This document shows positions 1-34,967 of a DNA stretch of 34,967 nt, in pieces; the first letter of the stretch is position 1, and each line of letters opens with the position of its first letter. Origin of the DNA: a virus. Taxonomy: Duplodnaviria > Caudoviricetes. The notes below the pieces were generated by a model, which saw only the letters and a list, made by a program, of their open reading frames with translations, was not told where the DNA came from and searched no databases. Where the stretch lies: the IMG/VR virus record IMGVR_UViG_3300006103_000043, positions 1 through 34,967 of that record. One strand, 5' to 3'. The translations under genes were made by a program, and so were the position numbers.

Positions 1-1
1 A

Positions 2-2014
2 AATGGCGTATATCAATTTTCATTTGCTAACCCACAATCTGAAGGATCAATTAATACCTATATCCGCGCAGATCCAGCGACAGGCACAGTAGCACCCATA
101 GATCCATCTAAGATGATGACCTATCAGTCTGGTGCTGGCGGTGGAATGTTGAGTGGTATTGCACAGATGGCATTGCCAGTATTGGCTGGATTGGCTTTAC
201 CCGGAATAGGTGCGGCACTAGGAGATGCGTTGTCTGGGTTTACAGCGGCTGAGGGTGCAGCAGATATAGCCACGTTTGCTCCTTCCGGATCATCTGTTAT
301 CACATCTAGCGGAGCAATTCCTGCGGCATATTCAGCGGCTGGAACGGCAGCAGCAGTAGCTCCATCTCTTGGGTCTCAAATTATAGGTGCGGCTCAAGAT
401 GTAGCATCTAATCCAGTAGTTCAAGATGTGCAAACAGCAAACCAAGCTGTAAACACAGTGAAAGCAGCACAGGATAACAATCCTGCTGGAGTTTTGTCTG
501 GTTTAGTTGGATTAGGAAGTTCATTGGGGGTTACTTCGCCAACGATTGGTTCAACGGGTGGTGATCCAAATCCTGCCGATAACGTGAACATGGCGCAGAA
601 TGGATCTACGAGTACACCCACGTTTACTACGGATGGATCTCAGGCTGGAATCACAACAAACTTTGGAACGGGTGACAATCAAACGCAAATGGTAACTCCG
701 TCTGCCGGAGGAGTAAGCGGTGCAGATGTCACATCAAGCCCGGTAACAGCAGCAACAGCGCCAGTAAACTTACCAACTGGTATTAACACAGCACAGAACG
801 GATCTACTGGAACTCCTATATTTCAAGATACAAGCGGAATGTCACAAGTTCCTCTTGGGACAACATCTAACTACGTAGATAATTCACAAACAACTACGAA
901 CGTTGACCCAACGACAGGAAATGTTACAAGTAGTTCAACGATACAAAATGCGTTAACGCCAACACAAGGAACGGCTATTGCAGGCAATGCGGGAAACAAC
1001 CTTTCTGGGATTGCAAAAGCTTTAGCTGCGTCAGCAGGTCTTGTTGGTCTTGTAAGCGGCGGGAGTAGCTCATCAAGCCCGAATGTAACGGGAACATCAA
1101 CATCATCACCTGCTTCTAATCCAGTCTTAAACTGGAATTATAGTGCGTACACCCACCCAACAGGATCCGCTATGGGACATCAATATTTAAATCCAACTTT
1201 TTCTGGGTTCGCTCACGGCGGCCTTGCGTCTATACCTAAAAAGTTTTCAAATGGCGGCATGCCTACAATGGTGTCCAATCAATCTGTGACACCAACAACA
1301 TATTATGATCACGGGATTCCTGCATTCAGCGGTCAAACGCATGGATCTTTAGTCTCACAACCGAAGCGAGGTGATCGAACCGGAGTAAGCGGTAATTCAA
1401 CTTTTAATGACATCACGGATTTCTTCACGAGGCCAAGTATTGAGTTCGCTCCAAGAGAAGAACTACCCGTTAATAATTTAGGCCCAAATGCTCAGTATGT
1501 TCCGGGTCAGCCGCATCAAGAGTCTCTGTTAGGATTACCTGCTTATATGCTTCAAGAAGCCGGTCGTTACGTTGGAGCAAACCGGACACCTGATCCGCGA
1601 CAAGGAATGTATTTGCCCGGCGATACCGATGTAAGCCAAGCTTATTCCGTAGACGCTCGTGGAATGACGCATAACGTTCCTTCGACACAAACAAACGTAG
1701 CCGAAGACAACTCTTATGCTCATGGCGGAGAAATTTATAACCTTGGTTCTTACTCAGACGGTGGACGTCTTTTAAAGGGGCCGGGTGACGGAATGTCTGA
1801 TAATATTCCAGCTACGATAGGGCATAAGCAACCAGCTCGTTTAGCCGATGGGGAGTTTGTGATTCCAGCGGATGTGGTATCTCATTTAGGCAATGGCTCT
1901 ACAGAAGCAGGATCTAAAGTGTTATACAAAATGATGGAACGAGTTAGGAAGGCTAGAACTGGCAATCCTAAACAGGGTAAGCAGATCAAAGCCAACAACT
2001 ACATGCCAGCATAA
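2..2014 (+). CDS. Putative internal virion/ejection protein, 5'-truncated (frame is open from position 2; the ORF-track ATG at 113 is probably internal)
   Basis: No stop codon in frame from 2 to 113 (NGVYQFSFANPQ...). Ser/Thr/Gly/Ala-rich low complexity. C-terminal block GGRLLKGPGDGMSDNIPA...ARLADGEFVIPADVVSHLGNGS resembles a domain I recognise from phage virion proteins. First gene of a tightly packed cluster ending in the giant protein. Confidence 0.65.
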   Translation, partial: NGVYQFSFANPQSEGSINTYIRADPATGTVAPIDPSKMMTYQSGAGGGMLSGIAQMALPVLAGLALPGIGAALGDALSGFTAAEGAADIATFAPSGSSVITSSGAIPAAYSAAGTAAAVAPSLGSQIIGAAQDVASNPVVQDVQTANQAVNTVKAAQDNNPAGVLSGLVGLGSSLGVTSPTIGSTGGDPNPADNVNMAQNGSTSTPTFTTDGSQAGITTNFGTGDNQTQMVTPSAGGVSGADVTSSPVTAATAPVNLPTGINTAQNGSTGTPIFQDTSGMSQVPLGTTSNYVDNSQTTTNVDPTTGNVTSSSTIQNALTPTQGTAIAGNAGNNLSGIAKALAASAGLVGLVSGGSSSSSPNVTGTSTSSPASNPVLNWNYSAYTHPTGSAMGHQYLNPTFSGFAHGGLASIPKKFSNGGMPTMVSNQSVTPTTYYDHGIPAFSGQTHGSLVSQPKRGDRTGVSGNSTFNDITDFFTRPSIEFAPREELPVNNLGPNAQYVPGQPHQESLLGLPAYMLQEAGRYVGANRTPDPRQGMYLPGDTDVSQAYSVDARGMTHNVPSTQTNVAEDNSYAHGGEIYNLGSYSDGGRLLKGPGDGMSDNIPATIGHKQPARLADGEFVIPADVVSHLGNGSTEAGSKVLYKMMERVRKARTGNPKQGKQIKANNYMPA

Positions 2015-2023
2015 GGAAAGATC

Positions 2024-3058
2024 ATGTCTGTACTAAGTGATTTCATGACATCGCAAAACTTAAACGCAACGCCTACTAGCTATACGCAAGCGGGGGTTTC
2101 TCCATATGCTCAACCTCTAGCAAATCAAGTTGTAAATCAAGCTCAGGCACTTGGTTCAGCTCCGATGCCACAATTTACCGGAGAGCTTGCTGCCGGACCT
2201 TCTCAATTACAAAACCAAGCATTTCAAGGGCTGGCTAATTTAACACTGCCTAGCGGGATGGCGGCGGCTGGTAATAACCTTGGAAGCGTAGCAACACAAG
2301 CTCAAAACATTGGCAATACGTTTACTCCAACAACGTTTACAAATCAAAACTTTACTTCAGACGCTGCACAGCAGTACATGAATCCGTATTTGCAAGCCTC
2401 TTTGCAGCCACAACTTCAGCTATTAAATCAACAACTAGGACAACAAAACAGTCAGCTTGGCGCAACAATGGCTCAGGCGGGAGCTTTTGGTGGAGGTCGT
2501 CAAGCTATAGAAGAATCTCAGAATGCTCTAAACAATAATCTTGCTGCTAATTCTTTGATCAGTTCTGGTTATAACACTGCGTACAACAATGCAATGAACC
2601 AGTTCAACGCAGATCAAGCTCGCAACTTACAAACTCAGCAAGCACAAGAAACAGCAAATCAATATCAATCATCGTTAGGTTTACAAGGGTTACAGGCTGC
2701 AACAACAGCAAATCAAGCTCTTGGTCAGAATGCTACGAATCAAGCACAATATGGACTTGCAGACGTGCAGGCGCAAGAAAAAGCTGGAAGCGAACAACAA
2801 GCTTTGGCACAAGCTGCGGATACAGCTTCATACAATCAGTACCTACAACAACTACAGTATCCACAACAGATGTTGAAGATGCAGTCAGGAATATTAGCGG
2901 CTTTACCCTCAAGTACCTCTGCGATTTACGGACAAGCCCCATCAACATCACAAAACTTGGTCGGAGCAGGCGGAACAGTTGCTTCACTGGTAAACGATTT
3001 ACCTGCATTGCAAACTGCTTATGATTCACTTAAAGGTTTCTTTGGGACGGGGGGATAA
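2024..3058 (+). CDS. Gln/Ala-rich internal virion (DNA-ejection/pilot-like) protein
   Basis: 344 aa, RBS AAGGA. YMNPY and GAFGGGRQAI motifs, helical Q/A/N-rich composition. Located in the ejection-protein cluster. Confidence 0.6.
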   Translation: MSVLSDFMTSQNLNATPTSYTQAGVSPYAQPLANQVVNQAQALGSAPMPQFTGELAAGPSQLQNQAFQGLANLTLPSGMAAAGNNLGSVATQAQNIGNTFTPTTFTNQNFTSDAAQQYMNPYLQASLQPQLQLLNQQLGQQNSQLGATMAQAGAFGGGRQAIEESQNALNNNLAANSLISSGYNTAYNNAMNQFNADQARNLQTQQAQETANQYQSSLGLQGLQAATTANQALGQNATNQAQYGLADVQAQEKAGSEQQALAQAADTASYNQYLQQLQYPQQMLKMQSGILAALPSSTSAIYGQAPSTSQNLVGAGGTVASLVNDLPALQTAYDSLKGFFGTGG

Positions 3059-3060
3059 CC

Positions 3061-5487
3061 ATGTTAAATTTGGTTCAAGTACAGGCAAGCCTGCAAAGCC
3101 CTATCGTTACTAATCAAGACTTAATGAAGTATGCCAATGGTGCGAATCCAGAAGTTCCTTCGTATATGGCACTTGGGGAATTAAATCGTCGCAAACAACT
3201 TGAGCAACTTGCGCAACCAGTCCCCGCACAGCAACCAACAGTTAAAAATCAAATTGAGCAAGGACTAGGATCGCTAGGGCAAGTTAATCCTTTGACGGCT
3301 CAACAAGGAGCAAATCCGCTTGCCCCGCAAGCTGCAACAAATCCAACTGCTCCACAGCAAGGAACCAATCCTGTAGCCGCACCTACTGGACAAGTTAATC
3401 CTGTGGCGGCTCCTGCTGGACAAGTTAATCCTGTCGGGGCCATACAACAATCTCCTGAAGAAGCTTATGCCAGAATGAAACAGGTTCAGGGGCCGCAGGG
3501 AGTTCCGCAAGCACCACAAGCACCAGCCGTTCCTATGGCTCATGGTGGATTGGCTTCTATGCCTTTGCATCATATGTTCCATGCTGACAACTATGCGGGT
3601 GGTGGAATTGTTGCTTTTGATGAAGGCGGTAAAGCTGAGGAAACTGTAGAAGACTTTCCTGCAAGCGAGAATCCTACGGCTTATATGTCAGGAAGAGAGC
3701 GTGAGGCTTATGAGGCTAATCAAAAGTTAGCGGATCTCCTTCAACTAAACGGTTCTGTTGCAGGGGTTCAGGGAGCACCGGGAAGCCCTAGTGGGCCGAC
3801 AGTAATAAGTCCGAACGCCCCGCCTTCGACCATTGGGTATAGTACTCCTGTAGAGACAGCAGGAATTCCTAGCGCAGCAGGGTCACAAGGCGGAGCAGGA
3901 GAAGAAGCTACTGCTGAGGAAACTGCTGGACCCACGAACTACAGTTCATTAGATACTCTAGCCGGAATTCAAGGATTGCCGGGGACACCAAGTGGACCTG
4001 CGGTAGAAGCACCGGAACAGGCTGGCCCAACTAACTACAGTTCTTTAGACACACAGGCTGGGATTGCAGGTCTTCCGGGAACGCCAAGCGGTCCTGCAAT
4101 TAAAGCGCCAGATGAAACACCTGCGTTGCCATACAGTTCATTAGATACCTTAGCCGGACAAGCTGGAGCCCCCGGTGGACCTAGCGGTATTACAGATGCA
4201 CAAGCATTGGCTGCAATCAAAAAGGTTACTGCTGACAACGCAACTGCGGAAAATCCAAGGTTCACTCCTTTAGGAACATCTACAGCTACCGCTCCTGCCG
4301 CTGGAATAAAAGGAGCAGAGGGCGCTCAAAGCGGTGAAGCGAAAGCATCGCCTGCGACGCAAGCTGCAACAGCAACGAAGAAATTGGTTGATATGTTTGG
4401 AGAAGTTCAACCAGATGCTGTTCCTGATGATTTGCCAAAGAGCCTTCAGGAAATGAAAGATTATTTTAAGAAGGCTGGAGTTAAAGAAAATCCATTGTCT
4501 GCATTAGAGGATAGACAACGCGCGATGGAAGCACGTCAAGCTGAGAATCATAAGCAAGACGCAATGGAAAGGCTGATTGCTTTTGCAACAGCATATTCCG
4601 GAGCCAACCCTGCTTTAGGTTTTGCTGGCGCTGCCTCTGCCGGGATGAAAGCGCGTACAGAACTTGTACATAAACAACGTGAAATACAAGACGCAGAGGA
4701 TAAAGCAGCTATGGAGTTCTGGAAAGCAGACGCTATGGCTCAAGATGCCCGCGCGCGCGACGATGCGAAGATGGGTATAGAGTGGAATAACCAGAAAAAG
4801 CAAGCACTAAAAGACTTTAAGACAAGCTATCTGGCGCAACAAGAAGTTCAGGCAAAGATAAAAGACTCTCAGTCTAAAGAAATTACGGCGTTAGCTGCAA
4901 AAGAAGAAGTTGCATTGAAAACGACTGAGTCTCCAAGAAAGCTGGCTGTAGAGGAAAGCAATGCTAAAGCGAAAATGATAGAAGCAAATGCGGCGCTGGA
5001 GCGTGAAAGAGGCGCTAACGCAGATAGAAAAGAAGCGCTTAAACAACAGCAAGAAATTAAGAAACGTGAAGACTTAACAAATGCACTTAAGAATAGCGAG
5101 TCTCTGAAGAAAGCCTCTGATGCTGAGGTAGCATTCTTGAATAATCCTTTAACTGGGGCTGCTGACCTAAGTAAACCTGAAGTGTACGAACAATACAAAC
5201 GTCTACACCAAGCAGTTGAGAACGAAGCTAGAGCAATTCATACCCGTCAGGGCGCAGGAGAACTTTATCAGCCCAGACCATTGCTGGAGAAGCCTCCTGT
5301 TAACCCAAAAACACCATCTTGGTGGGAAAGAACTTTTGGCCCATCTGCTCCAGCAAATACAGCAGCAGAAAATAAACCTGCAACGCCTTATACGCCACCA
5401 CGCCCAACTAATGTACCTCAAGGAGCGCAGTGGAGCGACAAGACTCAATCATGGTGGAACACGCAAACCGGACAAGAATACAAGTAA
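3061..5487 (+). CDS. Internal virion/ejection protein with internal repeats and C-terminal coiled coil
   Basis: 808 aa. 9-10-aa xxNP repeats, 32-aa YSSLDT repeats, MAHGGLAS and YAGGGIVAF motifs, charged helical C-terminal half. Confidence 0.6.
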   Translation: MLNLVQVQASLQSPIVTNQDLMKYANGANPEVPSYMALGELNRRKQLEQLAQPVPAQQPTVKNQIEQGLGSLGQVNPLTAQQGANPLAPQAATNPTAPQQGTNPVAAPTGQVNPVAAPAGQVNPVGAIQQSPEEAYARMKQVQGPQGVPQAPQAPAVPMAHGGLASMPLHHMFHADNYAGGGIVAFDEGGKAEETVEDFPASENPTAYMSGREREAYEANQKLADLLQLNGSVAGVQGAPGSPSGPTVISPNAPPSTIGYSTPVETAGIPSAAGSQGGAGEEATAEETAGPTNYSSLDTLAGIQGLPGTPSGPAVEAPEQAGPTNYSSLDTQAGIAGLPGTPSGPAIKAPDETPALPYSSLDTLAGQAGAPGGPSGITDAQALAAIKKVTADNATAENPRFTPLGTSTATAPAAGIKGAEGAQSGEAKASPATQAATATKKLVDMFGEVQPDAVPDDLPKSLQEMKDYFKKAGVKENPLSALEDRQRAMEARQAENHKQDAMERLIAFATAYSGANPALGFAGAASAGMKARTELVHKQREIQDAEDKAAMEFWKADAMAQDARARDDAKMGIEWNNQKKQALKDFKTSYLAQQEVQAKIKDSQSKEITALAAKEEVALKTTESPRKLAVEESNAKAKMIEANAALERERGANADRKEALKQQQEIKKREDLTNALKNSESLKKASDAEVAFLNNPLTGAADLSKPEVYEQYKRLHQAVENEARAIHTRQGAGELYQPRPLLEKPPVNPKTPSWWERTFGPSAPANTAAENKPATPYTPPRPTNVPQGAQWSDKTQSWWNTQTGQEYK
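3277..3438 (+). repeat. Six degenerate 27-30-nt coding repeats (GQVNPVAAP-like)
   Basis: GQVNPLTAQ/QGANPLAPQ/AATNPTAPQ/QGTNPVAAPT/GQVNPVAAPA/GQVNPVGA. GGACAAGTTAATCCTGT recurs at 30-nt spacing. Confidence 0.8.
3925..4190 (+). repeat. Three 96-nt coding repeats (YSSLDTxAGxxGxPGxPSG)
   Basis: TACAGTTC starts at 3940, 4036 and 4132, an exact 96-nt period. Confidence 0.85.
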
Positions 5488-5493
5488 AAAATT

Positions 5494-8400
5494 ATGGCAC
5501 TCAAAGACCTCCCGGATGATCTTAAGCCTGAGAACCCTCGTCCGGAAGGACTTCCAAATGACTTGAGGCCAGAAAACCCTGAAGTAAGTTCAGGCCGAGC
5601 ATTCTTAACTCGTGCGGCAGAAAACGTTTTACCTATTGTAGGCGGGGCATCCGCAGTTGCTGCGTTGCCTGCTGAGGCTGGTTTACTTCTAACGGGCGGT
5701 GCGTTACTAGGTGCAGGTATTGGCGCTCAATATCTACAAAATAAAGCGCTAGAAAGCTTCCCTGAAACGGCTAAAGCGATAGGTTTAGGGGAAGCCGAGA
5801 GGACGGCAGGTCAAGAGCAACATCCGTATGCATCTATGGCAGGGGATATCATTCCTAATCTGCTTACCATGCGACCAGATGTTGAAGGGATTGCAAGCTT
5901 GTTTAGCAAGAACGTAGCACCAGAGGCAAAGGCTGCCATCGCTAAACAAATAGCGGGGCAATCTGCACTTAGCGGTACATTTGCAGGTGGATTAGATGTT
6001 GGTCAACAACTTCTAACCACAGGAACGGTTGATCCTTACTCTGCTTTACTATCTACAGCTCTAGGTGCAGCAGGAACAAAAGAAACAGGATTGGGACGTG
6101 CAGCCGGGGCTCCGGGTCGTGCATTGCGTGAACGCATTACTGGTGTTAAGGCCGAACCAAAAGTTGCTCCAGAGGTTTCTCCCGTTACTCCGGCAGAACC
6201 GACTGAGCCTACGGATAAAGTTTCCGCATCACCTTATCAAGATAATGAAGCTGCGTTTGCAGAACTCACAAAACCAAACGCTCCGTCTGGAAAAGAGCCT
6301 CCACCACCGGAAGTTGCTCCTGTCACAGCACCGACTCCGATTGAGCCAACTCCTGCTGTTGAACCGACCGCTACTTCTGTTGAGCCAGAACCTGTCGCAA
6401 CAGTAAATGCGCCAGAACCATTTAAAACTGCATCGTTAGGAACGGAAGCTCCAACTGTAGGTGGTGAAGCAGCTGTAATCCAAAACAGAGACAGAACATC
6501 TGACCAGTCTATTGCTCAGATGCAGTCTATCGCTGCCAATCCTGATTACGGTCAGGTTAGCGTTTCACGTTCAGCGGCAGATGGTGCTCCGATTGTTTAC
6601 GGTCAAAACTTACGAGCACCTATAAACCCAGAGCACGTTGGAAGAACAGACACCGTTACGCTTACCGATGGATCTAAAGTACCTGTTACTTATGCGGCTG
6701 TTGAAGCAAACAGCGTTATCCCTTCGCACTACGCTGACGGATCACCTGTACCCGACTACAACAACCCAAATGCAAGCGGACTCAAAGTAGCGGCAGGAAA
6801 TGGTCGCGCTGCGGGTTTACAGGCTGCTCATCAACGTGGGAATGCAGATGCCTATCGCGCATCTCTGTCCGCAGATAACCTGCATGGAATAGATCCAAAC
6901 GCGATAGCAAGCTTAGACAACCCCATGCTCGTTCGCGTGACGCATCCAGATCAGGTATTGAGCAGACCAAACTGGGGTGACCTTACTAATACTCCGTTAG
7001 GGTTAGAACTTAGTCCCATCGAGATGGCTAAGAATGATGCTAACCGGATTGATTTGTCTAAACTGGATATTGGGGAAAACGGTGTAAGCCCTGATGCGGT
7101 TCGTAAATTTATCAATGCTATGCCAATGTCTGAACAGGCAGGGATGCTGAACAAAGATGGCACGGTAACGCCCAAGGCGATAGACCGTATGAATGCGGCT
7201 ATCTTCCATAAGGCATACGACAACGACGCGCTAACTGAGCTTGCATACTCTGCGGTAGATCCAGAGGCTAAGACCGTTGTAAACGCCTTAGCTAAAGCTG
7301 CTCCGCACATGATGCAGTTAGATAACACCGCGTATAACGAAATCAAATCGCACGTAGCTGATGCTGCTGAGATGGCAATCAACGCAACGCGAAACAAGAT
7401 GAGCTTGAAGGATCGCGTAAAACTTCCGCAAATCGGGGATAGCGAACTGGCTTCTAACATTTTCAGGACGTTTGCAGAACATACGGGATCACCTAAGAGA
7501 ACATCAGACTTCCTAACGAACTTAGCAAAGTTTGCTCATGAGGAACACATGAGCGGTTCAGAGGATATGTTTGGGGAAAGACCTAAACGTAGCGTACCTG
7601 AGCTTATAGATCTTGCTAGAGGAACAGTAGCTAAACCTGTCGAGCTGACTAAAGCTGCTCCCGGAGGACGGGAAGATGCAAACGGAAGACCGCTGCATGA
7701 CTTTGAGTTTGGCACGGAACAAGAGATCAAGGAAGCAAAAAATAATCCTGACCTGTTAACTGAAACACTTAATCAACATATAGAAACTGCTAGAAAAAAA
7801 GGCATTGATCTGACTTACATGGATGATCCTGAAGCAGGGACCAACCGAATTGATCCACGCAAGAGCATGGTATCCGTAAGTGAGCTTGCTAAAGACAAGA
7901 CAGTAGCCGACGTTGTTAAACGTATCCGTGACTTTGTTCCACTTGATATCAAAGAAATACTGGATCGCATCCTTCCTGAAGTGAAGGATGTAAAGATCAA
8001 GATTGACAATAGAAGAAGGTCGGCTCGCGGAATATATAACACAATACGACATGATATTCGGATTATCCCAAACGCAAACGGGAACAATTTATCAACGATT
8101 ACGCATGAAATAGTTCACTCGGCGACTGAGCGGAATTACCGTGCGGCAAAAGGGTATGCTGATTACGGTGAGTCTAATCCTCAGCATATTCAAGCTGCTG
8201 AAGAACTAGATAGTTTGTTTAAGTACATAAAGAAGATCCCGCAGGGAAAAGAACTTAAGCGTATTGGCGGAAACATATTCTCTCATCCAACAGAATTGAT
8301 TACGTGGGCTATGGTTGATCGCCCAGTCCAAGAAATACTTAAGAAGATTAAGCTTCCTAATGAAGAAACAGCATGGAGTTCGTTTGTATCTTCCGTGCGT

Positions 8401-11364
8401 AAGTTGCTTGGCTTAACAAAATCTAGTGATGATGCATTAAGCAAAATCATGGACCTTGGTGAGCGCTTGACCGGGAAAGTTCATGTTATGCCAGACGAGT
8501 CTCGTCCCGGCGTCAAGATAAAAACACCCAAGAGTCGGCAAGAACTTGGTGAAGAAACCGGCGCTCCAAAAGAACACGAAGTCTCTGAGGCGGTAACTGA
8601 ACAAAAGCCTGTTACACCGCAAAACATAAACCCAGAGCGGTTAAACAAGTTTATGTATCACATGGTTAACAAGTATGTTGATCTTAAGAACATGCACGAT
8701 GCCATCATCAAGAACGGTGGCAAGATGGCTGACGAGTTCAATGCATGGCTCCAGCATTCAATCTCGACCAACAGAAGGTCCGATGTGTCGAAAGAGTTCA
8801 GAGAAAAAGAACTTCGCCCATTGGCTCAAAAGATGGACCGTTTGGGTGTTACGCAAGATCAACTTGATGAATACCTGCACAACAAGCATGCAGAAGAGCG
8901 TAACAACCAGAACAACAAGACAAACGAATACGAAGATGAGAACGGCGAGATTCAGTTAAAAAATCCCGCTATAAAAGATTCTGGTTCCGGCATCCATACG
9001 GATGACGCTAAAAAGTATCTTGATAGCCTGACTCCCGAACAGAAAGCCAAGTTTGAAAGTTTGGCTAAAGACGTTCGTAAAATTATAGAAAAAACTCAAG
9101 ATATGCTTGTAGCAAGCGGTCAAGAGACTCCTGCAACAATAGCAAGCTGGCGCGAAACTTATGGTGATTACGTACCACTTCAGCGTATAGATGAAGAACT
9201 TAACTTCGTTCATCATGGTGGAACGGGTGGCGGCATTGGATCATCTGGAAATACTTCGCGTAGGGCCGTAGGCTCTCTTAAGACGGTTGGTGACATCCTT
9301 GAAAACGTGATGCTCCAGCGTGAGCGGGCAATCAATCGTGCAGAGGATATCAAGGTCGGTCGTGCATTGTACGGGCAACTCTTGCAGCATCCGATGCCGG
9401 GTTTTGCCACGGTCGTGAATCCAGATGTTGTTAAAAATCCTCATCTGTTGAAAGCAGAACTACAGAAGATGGGTCTTGATCCTGACCTTGCCGATCGGAT
9501 CATGGCCCCCCCAAAGAAAGGGACAATCAACGAGCGCACTGGTTTAGCTGAGTACCGCATGGATCCTGCCATCCGTAGCGCTGCGAACGTGCTACCTGTT
9601 CGTATAAATGGCAACGATAGATACATCATATTCAACACGGGCAATGAAACAGCCATGAGAATGGTGGGTGCGCTTAAGAATGCGGATGCCGTTCAGATCC
9701 CGCCGTTCATGCGACCCATTGCTAAGTTTACGAACTATCTATCCTCCATCAATACCCAATTCAACCCTGTGTTTGGCGCATGGAACTTTATGCGTGACTC
9801 CGTGGGCGGTGTTGTTAACTTAGTATCTACTCCGCTTGCTCAAAGTAAAGCCAAGGTTGCGGCTGATACTTTGCCCGCTCTGAAAACTATCTATTCAGAG
9901 TTACGTGCCAGACGAAACGGGGAAACAACAACTGGTGAATGGGCTGACCTTTACAAACAGTTTGAGAAGTCTGGTGGCAAGCTAGAGTTTGCAGACCGTT
10001 TAAGAAACAGCGAAGGGAAAGTGGACATCCTAGCTAAGGAGTTGCGGGACTTAAACCCAAGCAACGTTCGTAAAGCAACCAAGTCAGTGATGGGCTGGCT
10101 ATCAGACTACAACGACAGTATGGAAAACGCTGTGCGTTTAGCAGCGTTTAAGAATGCCTTGGAATTGCGGAACAAAGCATTTCCGAACGGCATGTCTCCT
10201 GACAAGGCGGCACAGCTTGCCAACAACATCACGGTTAACTTTAACCAGAAGGGTCAGTTAACTCCATACTTCTCATCCGTATTCTCATTCTTTAATGCTG
10301 CCGTACAAAGTACAGATCGTTTGGCTCAGACATTAAATAGCCCAGCAGGTCGCAAGATTGTTGCAGGCGGCCTAGCGCTTGGTACGGCTCAAGCTATGGC
10401 GCTTGCCGCTGCTGGTTTTGATGATGAAGATATCCCTGCATATGAGAAGGAAAAGAACTTCATCCTTCCAACGGGTGACGGCACATACCTAAAGATACCT
10501 ATGCCTCCCGGCTTAAACATTATTCCAAACTTTAGTCGCAACTTGACTGAATATGCGTTGGCACAAGCTGGATTGCAGCGGAGTAACGCCGGAGCAGGGA
10601 AGAAGGCAATGGACATTGCAAGTTCAATGCTCAGTGCATTTAACCCTTTGGGTGGCGGGCCATTGGCATTAGAACTTACTCCAACAGCTCTACGTCCGAT
10701 TGTGTCTGAGTATGCAAACGAGGATGCGTTTGGTCGTCCTATCTCACGCAAAGACCAACCCGGACGTCCTACACCCGGCTATCTACGTTCCAGAGATAAT
10801 GCTTCGTTCATTAATAAGAACCTAGCCGAGTTTATGAACCTAGCATCTGGTGGCACAGAGTATCAAAAAGGCGCGTTAAGCCCTACAGGTGACGACCTAG
10901 ATTACATGATGGGTCAATACTTCGGCGGTGTCAGCAGAGAGGCTATGAAAGCCGTAGAGACGGCTAAGAGCGCAACGACCGGAGAAGAGCAGCCCCTGTA
11001 TAGGGTTCCAATCGTCGGTAAGTTAATCGGGGATACCGAGTCTCAACAAGCGATAGCGAATCGGTTCTATCAGAATGCAGAGCGCATGGCTGGATACAAA
11101 GCAGAGATAGAAGGTCGAGCCAAGAATCCCGGTACAGGAGATCCTGCGGAAGTGGTTCGGGAAAACCCTGAAGCTGCCATGTATAAAGCTGCGGACAATG
11201 TTCACAATCAGATACTGAAGCTGAACAAAATGAAGCAGCAATTGCAGAAGCAGGCAGAACTAAGAGGAGAAGAACCCGATGTTGATCGACTCAAGAATAT
11301 CGAGGAAACCAAGACACGGATTATGAAACAGTTCAATGACGCGGTTCGTTCACGTCAAGAATAA
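5494..11364 (+). CDS. Large polyvalent protein: DdrB-like ParB domain, zincin-like metallopeptidase motif, LPD38-like C-terminal domain
   Basis: 1956 aa. QNRDR...GAPIV...YAAVEA..IPSH...AGNGR (~6478-6810) match DdrB-like ParB motifs. GIYN...I.I...TITHEIVHSA carries HExxH at 8104-8118. ITVNFNQKG...FFNAAVQ...YLKIPMP...N.DAFGRPI is typical of LPD38. Last gene of the virion-injected cluster. Confidence 0.75.
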   Translation: MALKDLPDDLKPENPRPEGLPNDLRPENPEVSSGRAFLTRAAENVLPIVGGASAVAALPAEAGLLLTGGALLGAGIGAQYLQNKALESFPETAKAIGLGEAERTAGQEQHPYASMAGDIIPNLLTMRPDVEGIASLFSKNVAPEAKAAIAKQIAGQSALSGTFAGGLDVGQQLLTTGTVDPYSALLSTALGAAGTKETGLGRAAGAPGRALRERITGVKAEPKVAPEVSPVTPAEPTEPTDKVSASPYQDNEAAFAELTKPNAPSGKEPPPPEVAPVTAPTPIEPTPAVEPTATSVEPEPVATVNAPEPFKTASLGTEAPTVGGEAAVIQNRDRTSDQSIAQMQSIAANPDYGQVSVSRSAADGAPIVYGQNLRAPINPEHVGRTDTVTLTDGSKVPVTYAAVEANSVIPSHYADGSPVPDYNNPNASGLKVAAGNGRAAGLQAAHQRGNADAYRASLSADNLHGIDPNAIASLDNPMLVRVTHPDQVLSRPNWGDLTNTPLGLELSPIEMAKNDANRIDLSKLDIGENGVSPDAVRKFINAMPMSEQAGMLNKDGTVTPKAIDRMNAAIFHKAYDNDALTELAYSAVDPEAKTVVNALAKAAPHMMQLDNTAYNEIKSHVADAAEMAINATRNKMSLKDRVKLPQIGDSELASNIFRTFAEHTGSPKRTSDFLTNLAKFAHEEHMSGSEDMFGERPKRSVPELIDLARGTVAKPVELTKAAPGGREDANGRPLHDFEFGTEQEIKEAKNNPDLLTETLNQHIETARKKGIDLTYMDDPEAGTNRIDPRKSMVSVSELAKDKTVADVVKRIRDFVPLDIKEILDRILPEVKDVKIKIDNRRRSARGIYNTIRHDIRIIPNANGNNLSTITHEIVHSATERNYRAAKGYADYGESNPQHIQAAEELDSLFKYIKKIPQGKELKRIGGNIFSHPTELITWAMVDRPVQEILKKIKLPNEETAWSSFVSSVRKLLGLTKSSDDALSKIMDLGERLTGKVHVMPDESRPGVKIKTPKSRQELGEETGAPKEHEVSEAVTEQKPVTPQNINPERLNKFMYHMVNKYVDLKNMHDAIIKNGGKMADEFNAWLQHSISTNRRSDVSKEFREKELRPLAQKMDRLGVTQDQLDEYLHNKHAEERNNQNNKTNEYEDENGEIQLKNPAIKDSGSGIHTDDAKKYLDSLTPEQKAKFESLAKDVRKIIEKTQDMLVASGQETPATIASWRETYGDYVPLQRIDEELNFVHHGGTGGGIGSSGNTSRRAVGSLKTVGDILENVMLQRERAINRAEDIKVGRALYGQLLQHPMPGFATVVNPDVVKNPHLLKAELQKMGLDPDLADRIMAPPKKGTINERTGLAEYRMDPAIRSAANVLPVRINGNDRYIIFNTGNETAMRMVGALKNADAVQIPPFMRPIAKFTNYLSSINTQFNPVFGAWNFMRDSVGGVVNLVSTPLAQSKAKVAADTLPALKTIYSELRARRNGETTTGEWADLYKQFEKSGGKLEFADRLRNSEGKVDILAKELRDLNPSNVRKATKSVMGWLSDYNDSMENAVRLAAFKNALELRNKAFPNGMSPDKAAQLANNITVNFNQKGQLTPYFSSVFSFFNAAVQSTDRLAQTLNSPAGRKIVAGGLALGTAQAMALAAAGFDDEDIPAYEKEKNFILPTGDGTYLKIPMPPGLNIIPNFSRNLTEYALAQAGLQRSNAGAGKKAMDIASSMLSAFNPLGGGPLALELTPTALRPIVSEYANEDAFGRPISRKDQPGRPTPGYLRSRDNASFINKNLAEFMNLASGGTEYQKGALSPTGDDLDYMMGQYFGGVSREAMKAVETAKSATTGEEQPLYRVPIVGKLIGDTESQQAIANRFYQNAERMAGYKAEIEGRAKNPGTGDPAEVVRENPEAAMYKAADNVHNQILKLNKMKQQLQKQAELRGEEPDVDRLKNIEETKTRIMKQFNDAVRSRQE

Positions 11365-11632
11365 GGTTCTCGAACAACCATCCTATTGTCTTGCGATGCG
11401 CTTCTTCCCACATCTCTACGCGCTCTTGTCTGCTCATCTTGGAGCCTTGATCTAACTCGGCGTGACAGCAATAGCATAGGGCAGCGATACGGTAATCCGC
11501 TGCCTTAATCGACTTGCCCTTACCATCACGCTGTTGGTTAGAGTGTGCCGCCACTACGGTTCCATCTATGACCCCGCAGTGTTGGCACGGTGCTTTGCGT
11601 ACAACTTCTAACAGCTTCTTGTTTCGGTACAT
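11333..11632 (-). CDS. DUF1364/YbcO-like Zn-binding HNH-fold putative nuclease
   Basis: CQHCG...TVVAAHSN...GKG..IKA.D...AALCYCCH..LD motif. Confidence 0.75.
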   Translation of the reverse strand: MYRNKKLLEVVRKAPCQHCGVIDGTVVAAHSNQQRDGKGKSIKAADYRIAALCYCCHAELDQGSKMSRQERVEMWEEAHRKTIGWLFENLILDVNEPRH

Positions 11633-11919
11633 CAGTTATGCTCGCAGTGTACGGCTATCGGTACGAGGGTTTTGCCGCCGGTATCTAAACGAACGGCAGT
11701 GTACTCTACGTTTGGGACCAGCTTCGCGTACATGCATTGTTTAGATGCCTGTAGGACTTCGTTATCGCTCATAGCGGTAGCACCATCCCAACCTTTAAGT
11801 TTGCCAATAAGGGGCTCAGGTTTAACAGCAGGGAGATAACGTGGGCTGTCTTCTACCGGACGCGAGGTTGAACATCCTGCGATTAAAGCGACGCTTAAGA
11901 GAAGGAATAGTTTTTTCAT
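11632..11919 (-). CDS. Putative lipoprotein
   Basis: MKK, hydrophobic stretch, then lipobox LIAG-C. Confidence 0.7.
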   Translation of the reverse strand: MKKLFLLLSVALIAGCSTSRPVEDSPRYLPAVKPEPLIGKLKGWDGATAMSDNEVLQASKQCMYAKLVPNVEYTAVRLDTGGKTLVPIAVHCEHN

Positions 11920-12092
11920 TTCTTTCTTGCCTCCATCATAGCGTCAGCCATTTCATAAGCATATTCAGCAATCTTTTCCGGGGACCAGTCGTAGGTTGCA
12001 ACCAAGATTGCGTGAGCCGCAAACCAATCGCGCAGGTGGAACTCAGGTTCCTCAAAAGGTACAGGTATTTGTAAAAGCATATGTTGTTTCAT
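11916..12092 (-). CDS. Small phage protein (LRDWFAAHA...AYEMADAMMEAR family), 58 aa, not in the ORF track
   Basis: Manual translation MKQHMLLQIPVPFEEPEFHLRDWFAAHAILVATYDWSPEKIAEYAYEMADAMMEARKK. ATGA overlap with the next gene. Confidence 0.7.
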   Translation of the reverse strand: MKQHMLLQIPVPFEEPEFHLRDWFAAHAILVATYDWSPEKIAEYAYEMADAMMEARKK

Positions 12093-12093
12093 C

Positions 12094-12249
12094 TCATTTC
12101 CCTTTTTTAGTTGGTGGTAAACCTTCTAGTAGTGCTTTTTTAAGTTCTTTAATCACAGACAGCCGATACAAAGCAGGGCCGCACATATTCCCTTCTATGA
12201 TTTTTATAACTTCTTCTATTAGCTCAACCGGCATAAGTATTTGCTTCAT
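12094..12249 (-). CDS. Hypothetical protein, 51 aa, not in the ORF track
   Basis: MKQILMPVELIEEVIKIIEGNMCGPALYRLSVIKELKKALLEGLPPTKKGK. Coupled by ATGA overlap to the upstream gene and fills the operon gap. Confidence 0.55.
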   Translation of the reverse strand: MKQILMPVELIEEVIKIIEGNMCGPALYRLSVIKELKKALLEGLPPTKKGK

Positions 12250-12503
12250 GTGTTCTTCTCCTCTGCTTGTCCCCTTGCTCTGATTTGATTTGCAATTCCA
12301 ACTGCTGTGCCGTTTTGAGGCGGGTGAGAAGTCAAACTTATGTACATTGCATAGCGTTGCTTTTCAGCAATTTCAATACACGCCTCACGTTCTTTAGCTG
12401 CTACCAGTTTGGCAAAGCGCTCAAGGGCTGGCGCATATAGGTTTGCAGAAGCATGGCCCCAATCAGCATCTCTTGCCATCTCAATGATTTCATCTTGTGT
12501 CAT
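12246..12503 (-). CDS. Conserved phage hypothetical protein (MTQDEIIEMAR...LERFAKLVAAKEREAC...IRARG family)
   Basis: Recognisable phage small-gene motif. Start moved to the ATG at 12503 (ATGA overlap). Confidence 0.7.
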   Translation of the reverse strand: MTQDEIIEMARDADWGHASANLYAPALERFAKLVAAKEREACIEIAEKQRYAMYISLTSHPPQNGTAVGIANQIRARGQAEEKNT

Positions 12504-12679
12504 GCGTTCTTCTCCCTGCATTTTGCTTCCACGTATTTAATGAACTCATCAGGGTACATGTCCGTTGTATGAATACCAAGGTAGGCGATGTCCTCTTTCG
12601 TCAATGCTACCCATTCACGCTGTTTAAACTGTTTATCGTGCTGCTCAAACTGCGCTTTTGTTCTTTCTTCTGGCGTCAT
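12500..12679 (-). CDS. Small phage protein (REWVALT...VEAKCREKN family), 59 aa, not in the ORF track
   Basis: Manual translation MTPEERTKAQFEQHDKQFKQREWVALTKEDIAYLGIHTTDMYPDEFIKYVEAKCREKNA. AAGGA upstream. Confidence 0.6.
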   Translation of the reverse strand: MTPEERTKAQFEQHDKQFKQREWVALTKEDIAYLGIHTTDMYPDEFIKYVEAKCREKNA

Positions 12680-13487
12680 GTTTTATTTCCTTCAGCTTTT
12701 TTTCTGTTTCTTTAAACTTATCTAAGTTACTTGTTGTAGGCCAAGGCAAACTTCCATGCCTTCTATAACCATATTCACTTCTTGTTTCGCACAAAAACAA
12801 ATTAGATGGTCTGTTATCTAGTGGTTGACTATTTATATGTAAAACAACTTCATCTCTTTCCAAAAGCCTTCCAATATATTTGGCAACGACTAAACGATGC
12901 TCCGCTGTATATTTGCCTACGTAACCCTTTCGTCTTCCAATCAATACCATCTTGTGGTTCGTTGATTCAGATATGTATTCGCCGCCTTGCCAGTTAGAAC
13001 CATTAGGCCCAGAAAAGAACACTGCCATGCATTTGAGTGAACACGTTTTTTGGTTTTTGTCTTTTTTAGTTCCCAATGGATAGTAAAGTTTTCCACAAAC
13101 AACGCATGGGCGTTCCTCAAAAGAGCGCGATCCTTCTGTGTAACATTTTTTGGAGCAGTAAATTCTTCTTCCATCACCGCGAGTTGCCGTGGCAGAACGT
13201 CCTGCAAGAAAAACACCCCCACAGTTTTCACACTCTTTAGGTTCAGGACGTAATGAATAATCTAAAAAACATTTGCGACTACAAAACTTACGGTCTTCAC
13301 CATGATCTGGTCTCGCCATAAACTTATCATCACAATTAACGCAGGTATATTCAATACGCGGAAGTAAACCAGACTTATTGTGACAGGTTATGGTGCAAAA
13401 CCTAGACTTATGCGCCCTGCTGTTTGGGCATTTGTATTCCTTTTTACAATGCTCACATTGTTTTATAACAGGAGGACCATAAGTCAT
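12645..13487 (-). CDS. HNH endonuclease-like protein with four N-terminal CxxC...C(S/T)xxC Zn-binding repeats
   Basis: Four CxxC-x(13-19)-C(S/T)xxC units, then NWQGG...EHRLV...GRLL..DEVVLHIN..PLDNRPSNL. Start moved to MTYGPP at 13487 (overlap with the upstream stop). Confidence 0.75.
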   Translation of the reverse strand: MTYGPPVIKQCEHCKKEYKCPNSRAHKSRFCTITCHNKSGLLPRIEYTCVNCDDKFMARPDHGEDRKFCSRKCFLDYSLRPEPKECENCGGVFLAGRSATATRGDGRRIYCSKKCYTEGSRSFEERPCVVCGKLYYPLGTKKDKNQKTCSLKCMAVFFSGPNGSNWQGGEYISESTNHKMVLIGRRKGYVGKYTAEHRLVVAKYIGRLLERDEVVLHINSQPLDNRPSNLFLCETRSEYGYRRHGSLPWPTTSNLDKFKETEKKLKEIKHDARRKNKSAV

Positions 13488-13678
13488 TTCTTTGGCTCCC
13501 GCTCTTTTGACGTTAACTCCTGCACTCGCTGTATGCAAGCGTCGTAGTCTATTTTCATGTACTCGCGCTCTTGAATCAGCTTGTCGTATCGCGCAGATTG
13601 AACCCAGTTGTAACCGGCAGACCACCAAAGCAAAGCTAATGTCCCGCCCAATAGGAACCAACCTATATTGTTTTTCAC
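13484..13678 (-). CDS. Small membrane-anchored protein with coiled-coil tail
   Basis: N-terminal hydrophobic segment IGWFLLGGTLALLWWSAG. GTG start with GGAGG RBS. Confidence 0.6.
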   Translation of the reverse strand: MKNNIGWFLLGGTLALLWWSAGYNWVQSARYDKLIQEREYMKIDYDACIQRVQELTSKEREPKK

Positions 13679-13851
13679 GTTTCCTCCCGCTTTTGTTTTG
13701 TTTTCTTTATCGCCATGATCCCTTCTGGTTTCTCCAGCATGGCATCAGCCATAGCGTGGGCAAGTCGTGGAATATCCTCTGCATACTCTTGGGCAATGAT
13801 CATCCCTAACATGGCAAGGCCAGCGTAGTAATGGTGCATTTCATCTTCCAT
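13675..13851 (-). CDS. Small phage protein (YYAGLAM...AHAMADAML family), paralog-like to 11916-12092
   Basis: MEDEMHHYYAGLAMLGMII...AHAMADAMLEK. Start moved to 13851 (TAATG coupling). Confidence 0.65.
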   Translation of the reverse strand: MEDEMHHYYAGLAMLGMIIAQEYAEDIPRLAHAMADAMLEKPEGIMAIKKTKQKREET

Positions 13852-14069
13852 TAGTGCATCCTTTTGTCTTCTTCGGACATGTTGGCGTGAACGCTCTTGA
13901 GTGTGTGCTTGAATGCTTCTATCGCAGCCTCGTCTTCGATCTCCGCAACAATAGATAAACGACATAAGACCAGAGCCAGTCCAGACAAAAGCAGAGATAT
14001 GTCCACATCATCAAACTTAGAAATATGCCTAAAGATTTCTGCTGCAACTTTCTCCGAATTTGTACTCAT
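13851..14069 (-). CDS. Hypothetical protein
   Basis: 72 aa, coupled to both neighbours in the operon. Confidence 0.6.
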   Translation of the reverse strand: MSTNSEKVAAEIFRHISKFDDVDISLLLSGLALVLCRLSIVAEIEDEAAIEAFKHTLKSVHANMSEEDKRMH

Positions 14070-14344
14070 ACTTCACCTAGTTCTTTGATCTGATCAATCA
14101 ATACATCGGCTAAGAACTTATTGCGGATTGCGATATGCTCAATCTCTTTGCATTGATCAATCACGCCTATGGAGTCAGCAAGACCTTTGTTGTATCCAGC
14201 CTTGTACTCATTCCCGCCAGCCATAATGACCATGATTGCGTCTCGTACAGCCGAGGATGCTTTGCGTTCTTTGGCTAACTCACGAATCTTGTTATACACT
14301 TCGACCGGAAGATAAACGCTATACGGCACTAATTTACTTTTCAT
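14066..14344 (-). CDS. Ribbon-helix-helix-like DNA-binding protein
   Basis: VPYSVYLP beta-strand followed by two helices (VEVYNKIRELAKE; ASSAVRDAI). Start moved to MKSK at 14344 (GGAGG RBS). Confidence 0.55.
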   Translation of the reverse strand: MKSKLVPYSVYLPVEVYNKIRELAKERKASSAVRDAIMVIMAGGNEYKAGYNKGLADSIGVIDQCKEIEHIAIRNKFLADVLIDQIKELGEV

Positions 14345-14765
14345 CCTGACCCCTCCAATCATAAAAACCGTTACGTAACGTTTCAAACAATCCTCGCGCT
14401 GCTGCATCGGTTTTGAGTTCTGCGCGTGACTCTATGCCTAAGTATTCGCATAGCCACTTCTTACAAGACTCTTCGGTTGTAATAGATAAATCCCAAGCGT
14501 TATTTACCCATGACCAAAACTCCATATCACGACAAAGAACCGCAGCCATTTTTACGGCATGTGCTCCGGGCGTTTCTTTCTCCCGGACCATTGGCTTGTC
14601 TTCGTCATCTAACCGAACCATCACCACCACATATCGAGAGCCAACAAAATCCTTTACCAACTCATCTGGTATGTCATCTGGATGGATAACTAAGGACAGG
14701 GAATACCCATCCTTAGACTGTCGTAAAGCCGTTTTCACGGCCTCAAACTGAATGTTATCTACCAT
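14334..14765 (-). CDS. Conserved phage hypothetical protein
   Basis: 143 aa from MVDNIQFEAVK. C-terminal LCRD..FW...LGIESRAELK motif seen in phage proteins. Confidence 0.65.
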   Translation of the reverse strand: MVDNIQFEAVKTALRQSKDGYSLSLVIHPDDIPDELVKDFVGSRYVVVMVRLDDEDKPMVREKETPGAHAVKMAAVLCRDMEFWSWVNNAWDLSITTEESCKKWLCEYLGIESRAELKTDAAARGLFETLRNGFYDWRGQDEK

Positions 14766-14766
14766 A

Positions 14767-15033
14767 TCAATCATCCCAAGGATCATTCATTTGGCGAGCT
14801 TGTTGTGGCTTATACGTATCTACCTTGATGGATACCATATGATTTCCGTTTGAGTCTTTACGCTTCCATCCGTCTATCTTGATCGTAACCAATCCATCTT
14901 CCGCGTTCTGCATAAGTTCGGATAAAAGATCAACTTCAATCTTGATGTCACCGCGTAAGTCTGGAGCCTTGTCATGCTTCTTTGGAAACTTTGGAGTCCA
15001 GAGTGCGCCACTGTTTGGGTATGCTTCAGCCAT
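14767..15033 (-). CDS. Putative single-stranded DNA-binding protein
   Basis: NSGALW...KHDKAPDLRG...IDGWKR...VSIKV with acidic/aromatic tail DPWDD. Lies near the ERF annealase. Confidence 0.55.
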   Translation of the reverse strand: MAEAYPNSGALWTPKFPKKHDKAPDLRGDIKIEVDLLSELMQNAEDGLVTIKIDGWKRKDSNGNHMVSIKVDTYKPQQARQMNDPWDD

Positions 15034-15242
15034 TATTTATCTCCTAGTTCTAAGTCAAGGTTTGATACACGAGCGAATTCAACTTTGATGCCGTCTGTTA
15101 AAAGGTTTACCAGATCCATCTGGCTTGCAACGTCAGCCGTGAACTGACTGTCCGCGATAAACGCAATCGCAGATGCTTTACTAGGCGCGTTTACCAGATG
15201 GGTTGTGTTTGGCCCTCTTACTACATAGATACGTTCTTTCAT
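15033..15242 (-). CDS. Hypothetical protein
   Basis: 69 aa, AAGGAG RBS, operon-coupled. Confidence 0.65.
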   Translation of the reverse strand: MKERIYVVRGPNTTHLVNAPSKASAIAFIADSQFTADVASQMDLVNLLTDGIKVEFARVSNLDLELGDK

Positions 15243-15244
15243 GA

Positions 15245-15991
15245 TTACTCCTTAATCAAATCATTCTTACGTGTTTTAAACGCAACCATCAGCGCGTCGT
15301 ATTGCTCTACGGACTGACGCTTGAGTTCGTCAAACATAAACTTATTTACACGGAAGATCTCTTTTACATCCTCTTCGCTCTTCGCAAACTGCAACGTAAA
15401 TTGAGCGGACTCTACAAACGAAGGAACAAACAAAGCGGTGTCCGATTTCAAGGTAATCGTCCAAGGCTTTTGCGGGGTTTCATCCTTCGGCTTTTCGTTT
15501 GTTAAGTCTTTAGCTTCAGCAATCGGACCCAACGGTTCTTTCTTGGGAGCCTCTATTGGTTTAGCAACCTTCTTTTCTACCGTCTCTAACTCACTTTTTT
15601 TAATACCGGCTGGCTCACTTGCGTCTATAGCATCGTGCTCGACCAGTTCAAGTGCTGCTGTCCAAAGGTATCTGCGGATGTACGTCTGTACCGCGCCGAG
15701 GTTCTGTACAGGGTGGCATCCTTTCAATTCAGCCGTAGACATCGGGCAGTAGTAAAAGATATGGTCGGTGGATTCTGGCTTCTCTGTATCCACGATGGTC
15801 AGGGTTGCTACATCTCTGCCATACGAAACACCGCCGTACAACTTTAGGTCGCAAAAAATCTTCATCGCCGTTGGCAGGAAGTCACCCAGCTCATAGTAGT
15901 AGTACCCGGCAAACTTGTTATGCCCACTCTTTTTCAAGTTGGCTTCAGCAAGTTTGACGCGAGCTTCCATCAGTTTTTGGTATACGCTCAT
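15245..15991 (-). CDS. erf: ERF-family single-strand annealing protein
   Basis: KSGHNKFAGYYYYELGDFLP...QNLGAVQTYIRRY...HDAID, the ERF GxxxTYxRRY signature. Confidence 0.85.
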   Translation of the reverse strand: MSVYQKLMEARVKLAEANLKKSGHNKFAGYYYYELGDFLPTAMKIFCDLKLYGGVSYGRDVATLTIVDTEKPESTDHIFYYCPMSTAELKGCHPVQNLGAVQTYIRRYLWTAALELVEHDAIDASEPAGIKKSELETVEKKVAKPIEAPKKEPLGPIAEAKDLTNEKPKDETPQKPWTITLKSDTALFVPSFVESAQFTLQFAKSEEDVKEIFRVNKFMFDELKRQSVEQYDALMVAFKTRKNDLIKE

Positions 15992-16269
15992 TAGAACTCA
16001 CCTTCCATTTTATCCATTGCGTTTAACAACTTACGTATTATTCTGGCAGACAATTCATTTGATTCCTGCATTTCTCGAAGGCTCTTTTTTAACTCGGAGT
16101 TTAAATGTTCATCATCAACCAACCTTTTATGTTCCGTTTCAATAGACTCTCGCAACGAAAGATTTTCAAACCGAAGGTTTGTAATGTCCTGTTCCTGTTC
16201 AATCATTTTTCCAACTGCTGCTGTTAATCTTTCCATCAACTCTACGTTCTGCTGTTTATAACTCGCCAT
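15991..16269 (-). CDS. Coiled-coil hypothetical protein
   Basis: MASYKQQ..., 92 aa, heptad pattern. RBS AAGGGAGAGAC upstream. Confidence 0.6.
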   Translation of the reverse strand: MASYKQQNVELMERLTAAVGKMIEQEQDITNLRFENLSLRESIETEHKRLVDDEHLNSELKKSLREMQESNELSARIIRKLLNAMDKMEGEF

Positions 16270-17137
16270 TGTTGTCTCTCCCTTGGTTAAATTCTTTCCA
16301 CTGATTACAAAAGTTTCGGACGTTGCAAAAACTCTCACATCGCGTTCGCTGACCCGGCCTAACTTCAATGACATCACCCTTGGATAATGCGGCATGCGCC
16401 TCTTCCTCCGTGTTCCATACTGACTTGGCTCTTACTCCACCTTCTTTCTTTACCGCCCAAACGGTCGGCTTTTCCCACATCTGCTCAGGAGTGCAGTAGG
16501 GAATCTCTTCGCCCGTGATCCGTGCAAACTCTGCTGCTGAATGGAGTTTGATCTTTTCGCGGATGAAATCTTCTTGCTCTTGGAACGTCCAGAGCGGAAT
16601 GTCTATAACCTTGATAGGTGCTTCTGGATACCCTTCTTTGGTCGTGGAATCTCTGCGGCTCCAGTCACGAATGATGGCAACGATCTCCAGACCTTTGACG
16701 TTCGACCCTTTCACCTTCTGAACTAACCAACCATAGATGTTGAGTTGGTATTCCCAATCCTTCTTCTCATTCATCACCGCCCATGCACCAGTAGTTTTAT
16801 AGTCAGAGATGATGACGCCATCCTCGTAGTGCCGCTGTAGGTCGATGGCTCCAGAAATCTGCCAACCCTCGAACTCCGCATGCAGTCTTTCCTCGACGGT
16901 ATGGTGCTTATCCTTGCCATGCTCCAGTACGCCATGAATAGCCGTACCAAACAGGCTCCAAACCATTTCAGAAGCGTCCTGCTCAAGTTCATCCTGATGT
17001 TGAATCTCAAGCTGGAATATTCGAGGCGACTTCAACAAACCAGTTGCGCTGATATTCGCGTTTCCCTTACTGTATGTAGGCCGTCTGAGAACGTTTACTA
17101 TCGTCTCCGGCAGATTAAATTTATTTGTGAGTATCAT
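16256..17137 (-). CDS. PD-(D/E)XK RecB/Cas4-like exonuclease
   Basis: GTAIH...EER...ISGAIDL...DYKTT...QLNIY and a C-terminal RCxxxCxxxxxC cluster. Start MILTN at 17137 with AAGGAGAC RBS. Partner of ERF. Confidence 0.8.
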   Translation of the reverse strand: MILTNKFNLPETIVNVLRRPTYSKGNANISATGLLKSPRIFQLEIQHQDELEQDASEMVWSLFGTAIHGVLEHGKDKHHTVEERLHAEFEGWQISGAIDLQRHYEDGVIISDYKTTGAWAVMNEKKDWEYQLNIYGWLVQKVKGSNVKGLEIVAIIRDWSRRDSTTKEGYPEAPIKVIDIPLWTFQEQEDFIREKIKLHSAAEFARITGEEIPYCTPEQMWEKPTVWAVKKEGGVRAKSVWNTEEEAHAALSKGDVIEVRPGQRTRCESFCNVRNFCNQWKEFNQGRDNNGEL

Positions 17138-17158
17138 AGTGTCTCCTTTAGGAAACAC

Positions 17159-17188
17159 ATTGTACTCACACTATTTCATGTGTTGCAA
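17159..17188 (-). promoter_or_regulatory. Sigma70-type promoter of the leftward recombination operon, overlapping a TGCAACACATG operator-like motif
   Basis: TTGCAA-18 nt-TACAAT on the minus strand. Confidence 0.55.
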
Positions 17189-17198
17189 GGAATATTTT

Positions 17199-17525
17199 AT
17201 GTCGGTTACGCCTACCCAAAGAAGCATGAAACTCATGCGTGATCGCGGTTATCACGTCGAGGTTGTCGAGAAATGGAATTCGTTTACCAAGACTAAGAAG
17301 GATCTGTTTGGGTTTATAGATGTGCTTTGCATCAGCGAGGGTAGCGTCGTTGGGGTGCAGTCAACCAGTTACACAAACGTCGCAGCCAGAGTGACCAAGA
17401 TTCGGGAGCACGAATTATATCCGGTGGTGCTCAGTTCTGGAATACAAATACTCGTGCATGGATGGCATAAGAAGGGAAGGTTTTGGGAAGTCCGGGAACT
17501 TGACATTCGGGAAAGTGTGGTATAG
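17199..17525 (+). CDS. Small PD-(D/E)XK-fold nuclease (Holliday-junction-resolvase-like)
   Basis: MSVTPTQRS...GY.VEVVE...DLFGFIDVL...VGVQSTS...VHGW. AAGGA RBS before the ATG at 17199. Confidence 0.6.
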   Translation: MSVTPTQRSMKLMRDRGYHVEVVEKWNSFTKTKKDLFGFIDVLCISEGSVVGVQSTSYTNVAARVTKIREHELYPVVLSSGIQILVHGWHKKGRFWEVRELDIRESVV

Positions 17526-17526
17526 T
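17500..17526 (+). promoter_or_regulatory. Extended -10 promoter (TGgTATAGT) with upstream TTGACA
   Basis: TTGACA 17500-17505 and TG-n-TATAGT 17518-17526. The spacer is only 15 nt, so the extended -10 is the stronger signal. Confidence 0.5.
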
Positions 17527-17532
17527 GCGCTC

Positions 17533-17596
17533 GTCTCCTCCCTTGGTGAGTTACTTACTCACATCGCCCCCGTCGAGTATTCCGGGGGTTTTTTTT
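17533..17596 (+). ncRNA. Candidate ~64-nt small RNA with anti-Shine-Dalgarno 5' seed (GUCUCCUCCCUUGGU)
   Basis: Promoter directly upstream, hairpin GTGAGT/ACTCAC, intrinsic terminator. Seed is complementary to several phage RBSs. Confidence 0.5.
17566..17596 (+). terminator. Rho-independent terminator
   Basis: GCCCCCG-loop-CGGGGGT followed by a T-run to 17596. Confidence 0.8.
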
Positions 17597-17653
17597 AAAT
17601 ATACCTAGAACATAAATAAATGATCGTGTCAACCCGATTTTTTTGTTTTGTTA

Positions 17654-17692
17654 AATCAATGACTTGTATCTTGCCCACTTGAGCAAGATAGA
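17654..17692. repeat. Copy 1 of the 25-bp palindromic element (17668-17692) with adjacent IHF-consensus site (17654-17666)
   Basis: ATCTTGCCCACTTGAGCAAGATAGA is the exact reverse complement of 26071-26095. AATCAATGACTTG fits WATCAANNNNTTR. Confidence 0.85.
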
Positions 17693-17753
17693 CCTTTTTA
17701 AAATTGCTCAAAAATTAGTTGCATACTGGAGCTTAGTGGACAATAATTACGTT

Positions 17754-17930
17754 GTCTGATTTTGGCGGATCAGGCGTCGAGAAAGTAGTAAAAAACCCCG
17801 TAATGTTTAGGTGGGGTGTCAGGACTGAAGGCGGTTCCCATTCAAAAGATGGAAAAAGTCTACTTTCTCAGCGCCCAAGTCTGCTCACGCCAGAGCCGCC
17901 CCACCTAAGCCTTGCGGGGTTTTTCTTTGT
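17754..17930 (+). ncRNA. Structured leader RNA with UUGGCG loop, long terminator-like stem and alternative pairings
   Basis: Stems 17791-17803/17912-17924 and 17805-17818/17897-17910. Hairpin 17754-17776. 10-bp complement 17779-17788/17860-17869. Confidence 0.6.
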
Positions 17931-17937
17931 GCGATCA

Positions 17938-18187
17938 GACTGCAACAGGTTTATGCGTCCAGATAGCATTGCTCGGTTCGGCCTGTTGTAGTTGTGCTAG
18001 TAGAATGATTCATCACACTAGCGATGGCGGTTGTAGGCGCAAGCCTGTAGGGAGCCAGATGTGGCCTGATACTGAGGTAAAGTCCCTAACCGAATGGTAA
18101 GTATCTATGCGTTCGGCTCGCGGTAACCACACGGATACCTCAAGAAACAACCAAACCTATCTACTCAGATGGGTTTGGGTTATTTTT
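17938..18187 (+). ncRNA. Multi-stem, possibly pseudoknotted RNA ending in a terminator
   Basis: 12-bp stem 17938-17949/17982-17993, GCAA-tetraloop hairpin 18031-18050, several further complementary pairs, terminator hairpin 18151-18178. Confidence 0.45.
18151..18187 (+). terminator. Rho-independent terminator
   Basis: CCAAACCTATCT-ACTC-AGATGGGTTTGG followed by GTTATTTTT. Confidence 0.6.
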
Positions 18188-18243
18188 GCTCACGTTCCCA
18201 GCCGTTTCCTAAGAAACACTATTACGATATAGGTATATAGTTT

Positions 18244-18387
18244 ATGACCGGGGCCTGCCCCTGCGGGGGTCACCTCCGCGAAAATACGCACCAACGCAAA
18301 GACGGTACGATTGTTGAACGCACGACTTGCGGGTCGTGTGGCAGAACAGAAGTGCGGTTCATTATAAAATATATTGCAAAGACATGA
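18244..18387 (+). CDS. Small Zn-ribbon protein, 47 aa, not in the ORF track
   Basis: MTGACPCGGHLRENTHQRKDGTIVERTTCGSCGRTEVRFIIKYIAKT, with CPCGG...CxxCG knuckles. RBS is weak. Confidence 0.45.
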   Translation: MTGACPCGGHLRENTHQRKDGTIVERTTCGSCGRTEVRFIIKYIAKT

Positions 18388-18413
18388 AAACAAATGTTAC
18401 CATGTGTTTGCAA
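18374..18413 (+). promoter_or_regulatory. Promoter of the replication operon within an inverted-repeat operator
   Basis: TTGCAA-18 nt-TACCAT. Arms TTGCAAAGACATG (18374-18386) and CATGTGTTTGCAA (18401-18413) are 12/13 complementary. Confidence 0.6.
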
Positions 18414-18431
18414 TTAACAAAGAGGGATAAC

Positions 18432-19280
18432 ATGATTGATATAAGCAAGATTCGCATAGATGGTGGTACGCAACCCCGACAGAACATCAACGAAACGGTA
18501 ATTCAGGAATACGCAGACTCCATACTCGAAGGCGCGACGCTTCCCCCGGTAGACATATTTTTTGATAGCACAAACTATTGGTTAGCTGATGGATTCCATC
18601 GGTACTTTGCTTATAAGAAAGCGGGATTAACAGAAATCCCTGCTTTGGTACGTAATGGTACGCAGCGAGATGCGATCTTCTTTAGCGTAGGTGCAAATGC
18701 AACTCACGGTTTGCGCCGTACCAAAGACGATAAGATTCAAGCGATCCGTACAGTATTGGATGACATGGAGTTTTCAGACGCAACGGACGCAGAAGTTGCC
18801 AAGCTAGTGAACTTATCTAGACAGGCCGTTCAGCGTTTACGCAATGAAATGGGTATAGAGGAAAAGTCAAAGATCGTTAAGCGTGGTGATCAGACTTTTG
18901 TGCAAGAACCCCGCAAGCCAGCTAAGTTGACTGAGCCCAAGACTGAAGAAGCCAAACCCGCTAAGGAACCAGTCAAAGTCGAAGTGGTGCTGGAAGACAC
19001 CAAGACCATAGAACTTGCGACCCAAGTTACCGAACTTGCAGACGAGAACGAAAACCTTCGTGCTCAGTTATCGGTTCAACAAATGGATGCAACGGAAGAA
19101 GAAAAGCTGTCAGCATTGGAAACAATTAATGCCTTACGCAAACAAGTCAAAGACCTTGAGCGTGACCTAGCAGCAGTTACATCGAGCAGGAATGACTTCC
19201 AACAAAAGAATGCGGAGCTTATGAAGCAAGTGACATTCTGGAAGAAGAAAGCAGAAAAAGCAGAAAAACAAGCAGCCTGA
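18432..19280 (+). CDS. ParB/Srx-like N-terminal domain protein with HTH and coiled coil
   Basis: GTQPR...LPPV...WLADGFHRY.A, HTH-like TDAEVAKLVNLSRQAVQRLR, C-terminal heptads. Start moved to 18432 (GAGGG RBS). Confidence 0.8.
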   Translation: MIDISKIRIDGGTQPRQNINETVIQEYADSILEGATLPPVDIFFDSTNYWLADGFHRYFAYKKAGLTEIPALVRNGTQRDAIFFSVGANATHGLRRTKDDKIQAIRTVLDDMEFSDATDAEVAKLVNLSRQAVQRLRNEMGIEEKSKIVKRGDQTFVQEPRKPAKLTEPKTEEAKPAKEPVKVEVVLEDTKTIELATQVTELADENENLRAQLSVQQMDATEEEKLSALETINALRKQVKDLERDLAAVTSSRNDFQQKNAELMKQVTFWKKKAEKAEKQAA

Positions 19281-19315
19281 CCGAAGCCGAGGCGGTTCCT
19301 CGGCAGGGAGACAAC

Positions 19316-20791
19316 ATGGATTTATCGCTACGCGAACATCAGCAGGATGTCGTTCAAAAATTGCGTGACGGATTTAAAGCAGGACACAAGAGGCAGTTGC
19401 TTTACGCGCCGACAGGATTTGGTAAGACAGAAGTAGCCATGCACCTTATGAAAGCGGTAGCGGATAAATACAACCGTGCAGCGATGGTGTTAGATCGGAT
19501 CGTACTGGTAGATCAAACCTCCCAGAGGTTAGCCAAGTACGGTATAGATCATGGCGTGATGCAGTCTCAGCATTGGAGATGGAGACCTTACGAAAGGTTG
19601 CAGGTCTGTTCCGCACAGACGCTCGAACGCAGGAAGGATTTCCCGCACTTCGATTTAATCATAGTTGATGAGTGCCACATCTCACGCAAGGCCACGAATG
19701 ATTGGTTGTTAGACAATCCCGATATCAATGTCGTAGGGTTGACTGCTACACCGTTCAGCGCAGGGCTGGGAAACCTATACTCGAATGTTGTGAGTGGTCT
19801 GCCGACCGAGCAGCTAATCAACAAAGGTTGGCTAAAGAAGCTGAAGGTTTATATCTGCAAAGAGATCGACATGACCGGAGCCAAGAAGGTTGCCGGAGAG
19901 TGGTCAACTGGCGATGTAACAGAATCAGGTAAGAAGATTACGGGTGACATCGTAGCCGAGTGGATCAAGAAAACTCATGAAGTTTTTGGTGAGCCCCGCA
20001 AGACGATTTGTTTTTGTGCGGGGGTTGAGCATGGAAAAGATTTGGAACGCCAGTTCAAAGAGCAGGGTTATAACTTTGTCTCGATCTCTTACAAAGAAGA
20101 TGATGAGTTCAAACGACTGACCATTGAAGACTTTGCCCGACCGGACACAACCATTAATGGATTGATTGCGACTGACATCCTCACGCGAGGGTTCGATGTT
20201 CCAGACGTTATGATTGGCATTTCGGCTCGACCTTTTAGCAAGTCTCTATCCTCACACGTTCAACAGATGGGACGTGCCATGCGCTCGTACCCAGACAAAG
20301 ACTTCGCAGTATGGCTTGACCATTCGGGTAATTACATTCGCTTCATGGAAGATTGGGATGACGTGTATTCCAACGGCGTGAGCGATCTGTCTACCGAGGG
20401 CGAGAAGGCCAAGAGGGAACCGACTGAGAAGAAGAAAAAGGATTGTACTTGTCCTAAGTGCAAGGCGTTGATGCTTGGCCCCGTCTGTGCGTGTGGATAC
20501 GTTAGATTGCCCACACAAACGGTTACAAGCGTTCCGGGTGAAATGGTTGAGCTTGGGCAGGGTAACGCGGCTAAAGACGCAAGTAGACAGTTCTACGCAG
20601 AGCTTATGACCTATGCCCGCCAAAGAGGATTCAAGATTGGTTGGGCAGCGCATAAGTACAAAGAGAAACACGGAATCTTCCCGCCGAAGTTCTGGAATGG
20701 CGATCCTCCCAGACAGGTATCGTTGAGCACGAGCGGTTGGATTCGGAGCAGAAACATTGCGTTTGCAAAATCAAAAGCGAGAGCAGCATGA
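19316..20791 (+). CDS. Superfamily 2 DNA helicase (YejH/UvsW-like) with C-terminal Zn finger
   Basis: LREHQ Q-motif, APTGFGKT, DECH, TAT, RGFD, QQMGRAMR, CPKC...CACG. Confidence 0.9.
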   Translation: MDLSLREHQQDVVQKLRDGFKAGHKRQLLYAPTGFGKTEVAMHLMKAVADKYNRAAMVLDRIVLVDQTSQRLAKYGIDHGVMQSQHWRWRPYERLQVCSAQTLERRKDFPHFDLIIVDECHISRKATNDWLLDNPDINVVGLTATPFSAGLGNLYSNVVSGLPTEQLINKGWLKKLKVYICKEIDMTGAKKVAGEWSTGDVTESGKKITGDIVAEWIKKTHEVFGEPRKTICFCAGVEHGKDLERQFKEQGYNFVSISYKEDDEFKRLTIEDFARPDTTINGLIATDILTRGFDVPDVMIGISARPFSKSLSSHVQQMGRAMRSYPDKDFAVWLDHSGNYIRFMEDWDDVYSNGVSDLSTEGEKAKREPTEKKKKDCTCPKCKALMLGPVCACGYVRLPTQTVTSVPGEMVELGQGNAAKDASRQFYAELMTYARQRGFKIGWAAHKYKEKHGIFPPKFWNGDPPRQVSLSTSGWIRSRNIAFAKSKARAA

Positions 20792-21573
20792 CATTTTTAG
20801 ACTTCGCACAAAGCTGCGGATTGGTTGTTGAGTATGTGATTGAGGACAGATGGGTTCGGGTTCCAACGATTGATCATCCGCACAAGCAGAATGGCTCGTA
20901 TAAATTTGTAGGGGATGCAGGATGGGTGCAGAACTTTGCCACGATGGAATCCCCTGTGTTGTGGAAGCCCAAGAACTTTGTACCGGATGATCGGTGGCTA
21001 ACCCGTCGCTTGAAAAACGAAGCTGATCAGGCCGCGAATCAGGCTCTAGCCGCTAAGAAAGCTGCATCCATCATGGCGGCGGCAGAGAGAGCGCACCATC
21101 CATACTTGAACGCGAAAGGATTCCCAGAGGCGCGGGCGTATGTTTGGAAGGATATCTTGGTGCTACCTATGCGGATCGGTAGCCAGCTAGTCGGTTGCCA
21201 GATGATACAACCGGACGGAACCAAAAGGTTTCTGAAGGGGCAGAGGACGAAGGGCGCGAGTTTGCGGATAGATGCGAAGGGGCGCGAGATATTATGCGAG
21301 GGGTTTGCGACTGCCCTTAGTATTCGGCGGGCCATGAAGCACTTGGGCGAAAGATACTCAATCACGGTGGCTTTCAGCGCAGGGAACATGGTAGAGGTGG
21401 CAAAGGGCATAGGTAGCTTGCTAGTCGTAGCGGATCATGATGTGGCAGGGATCAACGCAGCCAAAAAGATTGGCGCGAGGTACTGGATCGGGGAAGAAGG
21501 GCAGGACTTCAACGACTGCGAGCAGTCACAAGGAACTGTCGCAGCCGCTGAAAGTTTGGCTCGTTTTTTATAG
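20788..21573 (+). CDS. Toprim-domain DNA primase-like protein
   Basis: YL.AKG, LVLPM, ILCEGFATALSI, VAFSAGN, VADHD..G, DFND. ATGA overlap with the helicase. Confidence 0.85.
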   Translation: MTFLDFAQSCGLVVEYVIEDRWVRVPTIDHPHKQNGSYKFVGDAGWVQNFATMESPVLWKPKNFVPDDRWLTRRLKNEADQAANQALAAKKAASIMAAAERAHHPYLNAKGFPEARAYVWKDILVLPMRIGSQLVGCQMIQPDGTKRFLKGQRTKGASLRIDAKGREILCEGFATALSIRRAMKHLGERYSITVAFSAGNMVEVAKGIGSLLVVADHDVAGINAAKKIGARYWIGEEGQDFNDCEQSQGTVAAAESLARFL

Positions 21574-21588
21574 GTAGCTAACCAGTCG

Positions 21589-21774
21589 CTACTCATCTCT
21601 ATCTTCTGGTTCGACCAATTCCATATCGACAATTCTAAGGTCAGGATCGGTTAGCTCAAAATCCATCTCTGATATGTCTGCGCCCGCTTGTTCGTATGCA
21701 TCATCGATATCAAACGCGGTTATGTAAAACGTATCGGTATACGTCAGCGTCATTCTGCATTCATAGCGTGGCAT
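21589..21774 (-). CDS. Small acidic hypothetical protein
   Basis: 61 aa, AAGGA RBS, very D/E-rich. Confidence 0.65.
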   Translation of the reverse strand: MPRYECRMTLTYTDTFYITAFDIDDAYEQAGADISEMDFELTDPDLRIVDMELVEPEDRDE

Positions 21775-21784
21775 GGCGTCATCC

Positions 21785-21946
21785 TTATGAAATTTGAGTT
21801 ATGTTAATAACTTTGTAGGCGGGATATGCTTTCTCGGCTTGTAATTCTGCATGGTCGACATCCGTTGCTTTGCACTCAAAAGTAACAAGAAAACGATCTT
21901 CAATGAATTCTCGCAGGGTAACGATAAAAGCTGAATAGGTTTTCAT
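21785..21946 (-). CDS. Hypothetical protein, 53 aa, not in the ORF track
   Basis: MKTYSAFIVTLREFIEDRFLVTFECKATDVDHAELQAEKAYPAYKVINITQIS. GGGGAGG RBS, ATGA overlap. Confidence 0.65.
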   Translation of the reverse strand: MKTYSAFIVTLREFIEDRFLVTFECKATDVDHAELQAEKAYPAYKVINITQIS

Positions 21947-22110
21947 TCTGCTGCCTCCCCATAGTACGAGCGTATTGCTTCAATTCCCAAGTAAGAAAGT
22001 ATCGCTTCTTCTAAATTCATTTCATCCCAATCAAAAATGCCTCTGGCCTCATCCTCGTTTATGTAGTCCATTAGGTAGCTTGCCAGTCGCTGCGCGTTGA
22101 TCTCGCTCAT
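21943..22110 (-). CDS. Acidic hypothetical protein, 55 aa, not in the ORF track
   Basis: MSEINAQRLASYLMDYINEDEARGIFDWDEMNLEEAILSYLGIEAIRSYYGEAAE. GAGG RBS, ATGA overlap. Confidence 0.65.
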   Translation of the reverse strand: MSEINAQRLASYLMDYINEDEARGIFDWDEMNLEEAILSYLGIEAIRSYYGEAAE

Positions 22111-22349
22111 GCTGCCACCTCAACAATTAAATAACCGTCATGTTTAATTGTAAAAAATTCAATTCGGTGGTTTTTTGAATGGTGCCGCGAAACCTCCAAG
22201 TAAACCACTGTTTCGGTTTCCTGCCAGCCGTTTTCAATACTCTCAGCCCACGCATTTACGATTGAGTCGGTTGGGATAATGTTAGTGTACTCGTTAAGAA
22301 TGTTATAAATTTGATCCAAACCTTCGGGCGTAATAATTAAAGTTTTCAT
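22107..22349 (-). CDS. Hypothetical protein
   Basis: 80 aa, GAGGAGAC RBS. Confidence 0.65.
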   Translation of the reverse strand: MKTLIITPEGLDQIYNILNEYTNIIPTDSIVNAWAESIENGWQETETVVYLEVSRHHSKNHRIEFFTIKHDGYLIVEVAA

Positions 22350-22360
22350 TCTGTCTCCTC

Positions 22361-22693
22361 TTAGAATTGTTCAAACAAAATGGTTGTAGCAGTTTCGCCA
22401 ACAACGGAAGTTCTATCTGACAACCAATCAAAAATTAGCTGATTGTCATCCTCGTCATCAGGATCAATAAACTCGGATCGATCTAAGTCGTAATCGTCAA
22501 TAATCTCGTCACGCGTCATTTCAACGTACTCGCAGCATAGCCCGATCGGATCAAATTCTATTTCTTCCCCTAATTCATCTTCTAAATTTTCAAGATACTC
22601 AAACAAAATACCAAGCCCATCATAAGTAAAATTTGTTCTTCCCATTTTTGCGAAGGCATCTCTAAAGTCGTATACGTTGACTGTTTGTTTCAT
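22361..22693 (-). CDS. Highly acidic early protein (FRDAF...LFEYLE...EFDPIGLCCEY family), DNA-mimic candidate
   Basis: 110 aa from MKQTV with ~31 D/E versus 7 K/R by manual count. AAGGA RBS downstream of the ribozyme. Confidence 0.7.
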   Translation of the reverse strand: MKQTVNVYDFRDAFAKMGRTNFTYDGLGILFEYLENLEDELGEEIEFDPIGLCCEYVEMTRDEIIDDYDLDRSEFIDPDDEDDNQLIFDWLSDRTSVVGETATTILFEQF

Positions 22694-22726
22694 TTTATTT
22701 TCCTTGGTTGTGCGCTCTATTGCGCG

Positions 22727-22797
22727 GGTTATGACCGCATCCCTGCGGTTTCGGCTCTTAAAGCCCAAGCGGGTAGCTAACCCGTCGTCAGATAACC
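22727..22797 (-). ncRNA. Type I hammerhead ribozyme, variant with a 19-nt core insertion
   Basis: Minus strand reads GGUUAU-CUGACGA-[CGGGU UAGCU ACCCG CUUG]-GGCUU UAA GAGCC-GAAA-CCGCA GGGA UGCGG-UC-AUAACC. Confidence 0.75.
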
Positions 22798-22804
22798 TTT
22801 TTTG

Positions 22805-22936
22805 TTACATTGATAAAAAAATCACTACCCATACATAAACTGCAATCAACGCAGCAAGCCCGCCCACGATCTGAACCCAAAGTGGGGGTGGTGGTGTAAT
22901 GCCTAGCCGTTCATATCGGCTGATTGAATCTTTCAT
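22805..22936 (-). CDS. Small single-pass membrane protein, 43 aa, not in the ORF track
   Basis: MKDSISRYERLGITPPPPLWVQIVGGLAALIAVYVWVVIFLSM. AAGGAGAC RBS. Confidence 0.65.
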   Translation of the reverse strand: MKDSISRYERLGITPPPPLWVQIVGGLAALIAVYVWVVIFLSM

Positions 22937-23000
22937 AATGTCTCCTTTTATCTTCTGCATTTTCTACACATACACTCAGCGGTATGACCTAGTAAGTAAA

Positions 23001-23354
23001 TCATGCGGCCTCCTTCGCCATATCAGCTAAAAATTTATTAAGCGCGGTATCGGCCTCCGCAGTCGCGCGAAAGATCATGTCTCCCCAATAGTCGTTTAGG
23101 TTTAGAAAATCTTTTGAGTTTTCATACAAACAACCGCCTAGATAATCGGTTCCGAATTCGTGCCCGCCGATGAAAACCTGAACGCGGGCGCAAAACCACT
23201 CCCAAACTTCACGATCAATTTTGTCCACGATCTCAGCTATGTTATGACAAGTATCGTCAAACAATTCAGCGGGATGAATCTCCTCTGGTCGGATGCTAGT
23301 GACGATTTCATACTTCCCTAAGTGGTGACGATCTATTTCATTCCAGTTATCCAT
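23001..23354 (-). CDS. Conserved phage hypothetical protein (WFCARV...DYLGGCLY)
   Basis: 117 aa, acidic, AAGGGAG RBS. Confidence 0.7.
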   Translation of the reverse strand: MDNWNEIDRHHLGKYEIVTSIRPEEIHPAELFDDTCHNIAEIVDKIDREVWEWFCARVQVFIGGHEFGTDYLGGCLYENSKDFLNLNDYWGDMIFRATAEADTALNKFLADMAKEAA

Positions 23355-23372
23355 TTTTAATTCTCCCTTTAT

Positions 23373-23388
23373 GCGCCCCGAAGGGCGC
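23373..23388 (-). other. GC-rich cUUCGg hairpin between genes, without U-tract
   Basis: GCGCCC-UUCG-GGGCGC immediately upstream of an RBS. Confidence 0.6.
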
Positions 23389-23394
23389 GGTTAA

Positions 23395-23661
23395 TTATTG
23401 TTCAAATGCCATTTGTTCGATTAACAAGGGCGCGGTTTCCGCTTCCTCGATGCTATTCGATACCAAAGCGGCATTAGCTTTTGCGGTATTCGATGCATCG
23501 GTGCGAATAAGGGCGAAAACCTTCGATATTGTTGCGGATGATAGGACGATCTCTTGTTTTCCGGTTTCGCCTACCAGAGTGACAAGTCCAACAAAAACCT
23601 TGTTCTTTTCTTCATCGTTCCATTTGTTTGCTTGGCGAATTTCAAGGGATTTTACTTGCAT
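23395..23661 (-). CDS. Hypothetical protein
   Basis: 88 aa, AAGGAG RBS downstream of the ribozyme. Confidence 0.7.
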   Translation of the reverse strand: MQVKSLEIRQANKWNDEEKNKVFVGLVTLVGETGKQEIVLSSATISKVFALIRTDASNTAKANAALVSNSIEEAETAPLLIEQMAFEQ

Positions 23662-23699
23662 GAATGTTGCTCCTTTTTTGGTTGTGCCCTATGTCGGGC

Positions 23700-23751
23700 G
23701 GGTAAGACCGCTAGTGAGCGGTTTCGGCGCGTCACGCCTCGTCAGTTACCC
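23700..23751 (-). ncRNA. Type I hammerhead ribozyme (canonical core)
   Basis: Minus strand reads GGGUAA-CUGACGA-GGCG UGACG CGCC-GAAA-CCGCU CACU AGCGG-UC-UUACCC. All three stems and the full catalytic core are present. Confidence 0.92.
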
Positions 23752-23823
23752 TTTGGGTTTGTACTTCTGTAAGCTCGCAGCGTACGCATTCCAGAATTGT
23801 TGTCTTTTCTCGGCGTCAGTCAT
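23746..23823 (-). CDS. Possible 25-aa peptide ending in ribozyme stem I
   Basis: MTDAEKRQQFWNAYAASLQKYKPKG. ATG overlaps the end of the upstream gene and the TAA sits in stem I. Confidence 0.35.
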   Translation of the reverse strand: MTDAEKRQQFWNAYAASLQKYKPKG

Positions 23824-24094
23824 TTTCTGGATTCCCATAAGCGGATTCGATTTCACGTCCTGAATGAGCGCATATAAGCGGTTCACCTTCCCAATGCACG
23901 AACGCTCCCATACATTGCCAACCGTCACGCTCGGCATGCTTGGTTGACCACAATATTTTCTTGTAATTTTCCTTTGCGCTCTGCCAGTCCAGAACCTCGC
24001 CGTCACTCATACACAGGGCAAGCGGGTAACCTCCTAAAATGGTGTACCCTTCATTGCGGATAAAATACTTAAGTGTGTTTATTGCTTTACTCAT
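23816..24094 (-). CDS. Conserved phage hypothetical protein (GGYPL...DG..L...IESAYG)
   Basis: 92 aa, GGAGG RBS. Confidence 0.7.
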   Translation of the reverse strand: MSKAINTLKYFIRNEGYTILGGYPLALCMSDGEVLDWQSAKENYKKILWSTKHAERDGWQCMGAFVHWEGEPLICAHSGREIESAYGNPEND

Positions 24095-24313
24095 TTAAAC
24101 TTCCTCCAAAAAAGCGCATACACAAGCGTGAACGGCGTTATATCGCACACAATCACCTGAATCCCATTCCTTGCGGAAACTGTAACCAGTTTGGCGTGAG
24201 ACTTTATTGATTGCTCCGCGATAAGTATTGGCAAAGACGGTGAACCGTTTCGCCCAAGAGTAATTCGCTTCACCCCCGAAGGTGTCGGTTATCTCAATTT
24301 GGTAAGTATTCAT
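24095..24313 (-). CDS. Conserved phage hypothetical protein (EITDTFGGEANYSW)
   Basis: 72 aa, abuts both neighbours. Confidence 0.7.
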   Translation of the reverse strand: MNTYQIEITDTFGGEANYSWAKRFTVFANTYRGAINKVSRQTGYSFRKEWDSGDCVRYNAVHACVCAFLEEV

Positions 24314-24508
24314 TTATTCCCCCAATTCAGTTATAAGTGTAACGGTCGCGCCAAAGCGCTTAAGCTCTTGCAGAACAGAATCTTGAGGATCACGCGCTGC
24401 AAAGCGGTATCCGTCTGGCATAGTGACAAGGTGAACGCCCCCATATTCACAAAGGTTGAATCTTTCGCAAATTAAAGAATCCTTTGGGTTCATAGCTAAG
24501 ATACTCAT
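24314..24508 (-). CDS. Hypothetical protein
   Basis: 64 aa, AGGAG RBS, ATGA overlap. Confidence 0.6.
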   Translation of the reverse strand: MSILAMNPKDSLICERFNLCEYGGVHLVTMPDGYRFAARDPQDSVLQELKRFGATVTLITELGE

Positions 24509-24684
24509 AGCGATTTAATCTCCTGCTGGACTTCGATCTGGTAACCAAGCCGCTTGATTGTGGCAATGGCCGCGCGGGTAAGTGTCTTTGTTCCGGCTAG
24601 GTCGGCTAGAAGTTTGGCTTGTTCGCATATAGGACGGATGACTTCGTTCCCATACTGATTTGCTATAGATACAGTTATGATCAT
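24505..24684 (-). CDS. Conserved phage hypothetical protein (YG...P.C..AK..A.LAGTKTLT)
   Basis: 59 aa from MIITV. ATGA overlap with the upstream gene. Confidence 0.7.
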   Translation of the reverse strand: MIITVSIANQYGNEVIRPICEQAKLLADLAGTKTLTRAAIATIKRLGYQIEVQQEIKSL

Positions 24685-24878
24685 GCTTTCCCCCCATCCA
24701 GAATCACTTGATACATATTCCAACCAAGCGTGACTACTGAATCGCCTGTGGTAAGTAAGTGCTCAATCATAGAACGATCAACCGAGTGCCAACCTACCCA
24801 GTCAGCGCGTTCGCGCATTACTTCGTGCCAACCCCTTAGTTCGGTTTTGGCGTGGTATGCAATCATTGGTGTATTCAT
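24681..24878 (-). CDS. Hypothetical protein
   Basis: 65 aa from MNTPM, AGGAGAC RBS. Confidence 0.6.
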   Translation of the reverse strand: MNTPMIAYHAKTELRGWHEVMRERADWVGWHSVDRSMIEHLLTTGDSVVTLGWNMYQVILDGGKA

Positions 24879-24889
24879 TGTCTTGTCTC

Positions 24890-25090
24890 CTATAAACGTA
24901 CTATTGGGCAACCCTGCACTTCCATTTTTGTTACATAGTACTTAACGCATAACAGGAGTGCTTCCCAAGTGAGTGCGCTAATAGAGGCGGTTTCACATAC
25001 GATCTCTCCATCGTCATAAACTATCGCTACATGATGACCGTGCACTAAAAACTTACCTACGGGCCACGGCTTACGAGCTGGTGATGTCAT
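24890..25090 (-). CDS. Hypothetical protein, first gene of the early operon
   Basis: 66 aa, AAGGGAG RBS, promoter upstream. Confidence 0.6.
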   Translation of the reverse strand: MTSPARKPWPVGKFLVHGHHVAIVYDDGEIVCETASISALTWEALLLCVKYYVTKMEVQGCPIVRL

Positions 25091-25146
25091 TTTGTATTCT
25101 CCCTTTAGTTAAACATGAAAGTGCATGTGCGCTTTCCATGTGTTGC

Positions 25147-25174
25147 ATCCTATCACAATTAATCCATGTGTCAA
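25147..25174 (-). promoter_or_regulatory. Sigma70-type promoter of the early operon
   Basis: TTGACA-16 nt-TAGGAT with extended TG, flanked by CACATG motifs. Confidence 0.6.
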
Positions 25175-25289
25175 TAGGTCAACGCAAAATATTTTATTAC
25201 CTTACAAACAATGTCAGGATTGGTAAGGTTGCGAGATATAGAGCGAAGGATTAACATGCGCTAAATCCACAATTTATACCTGAGCATAT

Positions 25290-26021
25290 ATGAGCCATAA
25301 AATGACGAGAGCGCAGGCGCGGGAAGCACTTCAGCAAGTGCCTATTGATTATGTGATTACTGGTGACAATAGGCAGAGACTCACACCGAAACAAAGGGAA
25401 TTTGCTCGCCAGATGGTGACAGCACCAACCAAGTCCGCAGCATACCGGAACGCATATAACACGAACGGAAAGCCTAAGAACGTTCATTCTGATGCAGCTA
25501 AGCTCTTGCGTGATCCCAGAATCGTCACAGAGATCGAGGCGTTGAGGTTGGCGAGTGAGGCAGAAAAACATCGAACCCCTGCTCAATTACGGGCTCTGGT
25601 AACGGGGCAGCTAGTCCAACACGCTCTAGATGATAGCGTTCCCCCTGCCACACGGATCCGCGCTCTGGAGTTATTAGGCAAGCTAACGGAAGTTGCTTCA
25701 TTCACTGAGCGCAGGGAAACAGTCGTTCATCATGCTAGTGCCGATATCAGGGCTAGACTGATTGAGCAGCTCCGCTCGGTCAACGTAGTGGATCAGGATG
25801 ACGGTTCAGACCTACTAGCCGAGCTTTCCGCAGACCGCGCCATTTTAGCGGAATCGCCTGCGCCGGACGCCCACCCATCCCCACCCCCCCAAATCGGGCC
25901 GGATTCTGCCGATGCAGCTAGGCATACTATTCCCAACACTCAATCACCCAATTTTGAGATAGCACCCGAAGAAATGGAAATCCTGCGCCCAGAAGACCCC
26001 CCCATGTCTGATGAGGAATGA
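25290..26021 (+). CDS. Terminase small subunit-like protein
   Basis: LTPKQREFA...AAYRNAY...AAKLLRDPRI HTH and RIRALELLGK. Upstream of terL. Confidence 0.7.
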   Translation: MSHKMTRAQAREALQQVPIDYVITGDNRQRLTPKQREFARQMVTAPTKSAAYRNAYNTNGKPKNVHSDAAKLLRDPRIVTEIEALRLASEAEKHRTPAQLRALVTGQLVQHALDDSVPPATRIRALELLGKLTEVASFTERRETVVHHASADIRARLIEQLRSVNVVDQDDGSDLLAELSADRAILAESPAPDAHPSPPPQIGPDSADAARHTIPNTQSPNFEIAPEEMEILRPEDPPMSDEE

Positions 26022-26049
26022 AAGGGTAGGGGGGGTATATGTTTAAAAC

Positions 26050-26113
26050 TGAGCAATTCATATATATGAATCTATCTTGCTCAAGTGGGCAAGATGCAAT
26101 AAGTGTTTGATAT
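26050..26113. repeat. Copy 2 (inverted) of the 25-bp palindromic element (26071-26095) with IHF-consensus site and TGAGCAATT box
   Basis: TCTATCTTGCTCAAGTGGGCAAGAT. The reverse complement of 26100-26112 is TATCAAACACTTA (WATCAANNNNTTR). Confidence 0.85.
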
Positions 26114-26214
26114 TTATGATTATTGTAAAAACTTACGATAAAACGGGCAAAAAAATTGAGCTTCCAGTTGAGCGTTTTATTGTTAGGACGTACGAGGAAG
26201 GGAAGGAAAGGATC

Positions 26215-26448
26215 ATGACTCAGAATCAGATGAGCATATATATAGCTATAGATGAGTTTTGGAAGAAGTATGGGTTTGGTCCTACGGTGGAGAACATACA
26301 GTATATGACTGGGGATAAGAGTAGGAGTAATGTGCATAGGATCATGAGGCGACTCGTTGAACTTGGAGTATGTAAACAGACACCCCGCCGGGCGCGATCC
26401 ATTCGGCCTTCTTATATCAAGCTTTATAAAGTGGACATGCCGGAATGA
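26215..26448 (+). CDS. LexA DNA-binding-domain-like winged-helix protein, no peptidase domain
   Basis: MTQNQ..IY..I..FW...GFGPTV..I....G.KS.SNVHR....L.ELG......RARSI. Start uncertain: 26215 has a strong RBS, 26116 is the alternative. Confidence 0.75.
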   Translation: MTQNQMSIYIAIDEFWKKYGFGPTVENIQYMTGDKSRSNVHRIMRRLVELGVCKQTPRRARSIRPSYIKLYKVDMPE

Positions 26449-26461
26449 AAGAGCGCAACTG

Positions 26462-27952
26462 ATGCAGGACTTACTGGACAGGATTGCAGAGTTACCCGCG
26501 CACGTACAGGCGGCTTTGTTTGAGGATCTTGCTGCGCTTAAGGCTGCCGAGGATAGGGAGCGGGCTGAGAAAGAGTTTCTATTCTTTGTTAAGCAGATGT
26601 GGCCCGGCTTTATAGATGGACGCCACCATAAGGTCATGGCAAAGAAGTTCCAAGAGATCGCCGAGGGGAAGACGAAGAGGCTGATCATCAACATGCCACC
26701 GCGTCATACTAAGTCAGAGTTTGGAAGCTTTATGCTACCAGCATGGTTCTTAGGTAAGTTCCCGCAGAAGAAGATCATCCAAACATCTAACACGGCTGAA
26801 CTTGCGGTTGGCTTTGGTCGTAAGGTTCGTAACCTTGTGGGGTCTGAACAGTATGCCAAGATCTTTCCGAACGTGAGTTTAAGATCTGACTCTAAAGCCG
26901 CAGGACGTTGGGCAACCAATCAGAACGGAGAATACTTCGCTATCGGTGTTGGGGGTACGGTGACAGGTAAAGGTGCAGACCTACTTATCATCGACGACCC
27001 GCACTCTGAGCAGGAAGCTGCGTTGGCCTCTACCAGTCCTGAGATCTTCGACAAGGTGTATGAGTGGTATACATCGGGTCCACGTCAGCGTTTACAGCCG
27101 GGTGGATCTATCATCGTCATCATGACCCGCTGGTCCAAAAAAGACTTAACGGGCAGGATTCTACAAGCCTCTGTAGACAGGGATGGGGATGAATGGGAGG
27201 TGATAGACTTTCCTGCGATCCTGCCGTCGGGTAATCCTTTATGGCCTGAGTTTTGGTCGATAGAGGAACTGGAAGCGTTACGCAATGAACTCCCTGCCGG
27301 GAAGTGGAATGCCCAGTACCAACAGCAGCCGACGTCCGAAGAAGGCGCGATTGTAAAACGGGAGTGGTGGCGTATCTGGGAGGGAGAGCGTCCCCCGCCT
27401 TGCGACTACTTAATCCAATCTTGGGATACCGCTTTTACTAAGAACGAACGATCTGACTATTCAGCCTGTACAACTTGGGGTGTGTTTTACTACAACGAGA
27501 ACCCGAACGATGCTCATATCATATTGCTGGATGCGTTTAAGAGACGCATGGAGTTTCCTGAGCTTAAGGAGACGGCGTTCAATAATTATAAAGAGTGGGA
27601 ACCGGATGCTTTCATCGTGGAAGCGAAAGCTGCTGGAGCGCCTTTGATTTACGAGTTAAGGGCGATGGGTATACCCGTAGAAGAATATTCCCCTAGTCGT
27701 GGAAATGATAAGATCGTCCGCATTAACTCTGTATCTGATTTATTTGCGAGTGGTAAAGTATGGGCTCCTGCTACACGTTGGGCAGATGAGTTGATAGAAG
27801 AAATGGCAGCATTCCCAAACTCGGATCACGATGACTTAGTGGACTCATCCACACAGGCATTGATCAGATTTCGTAAGGGCGGATTTATAAGGTTGGACTC
27901 CGACGAACCGGAAGATCAACAATACTTTCGCCGTAAGCGTGAATATTATTAA
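26462..27952 (+). CDS. terL: Terminase large subunit
   Basis: RLIINMPPRHTKS (Walker A), LLIIDDPH (Walker B), QSWDTA and HDDLVDS nuclease motifs. Start moved to 26462. Confidence 0.93.
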   Translation: MQDLLDRIAELPAHVQAALFEDLAALKAAEDRERAEKEFLFFVKQMWPGFIDGRHHKVMAKKFQEIAEGKTKRLIINMPPRHTKSEFGSFMLPAWFLGKFPQKKIIQTSNTAELAVGFGRKVRNLVGSEQYAKIFPNVSLRSDSKAAGRWATNQNGEYFAIGVGGTVTGKGADLLIIDDPHSEQEAALASTSPEIFDKVYEWYTSGPRQRLQPGGSIIVIMTRWSKKDLTGRILQASVDRDGDEWEVIDFPAILPSGNPLWPEFWSIEELEALRNELPAGKWNAQYQQQPTSEEGAIVKREWWRIWEGERPPPCDYLIQSWDTAFTKNERSDYSACTTWGVFYYNENPNDAHIILLDAFKRRMEFPELKETAFNNYKEWEPDAFIVEAKAAGAPLIYELRAMGIPVEEYSPSRGNDKIVRINSVSDLFASGKVWAPATRWADELIEEMAAFPNSDHDDLVDSSTQALIRFRKGGFIRLDSDEPEDQQYFRRKREYY

Positions 27953-27961
27953 AGGATCAAT

Positions 27962-30397
27962 ATGATAGAGAAAGGTCTTTACCAAGCACCAGAAGGTTTA
28001 GAAAGCCTTCAACAAGAACCCGATATTGAAATCGAGGTTGTTGATCCTGAAGAAGTCACTGTACATATGGGCGATACAGTCATCCATATGGGCCACGAAG
28101 AAGCAGATAACTTTGATGAGAATCTGGCAGAAGTATTAGATGAGAAGGTAATGACGTCTTTAGTCTACGACCTTCTTGGTGATTATGAGAGCGACGTAGC
28201 CTCACGCCGAGATTGGATGCAGACCTATGTAGACGGTATACAATTACTTGGCCTAAAGATTGAAGAACGTACAGACCCTTGGCCCGGAGCCTGCGGTGTA
28301 TATCACCCTATGCTATCGGAGGCATTGGTAAAGTTCCAAGCCGAGACAATGATGTCTACATTCCCCGCAGCGGGACCAGTTAAGACAGAGATCATTGGTA
28401 AAGAAACCCCAGAGAAGAAAGAAGCTGCTATCCGCGTTCAAGACGATATGAATTACCAGATCGTGGACAAGATGCAGGAGTTTCGTCCTGAGCACGAACG
28501 TATGTTGTGGGGCTTGGGTCTTGCAGGAAATGCATTCAAGAAAGTTTACTTCGACCCGTCTTTAGATAGACAAACATCTGTGTTTGTACCAGCAGAAGAT
28601 CTCGTCGTTCCTTATGGCGCTTCTGATTTAAATAGTGCAGAACGCGTTACCCATGTAATGCGTAAAACGGAAAATGAGCTTAGAAAACTGCAAGTTGCAG
28701 GGTTTTATTTAGATGTTGATTTAGGAGAACCATCTAACCAGCTTGATGAGATTGAGAAAAAGATTGCGGAGAAGATGGGATTCCGCGCAAGTGTGGATGA
28801 TCGGTATCAAATATTAGAGATCAACGTTAACTTAGATTTAGAAGGTTTTGAGCATACAGATAAGAAGGGAGAGCCTACAGGTATTGCTTTACCTTATATC
28901 GTTACGATAGAGAAAGGATCGGCGAAGTGTTTGTCTATCAGACGTAACTGGAGACCAGAGGATAAACGCCATGCAAAACGTCAGCACTTTGTTCATTACG
29001 GCTATGTGCCGGGTTTTGGCTTTTATTGTTTTGGCCTGTTGCACCTTATTGGGGCATACGCTAAATCTGGAACTTCTATCCTCCGTCAGTTGGTGGATGC
29101 TGGAACTTTATCCAATTTGCCGGGTGGATTCAAAGCCAGAGGATTAAGAGTTAAAGGCGATGACACTCCTATCAGTCCGGGAGAGTTTAGAGATGTAGAC
29201 GTACCCAGCGGTACGATAAAAGATAACTTAATGACGTTGCCATACAAAGAACCCAGTCAGGTTCTGGCAATGTTGTTGGATAAAATTATTTTAGAAGGCA
29301 GAAGTTTTGCAGGAGCGGCTGACATTCAAGTTGCAGATATGTCGGCTAATACACCTGTAGGAACTACGCTGGCAATTTTAGAAAGAACGTTAAAGGTTAT
29401 GACTGCGGTTCAAGCCCGTATTCATTATTCCTTTAAGCAAGAACTTGGATTGTTGCGGGATATTATCCGCGATTACACACCTGACTCTTATACATATGAG
29501 CCTGTAGAAGGGAAGTCTTCTGCTAAGAAGTCTGATTATGATTTAGTTACTGTCATTCCAGTATCTGATCCCAATGCTTCTACGATGGCACAGAAGATTG
29601 TGCAGTATCAGGCGGTGATTCAGTTAAGCCAGACTGCCCCACAAATCTACGACTTGCCTTATCTCCATCGTCAGATGCTGGAAGTATTGGGGATTAGGAA
29701 TGCAGAAAAGATTGTCCCTATGGACGACGACGCAAAACCGCTAGATCCTGTTTCCGAAAACATGGATGTACTCAAAGGCAAGCCGTTAAAAGCGTTTATC
29801 TTCCAAGATCAGGATGCACACATCACAGCACACCAATCTTTTATGCAGGATCCAATGGTGACGCAGATGATTGGGCAAAATCCGCAGGCCAATCAGATTA
29901 TGGCTGCCCTTCAGTCTCACTTAGCAGAGCATTTAGGCTTTAAATACCGCAATCAAATTGAGAAACAAATGGGTGTTACGTTGCCGCCCCCAGAAGAGCA
30001 CTTGCCACCACAAGTTGAAGTGCAGTTATCCCAGCTTATTGCTCAAGCAAGCCAGCAAGTTCTAGCTGGAAATCAAAACCAAGCTCAACAAGCGCAGATT
30101 CAACAGCAGCAACAAGACCCGATTGTGCAGATGGAACAGCAGAAATTGCAGATTCAGCAGGCTGAATTGCAGCTTTCTCAGCAAAAACAGCAGGCAGAAC
30201 AAGCATTTAGACAGGCTGAAATACAAAACGAACAGCTTAAAATAGCCACTCAAAAAGAGATTGAAATGGCAAAAATTGAAGCTGAAAAGGGCCATAACAT
30301 GGCTACAGCAGCCGCAGAAGAGCAGAAATTACGTATGGAATTGGCTGTAGATGCGGCTAAAGCAGCAGCTAAAAATGAGATAGATAGGCAAAAATGA
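27962..30397 (+). CDS. Portal protein with Gln-rich C-terminal coiled coil
   Basis: 811 aa directly after terL. G.AFKKVYFD motif and long Q-rich helical tail, as in P22-like portals. Confidence 0.85.
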   Translation: MIEKGLYQAPEGLESLQQEPDIEIEVVDPEEVTVHMGDTVIHMGHEEADNFDENLAEVLDEKVMTSLVYDLLGDYESDVASRRDWMQTYVDGIQLLGLKIEERTDPWPGACGVYHPMLSEALVKFQAETMMSTFPAAGPVKTEIIGKETPEKKEAAIRVQDDMNYQIVDKMQEFRPEHERMLWGLGLAGNAFKKVYFDPSLDRQTSVFVPAEDLVVPYGASDLNSAERVTHVMRKTENELRKLQVAGFYLDVDLGEPSNQLDEIEKKIAEKMGFRASVDDRYQILEINVNLDLEGFEHTDKKGEPTGIALPYIVTIEKGSAKCLSIRRNWRPEDKRHAKRQHFVHYGYVPGFGFYCFGLLHLIGAYAKSGTSILRQLVDAGTLSNLPGGFKARGLRVKGDDTPISPGEFRDVDVPSGTIKDNLMTLPYKEPSQVLAMLLDKIILEGRSFAGAADIQVADMSANTPVGTTLAILERTLKVMTAVQARIHYSFKQELGLLRDIIRDYTPDSYTYEPVEGKSSAKKSDYDLVTVIPVSDPNASTMAQKIVQYQAVIQLSQTAPQIYDLPYLHRQMLEVLGIRNAEKIVPMDDDAKPLDPVSENMDVLKGKPLKAFIFQDQDAHITAHQSFMQDPMVTQMIGQNPQANQIMAALQSHLAEHLGFKYRNQIEKQMGVTLPPPEEHLPPQVEVQLSQLIAQASQQVLAGNQNQAQQAQIQQQQQDPIVQMEQQKLQIQQAELQLSQQKQQAEQAFRQAEIQNEQLKIATQKEIEMAKIEAEKGHNMATAAAEEQKLRMELAVDAAKAAAKNEIDRQK

Positions 30398-30588
30398 TAG
30401 AAAAAGCACTGGCTTACCTAGTAAGTGAGCTCACGAAGCAGATTGAAAGCATTCAAGAGAACCTTGCAGATGATAATTGCAGGGATTTTCCTGAGTACAA
30501 GAAGGCATGCGGCGAGGTTAAGGGTCTACTTTCCGCAAGAATGCTCATATTAGACCTGCAAAAACGAGTGAACGAAGAAGATGAGTGA
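30394..30588 (+). CDS. Small head-module hypothetical protein
   Basis: 64 aa (DFPEYKKACGEVKGL) between portal and GroES-like gene. Confidence 0.7.
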   Translation: MIEKALAYLVSELTKQIESIQENLADDNCRDFPEYKKACGEVKGLLSARMLILDLQKRVNEEDE

Positions 30589-30991
30589 AATTTTAATTGG
30601 GATTAACCCAAACAATCCAGTAGTAGTAGAAACGGCTAGTGCTCCGGCAGAAGAAAAGGCAAAACAACTTCCAAAACCAAGTGGATATTACATTTTATGT
30701 GCGATCCCGGAGATGGAAGACATGTTTGACAATGGTTTGGCTAAAGCTGAAGAGACTATTAAGAACGAAGAGATCTTAACGACTGTTTTGTTCGTAGTTT
30801 CTTTGGGACCAGACTGTTATACAAACAAAGAGAAATTCCCATCCGGCCCTTGGTGCAAGGAAGGCGACTTTGTTTTAGTCCGACCCCACGCAGGATCAAG
30901 GCTTGTCATTCATGGCAGGGAATTTCGCATGATATACGACGATTCAGTCGAAGGAACCGTAGAAGATCCACGCGGTATCTCACGTAAATAG
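30581..30991 (+). CDS. GroES-like co-chaperonin
   Basis: PKPSGYYIL...VVSLGPDCY...PWCKEGDFVL...GSRL.I.G.EFRMI.DDSV.G.V. Confidence 0.8.
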   Translation: MSEILIGINPNNPVVVETASAPAEEKAKQLPKPSGYYILCAIPEMEDMFDNGLAKAEETIKNEEILTTVLFVVSLGPDCYTNKEKFPSGPWCKEGDFVLVRPHAGSRLVIHGREFRMIYDDSVEGTVEDPRGISRK

Positions 30992-31002
30992 AGGGAAACA
31001 TC

Positions 31003-31932
31003 ATGGCAGAAATGGACAAACCGGGTTTTACGTTTCCAGATGAAAAGGAAAATGACACCTCAGCAGAAGATGAAAAGCTTTTATTGGAAATAGAAGACGA
31101 TACCCCGGAAGAAGACCGTGGGCGTGTTTCTTTTCCAGAAGAAGTAAAGAAAGAACTCTACGAGGACGAGCTAGAAGATTACTCGGACAAGGTAAGAAAG
31201 AAGCTGGTCAAGATGCGTAAGCTTGCTCACGATGAACGTCGTGAGAAAGAGCAGGCTTTAAGGGAACAGCAGGAAGCAATTACTGTTGCCCAGCGCATTA
31301 TGCAAGAGAACAATAGGCTTAAGTCTAGTTTGCATGAGCGAGAGAAAGATGTACTTCAATCTATCCAACGCGCTGTTGATTTAGAGTTAAGCGAAGCCAA
31401 GCGCCACTATAAAGAAGCATATGAGTCCGGTGAAACAGATCGGATGATAGAGGCACAGCAACAATTAACAGAAGCATCTATGAAGGCGGATAAGGTAAAA
31501 AACTATCGGCCTGCTCCTCCAGAGCCAGAATATGATATTCCGCAACCACGGGTTCAGCAGCAACAAGTTCAGCCTGATCCTATTGCAATGGAGTGGAAAA
31601 AAAACAACGAATGGTTTGGTGACGATGACGAAATGACTAGCCTTGCCCTAGGGTTACATGAAAGACTTAAAAAAGAAGGTGTAGTTATTTCATCACCGGA
31701 GTATTATCGCCGTATAGATGAAACCATGCGGAAGCGCTTTCCAGAAAGATTCGAGAGCGACGAGGAAGAAAAGGAGTCGCGCCCTGCAAAACTAAGCACG
31801 GTTGTAGCCCCGGCTACCCGGAGCACAGCATCAAAGAAAATTCGTCTTAAGACGACACAACTGGCGATTGCAAAGAAGTTAGGATTAACTCCAGAACAAT
31901 ACGCTCAAGAAGTCCTTAAATTGGAGTCATAA
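31003..31932 (+). CDS. Putative capsid scaffolding protein
   Basis: Acidic, coiled-coil, W...N.WFG, C-terminal IAKKLGLTPEQYA. Position upstream of the capsid genes. Confidence 0.6.
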   Translation: MAEMDKPGFTFPDEKENDTSAEDEKLLLEIEDDTPEEDRGRVSFPEEVKKELYEDELEDYSDKVRKKLVKMRKLAHDERREKEQALREQQEAITVAQRIMQENNRLKSSLHEREKDVLQSIQRAVDLELSEAKRHYKEAYESGETDRMIEAQQQLTEASMKADKVKNYRPAPPEPEYDIPQPRVQQQQVQPDPIAMEWKKNNEWFGDDDEMTSLALGLHERLKKEGVVISSPEYYRRIDETMRKRFPERFESDEEEKESRPAKLSTVVAPATRSTASKKIRLKTTQLAIAKKLGLTPEQYAQEVLKLES

Positions 31933-31933
31933 A

Positions 31934-32380
31934 ATGGCTGACAACAGAACACCTAGAGAACTGACAACCCGTGTAACGATGGAGCGCCCCAAGCAGTGGA
32001 CTCCACCCGATCTTTTACCAGAACCGGATAAAGAAGCTGGGATGTCTTACAGATGGATTAGAGTTTCAATGCTTAACAACGCAGACCCCCGAAACGTTTC
32101 CGCAAGATTACGCGAAGGTTGGGAGCCCGTTAAGTTGGAAGAACAACCGAAGTTTAGACTGCTAGTTGATCCTGATAGTCGTTATCAAGACGGCATTGAG
32201 ATTGGCGGATTATTGTTATGCAAGACTCCTACGGAACTGGTTGAGCAACAGCAGGCTTATTATCAAAACCTGACTCGCCAAAACGAAGAGGCTGTAAACA
32301 ATAGTTTAATGCGCCAGAGTGACGCACGTATGCCTCTCTTTAGGGAAGGGAAAACGTCTGTTAGCTTTGGAAGAGGTTAA
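31934..32380 (+). CDS. Conserved head-module hypothetical protein
   Basis: YRWIR...REGWEPV...IGGLLLCK motif. Confidence 0.7.
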   Translation: MADNRTPRELTTRVTMERPKQWTPPDLLPEPDKEAGMSYRWIRVSMLNNADPRNVSARLREGWEPVKLEEQPKFRLLVDPDSRYQDGIEIGGLLLCKTPTELVEQQQAYYQNLTRQNEEAVNNSLMRQSDARMPLFREGKTSVSFGRG

Positions 32381-32400
32381 CAAATTCAATGGAGATTTAA

Positions 32401-33258
32401 ATGGCTGCTTATCCTTCAGTACCGGCCCCATACGGGCTAAAGCCGATCAATCTTATTGGTGGTCAAGTTTTTGCTGGATCAACGCGCAAGCTACCTATCC
32501 AGTACAACTACGCTACTAATATTTATTACGGCGACTTTGTAACTCAAACTCGTGGTTATGTACAACGCGCAAGCGTTACCACTGGTACTGGTTTGAACCA
32601 GACCATTGGTATTTTCTTGGGCTGTTCATACACCAACCCCGTAACCAAGCAACTGACTTTCTCACAGTATTACCCAGCAAGTACGACAGCAGGTGACATC
32701 TTCGCTATCGTGACTGATGATCCTGATACCGTGTTTAAAGCAGCTATGATTACTGCCACTGGTGGTTCAACCATCGGTTCTGCAAACACTTCCTTAATTG
32801 GACAGAACGTTTCAGCAACTGATTTGGCTGGTAGCTTATTGACTGGTGATTCTTCTAACGGCGTGTTGACTCCTTATGCAACCCCCGTTACTACGACTTT
32901 GCCTTTGCGTATTATTGACTTGGTGCGTGATACTGCTGTTCCTCTTGGAACTGCAACGTATTCGTCCATCAGTACCGCAACGATTACTACCACTGCTGGT
33001 ATTCCTTTTGCATTGCCCGTAGGTACTGAAGTGGGTTCGTTGAACTCCGCAGGTCAGTACATCGGTTCTGGTTCATTTGTGATTGGCGCTGGCGATGGTA
33101 CTTCCGTTGCCGCAGGTTCTACTTCAATTATCATGAACCAAGCACCCGTTACCGCATTTGCATCAGGCGCAACGTTGGTGTTCACCCAATATCCAGAAGT
33201 GTTAGTCAAGTTGCAGTTTGGTCTGCATGCTTACTACTCTGCAACTGGCAAAGCTTAA
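32401..33258 (+). CDS. Putative capsid decoration/minor capsid protein
   Basis: 285 aa, T/G/A-rich beta composition, directly before the major capsid gene. Confidence 0.55.
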   Translation: MAAYPSVPAPYGLKPINLIGGQVFAGSTRKLPIQYNYATNIYYGDFVTQTRGYVQRASVTTGTGLNQTIGIFLGCSYTNPVTKQLTFSQYYPASTTAGDIFAIVTDDPDTVFKAAMITATGGSTIGSANTSLIGQNVSATDLAGSLLTGDSSNGVLTPYATPVTTTLPLRIIDLVRDTAVPLGTATYSSISTATITTTAGIPFALPVGTEVGSLNSAGQYIGSGSFVIGAGDGTSVAAGSTSIIMNQAPVTAFASGATLVFTQYPEVLVKLQFGLHAYYSATGKA

Positions 33259-33271
33259 GGAGTAATCTAAC

Positions 33272-34174
33272 ATGGCAATTTCACGCGCACAGTTATTAAA
33301 AGAACTTCTTCCGGGCTTGAATGCATTGTTCGGCTTAGAGTACGCACGTTATGGTGAAGAGCATAAAGAGATTTATGAAATCGAAACCTCCGAGCGTTCG
33401 TTTGAAGAAGAAACCAAACTGTCTGGTTTCTCTGCTGCACCTGTCAAGGCTGAGGGCAACGCAATCGCCTATGACAACGCGCAGGAAGCTTGGACTGCTC
33501 GCTATCAGCACGAGACCATTGCTCTTGGTTTCTCGCTGACAGAAGAGGCTATCGAGGACAACTTGTATGATTCTCTATCGGCGCGCTATACCAAAGGTCT
33601 GGCTCGCGCTATGGCGTATACGAAACAAGTTAAGGCGGCAGCTATTCTGAACAACGGCTTCTCATCAGCTTATGTTGGTGGTGACGGCGTATCGTTGTTT
33701 AGCACTGCACACCCCTTGGTTAACGGCGGTACTAACGCTAACACCCCATCAACCCCTGCTGACTTGAATGAAACCGCATTGGAAAATGCTGTGATTCAAA
33801 TCGCTGCATGGACTGATGAGCGTGGTTTGCTGATCGCTGCTAAACCCCGTAAATTGGTTGTTCCTCCTGCTCTGCAATTCGTTGCTACTCGTTTGTTAGA
33901 GACCAAACTCCGTGTTGGTACTAACAACAACGATATCAACGCCATTGAGAACAATGGTTCAATCCCCGAAGGCTACACGATCAACCACTTCTTGACCGCA
34001 ACCAACGCATGGTTCTTGACCACTGACGTTCCTAACGGTCTGAAGATGTTCGTTCGTACCCCCTTGCAGAACAGCATGGACGGTGACTTCGATACAGGTA
34101 ATGTCCGTTACAAATCTCGTGAGCGTTATAGCTTTGGCTATTCCGATCCACTAGGCGTATACGGTTCTTACTAA
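33272..34174 (+). CDS. Major capsid protein (HK97 fold, Mu gpT-like family)
   Basis: MAISRAQLLKELLPGLNALFG...DFDTGNVRYKSRERYSFG.SDP. Strong RBS and downstream terminator. Confidence 0.9.
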   Translation: MAISRAQLLKELLPGLNALFGLEYARYGEEHKEIYEIETSERSFEEETKLSGFSAAPVKAEGNAIAYDNAQEAWTARYQHETIALGFSLTEEAIEDNLYDSLSARYTKGLARAMAYTKQVKAAAILNNGFSSAYVGGDGVSLFSTAHPLVNGGTNANTPSTPADLNETALENAVIQIAAWTDERGLLIAAKPRKLVVPPALQFVATRLLETKLRVGTNNNDINAIENNGSIPEGYTINHFLTATNAWFLTTDVPNGLKMFVRTPLQNSMDGDFDTGNVRYKSRERYSFGYSDPLGVYGSY

Positions 34175-34182
34175 GCAAAAAG

Positions 34183-34209
34183 AAGGGGGCTTCGGCCCCC
34201 TTTTTGTTT
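34183..34209 (+). terminator. Rho-independent terminator after the major capsid gene
   Basis: AAGGGGGC-TTCG-GCCCCCTT followed by TTTGTTT. Confidence 0.9.
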
Positions 34210-34231
34210 AAATGGTGTACACTAAATCATT

Positions 34232-34299
34232 CTGGGGAAACACCCACACACCACCGCCCCAGCGGCACGATGCAACGATTGATGTGGGTACTTTTGCAT
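34232..34299 (+). ncRNA. Candidate kissing-loop leader structure
   Basis: Stems CTGGGG/CCCCAG and ATGCAA/TTGCAT. Loop-loop complement ACCCACA/TGTGGGT. Confidence 0.5.
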
Positions 34300-34310
34300 A
34301 AGGAATAATC

Positions 34311-34967
34311 ATGGGACGTAGTACATTTGAAGGCCCAATCTTAGCGGCTGACCAACGCTTTGGACCTCAGCGCGATGCTGGAACAGTACAACTGGTTCAA
34401 AATGCTTTCTTAGATTTCTCTGTATCAACTGCTGGCACAGCCAACTATGGCGGTGGTTCTGGAATCTTTGTTAGCTCAAACAACATTCCTAACAACGTAG
34501 GCACGATCTGGACTCCCCAGAGCGGTTCATATAGCACCAATGGACCTACTGTTGCTTCATCACCTACCGCTGATGCTTCAGGTACGAACTATCGTGGCGC
34601 AGTGTTTTTGATTCCTTACTTCTCAAACATCACCGATGTGATTGTAGATGTAGGTTCTATGCCATCTGACGGTACACATACCGTTACCGCAATTCAACCC
34701 TACGTTTCAAACGCATTTATTACCACTGGTAATGGCGTGTATGGAAGCATTGCATCGATCTCTGCTGCGGGTCGTTCAACTGCAACATTTACAGCGACTG
34801 CAACTGCAAACTCTGTTGTTCAGTTGGATAATGCTATCGGAACATTGCAAGACGTGCAGAACATTCAGCCCGGACAACAACCTACTTGGTTCTCTCAGGT
34901 TGTTGTGACACTGGGAATGACTGTTGCAAGTTTGACGTCTGTTAACAGTGGTCAGATCAATATCACG
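34311..34967 (+). CDS. Putative virion structural protein, 3'-truncated
   Basis: MGRSTFEGPILAADQRFG... with AAGGA RBS, T/S/G/V-rich. The frame appears open to the window end. Confidence 0.7.
   Translation, partial: MGRSTFEGPILAADQRFGPQRDAGTVQLVQNAFLDFSVSTAGTANYGGGSGIFVSSNNIPNNVGTIWTPQSGSYSTNGPTVASSPTADASGTNYRGAVFLIPYFSNITDVIVDVGSMPSDGTHTVTAIQPYVSNAFITTGNGVYGSIASISAAGRSTATFTATATANSVVQLDNAIGTLQDVQNIQPGQQPTWFSQVVVTLGMTVASLTSVNSGQINIT

Follow-up and report, generated by a model that had tools for sequence, protein, structure and literature searches.

Two hammerhead motifs with a shared leader module between small genes of a tailed phage, one bearing an insert beside its core

The window, by which we mean the whole stretch of 34,967 nt analysed here, is the entire assembly, a single contig, and the public runs holding it are freshwater metagenomes (24 runs, no RNA runs among them). 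Annotation of its ORFs yields tailed-phage genes (terminase subunits, portal, major head protein and DNA ejection protein) and genes for replication and recombination (helicase, primase, a ParB-like protein, exonuclease and Erf). A GroES-like co-chaperonin (phrog_3188) is encoded on the plus strand between the portal and head genes, at 30581-30991. Nucleotide comparison with cultured phages gave no useful match. The relatives of the terminase include phages of cyanobacteria and proteobacteria, and its nearest cultured matches, from phages of Pelagibacter and of a gammaproteobacterium, are 53-59% identical; because cultured terminases reach at most 59% identity, we assign no host.

The features of main interest lie on the minus strand, in a block (25090-21589) of some 16 small ORFs, almost all lacking an assigned function, flanked by the primase gene (plus strand, end at 21573) and the small terminase gene (start at 25290). 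None of the 13 ORFs scanned in this cluster contains a Pfam family, and the 110-aa ORF at 22693-22361 belongs to phrog_9974, which is labelled as of unknown function. The gene layout suggests that the block is 'early'. At its head stands a sigma-70-like promoter candidate (25174-25147, minus strand) with 10 of 12 matches and a TG extension; it is the best of seven matches, a number that represents no excess, since shuffled sequences give a mean of 8.8.

Two type I hammerhead motifs, HH1 and HH2, occur on the minus strand of this block. HH1 (23751-23700) is canonical and is recognised by sequence, descriptor, covariance model and fold. Read 5' to 3', it comprises a 6-bp stem I, a CUGACGA core starting at 23745, a stem II of 4-5 bp joined to A9 without a gap, GAAA, a 6-bp stem III that includes A15.1-U16.1, and a GUC whose C17 is position 23706. 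All the type I core bases are in place (C3-U4-G5-A6-N7-G8-A9, G12-A13-A14, A15.1-U16.1 and H17), three paired stems adjoin the core, and the end of stem I is open. The minimum-energy fold of the isolated motif is the hammerhead itself. Upstream lies an ORF of 25 aa (23823-23746, minus strand), identified from its translation and sequence, whose TAA stop coincides with the final three nucleotides of the stem I 5' strand. A preliminary description of this DNA had proposed the place of HH1, its core, its GUC and a predicted cut at 23706/23705, all of which we can read in the sequence. HH1 is very probably active in cutting.

HH2 (22797-22727, minus strand; found by sequence, descriptor and model) has a 6-bp stem I, a core from 22791, GAAA and a 6-bp stem III, and its bases agree with the type I core. 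C17 of its GUC is position 22733, so that the predicted cut, if the motif is active, falls 3' of C22733; here too the place, core, GUC and cut (22733/22732) given by the preliminary description agree with the letters. That description had further stated that the stems of the two motifs differ while keeping their pairing. The core and stems I-III are indeed present, but HH2 carries an insert that went unmentioned: 19 nt between A9 and stem II (22784-22766, minus strand), made of a 5-bp hairpin (22784-22770) and a 4-nt linker. With these 19 nt intervening, the closing pair 10.1-11.1 of stem II does not directly follow A9, and A9 is followed by a C, a base unable to pair with C11.1. Perreault et al. 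(2011) discarded matches with a mispair at 10.1-11.1 unless their activity had been measured (PMC3088659).

The distance from A9 to G12 is 32 nt in HH2 and 12-21 nt in the other 127 of the 128 hammerheads that we collected with a pattern allowing up to 40 nt, for one stem III type and over 21 of the 64 parts of IMG/VR. One extra base at A9/G10.1 is present in 19 of the 128. In the minimum-energy fold of HH2 the linker of the insert pairs with core bases C7-G8-A9 (-27.3 kcal/mol, against -24.8 for the hammerhead as drawn, which omits one possible extra stem II pair), unlike HH1 and the copies of three relatives, for which the minimum-energy fold is the hammerhead. On these predictions the insert is likely to slow or disable HH2, and we see roughly even odds that its cleavage is biologically useful. 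Because the insert adjoins the core, with whose bases it is predicted to pair, the initial claim that both motifs cut is not supported as stated.

A search of IMG/VR for insert-type hammerheads returned a single match, the window's own twin, and 23 of the 25 matches in GTDB had no stem I. L435, one of the GTDB candidates, was rejected because it is an ordinary hammerhead preceded by a second core word. An ambiguous case lies in a contig of a Syntrophaceae genome (L452, about 290-400): it may be a hammerhead, with a stem I of 5 bp and 51 nt in the stem II region.

A descriptor of type I hammerheads run on both strands of the window returned HH1 and HH2 and no other match; 300 dinucleotide shuffles gave a mean of 0.007 loose matches each, and none of the 300 gave one equally strong. 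Rfam, proposed earlier as the means of confirming the motifs, did not do so: it has no match at gathering score over the window, its hammerhead models missing both HH1 and HH2, and at E<=10 over 21000-26000 it gives five weak matches, none of them a hammerhead. As Rfam detects neither motif, we built a covariance model, R1, on 86 members of the set of 128 distinct hammerheads; all come from other contigs, and both near-duplicates and the window lineage were excluded. R1 scores HH1 at 61.2 bits (E 4e-14) and HH2 at 45.8 bits (E 5.9e-10), and finds no further hammerhead in the window (next match 10 bits, E 3). The 86-member alignment is 96.5% paired and has 398 two-sided changes against 112 when shuffled, counts that are partly circular because the descriptor choosing the members demands pairing, and on which we do not rely.

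In both motifs the hammerhead is followed by the same succession of elements. After HH1 comes a hairpin of 4 bp with a 6-nt loop (23699-23686, minus strand), which would lie 6 nt from the 5' end created by the cut, then an A/C-rich spacer, a Shine-Dalgarno sequence (23675-23670) and an ATG (the three spanning 23685-23661) starting an 88-aa ORF (23661-23395). After HH2, another hairpin of 4 bp and 6-nt loop (22725-22712, minus strand) precedes a spacer, a Shine-Dalgarno sequence (22705-22701) and the ATG (together 22711-22693) of the 110-aa ORF; this hairpin is identical in L318, L335 and L377, three relatives described below. The third pair of the hairpin is C-G after HH1 and G-C after HH2, and the two cassettes have 59 of 77 aligned bases in common. 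The module proposed at the outset, that is, a 4-bp hairpin with a 6-nt loop, ACAACCAA, AAGGA and ATG (23661 and 22693), is thus present after each hammerhead, with AAGGA overlapping the last two A of ACAACCAA in the HH2 copy. The suggestion that the hairpin-ACAACCAA module is reused holds within the window lineage but not in general: only 8 of the 128 hammerheads carry a hairpin directly 3' of stem I, six of them from the window lineage, and we therefore consider the module lineage-specific.

The 4-bp hairpins may resemble the boxB antitermination hairpins of lambdoid phages, a likeness that we set aside, the boxA-like letters upstream being those of the hammerhead core and varying among relatives. 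A third intergenic hairpin, with a UUCG loop (23389-23372, minus strand), precedes the RBS of ORF 23354, with no hammerhead core upstream; its place is occupied by HH1 in L318. In L335 and L377 this hairpin stays behind ORF 23661 and the gene following it differs. It also scores as a terminator-like site on the plus strand.

Close relatives of the cassettes were sought with a hammerhead-plus-hairpin pattern, which gave 129 loci (in a metagenome scan of 50 of 64 parts), ten of them with a valid hammerhead: five identical to the window and five variants (L318, L335, L377, L415 and L416). In IMG/VR, the module pattern gave 25 stretches, of which 22 are chance matches and three are loci, from two contigs, identical to the window; none of the 25 holds the exact cassette beyond the window lineage. 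The five variants are short metagenome contigs (655-1951 nt) from mixed populations, and chimeras are possible. Stem III of L416 is different and fully re-paired; L318, L377 and L415 have altered loop III bases and GUA in place of GUC at the cut; and L318 has a G-C to G-U change in stem I and combines the hairpin stem of HH1 with the loop of HH2. All these changes in stems and loops leave the hammerhead core untouched, and the stem III and GUA variants recur in contigs from the public runs.

Three of the relatives (L318, L335 and L377, in the last at 1427-1476) have an HH2 free of the insert, with stem II directly after A9, a stem III of its own, the identical downstream hairpin and a different gene behind it. 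L318 and L377 each contain two canonical hammerheads. An insert-type HH2 also stands at the end of L377, which includes only its 5' half; it differs by a single change in the loop and has a different upstream context, one that recurs in public run X22. Ahead of HH2 in the window lies an ORF of 43 aa with a hydrophobic stretch at its C terminus (22936-22805, minus strand); in L318, L335 and L377 the insert-free HH2 follows a counterpart with 40% identity.

The genes beside the cassettes vary. Around HH1, the window and four relatives show three different upstream genes and two different downstream genes, and two different genes follow HH2; comparison of the five relatives thus bears out the expectation that the cassette would be met beside different genes. 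The four HH1 relatives all cease to resemble the window at 23752-23754, where stem I has its outer edge. Contigs from the public runs break at 23752, 23754, 22798, 22701 and 23373-23374, and one of them joins 23686 to 23366, placing HH1 immediately before ORF 23354. These edge breakpoints and the chimeric cassette of L318, seen on short metagenome contigs, may reflect gain or loss of genes through recombination between cassettes, and the cassettes likely serve, as a side effect, as homology for swapping small accessory genes. L377 (1-960) has two tandem copies of an ORF 23661 homolog with its hairpin, enclosing another gene and HH1; this may reflect a real duplication, a mini-circle-type rearrangement or an assembly artefact.

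The insert of HH2 overlaps one copy of an 18-nt repeat (22787-22770, minus strand), which also covers part of the core. The genome has six co-oriented minus-strand copies, with first bases at 22787, 22089, 21588, 21427, 21193 and 21008, and the consensus, fitted after the copies were seen, has six matches against 0.007 per shuffle. Three copies are antisense in the primase gene and the others lie at the convergence of primase and small-gene block, in ORF 22110 and in HH2. The copy at 22089 encodes part of a conserved peptide, but coding does not explain the repeat, because the copies in the primase gene fall in different frames. L335 has three copies at one mismatch and L377 two. Ten primase relatives show no cluster of copies, and we saw no comparable repeat family in five loci. 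Two similar words of 4-5 bases, 11 nt apart, suggest a DNA-binding site. The repeat could be an operator, an origin or a site of recombination, and it seems to mark the breaks of gene fusions in L335. Elsewhere in the window, a near-palindromic element of 23-29 nt occurs twice, 8.4 kb apart: at 17664-17692, where the left and the replication block diverge, and at 26073-26095, near the terminase genes; it resembles an operator.

The predicted pairing of stem I with about 40 nt of flank is 0.47 for HH1 and 0.01 for HH2, and among relatives it is 0.01 for the insert-free HH2 of L377, 0.00 for HH1 of L318 and 0.91 for L416; low values such as these indicate that equilibrium folds often compete with the hammerhead. 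Unmasking of the RBS by cleavage gets no support from the folds: the predicted accessibility of the Shine-Dalgarno sequence is unchanged for HH1 and lower for HH2 after the cut. By eye we saw no base-paired tertiary partner for loop II in either motif, and the downstream loop of L318 is changed while its loop II is the same.

In the wider family, a pattern of core and stem III gave 116 distinct matches, and 110 of these have a stem I of at least 4 bp, which the pattern does not demand. A Shine-Dalgarno sequence, start codon and ORF follow within 60 nt in 86 of 104 hammerheads against 318 of 1589 random positions, and a stop codon lies within 25 nt upstream in 51 of 78 against 152 of 1295. The ribozyme is not tied to a particular gene, since none of 61 other homologs of ORF 22693 has a hammerhead directly upstream. 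Loci of other primase or terminase relatives contain hammerheads in 8 of 90 cases, many loci being too short to include the block; all eight have them upstream of the terminase on the opposite strand, as in the window, and one has three.

Clustered phage hammerheads with this layout have been known since 2011, when Perreault et al. described them flanking genes in prophages and phages, with type I examples in Pseudomonas phages LUZ24 and PaP3, and proposed processing into operon- or single-gene mRNAs; three prophage arrays cut at all sites in vitro, one of them also in E. coli (PMC3088659). The self-processing of phage mRNA put forward in the preliminary description fits the intergenic position of the motifs in a co-oriented block, but as an idea it is not new (PMC3088659). 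As in those arrays, at least two hammerheads flank short gene blocks in a phage genome, here 973 nt apart, and the flanked genes vary. Compared with the arrays as presented in the accessible text of that study, the window differs in that its motifs escape Rfam models, its 3' hairpin is lineage-specific and signs of strain-level gene swapping are visible at the cassette edge; nor is a 19-nt insert after A9 among the core variants given in that text (PMC3088659). The closest parallel to the insert is the plus hammerhead of CChMVd, where an extra base occupies the same A9/G10.1 position, although it is 1 nt there against 19 with a hairpin here (PMC3705267).

Other systems share parts of the design. 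RiboJ has the same order of hammerhead, hairpin and RBS, and its cleavage likewise provides a uniform 5' end; in E. coli it increased mRNA about twofold and protein by a factor of two to ten (PMC6206723). RiboJ, however, was engineered from the sTRSV ribozyme, has a 23-nt hairpin and stands after a promoter (PMC6206723), whereas the window cassette is natural and intercistronic with a 14-nt hairpin, so that the likeness is one of working only. Like glmS, the cassettes would self-cleave upstream of a bacterial start codon and leave a 5'-OH, but glmS has another fold, needs a metabolite and is followed by RNase J1 decay (PMC3328962, PMC6765202). The PeSLs of T4-type phages are also repeated intergenic cassettes of about 100 bp beside small non-essential genes that are gained and lost; they consist of a promoter and terminator stem-loops, with mini-circles shown (Arbiol et al. 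2010, PMC2839356), while the window cassettes are a ribozyme and a leader, and neither contains a promoter-like or terminator-like site. According to a 2019 review, the purpose of phage hammerheads remains undefined (PMC6765202), and a 2026 paper attributes to type I hammerheads a help to translation in eukaryotic RNA viruses (PMC13725137).

We consider it reasonably probable that the hammerheads, placed between an upstream stop and the next RBS, free the downstream gene blocks, with HH1 cutting the small-gene transcript and HH2 slowed or disabled. T7 uses RNase III for comparable transcript processing. The block would be transcribed as one message from the candidate promoter at 25174. HH1 would cut at 23706/23705, leaving a cyclic phosphate on the upstream RNA and a 5'-OH on the downstream RNA, whose first base would lie 6 nt ahead of the 4-bp hairpin and 44 nt ahead of the ATG. 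In HH2 the cut would fall at 22733/22732, at a rate predicted to be lowered or abolished by the insert; were both to cut, a middle fragment of 973 nt (23705-22733, minus strand) with ORFs 23661, 23354 and 22936 would be released. As the HH1 cut would leave a defined 5' end, the downstream block would have a fixed leader whatever precedes it, and by analogy with RiboJ the likeliest purpose is to make every downstream gene block independent of its upstream surroundings. This may in turn affect mRNA stability or translation. The initial claim that the products are stabilised is not supported as worded, since the outcome would depend on the host: 5'-OH RNA is a poorer substrate for RNase E but is a substrate for RNase J1. 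In Synechocystis, RNase E strongly prefers 5'-P RNA to 5'-OH RNA (PMC10939160), and in B. subtilis the 5'-OH product of glmS is broken down by RNase J1 (PMC3328962).

Could both motifs instead cut efficiently, the insert of HH2 bulging out harmlessly and the 973-nt middle block becoming a separate stabilised mRNA? The core bases and the three stems of HH2 are intact, the insert form stands in two upstream contexts with its change confined to a loop, and an extra base is accepted at A9/G10.1 in the 19 family members noted above and in the CChMVd plus hammerhead (PMC3705267). Yet a C at that position, with which the HH2 insert starts, is strongly detrimental in CChMVd (PMC3705267). Since the 127 other hammerheads also keep to the shorter distance, the core-pairing fold is favoured in energy and stabilisation would vary with the host, we find this reading unlikely. 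Cleavage might rather lower or time expression, uncoupling downstream genes and marking the RNA for decay by its 5'-OH, as with glmS in Bacillus. RNase J occurs in cyanobacteria, and with phages of cyanobacteria among the terminase relatives an RNase J host is possible. The breakdown of the glmS product by RNase J1 (PMC3328962) provides the model, but a hairpin near the new 5' end with a Shine-Dalgarno sequence close behind would, if RiboJ is a guide (PMC6206723), suit protection better. With the best terminase matches, at 53-59% in phages of Pelagibacter and a gammaproteobacterium, weak for the host either way, a decay signal strikes us as distinctly improbable.

Hammerhead cleavage leaves 5'-OH and 2',3'-cyclic phosphate ends, which RtcB-type ligation joins, so the chemistry would permit a fragment released by paired cuts to be ligated into circular or spliced RNA. 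This would require an active HH2, and 40 scanned ORFs include no such ligase, one 92-aa ORF having a weak 'DNA ligase' label; Perreault et al. sought such products in phage arrays and, according to the accessible text, found none (PMC3088659). We regard this outcome as extremely improbable. That the cassettes spread chiefly as selfish or neutral recombination linkers, their cleavage mattering little to the phage, would agree with their patchy presence among relatives, with the breakpoints at their edges and with a possibly dead HH2 persisting in two contexts. Homology alone, however, would not fix the core while stems change on both sides, nor the spacing to the Shine-Dalgarno sequence and start, and such a view is very hard to favour. 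A bolder combination would make HH2 a natural switchable hammerhead with the repeat in its core, off when the linker pairs with C7-G8-A9 and on when bound by a phage factor recognising the six-copy repeat, and the cassettes ribozyme-based shuffling modules, an RNA-processing counterpart of PeSLs that would supply incoming accessory genes with a leader already in place; we offer it as a speculation with a small chance of being right.

What is fresh here is the insert-bearing HH2 with its natural insert-free control, and the strain-level signs of gene-swapping joints at the cassettes. HH2 with and without the insert, before the same hairpin and Shine-Dalgarno sequence, offers a naturally matched pair with which the purpose could be tested directly. 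A shuffling role, if true, would link RNA processing to phage genome mosaicism, a connection for which we found no publication in the accessible part of the open-licence literature. For one narrow stem III pattern we estimate about 380 stretches in IMG/VR, and since Rfam misses the window motifs, a model such as R1 would improve phage annotation. Two contigs of unrelated or distantly related phages (L301, 4550-6321, and L192, 1209-1823) have three type I hammerheads each, all before a Shine-Dalgarno sequence and start. By eye, the phage type I hammerheads of loci L001-L123 seem to be of two subtypes, one with a 6-bp stem I and a 13-nt stem-loop II, the other with a 5-bp stem I and a stem-loop II of 18-21 nt.

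Follow-up and report, generated by a model that had tools for sequence, protein, structure and literature searches.

Clustered phage hammerhead ribozymes cut polycistronic RNA in vitro and have been proposed to process long transcripts, according to the available part of the original account (PMC3088659). In known hammerhead alignments, no insertion longer than 1-2 nt follows the conserved CUGANGA block (Eckert et al. 2023, PMC10085705). The accessible sections of the work on the CChMVd ribozyme (PMC3705267) describe an extra A10 between A9 and G10.1 with which the ribozyme is active; a U at this bulge position raised the rate of trans-cleavage 3-4-fold, and a single C or G at the same position was strongly detrimental. 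Here we analyse a phage hammerhead in which this very step carries a hairpin, together with other viral hammerheads built in the same way. The recurring four-way architecture is the valuable part of this analysis, and the regulatory switch once proposed for it is the weak part.

The DNA analysed, hereafter the window, is the entire linear virus record IMGVR_UViG_3300006103_000043 (34,967 nt, completeness 58%). The virus is a tailed phage; the window contains its terminase, portal, head, helicase and primase genes. The top cultured-phage matches of its terminase are 54-59% identical, Pelagibacter phages HTVC027P and HTVC023P among them. The inserted hammerhead lies among 14 consecutive small genes on the minus strand (25090-21589), with the primase on one side and the small terminase on the other. 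Early operons typically have this layout, and we infer that the 14 genes form one early transcript. Directly upstream of the operon lies a sigma-70-like site (25174-25147, minus strand, 10/12, extended -10), the best of a promoter scan that returned 6 sites in the region against 7.3 expected by chance. The small gene upstream of the ribozyme (22805..22960, minus strand) encodes 51 aa with a hydrophobic C-terminus, or 43 aa if started at the second ATG (22936, preceded by GGAG), and has neither a PHROG nor a Pfam match. Its stop codon, TAA at 22807-22805, is indeed close to the ribozyme, as had been claimed, with 7 nt separating it from stem I.

A type I hammerhead is encoded on the minus strand at 22727-22797; its core is intact and carries a 19-nt insertion. 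This bears out the preliminary description, which had claimed an inserted hairpin plus CUUG between CUGACGA and stem II, giving a four-way junction; every one of these parts was found in its place. All coordinates of this locus refer to the minus strand. Stem I has 6 bp, formed by GGUUAU (22792..22797) and AUAACC (22727..22732), with a pairing probability of 0.75-0.84 in constructs of 75-111 nt. The catalytic core CUGACGA (C3-A9; 22785..22791) matches the consensus. The insert (22766-22784) lies between A9 and stem II and consists of a hairpin of 5 Watson-Crick pairs with a 5-nt loop, which begins at the first base 3' of A9 (22770..22784, pair probability 0.90-0.98), and of the linker CUUG (22766..22769), which leads to stem II. 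There follow stem-loop II (22753..22765; 5 bp with G10.1-C11.1 and a 3-nt loop, its length and geometry being those of an insert-free paralog), the conserved GAAA (G12-A15.1; 22749..22752) and stem-loop III (22734..22748), whose 6 bp include A15.1-U16.1, with A15.1 at 22749. By analogy with known hammerheads, the cut at the GUC triplet (22733-22735) is predicted between 22733 and 22732, 39 nt before the downstream ATG. Between this site and the ATG are a GC tail hairpin of 4 bp, common to the paralog (22712..22725), which would cap the 3' cleavage product, and a Shine-Dalgarno-like AAGGA (22701..22705).

A descriptor search found 2 type I hammerheads in the window, the inserted copy and its paralog; in 300 dinucleotide-shuffled versions of the window it found 0. 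Only 0.25% of shuffles of the insert gave a 5-bp hairpin that starts at the first inserted base and ends 4-5 nt before stem II. An alternative register that pairs G(+2) with C11.1 is penalised by about 6 kcal/mol when the segment is taken alone, a figure that is an overestimate. In a three-way junction, A9 and stem II are separated by 1-2 inserted nt at most, against 19 in this copy. At gathering thresholds, the Rfam models matched nothing in the window; with E relaxed to 10, a search of 20700-25300 still gave no hammerhead and missed the paralog too. Hence, we class the locus as a variant of the type I phage hammerhead. The hammerhead fold is the minimum free energy (MFE) structure of the 75- and 111-nt constructs. 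With at least 50 upstream nt, the probability of stem I in the inserted copy drops to about 0.01 by pairing with the upstream coding sequence. Since the same model gives plain copies anything between 0.0 and 0.96, these folding predictions are weak in both directions. By inspection, the inserted copy shows no Watson-Crick pseudoknot, nor is another contact evident that would join stem I to stem II, non-canonical contacts being outside the method.

About 950 nt upstream lies a paralogous, canonical type I hammerhead without insert, absent from the preliminary description (23686..23751, minus strand; core 23745-23739; predicted cut between 23706 and 23705). The alignment score of the two copies, 82, was reached by 0/300 shuffles, and both continue with the tail hairpin and then ACAACCAA. 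Of 21 pairs, 5 have undergone compensatory changes between the copies and 0 are broken, a sign of selection on the stems, although these changes may predate the insert. Stem-loop II is equal in length and shape in both copies, so the 19 nt were truly inserted between A9 and G10.1. The 5' strand of the paralog's stem I also contains the TAA of a reading frame.

Other features of the operon touch on these two copies. GC-rich short hairpins stand directly before the ribosome-binding site in three operon gaps (23372-23389, 23686-23699 and 22712-22725), the one at 23372-23389 without a ribozyme core. A GGUC-AUACCGC word in the intergenic stretch 22978-22995 (minus strand) resembles the 3' half of the hammerheads and is possibly a decayed third copy, a similarity so weak that 6 and 17 of 300 shuffles equal it. 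Orphan trans-cleavage sites are not enriched along the operon: the minus strand has 9 and 8, each count including the ribozyme's own cleavage site, and the plus strand 16 and 9. The locus of the inserted hammerhead is 100% identical in two more assembled contigs (L001/L444 over 3,900 nt and L307 over 1,059 nt), which may share reads with the window. Sequence searches for close relatives returned these identical contigs and no diverged homolog. BLAST against cultured phages gave a single 22-nt chance match, and in 50 records that contain a homolog of the acidic gene or of the primase, a pattern search had 3 matching records and zero inserted hammerheads.

We searched collections of viral, metagenome and genome sequences, using patterns that leave room for a long gap 3' of CUGANGA. 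The descriptor, and in part the patterns, required stems I-III, so that their pairing is not independent evidence; the inserted hairpin was demanded by no search pattern or descriptor. Scan and follow-up BLAST together gave at least 11 more hammerheads, of types I and III and from viral or metagenomic sequences, with a hairpin directly after CUGANGA, at least 10 of them four-way and 1 five-way. Including the window copy, the set contains at least 11 four-way sequences and one five-way sequence, and these 12 members represent about 4-6 lineages by inspection rather than 12 independent events. The 602 sequences collected contain 32 distinct type I candidates: 13 have no insert, 7 have a single nucleotide at A9/G10.1 (U in 6) and 12 have at least 7 nt, counts that give no frequency because the patterns were enriched for long inserts. 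In 9/12 of the last group, the hairpin starts at the first base after A9. When type III is added, 12/15 distinct candidates with an insert of at least 7 nt begin with a Watson-Crick hairpin, of which 11 have a linker of 4-5 nt.

The type I members besides the window copy are L149, L162, L278, L582 and L593, which form one lineage (84% column identity) with a pseudoknot between loop II and the 3' tail, then L167 and L385, and finally L147 (580-680, minus strand), which has two hairpins, 34 nt in all, between A9 and stem II, a long stem III and a five-way junction. Among the type III members, L232 and L284 have the layout closest to the window copy (a 5-bp hairpin, CUUG and a 5-bp stem II). A BLAST search with L593 led to the haloarchaeal viruses HVTV-1 and HVTV-2, in which an identical inserted type III copy, with a 4-bp hairpin and a 5-nt linker, lies between genes 26 and 27. 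HVTV-1 has two type III hammerheads, neither annotated, in successive intergenic gaps, and one of the two is inserted (L602:2965-3065, KC117377.1 about 11660-11745; the second at L602:2294-2356), and we found no literature linking this virus with a hammerhead. A plain or 1-U copy stands beside an inserted one in at least five records (G000, G002, G003, G004 and HVTV-1).

All core nucleotides and G10.1-C11.1 are intact in 12/12 inserted members, GUC is kept in all nine type I inserted members, and the pseudoknot between loop II and the 3' tail is intact in five type I members. The linkers are CUUUG (five times), CUUG (three times), CAUCG, AACA and AAAA; the linker formed part of the pattern that alone recovered L232 and L284. 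The first hairpin pair is GC in ten members, CG in one and UA in one, with position 11.1 constantly C, which indicates that the +1 base follows the hairpin and not 11.1. When the hairpins are lined up by distance from A9, which falls short of formal covariation, the successive pairs vary as GC/CG/UA, CG/GC, GC/CG and CG/GC. We also considered a one-pair stem II closing a branched loop. This is possible for 10 members with G at +1 and does not fit the window copy or L147; it costs about 9-11 kcal/mol, an overestimate, in the 8 G(+1) segments tested.

Some sequences were dropped from the family: L322 has a 7-nt insert without a hairpin, and L313 and L459 have a 14-nt insert with no hairpin at +1 and an ambiguous, branched stem II. 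The latter two (L313:500 and L459:500, from a Clostridiales MAG) are pseudoknot-type hammerheads whose 14-nt unstructured region or branched stem II makes them neither plain nor four-way. Rfam missed every inserted copy tested. A scan of genome contigs showed no clean four-way member among the at least 120 loci listed, and no type II hammerhead with a long insert was present among the sequences examined with a descriptor that penalised such forms. We also noted that one four-way hammerhead is followed, about 400 nt downstream, by a Twister-sister ribozyme that scores above gathering (L591:979-1053, 53 bits). In the Streptomyces phages Urza, Daudau and Janus (L605, L606 and L607), the early region holds five to seven type II hammerheads per 5-7 kb, all unannotated, with an OCR-like antirestriction gene among those of Urza.

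The gene downstream of the inserted hammerhead (22361..22693, minus strand) encodes a 110-aa protein that the preliminary description had called highly acidic and placed under the control of the ribozyme. Its acidity stands (31 D+E and 7 K+R), and the gating is not supported: 59 homolog loci have no hammerhead in the 150 nt upstream (the CUGANGA word occurs in 5, and 0 passed the descriptor). The protein, for which 25 homologs were found, belongs to phrog_9974, phage proteins of unknown function. Searches for DNA mimics like Ocr or ArdA gave no Pfam match and no PDB sequence match. The structural model is confident (pLDDT 88); with it, Foldseek reached a best E of 0.8 and VIA a best Z of 5.4, and BFVD gave uncharacterised phage proteins only. 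With no clear PDB match, nothing ties this protein specifically to a need for gating.

The gating was the last step of a broader proposal, in which the 5' arm of the insert exchanges with stem I and ribosomes at the upstream stop, or a trans factor, toggle between the two folds. The complementarity on which it was built is there: 22784-22778 is perfectly complementary to 22731-22725 (minus strand), and a 7-bp complement between insert and tail is uncommon (0.35-1.3% of random hairpins, in a post-hoc test). The two folds are also near-equal, with 35% in the alternative one, before the tail hairpin has been transcribed, and, given the length of its footprint, a ribosome terminating upstream would extend to the first bases of stem I. 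However, for the alternative pairing to form, the insert's own 5-bp hairpin, which presumably forms first in transcription, has to melt, and one base has to come from the 4-bp tail hairpin that competes with this pairing. In constrained ensembles at 37 °C, the alternative fold lies 3.7 kcal/mol (4.5 by MFE) above the hammerhead fold, with a predicted occupancy of 1% in the 111-nt context, which does not agree with a conditional ribozyme of two folds. This occupancy rises to 6% under a ribosome-like mask over stem I and to 23% when everything 5' of the insert is removed; in longer contexts, stem I is lost to the upstream coding sequence and not to the insert. The complementarity between insert and cleaved strand covers 7 bp in the window copy but 2-5 bp in the other members, at least 11 in number, and the 3' partner ACCCG is also found in the insert-free paralog. 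The toggling by ribosomes likewise finds little in its favour, since the stop is equally near many plain copies: it falls within -6 to +7 nt of stem I in 14/20 copies with no insert or a 1-nt insert, and in 5/9 hairpin-bearing type I copies by a crude open reading frame rule. Such proximity in plain copies may be a matter of tight packing or of a general link between cleavage and translation. A strand-exchange switch, with its toggle and its gated gene, is thus unlikely. The 7-bp pairing is likely a by-product of repeated ACCCG and GGUUA words, and at most a transient misfold. The insert matches 14/16 nt of stem-loop II of L304 and 13/16 nt of that of L149, and by inspection it resembles both arms of the paralog's stem I. 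Judging from these likenesses, it could derive from a stem-loop II of that kind or from the stem I arms, and either origin would give the complement as a by-product.

The same likenesses are what a recombination scar would leave, and they suit a reading in which the insert is a recent addition that cripples the window copy: this ribozyme would be dead or very slow and awaiting decay, and the cutting would fall to the paralog. Eckert et al. 2023 (PMC10085705) assume that CUGANGA and its stems cannot be interrupted. The window copy is an odd family member, with C at +1 and a loop that is not a tetraloop, and C at the bulge position harms CChMVd in the portions of that work at hand; only identical copies were found, hence there is no sign of persistence over time. 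Yet no core or stem position is damaged, and the same layout has persisted in other lineages with compensatory changes and intact pseudoknots, which makes a crippled copy rather unlikely. At the other extreme, the arm could be a functional module of the whole family, either a structural strut or a hairpin bound by a protein, which would stabilise the active fold or tie cleavage to a partner, without strand exchange. The fixed geometry argues for it (a hairpin of 3-5 bp at +1 and a linker of 4-5 nt), as do the C...G linkers of 9/11 four-way members, the loops, of which 9/12 are purine-rich 4-nt loops beginning with G, and the genomes that keep inserted and plain copies side by side. Loop and linker sequences nevertheless differ between lineages, the linkers of L232 and L284 were selected by the search pattern, and there is no known partner; we regard this role as unlikely. 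The linker and the first G of stem II (22769-22765) can pair with the ribosome-binding site (22707-22703, minus strand), and this pairing is predicted at 1% normally and at 14% with stem I masked; such linker pairing is no better than in shuffled controls in 9/9 members scored (P 0.06-0.86). Quite unlikely, finally, is the boldest combination of these ideas, in which A9/G10.1 is a natural plug-in site for regulatory hairpins in phages and archaeal viruses, with one plain and one controllable copy per early operon, and the window copy is a strand-exchange switch gated by a protein or the ribosome during transcription.

Our preferred reading, somewhat more probable than its negation, is that the four-way variant still cuts itself after the GUC at 22733 and that the arm is tolerated and does not act as an on/off switch. 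Because the A9/G10.1 step takes a 1-nt bulge, the arm would be expected to loop out there from the stack of stems II and III while the core folds, changing the rate at most moderately. Cuts after 22733 and, at the paralog, after 23706 would free a 973-nt piece with three genes. The downstream genes would receive a new 5'-OH end, protected by the GC hairpin, 39 nt before the AUG. Cleavage would then tune the stability or amount of the mRNA, as proposed for other phage hammerheads.

If any member of the family cleaves, it overturns the search assumption that CUGANGA directly adjoins stem II. It would also mean that current descriptors and Rfam models miss four- and five-way hammerheads in phages and archaeal viruses, and that there is a natural, tolerated insertion site beside the active site, useful for ribozyme engineering. 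Plain and inserted copies side by side, including those of the cultured virus HVTV-1, provide a built-in controlled comparison for the role of phage hammerheads. The four-way layout is not described in the literature searched, which covers the text of the Perreault 2011 supplements (their figures are pictures) and leaves subscription papers outside reach; it is also absent from the accessible parts of PMC6765202, PMC6155905, PMC12192606, PMC13481778 and bioRxiv 2026.10.21.760802.

Among known systems, the non-circularly permuted hammerheads (type SGC and others; Eckert et al. 2023, PMC10085705) similarly combine an intact core with an unusual architecture missed by standard models. The window copy, in contrast to them, has the ordinary block order C-G-S, which excludes the permutations SGC, CSG and GCS, and its novelty is the interrupted block C. 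The RAGATH-1 or PK hammerhead (RF03152, PMC11300833) is likewise a phage-associated variant with an additional stem-loop. As far as the available text of its description goes, that stem-loop sits on helix I with loop II as its pairing partner, and a lone G10.1-C11.1 pair makes up stem II, whereas the window copy has a stem II of 5 bp and its extra arm in the core. With this stem II, and no RF03152 match on the window copy, identity with that class is rejected. The type I hammerheads that flank small genes in phages and prophages (Perreault et al. 2011, PMC3088659; RF00163) are alike in core, GUC site, stem order and clustered intergenic copies; in the part of that account consulted, their insertions are of 1-2 nt (2a/2b, 6a and 13a), and the window copy has a structured insert of 19 nt between A9 and G10.1. 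In the CChMVd (+) hammerhead (De la Pena and Flores 2001, as relayed in the sections available of PMC3705267), the insertion falls at the same phosphodiester, but there it is one nucleotide in a viroid, and here it is a hairpin and linker of 14-19 nt (34 nt in L147) in phage DNA.
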